Part shown: piece after piece, positions 1 through 64,000 of the stretch | How positions within the stretch are numbered: position 1 is the stretch's first letter | Layout: each line of letters opens with the position of its first letter | DNA from: Schmidtea polychroa | Taxonomy: Eukaryota | Assembly: GCA_044892525.1 (NCBI GenBank) | Contig: CM097885.1 | Coordinates: 173,538,001 to 173,602,000 of the forward strand | Length of the DNA stretch: 64,000 bases | Reading direction: 5' to 3' | Program-made: the position numbers and the translations under genes | The notes under the pieces: generated by a model | Database searches by the model: none | The model's input: the letters and a program-made list of their open reading frames with translations, nothing else | What the model was told of the DNA's origin: nothing

Positions 1-1116
1 TTAGACCTATTATTTATTGTAATTCAAAATTTTGGACCTTAATTTACTTATTTCAGTTCGTTGATTACTTTAATTCAATTATTAGACTCATCATTTACTT
101 TAATTTCATAATTTAGCCCTTAATTTACTTATTTAACTTTAAATTAAAATTATTGACCATTGATTACTTAATTTTAAAATTTTGACCTTAATTTACTGTA
201 ATTCAAAAATTTAAGACGCTTTTTCATGTAAACCATCTTTTTGTATAGAAAATCCCAGGACCATCGAGACCCACCTTAATTTACTTGGAAAAATCCTTGA
301 TTTTTTAGTGTAGACCACCTTTTTGTATTGAAATTCTCAGGACCAAGAAGATCCACCTTAATTTACTTTGAATATTCTATGGTTTTTTAGTGGTAATCGG
401 ATTTTTGTATTGAAAATCCCAGGACCATGGAGACCCCCTCACTATAGTCTAAATAATTCATGCTTTTTTAGTGATAATTCAAATTTGTATTGAAAAAAAT
501 TTTTTTTTGTATTGAAAATCCCAGGACCAAGGAGTCCCCTCACTATAGTCTGAATAATCCTTGGCTTTTGTATTGAAAATCCCAGGACCAAGGAGACCCC
601 CTCACTATAGTCTGAATAATCCTTGTTATTATGTAATTATGAAATTATGTAATCAAAAAGCAGGAAAAATATTACGGCAACAATTTTTACCCAAAGGGGG
701 GGGGGGATTGTTGCCATACGCTACTAACTACCTACTTAAATTACCATGCTTATTTAGTGGTAATTGAATTTTGTATTGAAAATTCCAGGACCAAGGTGAC
801 CCCCTCACTATAGTCTGAATAATCCTTGGCTTTTTTAACGGTAATTGAAATTTCTATTGAAAATCCCAGGACCATGGAGACCCCTCACTATAGTCTGAAT
901 AATCCTTGGCAATTTTAGTGAGGACCCTTTTTTGTATTAAAAATCCCTAGATCAATCGAGACCCCCTCACTATAGTCAGAGAATTTATTTGTATTGAAAA
1001 AAAGATTTTTGTATTAAAATTCCTAGAAAGCAAAAAAAAGTAAGTTGCAGCAATTGCGTAATCAAAAATTGCAGCAGAACCCCCCCCCCTCTGCGGTAAG
1101 ATACTAACAACCTACT
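1..1116. mobile_element. Right arm(s) of the same Polinton-like repeat family, with CTACT termini at 736 and 1116
   Basis: Arrays of CCCAGGACCA..GAGACCCCCTCACTATAGTC units ending GCTACTAACTACCTACT (736) and ATACTAACAACCTACT (1116). Homologous to 25300-25821 and to the reverse complement of 46998-47800. Confidence 0.75.
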
Positions 1117-1159
1117 AATAAGCGAGTAATATACTAACGCTTCCCTTTTTTAAAAAATA

Positions 1160-1617
1160 GGGCATAGAACACAATCAGAGCTTACATTCGCAAGATGGTA
1201 TTGCCAGTTCATATTCGCTTAATTTTTGTAACTGCTGCACCTTTGAAATCACAGCTTCGTAAGTCTCAAAAATCTCTAACATCGGACCTATTTCATCGAG
1301 ATTGTATATGCCAATCCTCCACTAAATGTTTCTACTTATCAAAGAACATCGTTTACTAAATTACTTGCACAAGATGTAACGCATCATACATAGGCGAAAC
1401 ACTTAGAACGTTCCAAACAAGACTCAACGAACACGTCAAGAGGAAAACCAGCAATTATCACGAACTCTGGAAAAAAGTGCACAAATCAACACCACTCTTA
1501 AACGAAACAAAATGCAAAATGTTACAAGATGCGTTCAAAAACTCATTGCAAAGATTAGCCGCTTAGACTCTTTATATCAAAAAACTAAAACCGTATATCA
1601 ACATTCAACTAAATTAA
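1160..1617 (+). pseudogene. Penelope-like retroelement GIY-YIG endonuclease remnant
   Basis: CICQSSTKC..KNIVY*ITCTRCNASYIGETLRTFQTRLNEH ... [16 protein letters not shown]. Confidence 0.8.
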
Positions 1618-2109
1618 TACTTAAATTAATATTTAATTAGATTTAAAATTTCAAATTAAAAAAATATTTAATATATAAAAAACGTTTTTTTTATAAAATA
1701 AAATATTAAAAATTTAAAATTTAATTAAATTACAGAATTTAAAATTAAAAAAAATAGGAAATGTTATTTGAGTAATTAAAATAAAATAGAAATAGAATAT
1801 AATTAAACCAATAAATTTATTATAAAATACGTAATAAATTTATTATCCACCAACAATAATTATTTAATGTAATAATGATCAAATTCACTTGGAAAAGGCA
1901 GTGCTGAAGATTAGTGAGTATCAACAAACATCGATATATTACTGATTNNNNNNNNNNNNNNNNNNNNNNNNNNNNNNNNNNNNNNNNNNNNNNNNNNNNN
2001 NNNNNNNNNNNNNNNNNNNNNNNNNNNNNNNNNNNNNNNNNNNNNNNNNNNNNNNNNNNNNNNNNNNNNNNNNNNNNNNNNNNNNNNNNNNNNNNNNNNN
2101 NNNNNNATT

Positions 2110-3115
2110 GAAATTTGCATCTAAATTTGTCTGTGAAAATTATTTCATTAAAATTTCCTTTTTTAAATTTGTCTTTGAAAATTAATCAATTAAAATTTCT
2201 ATTAAAAATTGACTTAAAAACTTTCATTTAAATGTCTTTAAAAATTATCTTAAAAATTTATTCCATTAAATTATTAAGTTATTATTTCAATTAAGTTATT
2301 ATTTCAATTTACTTATTTAAAAATTAATACTTTAACTTACCTATTTAAAAATAATAACTTTAATTTACTTATTTAACTTTAATTTAATTTTAAGACTATT
2401 GATTACTTAATTAAAAAATTTGAACCCAATTTACATATTTATTCTTGTATTACTTAATTTAACATTTTATAACATATTTTACTTAACAACCGAATATAAC
2501 CCTTATATACATATTTAACCAATAATTTGATGTAGTGAATGATTAATTGACAAAGATTTGCATCTAAAATTGACTTTAAAAATTATTTCATAAAAGTTTC
2601 CATTAAAAATTACCTTAAAAAAATAATCCATAAAAATTTTCATTAAAAATTAACTTAAAAAATAATCCATAAAATTTTCTATTAAAAAATTTTAAATCTC
2701 AAACACCGACTATTATTCTAACTTTTTGTTAATAAATTTAAAAATTATTACTTTAATTTTAAAATTTGAACGATAATTTACTTTAATTTAATTTTTTAGA
2801 ACCTTCATTTACTTTAATTAAAAATTTGAACCATAATTTACATTAATTTTAAAATTTAGCCCTTAATTTACTTATTTGAGCCCATTGATTACTTATATTA
2901 AAAATTTAGCTCTTAATTTACTTTAATTTAATTTTTTAGAACCTTAATTTACTTTAATTAAAAAATTTACCACGCTTTTTAGCGTAGACCACCTTTTTCT
3001 ATTGAAAATATCCTGAGACCTTAAATTACCAAGCTTTTTAGTGATAATCGGATTTCGTATTGATTATCCTAGGACCAAAGAGACCTTCTCACTATAGTCT
3101 AAAAAATCCTGGCTT
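2110..3115. repeat. Terminus-less copy of the Polinton-like repeat arm
   Basis: Colinear with about 24540-25640 (ATTTGCATCTAAA, AACAACCGAATATAACCCTTAT, GGACCAAAGAGACCTTCTCACTATAGTC). Confidence 0.75.
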
Positions 3116-3486
3116 TTTTTCTATAGGGCCTATCTAACTGTATTTTTGGTTTAAAATTCACACTAAATGGTAAAATACACAATTACATTGTAAAATATTA
3201 AAATTGATGTGGTCATCAATATTCATATATTAAATATACCTACACTTTGTTAAAAATTTGGACATAAAAAAATGACCAAAAGCTATAGATCACATATACA
3301 CAAATACATCCATACAAAATTCATTGAAAATTTACACAATAAAAGTTAACAATATGAAAATTTGTTTCAAAGATATACATTAGATATACAACTCAACTAT
3401 TGTATTGCTCATATAATATAAATACAATATCAATCGAAAAAAAATCAGAGGTGAAAATTGGGAAAAAGTGCTTATAGTCATTATTT

Positions 3487-3489
<3 letters not shown>

Positions 3490-3546
<57 letters not shown>
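3490..3546. repeat. (TA)n microsatellite
   Basis: Direct reading. Others lie at 17011-17058, about 28955-29006, 32942-32969 and 50582-50637; (AAT)n at about 49222-49270. Confidence 0.95.
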
Positions 3547-3547
<1 letters not shown>

Positions 3548-3980
3548 TAGGTTATTCCCGGCCGATGTGGGTTATTAATACCCTTTCTAATTTTTCTCAT
3601 TATTCAGCAGGATGTTCAATTTCACTACTTACAAAGAGCATTACTATAACCAGTTTTCATGAATATAATCAAAAATATTTTATCGTATATACCAACAGTT
3701 TCACTAAATAATCAATTTATCCGAATTGAATATTTTCCCAGTAGTCCTAATTTAATTTTTTAAACATTAGTACTCATACCAGACCAATTATGAAAAACGG
3801 TTATAAATGAAATTACCAAGATTTAAAAAACCGAAAATTTTAATTAGAAATTAAAAGGACAAATCAAAAATATTTTTATTAAAAAAAAATTAATATGAAA
3901 ATCAAATCAATCAATAAATTTTTGCATTACAAAATCCAGACAAATCAAAAACGTATTAAAATCAATTAGAAAAGTGGCCA

Positions 3981-6900
3981 TCAATAAACACCTTTAATTC
4001 TTTTATTTTCAGGATCAAATAAAGTTTTCATATGGATATCAGCGGAATAACGTTTACCCATCTTCTCAATTTCATAATGTCCAGATTCCAGATAGCTGTT
4101 GGTAACGTTTGAACCATCCAAAGTCCCAACATAGCCGTACCCGATTGCTTTATTTATAAAATGACCATAATCAGCTGAGCGTAGAAATCCAACGTATTCC
4201 CCATTTCTCACAATTGCTTCTAGACCATGCAACTGTATTTTCCTGTGCATAAAATTAATTTTAATCCTTTATTTATAAAATAAAATATTATAAGAACTTT
4301 TTTCAAATTTCACTTCTGATTATTTTCAATTGACATAGTATTTATTAAAATAAAATATTCCCATAAAAACTAATCTAAAATATCACTGAATAATAACAAT
4401 CGTATGGAATAAATGTAACTATTGGGGTAATATATAAAAGCCCAAAATAAAACGAAAGTACAATAAAAATCAACAAAAACACCAAAATAATAAAATTTCA
4501 AAAATAAATTAAAATTTATAAAAGTTGAAAACTAATAATGATAGGAAGAAATGGGTATGGTTGAACGCAAAATAAGAAGACTAGCCCTGAAATAATAAGA
4601 GGTCCCAAAAAAAGCTATAACGGAAAAACAAATTAATTAATCGCTAATGGAAAGCTCGAGCTAATGGGAAGTCCTAGCAATAAGGGAAATCCGAAGACTC
4701 GATCGATTAGATAATTATTGAAACAAACTCATCCGAGTGCCAGTTGGGAGTAAATAAATTAGATTGTTATGATTCAAAAATTTCCCAAAAGATTTCAAAT
4801 AATGATTATTCAACAATTGTTTTCTCATAAAAGTATGAAAGAAAAAGCTGGAAAGAGACGAGAACCAGTTGGTCGAAGAAAACAATATCAGATTAGAGAA
4901 CGTTTACAAAACTCCAATAGAAACTAAAGAGAAAATTCGAATAAAGCTAAAGAGAATTATAAGTTATCGTACAAGAAAAGATGATTACCCCATTGAGCAA
5001 CCTACCTCACGATAAACAAATATCTTGAAAGAAAGGTGCAAATATATTGATCAATTGTGATTGTGGTAAAATTTGAATAAAGTTGTTCCTTGTTGGGTTT
5101 TAGTTATTTCTTTGGAAAAGGACACTAGGAGTAAGAGATAACCGACTTTGATAAATCATAACCTAACAGAATAAATAAATAGTAAACTAATAGCCTGTAT
5201 TTTAATTCAATGTTTTTTAACAATGGAAAATAAATAGGGACACACACACATTTTATGGTTTGTCCTCAGGTGCACTTATCCAATCTGTCTTTGTATCATT
5301 TATTTTAATTAATAAATTTTTTAATTATTGTACAACTATGTTAAAATGATTATTTTAGTTTCTTTATTTTGACAATTTCAACTCATTTTATTTGTTGAAT
5401 TGCTAATTAGGTCAAATGACCTATGATTTTCAGCTTTTAACATTAGCTCAACCATTAATTTAATTTTATATTGATCTCTTTCAGGAACATCAAGATAGTC
5501 TTTCCAAAATGTTTGATCACTCTCGTATTCAAATAATCATTAGGTTTGATAAATTTCTGACAATTAAATGATTTTGGAGTAGTAGCATTGCTACTTACAA
5601 CACCGAAACATTTATACAACACTGTATGTACAATTCACTTTTTTCCATTTTTGTAATTATAATACCTTCGAAGGCTGTCAAAACAAAACTAACTGTTCGA
5701 ATGACTTATTAATAGATAGGGTTCTGTTATTCAGAAAAATAATCATTTTTGAGATAACACTCCCTATACTAGAAAAGTATTTGATTTCTCACTGTACCCT
5801 CGTAGTTTCATAACAGGATTTTTATTCTAAATATTTACAAAATTGTTGTTAATCAAATCGATTCTGAAGACGACAAGTGTGATAAAAATTGTGAAATTAC
5901 TAATTTTACTCCAAAAAAGTTAAAAGAAGGACTTATCTAGCGAAAAATCGTGAATCATTTTATTTGACTGAAGACCCTTGTGCTGAAAGAAGCCGAAATT
6001 TCAAAAGGAATCTAAAAAAGTTTCATGTAAGGAGGTTTATCACAAACTTGTAAGGGCCAGAAAATCGACTAAAATCACAGATTTTCTTTAGAAAATCCTG
6101 ATTATTCCAAAAAATAGTGGAGAGTTGTATGAATGAAAGCTTGACAAATATGTAGCTTAATATGAATGTAAAGAATAAGAATAACTTGAGAAATTCCAAA
6201 AACTTTATTTAAGAAATTATGGTATTATTTATAGTACCCGGTGTCCCGACACTAACACAATTGGTATTAATTGGTATTGGGTTGCAATTAGTTTCTATTC
6301 TGTGCTTTAAAATATCTGTTTTGCCTATATCCCATTTTATTAAGCATAAAAATATCTGAGAACTCAACAACTATTTCATATATCGGATTGTATTTTTCTA
6401 TTTTCAATATTTCATTCATAAATTTATTTTTATTATTAACTTTTAAATTATTACCAAATTTTGCTTGCAAACTGAGGTAATTTTCATTACAAAATCCAAC
6501 TAACTTAATATTTAAAGAATTCGATTCCTACAATTACTTCTGGGTATATTTCCTTAGCAACGAAAATTTCTCCAGTTATTTCTTTATTGTTGAATTCTAA
6601 ACTTAGAGAAACTTTCCCAAAAATCCCTAACATACTACCGTTTGCGCAAGATATCTTTCTATTTCCTGCATTAAAAAATTTTAAATTCAATTTTTCAGCA
6701 ATCGTTTCGGATAAAACTTTTGCTCCTGTGTCAAATAACGAATTAAAAGTCACATTATTTAATCTAATATTATTAAATGGTCTACCATCTACATTACAAT
6801 ATCCTATATCATATATATCTTTAATAACATTAACACTCGGTAATTTTAATTTTTTATTGGATATATTTAAAAAAACAATCATTTTTATCACAATCACTCA

Positions 6901-9900
6901 CGAATATACAGTCATTCTTATTGTGTTCAGTATTAAAATTATTAATTAAATAAAAATCAGAATCAAATTTTCGACTGGGGAAAAATCAACATTAACATTA
7001 TCAAACAAAAAATCAACCAAACAATCATTACATTCAGCATTTAGGGTCCTCAAAAAATGATCATTGCTTACATGTTATTTATCGCTCCTAACATATCCCT
7101 GTTTGGAGCTTTGGTATTTCCCTATATTTCTGACTGTCCATTATAGTCGTTTGGTTCGTCATTACATACTGCAGCTACGTTTTCCCCATTGTTTCGATCA
7201 TTTTCTTGATTATAATTTCTATTGTATCTATTGAAATTCCCATGGTTTTGATTCAAAGTTCTTTGCAATCTTATCTCGTAGTGATTCAGTTTTTGAAAAC
7301 ACTGAAAACTTAAATGACCTGCTTTACCACAAGACAAACATCGAATATTTGAACATTCCCGACGAATATGACCAATTTCACAGCATGCGTAACACTTTTG
7401 AAAATTAATCTGACCTTCAATTTTGATGCCATTTTGAAGTATTTCATTGAAAAATCTTTACTGAAATTTCTTTGATAATCTACTCGTCCTTCTTGGAATT
7501 GATTTCTTAGTAAATTTGAAAATTCATTTTTTTATCACTTTGATTTTGCTGATTTCCATAAATATTTCTTTTCTCATTGTTATTCTATCGACCGTTTTCA
7601 CAATTGATGGGTAGGAGGTATTTCCAACGGCTGAAACTTGTTGTATCTTGGATTTATCTTCATCCATTTTCTGTAAAATTCTTTTAATATATTTATTTTC
7701 CATTGGACCTCAATCATTTTTTAAATCTTCATTCGATAATTTTACTTTCAGCAAATCTAGTAATTTCATATCTCTTTATTTCACGTTTTTCTTCTTCATT
7801 ATAAAGACAATGTTTTAGGAAGAACGTTGTCAAATTTGACATTGTTAGCTTGTGCTTCAAGATTTTCTGAACACCTTTCTCACTCTTACTAATGTAAGTT
7901 TCTGCATCTTCTTTTTTTCGATAATTTAGCAACTGTTCCAAATCCTTAGCTAAATCCAAGTTGTCTTCGAATGCTAATCTAAGCCTTTTCGCATAATCTC
8001 CCTCATCTGGAATTTTGTCATATTTGTTGCGGCAATTTTCGTCCAAATAAGGTTGAATAATTACTCATCTTTGACTATTGTCTAGCTGAATAATTGAAAA
8101 GTATGCTTCAATCTTCTCAATAAATTCTTCCAAACCGTCTCCAATTGAATAAATTTTTTAGCTGTGGGAGAATCCGTAATAATTCCTGAGTTGAAAGCGT
8201 GGTCGCCATATAAATAACTTGAGAAATTCCAAAAACTTTATTTAAGAAATTATGGTACTATTTATAGTACCCGGTGTGCCGACACTAACACAATCAGCAA
8301 TAGCTTATTGGGAAATAATAATCAGTGACATAATTTAAGGACCAAGACAATCAAAAATAATAAATCACACATGCAAGCATTACATATATAGGGTAAAGGT
8401 TAGGGAAATCAAATATCCCATTATAATTACATCACGATGAACAAGAGCTCAACCCATTAACAAGTTTCTACAAAGCATTATCCTATAAGTGTTATTGAAG
8501 ACGTCGACGCATATTTTACTAATATTGGTAATATACCACCAGCAATATTTAATATAATTTATAATGTACTATTTAAAAGCTAGAAACTATATAGCAAAAA
8601 AACTTTTTCAATAAAAAATAAATTTTACCGTTTTTTAATACCCATAATTCACAATTTCCCTTTGTTGACATTTTTTGTTGGTCCTTTCAAAAACCTAAAA
8701 TATGGGTTCCATTGTAATTATAAAAAAAATTCAGTTGGATATAGAATTTTTTTTGACTAAAATCAACTTTCATATGACAATAGATTGAAAAAAACTAATA
8801 TTTAACAAAATGTGCCTCAAAATGCTAATGGTTATCCATAAGAATCAGTGATACGATCCAGCCGGTACGCCCGTACTGGGTCTTAACAATTTCTAGTAAG
8901 TGCGTATGGATTTATAATTTTACAAATCAATAAAAATTTGGAAAGCGTACTGGTTCCAAAGAAAATTGAATTCCATCACTGATAAGAATTTCATTAAAAT
9001 ATTGTAAGCTAACAATATCAACTTTTATTTTTGATCACTGATGATAATGAAAAAAAAATTGAAGAAAACTATTTGAAAATATATAAAAAAATTTACTCCT
9101 TCAATGAAAACAGAGCTAATTTCTTTTTCAGTCCACTTTCCATTTGATTTTCAAGCGCGCTGCGACCCAAAAAATTTGTATCTGTTTTTAATTTACAAGT
9201 AAATCCAAGCCCAGCTTCTAACGGAGTATCATCGGATCTTAGATCTGCATGCCAATGACGATAACCTTAACGTGTTAACATAATTTTTAACATGACTTTT
9301 ATTTGAAAATATAATTGAAAATTTAAATAAAATTAAAATTAAATTAACTTTATAAAGAAAGTTGTTTGATTTTATTTTTCGTGCTATTTGACACTAATTT
9401 AATATTTTTATTCACTTAAAAACAGAAAATAGAACATGTGGATGATTTATTTTCAAAATTTAATAATTTAAACTTAATATCAGTGATCTAACAGTGCCAT
9501 AAATTTATGTGTTTTAAAAACTGTTAGCAAGTCTGTTTAAATTCTTTTGTTCGAAAATAATTATTATAACTAAATTGGTTATCATTATTATTTAAGTCGT
9601 CTGACTCCATCTTATAGTTAAAATCCAATGTTTTTCATGTTAATATATCAAGAAATTTTCTTGAGATATTAAAAATAATTCAAATATTTTAGATACAAAA
9701 TCAGTATTCTAACTCAAGATTTCATAGTTGTTATATTTTCATAGTTTTTAATAATTCTTAAAAAATATTTTCTAACACTTGCATAAAATTGTTGAAACTA
9801 TTTTTAGAAAATTTGATGAAGTCATTTAATTTATGTCTTTTAACTTAAAATTGTTTTTGAAAACACTTTTAAAATTATTTAACAACATTTTTGATTTTAA

Positions 9901-12900
9901 GCAATAAAATTTCAATCGTTTTTATAATTATGAGTCTAAAAAATAATTAACATTATTAAGAATTTTCAAATTCTTTTTCATTTCAAATTCATTTTCTAAA
10001 AACAATGTTCATAGCGATTTTAGCAATAATTATATATTATATAAACCAAATTTTGAATAATCTTTGGAGAATATTTATAATGACTTTTCACATTCTATGC
10101 GATTTCAACATACTGCAATCATACAAATACAATTTAATATATTATATTATAAATTATATAAAGCCATATTTATATTAAAGATAAATTTATTGTTAGATTT
10201 ATCTCACAAACATTATGTTAAAAAAGAAGTTAAAAGAAGTAAATTTGACAAAAAATAGGTTGGTTAAACAGCAAAAAAACGAACCTTTCTCAATACTGAG
10301 AGAATCTATAGCGCGATATCCAGCATTGACTAATCCATGAAGTTTTCCAACTTTTGTTATTGAATGATAAATGCTTTTGGCATAATCCTTCGGAATGTGT
10401 AATTCCCATCCCATTTCGCCAACAAACGATAATCGTAATGCACGACATGGCACATCATTAATTTGTATTAGCTAAATGAATTTGTGATTATAAAACAATA
10501 TTATAAAACAATATGCCACAAAATTATCGGGCGATCAATGATGACATAATTGATGTGTGTAAATGATCGAGGTTTCAATGATGTGATTCAATTATAAAAT
10601 GTTTATTTGTTGTTTCAATTAAGTTGCGACAATTTTAAATATTTACTTTATTTAGGTATATTTTTAAAAATAACATTGATGGCACTTTAGAATTTAAAAT
10701 TTATTACATTATTCGATCAAAAACGAGTGGACGAATGCTGAGTTGAACGAAGACTAATTCGATATGCAGAGTCAACTTTCAAGATTAAAGTCAGATTTTT
10801 ATTAGACGTTTAATTGATAGACAGTCGAGATATCCTTCATACAGTTTTAAAAAATATCAATATTTTTTTAATAAAAAATTGGGTTCGAAAGCGGTTCCAA
10901 AATATCGGTTTTCAAATTTTATCATTAAAACCAAAATCGAGCTCTTAAAACCGGTTTTTAACGATTTTTAGTTTTAGTTGCCTCTGAAAATTAGATTTTT
11001 AAAAAACTTTTGTCATTACAAAATGTTATCGATTACTTTCGAGCAAAAAAAATTTATATCTGTCAATGTGTTCATTAATACTAATGTATGACTAATTTTT
11101 CGAATCACATCAATTATATTGTTTTATGCAATAATGTTAGTATAAAGTTTCCATAATAATATTAATTTAAAAATTCTTCATTGTTTAGTCCAGTGTTTCT
11201 CAAACTATGGGTCGCGACCCATTTTTGGGTCGCGAAAGAATTTTTGGTGGGTCGCGATGACTTATGGAAAGATCTACAAATATAAATTTTGGAAGTTTAA
11301 GCCTTTTAAATTTATTTAATCTTTGTCATGTGGGTCGCAATAAAATTTTTGGCATGAAATGTCAAAAATTTGGGTCGTGATCAAAAAAGTTTGAGAACCA
11401 CTGGTTTAGTCCGTCTGAAATTTTTTTTTCTATCGTAGTATCATTCCAAAACGTTTTCAATCACTCCTGAGCAAAAATATAACTATTGAATCATAATTCA
11501 AAACTCTTATAAATTTGTGATAGGAGTTCTAGGTGATTAAAAATGATTTTAAGAAAGTAATATCTCTCACATTTTAATAGAAAAGTATTAATATTTATCA
11601 ACCTTACTATGTCAAAAATGAAATCAAACGTATGGACTTACTTTGTTCGGAAGAACAAAGATGAAGCTCAATGCACCAAGTGTCAAAAAAGAGTTATCTT
11701 CATAATCCAGCAATGTTTACTGAAGAGTCAAACTAAAGAGCTTTTCCTTTTCCAAAACAAGTATTGAAGAAGTATAATGAACGAACATACAAGAGATTAT
11801 TTCTAGAACACCGCGAGATCAAAGAAAAAAATGTTGCCTCAACGAGTTCAGTCTTCGATGGAGATGATCAACTCATGATTGAGTATATTCGTGCGATTCA
11901 TAAATTATAAAATCGGTTTTAATCAGTTTTGATTAATGCGTATCAGTTAAATTCGGTTTTGAATTTATCGATTTGTTACGAACTTTACGAACGAAGAAAA
12001 TAGTGACTTGTAGTAAATAGGTATGTGTTAATCTTTCATTTGAAAATAATAAATCAAAAAAATACTAATACAAACTTTTTGAGTTGAGAATGGGAAGGCT
12101 TCATTGGAAAAATCGGTATCTGATAACGACTGTAAAATCTGTCGACTAAGAAGAAATTAAACTGTCAATTATTAATTCATTTTATATATACATAAATACA
12201 GTAGGATCTGTCCAAAAAGTACATAGTATTACAAGTTCACCCACAAAAAGAAGTGCAATGTTAAGGAACTCGACCGGGAAGGGGCACGTATCTGTCTTTT
12301 AGCTCTGTGGTTTAAGTACACCATTAATAAGAACACTTTAAGATATTTCCCATTCCAAAATATATATTAAATGATTACTATTAAATGTTTATTTTATGAA
12401 TTCTATACGCCAAAATTTATCCAAATGTACAAGAGAAAGGTTAGCATCAATGTCAAACTTAAAATTATAAATTATCTTGATATTGATGACAGTATCCGTG
12501 AACTAGCTGAGCACTTCAAAGTCAATAAAGGAGTCGTTCTAAATGCCATGAAACAAAAATCATATAAAATAGACAAGTTGAACACTAATACGTCAAGAAT
12601 TTGTGATAACATCGAGGTAAACATCTTAATTTTGTGTTTGTTCAAGGTTTCTCTTTCTCAGCTCTATTGCTCGAAGCAAAATCACTCGAATTAAATATTG
12701 CTTTGGTTTCTGATACAATGATGAAAGCGTCTGATGGCTAGTTGAGAATTTAAAGAAGTGTCACCACATTTTGTTCAGATTGATAAGCGGACAGTCTGAA
12801 ATGTTGATAGTGATTCGTCAAAAGAATGGAAGAAAGGTTTTGTAACCATTTTCAAATACTGCCATTCCAGCAATATTTTCAACATTGGCGAAACAGGTTA

Positions 12901-15900
12901 CTTTTTTTCGTTTTCTACCTATTAAAACATTAGTTATCAAAAAGAGGAAACCTACTCAAAGACAGAATAACTATCGTCTTCGCCTGGTCTATGAATGGGG
13001 AGAAGAGGCCACTATTAATTATTGCAAAATTAAATTAACGACGATGTTTTCGCAATTACGACATAAACAAGTTGTCATATGTCTAGAGACTATTAGTAAA
13101 GTAATAAGGCTTTGATAATCAATCAAATATATAACGAATTCCTCTTGGGTTTCATTACTCGAATGAACCGAACCAAACTCAAGGTGTTATTGTTGACAAT
13201 CCTAAAGTGTATACTGTAGATAATCTGCAAAAGCAAATTTGGAAAACGTAGAGACTACATATATAGCACCAAATGTTTTACAATTTTAGACGCAATCTTA
13301 GGAAAAAGTGAACTAATCAACCCTTCAAGTATGTTTCCAAAATTGTGAATTTATTTTCTCAGATACAGTTTCAAGCAACTTAAAAGATCCTCCTGAGACA
13401 GAGAAGCAGGAGTTAGTTCCCAAACTCGGGGAAAGAAAATAAGCTATCTTTGAAGAAGAGCTTTAGTGCTTTGAAACGGTTAATGAAGATAATGTCGTGG
13501 AATATCTTGTAAGGAAACATATGTATTCAATTAATGATTGTGAAATAGATCCAGGTGAAGAACCATTGTAGGATGCAATAAAATTTAAGTCTTCCAACAT
13601 TTATTTATTAATTACAATTTTTAATTTTCTCGTTTTTCTGACAATTGAAAAAACTGAGGCGTGGTATTTATTAATATTGATGTAACTATTATTATTAGTA
13701 TTATTTAAAACTTTTCCTACAATAATTTTTTTAAAAAGTAAATGCGAAACATTAACAATTAACCATTGCTAATGAGTATTTTCTATGAATGGAAATTTTG
13801 TGCTTTAGCTGTGATCCCTTTAGGGAACGTTGATTTAATTGTTTTATAACATTTACTTGCATAAGATAGAATACAATTAATATTGGTGAAAGTGACATAA
13901 CTTTTTGGATTCAAATTAATGAAAACATAAAATAATATTAGATCTTCACGAAGCTTATAAAGTTAAAAATTGTTTAAATCAGGTACTGAAACCCGGAAAA
14001 AATTGGGTTCAGGTTCGGTCCAGGGTGCAAGTTCGGGTTCAAAATTTTGAAAAAAAGCCCTATCTTTTATTTATTTTTCAAAAATTTTTCATTTAATTTA
14101 ACAGTTAAAATATTTTTTAAGTTCTCTTCTGTTAGATTTGCTCGTTGTGGTGATAGCATATATTTTAAAGCTGAAAAAGTGCTCTTTACGCTTACTTGCG
14201 TAACAGGCACTGCAAATATTATTTGGGCCACCTGATATAGTAAAGGCGTTGTATTTTATGTTGCTCCCAAAATTCTAAAATACTTTTTTCTTTTGCCAGC
14301 CTTGGATAATTTTCGTATATTTCTATCTAATTTTTAACTGAACTATCAATGAAAGATGTGGAATTTATATTTTCCGAATTAATTTGAAAACACTTTTCTT
14401 TCTTTAAAACTTGTTCAAGAATATCCTCTTCTTAATATAGAATTTAACAAACAAAAAAACACGTTTAATGATTAATAATGATTATTATTAAACTTTAATC
14501 ATAAAAGCTCAAAATTCCAAATAATAATAAAAACAAAATCGTTATGAAGCATTAATGAACACGAGAAACTTTACTATTTGTATTTTGTATCGTAGTAAGC
14601 TACTTTAAGAAAATAAGCTAGGCAACATTAACGAATACGAAAACTTTACTACTTTTTTGTCCTCTATTTTTCTAAAAAAATTCACAGAGTAAATTTTTAA
14701 AATTTTTTAAATTTATGAACCCGAACCTGCATGAGTTTCTGGGTTCAACAGGGTTCGGTTTCAGTCCCTGGTTTAAAAAAGAAATGTTTGAAACCACATT
14801 CGTTTGAAACTTACCTTTCATTGATCTAAATAAGTTCTAATAATTTATTTTTAAATAATCAATACTAATTTAAATAAGAATTCAAATAAAATTAGTAAAA
14901 ATTACAAACCTTTTAGGACCTTGAATACTAAGTAAAACCATTTCTTCAGACACGTCTATTAATTTACAATTAAATTGTTTTTCCTCAACTATGTTATTGA
15001 TAAAACTTGAAACATACTGATAAACAGCCCCACCAATCGCTAAGTAATACGTAGTTCCCTGTAAGCTAATAAATAAAAAAATTGTTTCTTAGCATTAAAA
15101 TAGTCAATAAATACTCGGGATTATGAACTCCTTTATTTGGTAGTGAAATGTCGATTTCAGTGAAAGTGAGGTCGGCTTCAGTCCCACCAAACTCATTACA
15201 TATGCATGTATATATAATAGATCCGATTGGTTTGTTAGAATTAGCTGTAAAAATCCAATCGACAGCTTTTTTGGTATCAGGCCCAGTAAGATAGAATTTA
15301 CCGAAATATGACATGTTAAATATAGCTGCATGTTCTCGGGTGCTCAAGCACTCTTTGCGTATCTAACATTTAGAAAAAGTAAATAATAAATAAAATATTT
15401 TTGGAATAAAAATATAGCTGAAACTATGTATGACTGTATGTTTCTATAATATACACCTTTAGTAGACAGATTGGTCCCCGCTGGCTAAACCCCGCTTTCT
15501 GAGGAAAACTTTATTAAGCTAAAAAAGTTTGCTTAATATTTTTAATAAAAGTTTTATGTGGGTCACGGATTTTTTTTAGTTTTTCACGAAATTTTTATGC
15601 TTTTCATAGAATTTTTATGTTTTCACGTCAAATTAATTAAATTTTAAATAAGTCAGGTTGACTTTAAAACACAGTCCCCGCTGGAACAATATATACTATA
15701 TAGTTTTATTAGATATACGTTATACGCACACGCGCACACACACATAAAAACATAGTCCTCACTGGCACAATATAAACTTTATAAACCATTAATAAAAAAT
15801 AAGTAGGTCATAAAGATTTAATAAATAATATAACGCATATTCATAAAAACATTCCCGCTGGCACAATATATACTATATAGTTTTATTAGATATAGTATTT

Positions 15901-17009
15901 AATAAGAATCTTGACTATGAATCAGCAAATATATCAAAAACATCGATATATTAACTGATTCATAGTCTAGCTTCTTAATAAATACAATGTCAATGGAAAA
16001 GAAATCAGTGGCGAAATTTGAAAAAAAGTTCTTATTATTAGTAGATATAAGTTATACACACATGCTACACAGTTTAAAGAAATACACCAACACTATCGAA
16101 ATTATTCATGTTAAGTCAATAAATAACATCTTTTATTTAAATATTGTCGATTTTATATTGATTATTTGAGTGTTCCTGACAGTATTTCGACGATAATTGG
16201 TTCATTTCGAAGGGTTCTCTCAGAGTATCTGAATTCTTATTGTGATGATCCAAGGTATTGCAAGGGTATCGCAATGGTCATTTTGAAGGGTTTTACGGAC
16301 GGTCAAAACTTATATAATCATGCGCGCATGTATATTCCTAATGAACAAATTGTATTTTTCTTACCAATTCGCGCTTTTTGATAATGCTATTTTTGAATTT
16401 TTAAACGTGAAAAACTGGTGATTTTGGGTTCCTATTCTAAACTGATGTCCAGAAAATAATCGCATTATTGTTATAGCAATCTAGATATGATTAATTGTTA
16501 ATCCCTGTTCCTGGTAATTTTACCCTTTTAGCTCTCGTTATCAATTTACTTACTAAAACACTATAACACTTTTGGCTTAACCCTTTCCAGCCCAGTGATT
16601 CCAAATGGAATCATTAGTTAAAAACTCAGTTTTTTTCTCTTTACTACCAAAACGGTTGGCAGTAACTAGTGAGAACTATAGTAAGATATGTTTTTAACAG
16701 TTGGCACAATTTTTATTTTAAAAAATGAAGTAAAATATTTTTATGATAAAATAAGTAGTTTTGGTACCTACTTACTGCATATATATTTTTTTTTGTTTTG
16801 AAAAAATTTGGGCTGGAAAGGGTTAAGAAAACCCATTCCCTTGCTCTCATCTTTCAAATTTCCGATGACAGAGCCAAGGTTCATCGAATATAATGGGTGA
16901 GAAGGATCGTAATTTGAGGTATATAATAGGTTATCGGTAAAAATCGCCAGTAGTAATACATCTAATTTAAATTTTTTTATTTCTAAGAAGAAACTGTCAG
17001 TGTCTCCGG

Positions 17010-17059
<50 letters not shown>

Positions 17060-20000
17060 CAATTAAATTGTCGTCTGTATTTCTGAAATTCATTATATTA
17101 GACTTGGTACATCCGCAATTTAGACAGATCTAACACTGATTCTTCAATGTAGCTAGATCTGCCTTTATTCAGATGAGAAACAATCAAATCACCATCAATT
17201 CTGATATATAATGTTCCAGCGGAGACTATGTATTTTAAAGTAGAGTTTTATATAAATGTAATTTATTGTCTTGACATGAATAATTTCTATAGTGTGCTAG
17301 CAAGACTAATGTTTGAAGGTGTGTGTGTGTGTGTAATTAATATATAGTGTTGGTGTATTTCTTTAAACTGTGTAGCATGTGTGTATAACTTATATCTTTT
17401 TTACGAGTGTGTGTGTGTATGATATACTTATTTATTAAATCGATATGGCCTACTTATTTATTTATTAAAACTATATAGTATATATTGTGCCAGTGTGGAC
17501 TATGTTATTATGAGTATGTGTCTGTGACATACTTATTTTATATTCTGTGCCAGCGGGAACTATGTTTTATAGTCGATTTGAACTACTTAAAATTTGATTA
17601 ATTTAACGTGAAAAACTTAAAAATTCTGTAAATTATTTAATATATTTAATAATTTTCCACAAAGGTAACATCCGTAAATAATGCCTTTCTGAAAGTCTGT
17701 AAGCTATCCGAGTAGCCATATTCTAAGTAAATGACAATCCTTCATTAACACGACTCGTTTTTGTGTGCCTGGTATGAGTAGTAATATTCTGTGTGAGTCT
17801 GTGTGCGTGTGGACATGTGCGCATGCAGCATGTTGAAGGTTTTGGTGACCATTGTTCCCATTGCGGTTCATATTTGCACTGCAGACGTTCATTATAAACT
17901 GCAATATGTAAATAACTGCCTAACTGGAGACTGTGTAGCATGTGTGTATAACTTATATCTTTTTTACGAGTGTGTGTGTGTGTATGATATACTTATTTAT
18001 TAAATCGATATGGCCTACTTATTTATTTATTAAAACTATATAGTATATATTGTGCCAGTGTGGACTATGTTTTTATGAGTATGTGTCTGTGACATACTTA
18101 TTTTATATTCTGTGCCAGTGGGAACTGTTTTATAGTCGATTTGAACTACTTAAAATTTGATTAATTTAACGTGAAAAACTTAAAAATTCTGTAAATTATT
18201 TAATATATTGTCAGAAGTAAATATAAAATATTTGAACATAGCATAATGATATAAAATTTTAAAATAGATTATAACTAAAACTCGAATGAAAGAAAATGGA
18301 CAGATAATATAAAAAAATGGACATGCCTAAAATTCTAAAAAATCAAAACGTACCACATCATGACTTTTAGGGAAATTAAAAGTGTAGTCCCCTGCCAGCA
18401 CATCTCTATATTCGTAATTTTTGTGTTGTTCCTTTTCATAGCTTCCGTAGAAATCATACGGCAGTAACTAAGTAAATATAATTAAACATTTAAATATCAC
18501 GAAAACAAAAAATACCTCTGGTTTAGTATTACAATACCAACCCGGTCTTTCAAAACCTTGTCGCTCTTGATACATACAGCCTTGCTGTAAAAGTTCCTAT
18601 ATATTAACGAAATTTAATGGATTTCGTTCATTTTTTTTAAAACACTCAAAACATGGCAACGACTTTAGATATAAAGCCATACCAGAAATAGAAAATTAAT
18701 GAAATAAAAACCCACGTTTAATCAATACTGTGCAAATTTGATTAATTATATTAATTATTAACATTTATTAAATGAAAATATGCGTAAGGACAATATTTAT
18801 ATTTATTTATTAGTCATATTTCATTCATAGATTTATACCCGGCCTACCAAAAGTCTCCAGTCAGGCTGTTATTTACATATTGCAGTTTATAATGTACAGC
18901 AATAAGAACAAATGTCACAAACACACACGAATACTGAATGTCTGTAGTGCTGAGAGGTTAGTACTTCGTTATATTAACTTTCATCTGGATAACAAGGCGC
19001 ACTTTTGCCAGGAAATCAGTGGATATGTGTGACCATTCCTCATGCAGATGCACTTCCAGTTTGGAGGCGTTTCGGGCAATGTAAATCCTTTTGCGAACTC
19101 GTCTACCAAGGACGTCCCACAGTAACTCAATAGGATTCAGATCAGGGCTTTGTGGAACCCAATCCAAAACGTTGATGCTGTGCTGAAGAAAGAATTTCTT
19201 CATAATGTGCGAAGTATGGATTGGTGGATTATTTTGTTGGAAAATGATTTCTGGGAGAAAGGGAACAAGCTCATTTTCCAGAATGGCACGGTATTCCACT
19301 TACATCATGTGATTGCTGTACTTAACTAGGGGGCCAGTTCCACGAGCTGAGAAAAGACTCCAAAACATGATGAAATCGTTCTCTACACGACGCCAGCAGA
19401 ATTGCTGTCCATCAGATTTGAAAATAGTAAAACGTGATTCATCACTCCAAATGACTGAGCGCCATTGTTCTGCTGTTCAACTCCTTCTCTCCCGGCACCA
19501 CTTCAAGCGACAACGACGAATTGTTTTTGTAATCAAAGGCTTCCTTGTGCAGTATCTGCTATAGAAACAATGAAAATGCAATGAGTGTCGAATGATGAAC
19601 ATGCTGGGATGCACAGGGCCAGTGTTAAATGTGGACACTAACTTGGACAGGGGAAACCAACGATGAGCCACCACAAGTCGTTTCAGCTGCCGTTGTGTAC
19701 GGATGCTCAAAAGTTTAGAGCGGCCTGAACGTTGCTTGTTGACATGTGTCTGCTCCTGGGGTACTTCCTCAGGAAGTAGTTAATAGTTCCTTTGGGATGG
19801 TCAGTCAATGCAGCAGTTTCACACTGACTTTTTCCACAAAGGTAACATCCGTAAATAATGCCTTTCTGAAAGTCTGTAAGCTATCCGAGTAGCCATATTC
19901 TAAGTAAATGACAATCCTTCATTAACACGACTCATTTTTGTGTGCCTGGTATGAGTAGTAATATTCTGTGTGAGTCTGTGTGCGTGTGGACATGTGCGTG

Positions 20001-23000
20001 TGGACATGTGCGCATGCAGCATGTTGAAGGTTTTGGTGATCATTGTTCCCATTGCGGTTCATATTTGCACTGCAGACGTTCATTATAAACTGCAATATGT
20101 AAATAACTGCCTAACTGGAGACTTTTGGTAAGCCTGTGTTATCAATATATGATTGTAGTGTGATGAATTAACGATTTCCTTAAATATTTATGTTTGAATA
20201 ATATAGTTTTCTGCATGATTTGCAAATGATTTCTAATTCTAACAGTATGAATGACTTGGTTTATTGAATTCCCTGTTTATATATTGCTCTACATTAAAAG
20301 TGTTTCGCTATATATTTTGTTAAATAAGAGAATATTTTGAATTAATAAAAATTAGCATCAAAATTTCTATTTTGGATGTGTAGGAGTGAAGTTATTAAAA
20401 ATCATTCGCATATTTAATTATTATGAGGCACTCACAAATATGACAAGAATTTCTTAATGCCTTATTATTTTAGTATAATTAAGATCAGAATTGAATAATT
20501 TGTATATATAGTGAGTAGCACCCTGCCAACACCTACATTAATTAATCACTTAAATTCCCCGACATTCCACTAATTACTATCACTTATAATCTCCCAACAA
20601 ATATTTCTTTTAAAATTATTTTTTTAAAGTGATAATTTTAAATAAATGCAATTAATACTCATCCATTCTTATCCACCTTCATCTTATCTATGCCACTTCT
20701 CAGTATTTACCTCCCATAATCCATTAATGAATAATTCTATCACTAATTTTCATCCATTTGAATTTCATTATTAATTTATCATAGAATAATGAATAATTCT
20801 TACCATAATAAAGATTCTTACCATCTTCATTGTTAGTTTTTTATCTATGTTATTATAACTATCTTTCGATTTTACGATGCTTTCCATTTTAGAATAAGAT
20901 TTTTTTATCCAAATTTGTGATAATTTGACTGATTCAATGATAGATTTGATAGAGTTAATTCCTTTTATTATATATACTGAGTTTATCTGACAAGATGTTT
21001 TGTCCCCTTATGGGTACTGGTCATAAGGGTATTGGTCCTAAGGGTACTGGTCGTAAAGGTACTGGTCGTAAAGGTACTGGTGTGTTCTAATGATTTTATT
21101 TGGGCAAATTTGGGTGTTAAAGGCATTCATTGGTAGTTTTTAAAGAGTTGATGTTAGCGGGATTTAGTAAATATCTATCATTTTCGTGAATTTTATGTTG
21201 ATTTTATTGTTAATTCTAAGATAAATTTAATTAATTTCTTGATAATTGTCTGTATTTTTATTGACTTATTTTTTAATTTAATTTTAAATAAAAATTAATT
21301 TTAATGGCAGTTAGGTTATTAATCAAGTGATAGGTTAAATTTTGATGATGATATTGAATTTCAATTTCAATTTCATGTTGAATTTCATGAATTTCATGTT
21401 GACTGAAAGAATATTTTAAAATTTAAGGTCTTAATGGTGATTAATTTAAATGATAAATTTAATTAATTTCTTGATAATTAGATGTATTTTACTGGCTTGT
21501 TTTTAATTTTAAATAAAAATTAATTTTAATGACAGTTAGGTTAATAATCAAGTGATAGGATTAATTTTTGATGATGACTTTGTAATGACATTGAATTTGA
21601 CTAAATAATTTTTTCAATAATTTTCTAAGAATATTTCAATTTACACATTGATGAACTTAAATATTAAAAAACATAAGCTAAAAAACCAGTTAACTTTATC
21701 AAATTTACTTGAAAATTATTGTGGAATATACTGAAATCTGTGATTTAGTTTGCTATTATTGCTTGAAAATGATTGGCTGAATTGCTGAAGAATTATGATC
21801 AATCAATATATATCATCTCTAGTTAGGTATTTGATGGATAAAATATTTGTAGAAAATATTGAATTTTGATCTTTTAGTGGGCTCTTACTACATAGTTACC
21901 AAATCATTTTAATGAAAGAATATTTGGTGTCTGTAACAATTAAATAAAATTCAAATTTTTGAAGTTCTCTAAGGATTTTAAGAGGATTGACTGAATTAAG
22001 AGGGATATAACTTCAAGTGTGTAGAATTAAGGGATATAGTCGGTTAGATATTGATGTTTAAAGGGGTAGAAATATTTGGTAAAAGATCGGTTAAGATGGG
22101 AATATATTATTTTAAAGGCGGATATAGTCGGTTGGATTTAATGAGGAATGGGATAAGGTCGGAATATATGATTTTTTGGGGATATAGTCGGTTAGATTTA
22201 ATGGGGGATCGGTTAATATGGGAATCTTTTGAATATTTAAATGGGTAATGTTGATAAAATATCATGTTTTAAGGGAAATTGCAATACATTAGTCAATTTT
22301 GAATCAATAATAATGTGAAATTATATCGTTTTGTTAAGTTGTGATGAATTCATTGTAAATTAATTTAGATATCTGGTTTAAAACAATGTTTTATTAATTT
22401 TCTATTAATTATCCAGAGTTTAATTAAGTAGTGTTAATGACAATAAAATCTTTACAGATAATTGGGATTGATATCAACTTTAAATTATTTTTATCTTTAT
22501 GTAAATGTTATAGGTAAACAAAAGTTGAGAAATATTGACTTAAAAAAGTTGTACATCGACTAAAGATGTCGACTAAATTATAACTGATTTTATCAATAGA
22601 TTTTATAAATTGTTTAGAGTTAATGATTTTAGAAGATCTTAGTGAAATGTGTGATTATAGGAATTAAAGATATAGTTATAGTCATTTAAAGGGATTTTAA
22701 GGAATCTTATTAGTCTGACGGAAATATATAACCTTTTAAGGATATTTATCGAAAAAATACTAATCTTTAAAGACAGAGATATTTCAGGGAAATTTGATGG
22801 TTTTAGATGACTTTATTAGAGAATTCGCGCCAAATTAATAATAGATGATTTTAGTGAAATATTTGTAATAAGAGTAGATATATAGTCATTTAGAGATTTT
22901 AAGGAATATTATCAGTCTGGGGAGAATATATGATCTTTCACAAGTACTTATCATTAAAAAACCAATCTTTAAATATTGATATATTTAGGGATCATTTTAT

Positions 23001-26000
23001 TTGAGAATTCGCTTGGATATAACAAATATTGTCATTTAAATGGATTTACTAGTTTATTAGATGTTATCATTAGTGGGTTTATATCAGTCTCTTTTGAAAT
23101 ATAATGATAATTATTTTTAGTGTAGATTGCCGACTTTGATAATTGTAATGAATTTATACTGAATTTTTTGAATATTTTGAGCAGTCAATCAATTTGAGTA
23201 TACATGTATTACAATTTTGAAAAAATTATTAAAATTATTTTTATTTCAATTAATTTATTCAATTAAATCAATTATCAACTAGATCTTATTTCAAAATTCT
23301 TATTAATTTATTATCTTAGAATCTAAGACTTAGATGATTCATATTTACTTGAATGAATAGTATTTTTTTATTTACTGGGTGATTAATGATTAGAATTTAA
23401 AGTTATTTCTTGTCCACTAATTACATTTTTATGATATTTATTTATTATGTTTTGAATAATTTAAATTTATACAATTATTTAATCAATTTTACCAAGTTAT
23501 TTTTCATCCAATTTTTTCAAATAAAGAGGATTTTCTTTTAAAGATCAATTTGTTAGTACATAATTGTTGGTATTTGTTAATAAGTATTTGGTCGTTAGTA
23601 CTTGGTATCTGGTTGATAGAGTTTAGTTATAGATGTTGACAAGAAGATAGTGTATGTGATGAAAAATATTTTGTATTTAATTGCTATTATTTCTAGTTGT
23701 AAGTACTTGGTTGATAGTGCTTGGTATCTTGTTGTAAGTACTTGGTATCTCGTTGGTTGCTTGTTGTTGTTAGCTAGTGAAGATATATTTTTAGTATCTA
23801 GTAGCTGGTTGTTGGCAGGTTATAAGTAATTGGTACTTGGTATCTTGTTGTGAGTACTAGGTATCTAGTTGTTAGCTGGTTGTAGGTTGATATTTGTTAA
23901 TTTCTCGATGGGTTTTGATGTGGTTTTTAGAATCTAGTTAATTGGTAGGTGGGGGAATGAGTGTGACCAATACCCTTAAGATCAATACCCTTAATATCAA
24001 TTCCCTTACGACCAATACCCATATGACCAGTACCCATAGAGGGTCAAAACATTCTGACGGATAAACTCTGAGTATATATAATAAAATGAATTATAATTAA
24101 CTATTTATTGAATTTTTTTTTACTTTGCAATAATAAGTCAGTAGTAATCAATTAAAAGAAGAATTTTTTGTGAATAAGAATTAGAATTCTAGTCTTTCAT
24201 TGTAATTTAAATTATTTTCAATTCAACGTAGTGTTTTAAAGTGGTTGACAATTATTTATTTTTGATGAAAATCATCATTTTTGTTAAATTTAGACATTTA
24301 GAAAGTTTTTCTACTGATTGTAATTAAAAATATTTTTGAAGACAAATAAAAAAATTAATTTAAAAATCATTTGATAAAATACAATGAAGAATACTTAGTT
24401 GGTTTTTAGTACATGATATCTAGTTGTAAGTACTTGGTACTTATTTATTAGTACCTAGTTAAAAATATTTAGTAGTCGGTAGTTGGTAGCAGATTGTAAA
24501 TAGTGCCTAAATAGTACCATGTTGTTAGGTATCTAGTGACTTAAAAAATATTTCATAAAAATTTCATATTTAAAATTGACTTAAAAAAATATTTCATTAA
24601 AAAATATTTTAGAAAATTATTCCATTAAAATTTCCAATAAAAAATTTCATTTCTCAAAAAAGTTAATGATTATTCGATCTTTTGATAATAAATTTAAAAA
24701 TCTTACTTTAATTTACTTATTACATTACTTATTTAACTTTAATTTAAAATTGTAGACCATTGATTACTTAATTTAAAAAATTGGACCTTAATTTACTTAA
24801 ATTTAACCCTTTATTTACTTAATTTAACCTTTGTTTACCAAATATTACTTTAATTTACTTATTTATCCTTAATTTACCTATTTATCCTTGTATTACGTAA
24901 TTTAACATTTTACAACATAATTTATTTAACAACCGAATATAACCCTTATTTACATATTTAACCAATAATTTCATGTAGTGATTGATTAATTGACAAAGAT
25001 TTACATCTAATATTGACTCTGAAAATTATTTCATAAAAATTTCCAGCTAAAATCGACTTGGACAATTATTTCATAAAAATTTCGATTAAAAATTATCTTA
25101 AAAACTTATTTGATTAAAATTTCCATTAAAAATTATCTTAAAGAATTATTTCATTTAAATTTTCATTAAAAAATTTCATTTCTCAAAAAAGTTGGTGGTT
25201 ATTCAATCTTTTGATAATAAATTTAAAAATCTTACTTTAATTTACTTATTACATTACTTTAATTTAATTATTTTAAAAATTACTACGTTAACTTTAATTT
25301 AAAATTCTAGACCATTGATTACTTAATTTAAAAATTTAGACCATAATTTACTTATTTGAACCCATTGATTACTTCAATTTAAAATTTAGACCTTAATTTA
25401 CTTTAATTTAAAATTTTAGACCATTGAATACTTAATTCAAAAATCTGAACCCATATTTTACTGTAATTTAATTTTTAGACCCATAATTTAGATATTTACC
25501 ATGCTTATTTAGTGAAGACCACCCTTTTTGTATTAAAATTCTCAGGACCAAGGAGCTCATCTTACTTTACTTAGAAAATTCTATGATTTTTATCGATGAT
25601 TGAATTTTATATTGAAAATCCCAGGACCATTGAGACCCCTCACTATAGTCAGAGAAATCTTGGCCTTTTTTGTATTGAAAATTTTATTTTGTATTGAAAA
25701 TCCCAGAAAAAATATGAGTGGCTCCCTGCCGCAATTACATAATCAAAAAAGCAAAAAAAACGAGTTGCCGCAAACCCCCACAAGAGGAGGTGCTGCGGCA
25801 GGGAGCTACTAACTACCTACTATAGTGTATAAGACAATGCTTCATGTCAAGCCATCAATAGGATAATAAAAAATGTTTTCATAAAATGTATATTTTACAA
25901 AGAACATAATTTTTTATGATAGCTAACAATTTTCTAGTATCGATTAAACAAAAACCAGAATATTTGTGCCATTGTAATTAATACTTAAAATCAAGACATT

Positions 26001-49600: not shown

Positions 49601-49724
49601 TACTCTACTGTTTTTACTCTTTTTGTTACTTTTAACAGGTCTGATCGAGATTTAAGTGTAACCATGTATAGGCAGAATTTAATTCTCTACAACATGGCGC
49701 AATTAAAACTTTAGTTTGTCGCTT

Positions 49725-50020
49725 TGTGTGTAATACACACATGTTTTTACGATAAATTTGTATTTTTCATACAGTTAACGTAATTTTCTTAGGATTTTAT
49801 TCATATAATATATAGATAAAATTTAATTTTCTATAAAATAGCTTGATTAAAATTTATGTCTCGTATGTTGTGTGTAATACACACATGTTTTTACGATAAA
49901 TTTGTATTTTTCATACAGTTAACGTAATTTTCTTAGGATTTTATTCATATAATATATAGATAAAATTTAATTTTCTATAAAATGGATTGATTAGAAATTA
50001 TGTATCTTGTTTTGTGTGTG
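49725..50020. repeat. 144-bp tandem duplication, paralogous to about 39890-40195
   Basis: TGTGTGTAATACACACATG... starts at 49725 and 49869; a partial third unit starts at 50013. Confidence 0.85.
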
Positions 50021-50580
50021 ACAAGCGATGTATCTGCAATTAATTCTCCTGACATTGTTGTTCCAGATTGTCTCATCAAAGAAATAGAAGATCATATTCA
50101 ACGAATGGGGACAGTAAAAATCCAATTTGGACTTTGTGCAGAGTTTATCAAAGAGGATGGTTAAATTAAAAAATGGTGTTTGTCGAATAAAGCAATTACA
50201 ATGTCATCTTCATTTATTAATGATGGAATTGAAAAATTAAAAGAAAAGTTGGAGAAATACACTCAACAAAGTAGTGGGTGGAGAATTCATAAAATATTAG
50301 AAGTTACTATGATTTTAACTAAATTATCAGACATAATACATGTATCTGGTAAGTTTATTTACATTATTATATATATAAATCAAGATATTTACTTAGGTTC
50401 AAGTTACATTAAAACGCCAAATTACCTGAAAAACTGTCAGGCTTTAGTTAATGTTCAAAATAATGATCAATTCTGCTTTTTATATAGCATACTGGCCGTA
50501 TTACATTATGATGACATAAAACATCACAGAGAAAGAATAATGAAATATAATTTAAGTGGTAATATATATTTATATCATTC

Positions 50581-50640
<60 letters not shown>

Positions 50641-53504
50641 GAGTTAAAATGGAAATCAGATTGGTTTCCAATGAAGTTGGTTAACATTTGCCAATTTGAA
50701 GCAATGAATCCAAATCTAGCGATCAATGTTCTCAAATATAATAAAGATCCAATTAAACAAAAAACTAATGATATTTTCAAGAATCCGTTCGTTGACTTGG
50801 TATATAGAAGTACTTCGACGGGATCTCAATTATATCTCTTATTGATTGAAGAAGGTAATATTTCCTTTAATCATTAAAAACTTTAACTAAATTTTAGAAT
50901 TAAATTATCACTTTTTGGCTGTAACTAATCTCGATCGACTGCTCAATTACAGAAATAGAGTAGAAGGAGTCAGAATCCAATCACATTGGTGTCATACGTG
51001 TCTTCATGGGTTTCAAAAACGTCCTGCTTTTGAAAGACATATAGGTCTTTGTAGGAAGAATGTGGAGTGGACGACTCTATACTCAATGCCAGAGAATAAA
51101 TATATCGAATTTAAAGACTGGAGTAAAACTATAAAACAGCAGTTTGTTGTCTACGCGGACTTTGAATCAATATTACCTCTAGATGACAAGCACTTCCAAA
51201 AACATGAGCGATTTTGCATCTGAATTTGTGCTTCTTCATCAAGGTTGTCCGATTCGAAATGAAACATTTGTTGGGAAAAACTGTATCATTCAGTTTATAC
51301 AAGCATTGGATGATATAGCTACAGACATAGTTTATCCGTGGTATAAAATTAATGGATCGAAGGAAATGATGGAACTCACTTGGGAACAGCAGGAAGAATT
51401 TACGAATCAAACTCATTGCTACCTTTGTAAAAAGATTATCAATATACCTGTTCGAGATCATGATCATTTTACTGGTCAATATCTCGGAGCAGCGTGTCAA
51501 GATTGCAACTTGGCTAGAAGAATCAATCCGTCTTTACCTGTTGTATTTCATAATCTTCGTGGATATGACATTCATCATATATTAAAATATGCAATTGGAA
51601 AATTCCCCGATTGGAATTTAAATGTTATTCCTCAATCAACAGAAAAGTTTCTCACACTTACAGCGACATCGAAAGGCAGAAGAATTAGATTCATTGATTC
51701 TTTACAATTTTTAAATAGCAGCTTGGCAAATTTATCAAAAAATTTACCATGTCTTCCACTGACCTCAGATGTTTTCGAATCACAGATGATGACTTGTAAA
51801 ACCATTTTTCCTTATGATATGGCTACATCAATGGATGTTTTACAGTCAATAACAGAATTACCACCGATTTGGGAGGGAGTTAGTGAAGAAGATTATATAC
51901 ATGCAAATCGAATCTGGCGACAATACAACTGTGAGACACTGCTAGATTACATGCTAATATATCTCAAGTTGGATGTTTTTCTGTTGGCCGATGTTTTTGA
52001 AGCTTTTAGAGAAAAAACATTTGACGAAGATGGACTTGAGGCTCTATCGTTTGTTTCCATACCCGGATTAAGTTGGGCATCAGCTATTAAACAGTTACCT
52101 GAACCGGTAGAACTTATTCAAGATCCAGAGCTTTGCCGTTTATTTGAAGCTGGTATTCGTGGTGGAATGACATTTATCAACAAACATCATGTTGAAGCTG
52201 ATGAATCAACACAAATGTCATACTTAGATGTTAATAATTTATATGGATGGGCGCTGTCGCAAAAACTTCCTGTTGGGGAATTTAGATGGTTAGAAGATCA
52301 GACTGAAATGAATGGTATTGTTGAAAGATGTGCAAATGGGGATGAGTTTGATGGAGATCGTGGATATGTTCTAGAGGTTGACATCGTCATTCCTGATAGT
52401 ATACAAGATAAGCTAGATGATTTACCTATAGCTCCTGAGCTTTGTTTTCCGCCTGGTAGTAAAATTGAAAAGCTGTTGTTAACTCATGAGCCTAAGAAAA
52501 ACTATGTAGTTAATGGTAGAGTTTTGACAGAGTGGTTGAGTTACGGCGCAAAAGTCACAAAAGTTAATCGTGCTGTAGAATTCAAACAAGTGGCTATTTT
52601 CAAAGGATATATTGATTACAATACCAAAATGAGAGCAGCTAGTACGGATTCGTTTCAGCGAGATTATTATAAGTTAAAGAACAACAGTTTATACGGTAAA
52701 ACTGTGGAAAACTTGAAGAAACGTATAAATTTGAGATTATGCAACAAAAGCAAAAGATTGATAACTTATTGTAGTCATCCTATGTTTCGTCGTAGCATCA
52801 AGATTGCGGATGATCTCATTGCTGTTATACTCAATAAGGAAATTGTGTGTTTAGATAGACCAATGTATATTGGACAAACCGTACTTGATTTATCCAAACT
52901 TCGCATGTACCAATTTCAATATAAAGAACTACAGAGTTATAGAGAAGAATTCAATTGTCAAATTAATATCGTAGCTGGTGACACAGATTCCTTCTTTTTG
53001 GAGTGTAAAAATGTAGATTTACGCTTACAACTATATCCAAAAATGATTGAAGATGGGCTCCTAGATACTTCAAATTATCCAGTGACCGATCCGTTGTTCT
53101 CTGATAAAATCTGTTCTGTAATCGGGAAAGTTAAGGATGAGAATAAAGGAAATCAATATAAAGAATGGGTGTTTCTTCGACCCAAGTGCTACTCACTCCA
53201 AGGCGATAAAAACACTCTAAAAGCCAAAGGAATAAGACTTACAAATTCTAATATTACACATGAAGCCTATAAAAAAGTGTATACTGATGGTGGAACAGTG
53301 AGCATCCCACAAAAAAGAATAGGAAGTGTCAATCATCAGTTGTATACTTTCATGACAGACAAATGAGCTCTCCAATGTTTGGATGATAAAAGATATTGGT
53401 TCAATTCTAATGAAAGCTATGCCTACGGTCACTATAAGATTCGTCAAATGCATATTGCAACTGCTATGTCTAGAAATGAATGCAAATCGAAACAAGCACT
53501 TTAA
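50020..53504 (+). pseudogene. polB: Protein-primed family B DNA polymerase (Polinton/Maverick/adintovirus type), three introns, disrupted
   Basis: Motifs: SSGWRI, GSSYIKTP..VNVQNNDQFCFLYSILA, ExoI VYADFES, DHDHFTGQYLGAACQDCNL, ExoII VFHNLRGYD, FIDSLQFL, ExoIII LKLDVFLLADVF, motif A YLDVNNLYGWAL, motif B KLKNNSLYGK, motif C AGDTDS, C-terminal DDKRYW...AYGHYKI. Introns 50349-50396, 50559-50641 and 50855-50897. Lesions: TAA at 50162, a frameshift near 51210, and TGA at 53364 followed by a conserved in-frame tail to TAA at 53502-53504. Confidence 0.92.
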
Positions 53505-54264
53505 CAATTAAATTTATGTGAATAATAAAATATATATTGTGAATAATTTGTCTTCGTTAATTAAAATATGTTTTATCATTTAATAATTCATTTGTCCAAT
53601 TATTTTAGATAATTAGTTTCAAGTAAGAAATATTATTTTCGTGTTTATTTTATTTATTTATTTATTTTTTCCGAAATATTAATATCCGGTTTATCTAAAA
53701 TTAAATCATCGTTTTATTTTATAATAAGTTAAATAATTTCTAATTAAAATTTTATTCGAATTGAATAATTACTAACTAAAATTTTATTCAAATTGAAATA
53801 TTATTGTTACAATTTACACTCTTGTTAGAATATATTAAATGTCAATGTAAAATAATAACAATAAAAAAAAATAATAATCATAATGATAAATAAAAAAAAA
53901 TAAATAAATAAATAAATAAAAATATTAAAATTAAAAAAAAAAATCAATTAAATAACGTAAGTAATTAAAATAAAATATTAATAAATAATTAATTAATTAA
54001 ATGTAATAAATTGAAAATTAACTAAAGTAATTAATTAAAGCAAAAACATAATAAAATAATTAATTAAATGTAATAAATTGAAAATTAACTAAAGTAATTA
54101 ATTAAAACAAAAAACATAATAAATAAAATGATTCGATTGACCTATATTTGATCTGGACATTGGGATGACCTTGAAAGTGTCCTGGAGTCCTCATTATATA
54201 CTACTAATTTGATTTAGGAAAAGTAAATTTAAATTATTATTTACCGTTTGAATTTTAGCCCAAA

Positions 54265-55125
54265 GTGAATCGATATAACCTCAGAAGTCAGAAACAAACC
54301 CAAATGGCAAATGCTAGTTGCCAAAAATTACCAGTTAATCAATATGGAGGAGACCCTTTTGAGTTCGCTGATTTTATGGACGATTACTATATGTATGCGT
54401 CAGCATATGGATGGTCAGAAGAGATAATGGTGCAAAGATTTCCGTTATATTTGAAAGGAACAGTCAAAGAAGTCTGGAAGCAAATAAATAAGAAAATAGT
54501 TGAAAATGACTGGAATAAATTAAAAGATACGTTGGAAAGTAAATTTATATGCCCTGATATTAGAAGGATGACGAAGAAAACATTTTATCAAAGAATACAA
54601 GGATCAGATGAATCCATTATTGAATTTGGGTACAATTTTATTTCATTGGCGAGGAAGGCATTCTCAGTAAACTCTGTTAATGATGACATTAATATTCATA
54701 ATATTATTATCGATATATTTCTGAAGGGTATCAACAATGATTTGAAATCAATGGCTGCTATGGTACAATATGATGATGTGTTTGATTTAATAAGGAAACC
54801 TTCAAGTGTTGAACGAATGATGGCTGATTGTAATAAGCTCAAAGATTATTATGTCCAAGGCTTCAAACATAAAGTGAGAAGTAGTGATTTCCCGTATCAT
54901 CCGAATGTTAATTATAGCCACTTAAATACTTTTAATGATATATATGATATTGAAATAAATCCTTCCTCATGTAATTATGAATCTAAAAATCACAGAATTA
55001 GTGATATCCTTTCGGAAAAAATTGATCAAAATATTTTGAATATTGAAGATAAGTGTCAGCTGTATAAAGGTTGCCGTGTAAACGATCAAGTTCTGTACTT
55101 AGGGAGTTTGTGTGAAAGAAGATGA
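54265..55125 (+). CDS. Retrotransposon gag (capsid-like) ORF, likely a Ty3/gypsy remnant
   Basis: First Met at 54304. YGGDPFEFADFMDDY..AYGWSEE..FPLYLKG..FYQRIQGSDESIIEF..IFLKGI fits a Ty3-type capsid pattern. No pol follows. Confidence 0.7.
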   Translation: MNRYNLRSQKQTQMANASCQKLPVNQYGGDPFEFADFMDDYYMYASAYGWSEEIMVQRFPLYLKGTVKEVWKQINKKIVENDWNKLKDTLESKFICPDIRRMTKKTFYQRIQGSDESIIEFGYNFISLARKAFSVNSVNDDINIHNIIIDIFLKGINNDLKSMAAMVQYDDVFDLIRKPSSVERMMADCNKLKDYYVQGFKHKVRSSDFPYHPNVNYSHLNTFNDIYDIEINPSSCNYESKNHRISDILSEKIDQNILNIEDKCQLYKGCRVNDQVLYLGSLCERR

Positions 55126-55369
55126 ATGTATATCTGATGATCATACCCAATTACTATCAGAAATATCGAAGGTCGAAACATTCAATGCAAATTTATCCTA
55201 GGGCCTGGTTGTTCGTATTAACAGCTCTTACTACTCCAAACTTGTGCAAGAAACAGGAAACTCCAAAGGAAATGCAAGGAAAGTGGGCTCCATTATTTAC
55301 ACAATTATGTACCCATTCAGACAGGTTTAGTTTCAATGGGCCCAATTTAGAGTTTTGTACTTAAGGTGC

Positions 55370-55570
55370 TTCTCCATACTCCATACATTCCGGATTTAGC
55401 TCCATTTATCTTCTCATTGTTTAATCACCCAAGAAAACCGTGAGGCCAACAGTTTGCATAAAAAACAATTTGAAAGATGAAGTGACTCATTTAATGGGCG
55501 AAATCTAAGAATTTCTTCAAAATCTAGTTACACGCTGGAAAAATAAGTCGAGAATGAAAATTATTTTAAG
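55370..55570 (+). pseudogene. mariner transposase C-terminal remnant
   Basis: HTPYIPDLAP..LF resembles HPPYSPDLAPSDYHLF. Confidence 0.6.
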
Positions 55571-58500
55571 AAATAAATCTCACATGACTTGTCTATTGTA
55601 AATACAAAATGTATTTTCGTCCTTTTATCTCTATACGATTCTTACTGATTATTGGGCGTACCACTCAAATCATATAAAAATACTTAAAATAAAATTGAAA
55701 AATTTTTATTAAAAATTCCATCATCATCATCATTTGTGTTATAACAAGATAACAAGCCATTTAACAATTCTACCTCGTCTAAAACACTTCAGCAAAACTG
55801 AAACATGGAACTTTTATCTAGGAAGTTTCATTTCAACAGCACAAAATCTATGACAAAATGTGACAAAAACAGAATCAAAAACCTAATCCTACTAAGTTTA
55901 CAATAAATCAAAGTGGTGACTAATATTTAATCACTCCAACACTGAATTTAACATATAAATCAAATGAACTGAAAATAATAAAACATTTTAAAATAGAAAT
56001 ATTACATAATTAAAAAGATGAGTCAATATATATTAATTTTAAAGTTAATTAAATAACTGCTAATTTTCATTGTTTTCTTCTAATTTCTTTTTATACAAAT
56101 CACGATCTCGATGCAATATGAAATCCGAATTAATTCTATACGTATTTATATATTCAGCAAATGTAATCGCTACGAAAATACATATAATTGGCTTTAAAGA
56201 TATTTTTTTTAGTGATTCTGAAATTTTTGTAAGAAGTTTAACTTGAAGCGGGTCTTTCATTTATTCTTTACGAATATAGTATTTAGTTTCAAAAATTTTT
56301 CAATAAAAACTAAATTTCAAAAACCATAACCAAATTTTAATTAACATTATACAGTAAAACAAAGTTAAAGCATTGTTTGATTGTATATTAATTAATAATA
56401 CTTTTTCTTAATTTATAAATATTTGTAATTAAATTTATTTATATATAATAACTTTATATGGATTTATATACCAATGCTTTTATAACTGAGATAGATGTTT
56501 AAAGGAAACTTTATTTTTCAATATTATTAGATAAAACCTGTTTTCGTGTAAAACTTGGAGATTTTAGAATTATTAATAATGTATCGAAAAAACATGCATA
56601 GAACCACATTAAGTTGAATTAAATTATATAACACATGAAGTAAATCAAAATCAAGTATACACGTTGATCTGAAATCAAAAGCTGGCATGTCGACTGAGAT
56701 AACCTACTTTATTCCTACCGCAACTAAATAAAGTTAGTTTGACCGCTTGACATATATTGTTGATTCACATTGGTAACTGGGCTGAGTTCATATGAAAATA
56801 TTAGATTTATTCGCTCATTTTACTGAAAAGATAATATAGTTTCTTAATTAAAAAGTTATATGCAATCTCAATGCTCATAAATACAATTATTCTTACAATT
56901 GTATTTAAAAATTACTTTTACCAAAGAATCACTGCTGTTTTTCGTTGCTTGGTAATGTACACAGTTTCCAAGAACCAGTGAGCAGTTGAGTTCGATTGAT
57001 AGAGCTACGATTTATTGTATTCTCACTTTCATGTTCATGACTGCCAATTGATGAATTCACGTTGCTTTATCTTTATACATCAATTTCTTATATTACAACT
57101 CTTTTTTACTCAATATTATATTCAAAAATTTGAGCCGGGACCTGTTCTTCCTCCGGGTCCAAATTATAACTATCGTTATTAACGTAATATATTGGTTGTG
57201 TCTCTGGTTCTCGTTTAATGCCGTTTCTTTCTTTAATTGGTGGTTTCTCTTCTCTTATAAAGATAACGATGTGCCACTGTCATCTATTAGTTCCTCAATG
57301 AAGCTTTTCCTCGGCTCTATTTCACTCATTTCCATATCTGAATTTTCGTCTTCACACTATGATCCATCTTCTGATATTGTTATTGGTTGGCTTCTTGTTT
57401 GGTGTGTTTTGCTCATGAATTCATTTAAGTCTTTTTTCATCATTTCTTACCATTCGTTTTCCACTATACTGTATATTAATTTTACGATACTAGTTGCTAC
57501 TGCAGCCGAGAAGGGTTCTGGTTGTTTGAGGATCTCGTTTAATTTTTTGTCTTTATAATATTTTTGTGGTAGCCAATTACCTGATAAGTCAAATTTGATA
57601 TCTTGATTTTGTGTGGGGCGACATTTTTTACAAATGATTCCATGAATTTGTGTTCTGACATCTCTCATACTCCAATCACATTGCTTTTTTTCATAAGCAA
57701 TAATTTTGTAATTTAGTGAATGATATTTTGTTTACTAAATCAAACATTGGCATATTATTGCAATAATTATGTCAAAATTACTAATAATTCTAAGGCAGAA
57801 AATTAATTAAAAATTATTTAAGTGAAAAATTTATTCTCATGCCGTATCAGTCGTAATATGAATATTTAATTTGCAGTTTTGTTTATTCTAATATTTTAAC
57901 TATTTTCAATTTACGCAAAAATTTATTAGTATAGAGATAATTATATATTTAATTAAATTAATTTTTTCTGAAATTGTTAATTAAGGTTATTTTTACGATG
58001 TGTCAAATTACGTGTTTTTTCAATGTTCTAAATGATTTTTCTATAACTACGTGTTTATGGCACTTTCTTTAGAAATGCATAGCTTCATTTTTCAGACAAC
58101 TAGTAATTTTTTGGTGATTATGTTAAGCTCTCAAATATGAGTATTTAAAACTTCAACTTTGGACTGGTGGCCTATAAAAACAATGATTTTTCTGGTTAAA
58201 ACGTTTATTAATATAAAATTTACCAATAACATTTTCCAATATTCGCTGATCTTTGAATATCTTTCACAATATTTGATTTCGAAAGAAAGTGCATGCTATG
58301 TAATCTTTACTTAAACTGTATAACATTCCAAATACAAAAATTTAAACCTAAACAAAAGTTGTGTTTGATGATATAAATCAATTCTCTCAGTCGTCAGTTA
58401 TCCAGGACTTGAGAACGGAGATTACGGGTAGTCATTCCAATGTATGTGGGATTGCACCCATGACATATAAATTCAAAACCAAGATCTGAATACAATCTAA

Positions 58501-60940
58501 GCAAGAATCAAAAGAGAGAAATTTCACAATTTATACTACAATTAATAAAAGATATAGAAAATTATTGTAAAAATAACAAGTAACTGTAAATATTTGAATT
58601 CTTCAAGACATTGTTTAAGATATTGTTAAAAAGTAATTAATGAGCAATAGTACTTTAAATTAAAATCAATAATAACCAAATAAATATTAATCATAAATAT
58701 GTATTATCCAAGATCTCTTTCTAATAAAATATTTTAATAAAATCTGGTAAATAATTTTAGATTGAATGAGTAAATTGAAATGAATTACTTGTAAATAAAA
58801 TCATTTCTTAAAAATAAACTCTTATCAAATCTATACTCAATTTAATTGGTGGAACCTAATAAAAAATTAGCAAAGTAAATTTACAATAACAAATGCTCAA
58901 CGAAGTAACCAACTTATAATTATTGAGAATACATGACTTAATACACAATTTAGATTCGTCAAAGTCTTCGATCTACCTGAGAAATTTCTAAATGATTATC
59001 ATACACTCCCAAGATAGATAAAACCCCTGATCATGATCACTTAAAATCAAGGAGTAATTCAGTTCCGTAGAAAATTCACTTATGGATTCTTCAGACGTAT
59101 AGAAAGAACCTGAGACCAAAGTATACCTTCACTATAGTGTGATTTTCACATTGACATATGTTGCTCCTTTAGGGGTGGAGGTAATTAGAGAATAAGAAGC
59201 ATCTTTAATGCTCGTGGAAATGTGTTAGTTTTGATTGAAGACTGCCAGACTACATGAATGCTTCTAGTATATTTAAAGAGATAAAATACTTGTACCACTA
59301 GTTATAGTAGAACTGATTGAAATTTTTGTACAGGATAAACAACGGCTAAATAAATTTATAATAAAGAATAATCATTCAAAATGTAATGATGTTAAATTAG
59401 TTGGTTAATTAGGAAGCATAATATTACAGGTAAGACGGAATATGTAATAAACTTGAACCTTTTTGAAAATCATTTATAATTTCTAAAATTTGTGCAACGA
59501 AATTATTGTGACTTAGATTGTATACAAAATTATTTTAAATTTTTATTGAATGGTGAATGTTAAAAAATCACACCATACATTGCGAACAGAAATAGTTGAA
59601 CTAGGTATTGCAGTGAAGTTTGTAGGTTTTAGATTCAACTTCCGATAATTCGAGCAGCCAGCAATGACAATTATTTACTGATTCATAGTCTTCAAGCTTT
59701 TTGATAACTGTTGATAAAACGGCAATAATAATACCACTATATTTTATTTCAAGCGCACTATCGCATAATTCGTTACAAAAACCGGGTATAGAAAAATATA
59801 CGCATTACCTGGACAGCGTTGCAAAAGAATCGCGTTGTAGGATGTTTATAGTGAGAATAATAGGCCCGATATTTTTTATCAAAAGTTTGTGATAGAATCC
59901 AAATTTTGATACACTTCCAATATTTATTACAAAATTTGTCTTGTTTGAAAAAAGGGAAAAAATATTTTAAACTATAGAAAACATTATTTCATATAATGAT
60001 TGTAAAAAATTATTTAGAACTTTTTTATTGTGTAAATTATTTAAATTTTAAATTAACATTATATTCATTAAAAAAATTGATTATGAATTAGTAAAGATAT
60101 TGATGTATTTTTTTGATATTAACGAATATGTAATAAATTTTGGATTCTGTCAATAATTATAAAAACAATTTAGCCGAAATTAATATAATGAATACACTAG
60201 ATATAATAATAAACAAATTATTATTTTTCTCAGTTGCATATTCAATATTGCAAATTAACAGTAATCATGTAAAATCCTAAAGATTTAGAGAATTCCCTTA
60301 GATTAATATACATGAAGGTGCATTGGAAAGCAACAGGATCAGAATTTTAATCTTATCGATCCCTACCTGTTTAATTTTTGTCTAAATCGAATGTCATGCA
60401 GGAAAAGTGATTATAATAAAAATATTTTTAAATATTATTTAAACAAATATTTAAAAGAATTACTAGTAAATTTCTCACAACATAAATGCTGATAGAATAT
60501 GTACATTCTTTTCTCTGAGTATGAAATACTTCGAGATAACCAAATAAACAAGAAATGATTTCAAGTATACTGTTCAATTTCTATTAAAAAGACCATTTTC
60601 ATATGTTTATGACATAAAAATCGGTGATTTAAATATTATAATTTTGTATTTAAATAAATTATGCTTAACCTATTATACAAAAAGCTGCAATGTCATATCN
60701 NNNNNNNNNNNNNNNNNNNNNNNNNNNNNNNNNNNNNNNNNNNNNNNNNNNNNNNNNNNNNNNNNNNNNNNNNNNNNNNNNNNNNNNNNNNNNNNNNNNN
60801 NNNNNNNNNNNNNNNNNNNNNNNNNNNNNNNNNNNNNNNNNNNNNNNNNNNNNNNNNNNNNNNNNNNNNNNNNNNNNNNNNNNNNNNNNNNNNNNNNNNN
60901 NNNNNNNNNNNNNNNNNNNNNNNNNNNNNNNNNNNNNNNN

Positions 60941-61600
60941 AGCACAGTAAGAAATTTCGTTACAAAATCATTAATAATGTAATAAATGAAATAAATTTTG
61001 TATGATTGTAATTAATATAGTAATACTTTTAATAATTATCACTACTTAGACATATATTATTTTTTGTTTAAATAATATTTGAATTCTTAGGTTTTTTAAA
61101 AATTAAAATACGACACAATTTTTAGCACACTTTAAAGATTTTTAAGTATTAATAATTTTAACCTATTTTTTTATACTACTTTATATGATTTTAATGTTTA
61201 TAATAATTTTAGAATTGATTATGAGATCTCCAGATTTAAAGAAAGTTGCTATAAAGATGAAACAGGAAGGTAACAGGAAGGTAAAATTTTGGATTTCTAT
61301 GCATCAATAAGATTGAGACTGTGTAAAGTTCTGAGTAATCACGGAAATTTGTATAATTGTTAAGTATTAGTGTGTATAAATAAAGTGTGCTAAAAATTGT
61401 GTCGTATTTTAATTTTTAAAAAACCTAAGAATTCAAATATTATTTAAACAAAAAATAATATATGTCTAAGTAGTGATAATTATTAAAAGTATTACTATAT
61501 TAATTACAATCATACAAAATTTATTTCATTTATTACATTATTCATGATTTTGTAACGAAATTTCTTACTGTGCTAAAAATAGTGTCGGGCAGTATATATA
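60941..61600. mobile_element. Foldback/MITE-like inverted repeat
   Basis: 60941-61135 is nearly the exact reverse complement of 61381-61574, with a spacer of about 245 bp. The left arm enters an N gap. Confidence 0.85.
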
Positions 61601-61667
61601 TATAAATATAAATATTTATGTTAAAAGTAACAAACTAATATAGTCAATATCTGCATTAGTTACGTGA

Positions 61668-61792
61668 GGTGTTTTCAGTTGAGAATTAAATATTTCAATG
61701 ATTTATTAAGATAATTTTAAATGATAAAAAAGGTGTTTTCAGCTGAGAATTAAATATTTCAATGATTTATTAAGATAATTTTAAATGATAAA
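61668..61792. repeat. About 63-bp tandem duplication
   Basis: AGGTGTTTTCAG(T/C)TGAGAATTAAATATTTCAATGATTTATTAAGATAATTTTAAATGATAAA occurs twice. Confidence 0.85.
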
Positions 61793-63594
61793 TAATTGAC
61801 TATTAAAATAACTTTTAAAATAATTTTTAAATTGAATTTTTTAAATTGAGATTTTAAAATTTTAAAATTTATAAATTAAACAAGCTTTTTATTAGTAAAT
61901 CATTTTTAAATAAATATATTTTAAATATCGAAATTTTAATAAATGGTTTTGAACATATTTTACTCAACGCTGAAAATTTGTTATTATACAATATTTCATT
62001 CAAATAAATGGAATTATGACGTTTACTTTTGAACCGGATTTAAAAAATAATTTAGAAGATGTGTTAGCATTTTCTTATAAGTTACATTGAGATATTTTGA
62101 CGGGCTATTTTGTTGGGTGCCAGTCACCGGATAATTTAAAGTATCCAGGAGCCCATTAGTAATGATTTTTGAAGGCAGTTGTGAGCATAAGTTAATCCCT
62201 AAAAGAACTAGATCCTTATTTCAAAATTTGTGCTTTTTCATTATTTTTGGTTATTTTTCGTCTGAAGTCGATGTTGACACACCCAATAAATAAACCAAAT
62301 ATCAAAGAGCTATTTACCACGAACATTGTGTTTAGGTTAATTTTAATTTCCACGTGTTGTTGACTTGATTTTTTGATAAGTGAATTTTTAGAGCCAGTAG
62401 ATAATGCAATCAGTGTTGAAAGTAATAAAGAAACAGACTATTGAGGATATCAGTAATGAACGGTATTGGATAACAATCATGAATAGAAATTGACAAATGT
62501 TGGAAGATATGGTGATCTCATAGTGAGCCATTGAATTATCTTTTCGAAATTTATATAAATATTGTTGGGCTTTTATTTGTCATAATATTAAACATTTATT
62601 AGAAATCAATTTGGTAAATCTTTTGCTATTGCTTTTTATTAACCATAAATAAAATCGTCGAGAAGTATCAGACTTTGGCTACGATCAAACCAAAAGCATG
62701 TTGTGATTCCTGATCTACTTATATGTAATTTAATCGCCGTGGTATTCTGCGATACTGGGCTTACCTTTTACCACCAGAACACGTATTTAACCAAGCGTTA
62801 CTAGTCGTCATTCACACGGGTCACATGAGTATACCGATAAACGGCGCAGTGAAATTACTCCAGATGAACGGGGTAGTACAACTGCCACTCCCTGTGATAC
62901 ATGCTATTTTACTTCCTTGTCAGTTGAAGTGCTGAGGACGAAAAGACTTTGAACTAAGTATTATTGAAAGCTATCTCGCCCTAAGAAAAGTAAAAACCTT
63001 TTGTTAGAAACGAATTCTATTCAATGACATTATACAATTACAATACCATAATAAATAGAAACAAAATCCTTACTTCCGTGGTCAGATTCGTTTACAAAAA
63101 GATTGTAGTTGAGACTCACAAATCGATTAAATTGTGACTGAAAATGCCACGGTCTGTATACCGTAATTTTTGTGTGCGAGTATGTGTGCGTACATTGATT
63201 CAGTAAAACAAATTTGAATTATTTAATTCAACTTAATTTTGAATCTTAAATTTTATCAATTTTGATGGCGGTTTTCGTAATTTTTTATTTATTTTGTTTT
63301 CTAGTCTATACATTTTATTTATTTTTAATTATTTTCGACGCCATGATGGATATGGGTGTTTTCTAGAATATTCTATGTCGTTTTCAGAGATTTTATTACC
63401 TAATTCCTATTTATTTTAATTCCTATATTATTTCAGGTTAATTTTTTTTTCTAATTTAACTTTTCAAATTTTATCTTTAATTTAATTTCTACTAGCTTCT
63501 TGGCGGCCATGATGGATTTCGTCACTTTTATTGAATATTCTTGTTTCTATTCATTGATATTTTAAATATTTTATCCTTACTTTATTATCTAACG

Positions 63595-64000
63595 TTAACG
63601 AATATGGTGGGGGTAGCCAGGAATGGTAATGTCGTAATATACGTGGTCTATGATGTTTGCGTTTTCTATGAAGTAAGACAAATCTATTTGAGGTAATTTA
63701 TAATCCATCTTTTGTAATTCTGTGAAGATAGAAGTTCTAGATATTGCTGAAATGCCTGGTTTTGAAAATAAATCAGCTACTACGTTTTGTTTGGCAGAAA
63801 ATTGTTTTATATTAAATTTAAACTCAGAGAGAAAAGCTATCTGTTTATGTTGCCTCGGTGAATGAGTATTTAAAGTTAAAAGTGTAAATTGGGGTTTGAA
63901 AATTTGACTTATACTAATTCTGAAAATGAGGATTTTGTGCGTTCTTCCACTGGATAAGGTAGAAAACCCAAGGGGCAATCACCTTTCCTTGTACGAGTCT
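63595..64000 (-). pseudogene. Ty3/gypsy pol fragment (RNase H C-terminus)
   Basis: HSPRQHKQIAFLSEFKFNIKQFSAKQNVVADLFS matches the SPRQxR..F..F...I....GK.NVVADxLS pattern. Confidence 0.75.

Follow-up and report, generated by a model that had tools for sequence, protein, structure and literature searches.

A gene-less 5.3-kb element with Polinton-type ends in an intron of the planarian Schmidtea polychroa

Non-autonomous Polintons are said to be gene-less, to have Polinton-type ends and a 6-bp target-site duplication (TSD), to keep long terminal inverted repeats (TIRs), and to be mobilised in trans, as is presumed. In PMC8097293, Mavericks are defined by 6-bp TSDs and ends of AG or AGT repeats, and intact vertebrate copies have TIRs of 46-1,447 bp with the end motifs (AGT)2 or (AG)3. 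Tlr1 elements, which carry genes, have been called non-autonomous polintons (PMC5499653), and PMC3014272 reported that no non-autonomous Polinton copies were found in Anolis. The same paper describes non-autonomous DNA transposons and MITEs as gene-less mosaics produced by recombination between elements. In planarians, Maverick expansion was reported to drive genome size (10.64898/2025.12.11.693146), and Polintons were reported as targets of piRNAs in one planarian (PMC8532177). Gene-less, asymmetric Polinton derivatives were not described in the titles and abstract openings searched, a scope without most subscription papers and Repbase; the supplements of a Dugesia preprint may list such families.

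The window analysed here was a stretch of 64,000 nucleotides of S. polychroa (contig CM097885.1, positions 173,538,001-173,602,000), and the element occupied 20514-25821 of it (5,308 bp, AGTAG...CTACT). Similar to the Polinton/Maverick elements of PMC8097293 and PMC6431247, it had a 6-bp TSD and AG...CT ends of short repeats, and one of its arms had a homologue in the window, in an element with a gene for protein-primed DNA polymerase B (pPolB). In contrast to them, it was 5.3 kb instead of 12.7-24.6 kb, had an imperfect TIR of 21 nt, and was without pPolB, integrase, ATPase, protease and capsid genes. It was also larger than most non-autonomous DNA transposons and MITEs, and differed from them in its Polinton-type ends. 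The features of its ends and host gene (strand given where assigned) were as follows.

18594-26360, minus strand: host intron, in a sarcosine dehydrogenase gene whose 13 exon-like tblastn blocks run from about 45190 to 3984
20508-20513: left TSD copy ATAGTG, crossed by single-copy contigs in 4/4 runs
20514-20534, plus strand: left terminus starting with AGTAG, a 21-nt imperfect inverted repeat of right-end nucleotides 12-34
25721-25806: sub-terminal hairpin with a 13-bp perfect stem (25721-25733 / 25794-25806)
25811-25821, minus strand: the 11 outermost nucleotides of the right end, in the form common to the ends at 736, 1116 and 46998
25822-25827: right TSD copy ATAGTG, bridged by the X4 contig 25745-26790

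The perfect 6-bp TSD reported in an earlier note on this DNA was confirmed, with both copies of ATAGTG directly abutting AGTAG (20514) and CTACT (25821). A test for AGTAG/CTACT pairs with matching 6-mers is by itself weak evidence, as 3 of the 814 pairs in the window passed where about 0.76 would be expected (814 x 0.00094); the ends of one passing pair (30570/61046) were unrelated, which looks like a chance pass. Apart from one mismatch, the left 14 nt of the element agreed with the sub-terminal 14 nt on the right, and such a match was expected 0.0009 times in the window on both strands; agreement of the 6-mer (p 0.00034) is required in addition. The inverted match extended to 19/21 nt with one 2-nt gap, and the single mismatch (place 20520) was absent in runs X1 and X2. 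Because this copy-specific end match, which is far beyond chance, lies beside a TSD, the element is a real insertion. It sits within the sarcosine dehydrogenase intron, where the copy is now passive, and the insertion was common to two sequenced lineages whose flanks differed by about 1-2%. ATAGTG was rejected as a preferred target, since four other flanks differed (TAAATG, CTCATC, AATAAG, and TAAATT).

The right end consisted of two AGTAG units. It had been regarded as the left-end motif extended by extra units, but it carried one extra 11-nt unit only, and this was the long form, found in all four window ends of the element's type (736, 1116, 25821, and 46998). The left terminus lacked these outer 11 nt in the register of the ends, and it is therefore the shortened one; contig depth at 20520 and 20534 was that of a single copy. 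No long TIR was found in the element, the inverted match between its ends being only 21 nt, in contrast to the long TIRs that non-autonomous Polintons reportedly keep. The sub-terminal hairpin was significant (z -4.6, 0/200 shuffles), and was rejected as a family trait because it reached significance in one of the four ends of the same type (z -1.0, -1.5, and -1.8 in the others) and in none of three ends of other types.

Contigs from four of seven sequencing runs (X1-X4) were used, X5, X6, and X7 being excluded (X7 held 0.03 of the words); the best run held 0.58 of the sampled words. The flanks of the element were single-copy and its interior was highly repeated. In X4, depth was about 33 in the flank, 563 at 20553, 1,920 at 20577, 13,243 at 20658, and 100,904 at 20877; the interior values were 1,600-23,000 times the flank, and they stayed at 53 times or more when contig overlap was corrected for in the worst case, but they are not a copy number. 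Since the first and last 40-80 nt had single-copy depth and the left arm was far less repeated than the interior, no second copy with both ends was seen in the contigs. Many relatives at the level of at least 90% ran along 20620-25700 without a gap and bridged the junctions at 24144-24400, where contigs with 6-9 differences covered 24144-24256, 24256-24372, and 24267-24400. The nearest kin thus belong to a separate abundant family. No empty site was seen among 15 listed of 892 joints. The left junction was bridged in all four runs, from two studies, and the right junction was bridged by at least 31 letters in one of the four (X4). X4 did not differ from the window, which may derive from this run. 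A longer repeat that was collapsed or mis-joined could have given the asymmetry and the 5.3-kb length as artefacts, as the whole element was spanned by no contig of X1-X4 and even the best run was incomplete. Such an assembly error is very improbable, however, because exact X3 and X4 contigs at or near single-copy depth covered both junctions and the internal points 20757-20907, 21058-21173, and 24455-24601, and on the left side X1 and X2 contigs reached 160-200 nt into the odd left arm.

The element proved as devoid of coding capacity as previously claimed: its longest stop-free frame was 78 aa, compared with 80 +/- 14 in 200 shuffles. Only one weak match (E 0.002, 37 aa) was obtained from 1,204 Polinton-related protein queries. 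None of 120 pPolB homologues matched the element in tblastn, and the 1,084 ORFs of 87 related loci, which included the integrase, ATPase, and capsid-like ORFs of the metagenomic contig L021, gave that one weak match (E 0.002) in the search for integrase, ATPase, protease, or capsid genes. One Rfam match to the element was below threshold (19.6 bits against a cut-off of 60), no tRNA genes were found in the window, and a cargo of 7SL or tRNA was not detected in the element. Inside the termini, the following parts were distinguished.

20535-20932: left arm, C-skewed, with no counterpart in the right arm or in the rest of the window, and with climbing repeat depth
20933-21082, plus strand: left inner inverted repeat, with a TATA-like AT run, a conserved 75-95-nt motif and 15-nt tandem units
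21083-23690: interior, G-skewed, non-coding and highly repeated in the genome
23691-23907, minus strand: 21-nt tandem module, whose relative in the 46998 element lies at 48194-48650
23965-24112, minus strand: right inner inverted repeat, pointing inward, its motif starting 1,735 nt from the end
24113-24309: spacer from inner repeat to right arm, with the same junction in other copies
24310-25821, minus strand: right arm of stacked tandem modules of 21, 13/27/40, 30, and about 81 nt

The two inner repeats were alike in 120 of 144 aligned letters (83%). The left one also pointed inward, with its motif starting 451 nt from the element end and its tandem array at 21012-21081. When the element was compared with itself by nhmmer, no whole-element palindrome was found and only the inner repeat pair was inverted, and inverted sequence amounted to only about 150 + 21 nt per side. 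The left arm had no nhmmer match in the window, and the idea that it is a decayed mirror of the right arm, the 46998 arm, or the 39115 arm was rejected (six local alignments, z between -0.5 and 2.9). The interior contained local duplications (21210-21351/21441-21577, 86%; 22630-22790/22842-22991, 74%) and 60-nt units at 22085-22225, and a piece of it matched 27851-27966 at 78%.

Two neighbouring elements had been proposed as donors of these parts.

39109-41330: second short element with AGTAG...CTACT ends, a TAAATG TSD and long TIRs
46998-53435, plus strand: Polinton piece with the same end type, a tandem arm and then an interrupted pPolB with an endonuclease VII domain

The second short element lay 13 kb from the 5.3-kb element, had ends of this type as well and was flanked by a 6-bp TSD of its own; its TIRs were alike in 370 of 375 compared letters. 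The 46998 piece contained Pfam PF03175 (E 5e-30) and PF02945 (E 2e-4), its polymerase was located by tblastn at 50012-53435, and no matching right end was found downstream in the window. The right arm, which had been assigned to the 46998 family, was indeed homologous to the arm at 46998-49492, but at only 70-78% identity (blastn). It was also homologous to the arms at 1-1116 and 2107-3124. For the right arm as a whole, nhmmer gave E values down to 1e-32 and no matches in the reversed control. The inner repeats exist as described, whereas their derivation from the TIRs at 39115-41324 came down to the 75-95-nt motif (80-84%); the left one was 84% alike over 75 nt to 39305-39379. The claimed chimera of two named families was overstated, because 3% of the element was common to 39115-41324, 33% resembled the 46998 family at 70-78%, and 64% matched neither donor. 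Between the proposed donors, 391 nt are common at 89%, so such modules are common to several families.

The mosaic could also be local, formed when an inner element with the 150-nt inverted repeats as its borders inserted into another family's arm or next to it. The motif shared by the inner repeats and the 39115 TIR fits such a nested or adjacent pair, as do the 21-nt modules flanking the right inner repeat on both sides and the nesting seen elsewhere in the window, where the arm that terminates at 1116 contains the end at 736. Nevertheless, this origin is quite improbable. Around the inner repeats, 47 boundary pairs had matching flanks but none of them had AG..CT ends, and the right inner repeat was without a TSD or such ends of its own; depth did not drop at the outer edges of the inner repeats, and the outer ends share the copy-specific motif and the TSD.

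The Polinton origin is favoured because the right arm resembles at 70-78% an arm that runs into pPolB, and the insertion was very likely made by a retroviral-type Polinton integrase. The AGTAG end, which is identical to neither vertebrate motif, (AGT)2 or (AG)3, speaks against the Polinton reading. Arms rich in tandem repeats resemble those of foldback elements, hAT transposons make 8-bp TSDs, and Mutator elements make 9-bp TSDs. Movement by a non-Polinton DDE transposase of the Ginger, hAT, or Mutator/foldback type would agree with the tandem-rich arms and with the hAT and Tc1 remnants present in the window. It is extremely improbable, since 7- or 8-bp matches were found in 0/814 pairs, and the same end type leads into pPolB at 46998. 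Ginger elements have TGTNR ends and 4-5-bp TSDs (PMC2836005), and the 5.3-kb element has neither.

The pPolB of L021 was 51% identical to that of the 46998 piece, and besides an rve integrase (E 1e-12) this contig encoded an A32-like ATPase (E 2e-6) together with a double-jelly-roll-like protein (atlas score 0.98). In L021, the pPolB clade of 46998 goes with integrase, ATPase, and capsid-like genes. A single pPolB query gave no match in viral contigs, and a pPolB alignment query gave 12 viral-contig loci at 27-34% and 75 metagenome loci. None of these loci was similar to the element at the DNA level besides L025, whose 49-nt AT-rich match (E 3e-5) was taken as chance. The terminal 17-nt pattern had 13 matches in viral contigs, also attributed to chance as there was no blastn similarity to the element, and the 27-nt sub-terminal repeat pattern had none in metagenome contigs. 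With the protein queries of related loci, the window yielded neither an integrase nor a capsid gene, and thus no helper with such ends was seen.

Taken together, the 5.3-kb element is probably a copy of an abundant gene-less family assembled from Polinton/Maverick ends and non-coding arms, and it probably also moved in this gene-less state, in trans. The gene-less movement is favoured by the lack of any coding relic and by other copies that carry the spacer/right-arm junction; points against it are its 21-nt TIR, below the vertebrate range, the lack of a second copy with both ends in the contigs, the lack of an empty site among the 15 joints listed, and the lack of a helper in the window. A Polinton integrase would need only AGT...ACT ends and would leave 6 bp. 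Autonomous Polintons of this genome probably supplied both the polymerase that copied the gene-less unit and the integrase that inserted it. The arms were probably reshuffled by slippage and recombination among tandem modules. The outer 11 nt of the left end may have been lost between two AGTAG repeats, by slippage or by protein-primed copying that started at the inner repeat; such a loss would keep the TSD intact whether it occurred before or after insertion.

A longer Polinton or foldback derivative might instead have had full TIRs when it inserted, its genes and most of its left arm being deleted in place afterwards, in which case the 5.3-kb form never moved. This course is somewhat unlikely, although the left TIR reduced to 21 nt without its outer 11 nt, the steady decrease of depth toward the left end, and the broken Polinton pieces frequent in the window (46998 and the pPolB fragments at 16464-17205 and 62125-62211) would all suit it; 96% of vertebrate Maverick loci are eroded according to PMC8097293. 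Against it stand the zero coding relic, the gap-free relatives that bridge the internal junctions, and the inward-pointing motif on both sides, like that of intact TIR pairs.

Movement by borrowed enzymes, the most likely course for this copy, is a fairly ordinary fate for such elements. To our knowledge, Polinton transposition has never been reconstituted, and gene-less copies with clean 6-bp TSDs are therefore a natural record of the required cis sequences. The Polinton life cycle still awaits experimental characterisation, as stated in PMC5499653. If the short left TIR is common to many copies, the long-TIR requirement would be wrong or would be met by the internal repeat; if it is not, the element would be a further eroded Polinton derivative in a genome that is rich in Polintons. 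It is doubtful, but conceivable, that the asymmetry is a family trait, that is, of a satellite in hundreds to thousands of copies with a TIR of about 20 nt, one end at the inner AGTAG, and an internal 150-nt inverted motif, common to Polinton families, replacing the long TIRs. In that case, natural sequence would define the smallest set of cis-signals for replication and integration of Polintons.

The window had the composition of AT-rich animal DNA and carried a sarcosine dehydrogenase gene on the minus strand, recovered by tblastn as 13 blocks between about 45190 and 3984. The 5,308-bp element (20514-25821) lay entirely within an intron of this gene, the one separating block 26510-26361 from block 18593-18336. 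A Tc1/mariner remnant with 82% inverted ends (18806-20171; PF01498, PF13358) was found in the same intron, 340 nt to the left of the element, and a 194-nt inverted repeat (99% complementary, arms 246 nt apart) was located at 60941-61574. Copies of ATAGTG stood at 20508-20513 and 25822-25827, immediately outside the terminal AGTAG and CTACT, and enclosed 5,308 bp. Taken alone, this flank test was weak: of the 814 AGTAG/CTACT pairs in the window, 3 had the same 6 nt on both sides where about 0.76 would be expected, and one of these, 30570/61046, probably matched by chance. The decisive evidence for an insertion was the inverted match between the termini. Read inverted, the left end corresponded to nucleotides 12-34 of the right end, agreeing at 19 of 21 letters with a single 2-nt gap. 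A 14-mer match allowing one mismatch was expected 0.0009 times in the window, and the 6-mer had p 0.00034. At 736, 1116, and 46998, the three other ends of this type, the matched stretch was different; it therefore belonged to this copy or its subfamily alone and joined both ends into one element. Local nesting of insertions as the origin of the stretch is very unlikely. The end at 736 was itself nested within the sub-terminal repeats (620-736) of another family copy ending at 1116. The long form, 11 nt followed by AGTAG, started all four ends of this type, and only the left end of the element was without the outer unit. The earlier note had described a right end extended by extra units; the ends did differ in length, but the left one was shortened, and by one unit instead of several. 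In the simplest account, the outer 11 nt would have been lost by deletion between two AGTAG repeats, which would leave the target-site duplication (TSD) intact and could have occurred before or after insertion.

The duplicated 6-mer also formed the core of an 81/101-nt repeat that the family carries sub-terminally, and ACT-ATAGTG-AG occurred 11 times in the window, always within arms of the element's type. The core sites were:
20508-20513, target
25639-25649
438-976, 3088-3098, and 47126-47318, arms
The match of the target to the repeat core was probably a coincidence, since the target surroundings were otherwise unlike the repeat and the four other flanks differed from ATAGTG.

The element was not a palindrome, and its parts were arranged from the right end inward as follows:
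first feature from the right end, hairpin with a 13-bp stem (z -4.6)
inward of the hairpin, right-arm tandem modules of about 81, 30, 13/27/40, and 21 nt
24310-25821, the right arm as a whole, matching 46998-49492 and the arms 1-1116 and 2107-3124 at about 70-78%
past the right arm, a spacer and the right inner repeat, followed by a further 21-nt module and the G-skewed interior, then the left inner repeat and the left arm
The right-arm homology reached E 1e-32 by nhmmer, with no match in the reversed control, whereas the 400-nt left arm had no match anywhere in the window. The G-skewed interior carried local duplications. The inner repeats were 83% alike (120/144) and had 75-95 nt in common, at 80-84%, with the terminal inverted repeat (TIR) of the short element at 39115-41324. 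This motif pointed inward in both elements, starting 190-200 nt from the ends of the short element and 451 and 1,735 nt from those of the 5,308-bp element, and was bounded by neither a TSD nor AG..CT ends. It opened with a TATA-like run followed by 15-nt units and was kept, inward-pointing, in otherwise unrelated arms (20965-21058 and 24007-24086 in the 5,308-bp element, 39305-39399 and 41030-41126 in the short one); on sequence grounds, it is a candidate cis-element, either a promoter or a replication signal. The earlier note had proposed chimeric arms, with the inner repeats derived from the 39115 family and the right arm from the 46998 family. The likeness of the right arm to the 46998 family (33% of the element) agreed with this, but the chimera was overstated: only 3% resembled the 39115 family and 64% neither. 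A stretch of 391 nt was 89% alike between these proposed donors, and the interior of the short element (39806-40196) was 89% like the 144-nt repeats at 49620-50009 upstream of the protein-primed DNA polymerase B (pPolB). The short element agreed with the 5,308-bp element in its first five and last five letters and had a TAAATG duplication, with which it spanned 2.2 kb (39109-41330). It appeared to be the younger of the two because its TIRs were identical at 370 of 375 compared letters (98.7%). A hAT-like transposase remnant recognized by eye (37534-39043, no Pfam match at E 0.01) stopped just before it, and a hAT dimerisation domain was found at 42393-42851 (E 2e-7).

The neighbouring piece at 46998-53435, with the same end type, ran on into pPolB (PF03175, E 5e-30) with an endonuclease VII domain (PF02945, E 2e-4). 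The pPolB was interrupted, its traces extending over 50012-53435 in several frames, and the search downstream for a partner end found none. A retrotransposon gag ORF followed at 54259-55125, and further pPolB fragments lay at 16464-17205 (-) and 62125-62211 (-), about 52% identical to metagenomic homologues. The homologues of the 46998-53435 polymerase were metagenomic proteins. In one metagenomic contig (L021), pPolB was 51% identical, and the scan of 10 ORFs gave three further families: rve integrase (E 1e-12), A32-like ATPase (E 2e-6), and TBP (PF00352, E 2e-17, 10321-10764 (-)). Among atlas clusters, those nearest to its 408-aa ORF were double-jelly-roll proteins (score 0.98, with Pfam on 65% of their members). 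These predicted genes correspond to the Polinton gene set. The window itself yielded neither an integrase nor a capsid gene.

The element itself had no coding capacity, as the earlier note had held. Its longest stop-free frame, 78 aa, was reached by 102 of 200 shuffles; a search with 1,204 proteins of Polinton-related loci and homologues gave a single match (E 0.002); Rfam gave one match far below its cut-off, and ARAGORN found no tRNA.

Seven sequencing runs of one organism from two studies were available; six contained 0.38-0.58 of the words, and four (X1-X4) were compared at 90% likeness. The flanks were single-copy, with contig depths of 32-44 in X1, X2, and X4 and about 280-314 in X3. The summed depth over 20843-25704 in X4 was 54,000-755,000, or 1,600-23,000 times the flank, which is not a copy number but still gave 53-738 after division by 31 for the worst contig overlap. 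Throughout the interior, therefore, relatives of at least 90% likeness were numerous and lay closer than either family in the window. Another letter made up at least 5% of the depth at 156-177 of 6,611 places. In each of the four runs one contig crossed the left junction. It showed no difference in X3 and X4, possibly the source sample; in X1 and X2, from the other study, it had 11 and 8 differences as well as 3 and 2 gaps, respectively. The right junction was bridged under the 31-letter rule in X4 only. Mis-assembly, too, is very unlikely. No joint skipping the element was among the 15 listed of 892 joints (877 others), and no contig spanned the whole element in the four runs. Other copies arranged the modules differently, as seen from the listed joints and loose ends. 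The spacer/right-arm junction (24144-24400) was covered by contigs with 6-9 differences and was therefore not private to this locus. A simple reading does not sit well with the depth, which was no more than single-copy at 20520, 20534, and 25788 and in X4 increased gradually across the left arm (563 at 20553, 13,243 at 20658, and 100,904 at 20877). The tips varied among copies on both sides, but the left arm was clearly rarer than the interior. This gradient and the short left TIR would suit the main alternative, a longer element that lost its genes and left arm after insertion; no coding relic was found and close relatives cover the element without a break, both of which argue against it, and we consider it rather unlikely. 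That the short-TIR asymmetric form is the mobile unit of a large family is also unlikely.

Intact vertebrate Mavericks are reported to be 12.7-24.6 kb long, with 6-bp TSDs and TIRs spanning 46-1,447 bp, and their AG- or AGT-repeat ends are thought to serve jumping-back initiation (PMC8097293). The 5,308-bp element differed from a Polinton in the defining genes, size, and TIR. It behaved like a non-autonomous Polinton derivative, a class reportedly known from Kapitonov and Jurka (2006) and Repbase. The gene-carrying Tlr1 has been termed a non-autonomous polinton (PMC5499653), a report on Anolis found no non-autonomous Polintons (PMC3014272), and a Maverick expansion was reported in Dugesia (10.64898/2025.12.11.693146); the comparison also drew on PMC6431247, PMC8532177, and 10.1101/2025.02.07.637071. 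Another transposase is a very unlikely mover; Ginger is described with TGTNR ends and 4-5-bp TSDs (PMC2836005). The element is real: a discrete insertion with paired ends, no genes, a high-copy interior, and an arm related to a polymerase-bearing Polinton. The insertion was very probably made by a Polinton integrase. The element probably moved as a gene-less passenger, which the proteins of autonomous Polintons would copy and insert, and slippage and recombination among the tandem modules would have remodelled its arms.

Follow-up and report, generated by a model that had tools for sequence, protein, structure and literature searches.

In adenovirus E2B, the protein-primed pTP and Pol are produced from spliced nuclear mRNA, with the start codon supplied via a small upstream exon. 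There, splicing attaches a leader to pTP and Pol, which have frames of their own, whereas in the family described here from Schmidtea polychroa (hereinafter family A) five introns lie inside a predicted fused TP–vOTU region. Copy-back defective genomes, in turn, are mirror-image genomes that arise by template switching. Transpovirons resemble family A in being small and linear, with inverted ends, a replication protein of their own and no capsid (available portions of 10.1101/2024.03.18.585575). In contrast to them, family A codes for a complete pPolB rather than a Tlr1-like SF1 helicase fusion and shows nuclear integration with target duplications.

The closest described systems are the Polintons or Mavericks (eupolintoviruses, Alpha adintoviruses), which share with family A a protein-primed polB with an N-terminal extension. 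As described in the accessible text of PMC8097293, PMC8502044 and PMC6431247, they also share the AGT..ACT ends, terminal inverted repeats and a 6-bp target duplication. Unlike Polintons, family A has internal polB introns and no integrase, capsid, ATPase or protease, and its inverted repeat can amount to the whole element. Intact vertebrate Mavericks are reported to have intronless ORFs, agreeing with Kapitonov and Jurka 2006 (PMC8097293, in part), and the core genes of nematode Mavericks are likewise intronless with introns occurring only in cargo genes (10.1101/2022.07.12.499685, in part); a first-pass annotation of this locus had noted that Polinton polB is usually described as one long ORF.

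Intron-like sequences have been encountered in related elements. Introners lie inside dinoflagellate polinton-like proviruses, which are thereby similar to family A in having a host-type intron-forming sequence within the element; these inserts are copies of a host introner transposon of similar or younger age (accessible sections of PMC12166617), whereas the six introns ascribed to family A are not clearly alike, are fixed in the family and separate exons under selection. Group I introns are known from polinton-like viruses (PMC12220804, in part). The available portions of PMC10748475, PMC11296320, PMC6431247 and PMC8532177 contain nothing on spliceosomal introns in polB, and our literature search, confined to the text of papers, turned up neither a Polinton polB with spliceosomal introns nor palindromes carrying polB alone.

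The probable introns of the polB gene

The window, i.e., the whole stretch of DNA analyzed, comprises 64,000 nucleotides of contig CM097885.1 (assembly GCA_044892525.1, positions 173,538,001 to 173,602,000 of the forward strand). Here the first-pass annotation had read a Polinton-type polB gene with three spliceosomal introns similar in size to short introns of the host. The three GT..AG segments are indeed found where it had placed them (Table 1), each after a G and all in phase 1; the exon pieces give on translation the Polinton-type motifs that it quoted, and excision of the segments restores one frame. Of the host introns used in the size comparison (48, 49 and 80 nt), the one of 80 nt was likewise recovered (45178–45257, minus strand).

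Table 1. Features of the polB copy and its surroundings, in window coordinates
Feature	Position	Strand	Remarks
Repeat-rich end region (AGTAGG..) of another Polinton family of this genome	46998–49460	+	Fused to the polB arm; outside the polB-only family
Family centre motif (TGACGTCA / TGAGTCA repeats)	49460–49600	+	Palindrome axis in double copies
144-bp tandem repeat	49649–49995	+	Copy number variable
Deletion junction	49995–50019	+	About 1.25 kb of other copies missing, with the TATA region and the first three introns plus their exons
3′ part of exon, predicted terminal-protein domain	50019–50348	+	Domain named by position and topology (10.1101/2024.03.18.585575, in part)
Intron 1, 48 nt, GTAAGT..TTAG, GC 0.15, phase 1	50349–50396	+	At predicted TP/vOTU boundary
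Exon, 162 nt	50397–50558	+	Contains conserved Cys of predicted vOTU protease
Intron 2, 83 nt, GTAATA..TTTAG, GC 0.05, phase 1	50559–50641	+	TA microsatellite, length variable
Exon, 213 nt	50642–50854	+	
Intron 3, 43 nt, GTAATA..TTTTAG, GC 0.16, phase 1	50855–50897	+	Four codons before conserved His of predicted vOTU
Last exon	50898–53505	+	Zinc finger, exonuclease with endonuclease-VII-like insert, polymerase core
AT-rich terminal region	53506–54205	+	Ends ..CTGGAGTCCTCATTATATACTACT, the family terminus

The identity of the gene stands as first read, while defects of this particular copy had been overlooked: it is broken by an in-frame stop at 50162–50164, a frameshift near 51210 and an early stop at 53364–53366, and at about 49460 its arm passes into terminal sequence of a different Polinton family. 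The flanks of the resulting composite, CTCATC and AATTTG, do not match each other and hence it lacks a target duplication; the end at 46998 was also rejected as the left end of the element, as it shows no duplication and belongs to the other family. Within family A, the window copy is a dead member, 5′-deleted and frameshifted, with the end of a second Polinton family attached to it. Its centre motif is likely to be a promoter or enhancer.

The genome containing the window (781 Mb) yields 61 scored matches at 97–98% identity, and a pattern with exact flanks places intron 3 at 671 sites (338 on the plus and 333 on the minus strand). By the same kind of pattern, no copy in the genome lacks intron 3 (exact flanks, gap of 0–30 nt) or intron 1, and none shows a clean loss of intron 2; at seven places intron 2 occurs in internally shortened forms of 15–27 nt that retain GT..AG. 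We then measured 52 anchored copies from 56 fetched loci, both arms of palindromes being counted so that not all copies are independent. The intron positions are common to these copies, with GT..AG retained in 46/46, 41/41 and 51/52 measurable cases for introns 1, 2 and 3, respectively. The corresponding lengths span 45–171, 15–320 and 42–43 nt, covering all residues modulo 3 for introns 1 and 2 and two residues for intron 3, and the exons between them keep to one length each (162 nt in 36/41 and 213 nt in 40/41 copies). The first 30 loci gave the same pattern, with one copy of intron 2 showing an AC end. Introns 2 and 3 run into stops if read through. Intron 1 is often 48 nt long and stop-free. 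Comparison of the introns with each other gave a best match of 17/25 among 15 pairs (p = 0.005 uncorrected), which is not significant after correction. We have little doubt that these introns are real, and the three segments are likely host-type (U2) introns in a protein-primed polB.

They are probably not the whole set, as three more upstream were missed in the first reading. Full copies likely carry six phase-1 introns, all of them upstream of the polymerase core. As a yardstick for non-deleted copies we used the natural copy L046, in which a segment starting at 1239 matches the N-termini of homologues (P0002, E = 4e-9) and has no in-frame Met after the upstream stop. Two GT..AG segments, at 1467–1508 and 1566–1606 and both in phase 1, link this upstream segment to the rest of the gene. 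Ahead of it lies an acceptor at 1238, for which there are candidate donors at 1189 (which would split the start codon), 1126 and 1140. The ends of the three upstream introns are kept in 34/34, 36/36 and 37/38 copies, and the upstream exons measure 228, 57 and 444 nt in 32/33, 35/35 and 35/38 copies, respectively; all internal exons are multiples of three. Introns −1 and −2 vary little, and for this reason they rest on frame and homology. In two other families, B and E, the long polB frame likewise opens with a phase-1 acceptor that is AT-rich and lies a little upstream of the same Cys. The leader intron may thus be an old feature, and the other five, all internal, may be specific to family A. 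An adenovirus-like spliced gene, the other option offered by the first-pass annotation, would apply at most to this first, leader-type intron and not to the others.

Protein architecture, homologues and selection

The stretch 51183–53366 matches DNA_pol_B_2 (PF03175, E = 5e-30), and contains an Endonuclease_7 match below the cut-off. The polymerase motifs of the family are DVNNLY, KLKNNSLYG and GDTDS. No helicase family match was recovered in the family A protein, which instead displays the full exonuclease and polymerase motifs. A structural model of P0003, a 57% identical homologue (mean pLDDT 88.7), matches the phi29 polymerase over residues 378–1122 (Z 24.6, rmsd 3.3, 524 aligned; the phi29 match was also seen with Foldseek). 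The three junctions map to P0003 residues 170, 226 and 299, all upstream of the polymerase core. Fold searches for the predicted vOTU returned lists filled by the polymerase core, and the Atlas search returned no named match. The published architecture of pPolB is TP–vOTU–Exo–Pol (10.1101/2024.03.18.585575), and an OTU domain is also described in PMC8502044 (both in their accessible parts). Among the matches listed, the conserved Cys is found in 64/67 and the conserved His in 67/67 homologues. By analogy with the published architecture, intron 1 would fall at the TP/vOTU border, with introns 2 and 3 between the conserved Cys and His.

In the homologue searches 2,709 proteins passed E 1e-20, and the comparisons presented here use 120 listed ones. 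The exons were read with an X at each junction, and extra residues in the homologues were counted within 8 columns of it. Among the matches listed, 66/72, 15/75 and 65/82 homologues have zero extra residues at junctions 1 to 3, respectively, and 52/75 have two at junction 2, reflecting a nearby indel. The maximum for these matches is 4, 3 and 8 residues per junction, as compared to the 14–28 that coding segments would need. Unbroken homologues accordingly align across all three junctions without intron-sized inserts, and the segments are absent from them. Moreover, the polB of family B from the same genome is a single frame of 1,321 codons, unbroken across the three sites. Some homologue contigs may be cDNA; yet P0003 and P0005 lie on contigs of 15–19 kb, and a TATA-like box stands 485 nt into that of P0002. 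When N-terminal pieces in split form were looked for, two proteins came up, which were uninformative on introns. For intron-bearing relatives, a scan of metagenomes gave back the query's own contig alone, and one of viral contigs gave nothing.

In a quickly built, midpoint-rooted tree of 54 rows, covering homologues of at least 790 residues and having long branches for famC, P0106 and P0107, family A is nested within single-frame homologues, and family B is not its sister. This nesting suggests that the five internal introns would most simply be gains, in line with the lineage that gained host-type introns envisaged in the first-pass annotation. One homologue of the 67, P0006 (59%), has a 15-residue hydrophobic insert that starts with G-N, ends with L-G and sits exactly at the intron-3 site; judging from its sequence, it looks like the read-through of a phase-1 intron at this position.

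For the analysis of selection, variants were scored against the commonest codon of each column. For those common to at least three distinct copies, dN/dS is 0.06 in the five upstream exons, where 25 are silent and 6 are replacements, and 0.13 overall (107 silent, 53 replacement), with 29 of the 69 loci having been chosen by similarity to the window ORF, which biases the last exon toward intact copies. The 57-nt exon shows no shared variant. The rarer variants give dN/dS values of 0.68 and 0.60 and include 39 stops. The low dN/dS of the shared variants argues that the spliced protein has been kept functional along the lineages that spread. Hence, copy comparison, homologue alignment and selection all support the reading of this gene as a Polinton-type protein-primed polB with host-type introns.

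Four of 16 listed runs were examined for transcripts, all as contigs, the RNA nature of the runs being a guess. In one contig from run X1, guessed to be RNA, the exon end TATTGATTGAAGA abuts the shared AG and the following exon at L046:2570, where the genomic DNA has on its upstream side the tail of intron 3 instead of TATTGATTGAAGA. This contig would be the spliced form of intron 3, with a short side of 13 letters. Contigs from X1 and X2 also extend unspliced into introns 1 and 3. Spliced RNA, proposed in the first-pass annotation as a check, is thus represented by one putative case, the contig with the intron-3 junction, and the other contigs covering the gene are mostly unspliced. The joints listed all come from X7, with none from the guessed-RNA runs; 54 further joints and 622 loose ends stand beyond these.

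A polB-only element with mirror-image arms

The first-pass annotation missed the setting of the gene, a polB-only and often palindromic element. The family has at least 671 copies, about 60 of which were examined for element content, and encodes polB only. Its ends are AGTAG..CTACT, with 692 exact terminal motifs in the genome, some of them in chimeras. Target duplications of 6 bp are present in 17 of the 20 elements for which both ends were found: 6/6 in a set of 8 pairs, 10/11 in a set of 34 regions, and 1/3 in a set of 4 pairs (one inverted, one unmatched). Among the first 100 listed copies, 56 form divergent pairs 3.4–7.7 kb apart, and no other close arrangement was observed. The palindromes are 9–15 kb in length, with polB pointing outwards in each arm. 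The arms differ by 0.05% within 11 elements, as against 2.5% between elements; 57 element-private codon changes are found in both arms, and 14 codons differ between arms.

The 17 bounded elements range from 5.1 to 15.0 kb, of which 82–100% is arm sequence, and tblastn with the integrase, ATPase, capsid and protease of families B and C detected none of these in them. Given the absence of an integrase from these 17 elements, we see the family as a Polinton derivative and not as an autonomous member. At 42.27 and 45.23 Mb of C1, two polB pairs with wide spacing were considered as full elements and rejected as nested or unrelated insertions; an AT-hook ORF at L189, considered as an integrase, has no such match. 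Family B, with at least 102 copies, codes for an rve integrase, an A32 ATPase and a TBP-like gene, and its ends share the AGTAGTA..CTCCAGGACA layout at the same offset as in family A, the likeness being limited to a motif of 7+10 nt. A genome scan with Pox_A32 gave 13 weak places.

We posit that host RNA polymerase II would read polB outwards from the central motif, and that the spliceosome would remove the six short introns to yield a TP–vOTU–exonuclease–polymerase chain of about 1,235 residues. The predicted vOTU would then free the terminal protein, which would prime at the AGTAG ends, and the displaced strand would fold back or switch template near the centre, such that one arm becomes a copy of the other. 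The product would be inserted by an integrase acting in trans, with family B as the best candidate for the source of this enzyme. Mobilization of the polB-only family in trans appears quite probable to us, whereas we are evenly divided on family B as the integrase donor. The combined reading, introns in a polB-only element that is copied by fold-back and borrows its integrase from a co-resident Polinton, is one that we favor with reasonable confidence.

A similar confidence attaches to fold-back replication as against later conversion, in which the introns are real and the likeness of the arms is maintained by post-insertion gene conversion. Conversion would explain why element-private changes, stop codons included, occur in both arms, and the near-neutral rare variants are as expected of post-insertion mutations. 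However, all 17 target duplications are perfect, pointing to young insertions; a defective mother copy, copied in trans, yields the same pattern; and many asymmetric copies with truncated second arms also have duplications. We consider conversion unlikely. Rather less probable still is that the introns are real and the family consists of remnants of a Polinton that was autonomous and bore introns; the examined copies would have lost its integrase and capsid block, and the parent would supply its own integrase. The roughly 60 places examined leave room for such a parent; beyond the centre motif, other ORFs (AT-hook, RING) are present in a 93% subfamily at L188/L189, A-type ends occur beside the gene blocks of families B and C, and intron-split genes would escape ORF lists. 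Against it, no integrase-like match lies inside the 17 elements with target duplications, the chimeras of A ends with C genes are tandem duplications with one flank rather than separate insertions, and polB is under purifying selection within polB-only copies.

The view that the segments are unspliced, as AT-rich insertions in decayed copies or sequences bypassed by frameshift or read-through, could draw on the mostly unspliced contigs and the frequent 48-nt, stop-free form of intron 1, but we regard it as highly improbable. The segments recur at identical sites, with invariant GT/AG, across hundreds of copies; their lengths fall in all frames, so that no single frameshift rule could apply; reading through introns 2 and 3 meets stops, the flanking exons are under selection and one contig shows a junction. 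Finally, the notion that the palindromes are fold-back artefacts of assembly or amplification, suggested by the nearly identical arms and one element with inverted flanks, is hardly credible in the face of direct 6-bp duplications and unrelated unique flanks in 7 palindromic elements, variable non-palindromic centres and a few arm differences.

Implications for Polinton biology

Detection pipelines call elements "intact" if they are intron-free, or read gaps as decay (as described in the accessible text of PMC8097293); under this assumption, intron-bearing active lineages would be missed. The combination of introns gained in a gene with intron-free relatives and hundreds of young copies makes intron gain and tolerance directly measurable. 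Further, the mirror-image polymerase-only copies are a readable record of Polinton replication, which has so far been modelled and not shown, and the polymerase-only copies point to an integrase acting in trans. Tentatively, and with a confidence somewhat short of even, we propose that family A is a distinct kind of nuclear satellite replicon, namely a fold-back transposon that copies itself, encodes a polymerase alone, would have shed its integrase and capsid, keeps an intron-rich polymerase under selection and is parasitic on the integrase of a full Polinton of the same genome. Its introns may mark a lineage of viruses that became permanent residents of the nucleus.

Intron sites in family A polB and its homologues

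In the copies of family A, the polB-only Polinton-derived element, at loci L171–L173, L167 and L168, intron 2 is reduced to just 15 nt, in frame and free of stops, and is probably too short for splicing. The polB homologue P0006, a metagenome protein, has a 15-residue insert located at the intron-3 site of family A polB, which looks like the in-frame read-through of a phase-1 intron. Closest to family A among the tree rows are P0008 and P0013, both of which start downstream of the intron-3 site and are borne on contigs of 18–22 kb.

Gene content of the Polinton families and the window

The family B TBP-like and ATPase genes are arranged head to head. Family C encodes a double-jelly-roll capsid, an integrase ORF including a phospholipase-A2-like domain and a distant polB (29%). 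In families B and E the long polB frame starts with an AT-rich phase-1 acceptor, 7 codons upstream of a conserved Cys; the divergent pair arrangement is also found for family E polB. An arm of the 93% subfamily of family A has its centre motif in common with two ORFs, one for an AT-hook and the other for a RING-finger protein (L188, L189). The RING genes form a local cluster near 52.5–52.7 Mb of C1, which suggests gene capture.

In the window, the sarcosine-dehydrogenase-like host gene, which starts ~1.7 kb from the composite element (a family A arm fused to another Polinton's end region), holds an 80-nt GT..AG intron (45178–45257), and the gag-like ORF directly follows the element's end.

Coordinates of features in the fetched loci (L) and the window
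Feature	Location	Strand	Domain
Short TBP-like gene, family B	L147:1699-2292; L054:8818-9294		PF00352, E 2e-16
Family C genes	L061:3065-5802		
Start of long polB frame, families B and E	L124:954-1050; L191:7207-7360		
93% subfamily arm with AT-hook/RING-finger ORFs	L188:2594-5078; L189:865-3338		
Gene-less palindromic element with family B Polinton at its centre	L053-L055:1561-28693		
Host sarcosine-dehydrogenase-like gene	window 44799-45305	-	
Retrotransposon gag-like ORF	window 54259-55125	+	PF03732
hAT-like transposase fragments	window 37534-39043; 42393-42851	+; -	DUF659 (weak), Dimer_Tnp_hAT

Contact between Polinton families

A complete family B Polinton (7270–22523) occupies the centre of the gene-less palindromic element, whose flanks are inverted and whose outer 6-bp duplication is unbroken. 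Across L081–L120, several family A arms adjoin family B or C fragments. This adjacency is a possible sign that Polintons of different families have recombined, or of nested insertion.
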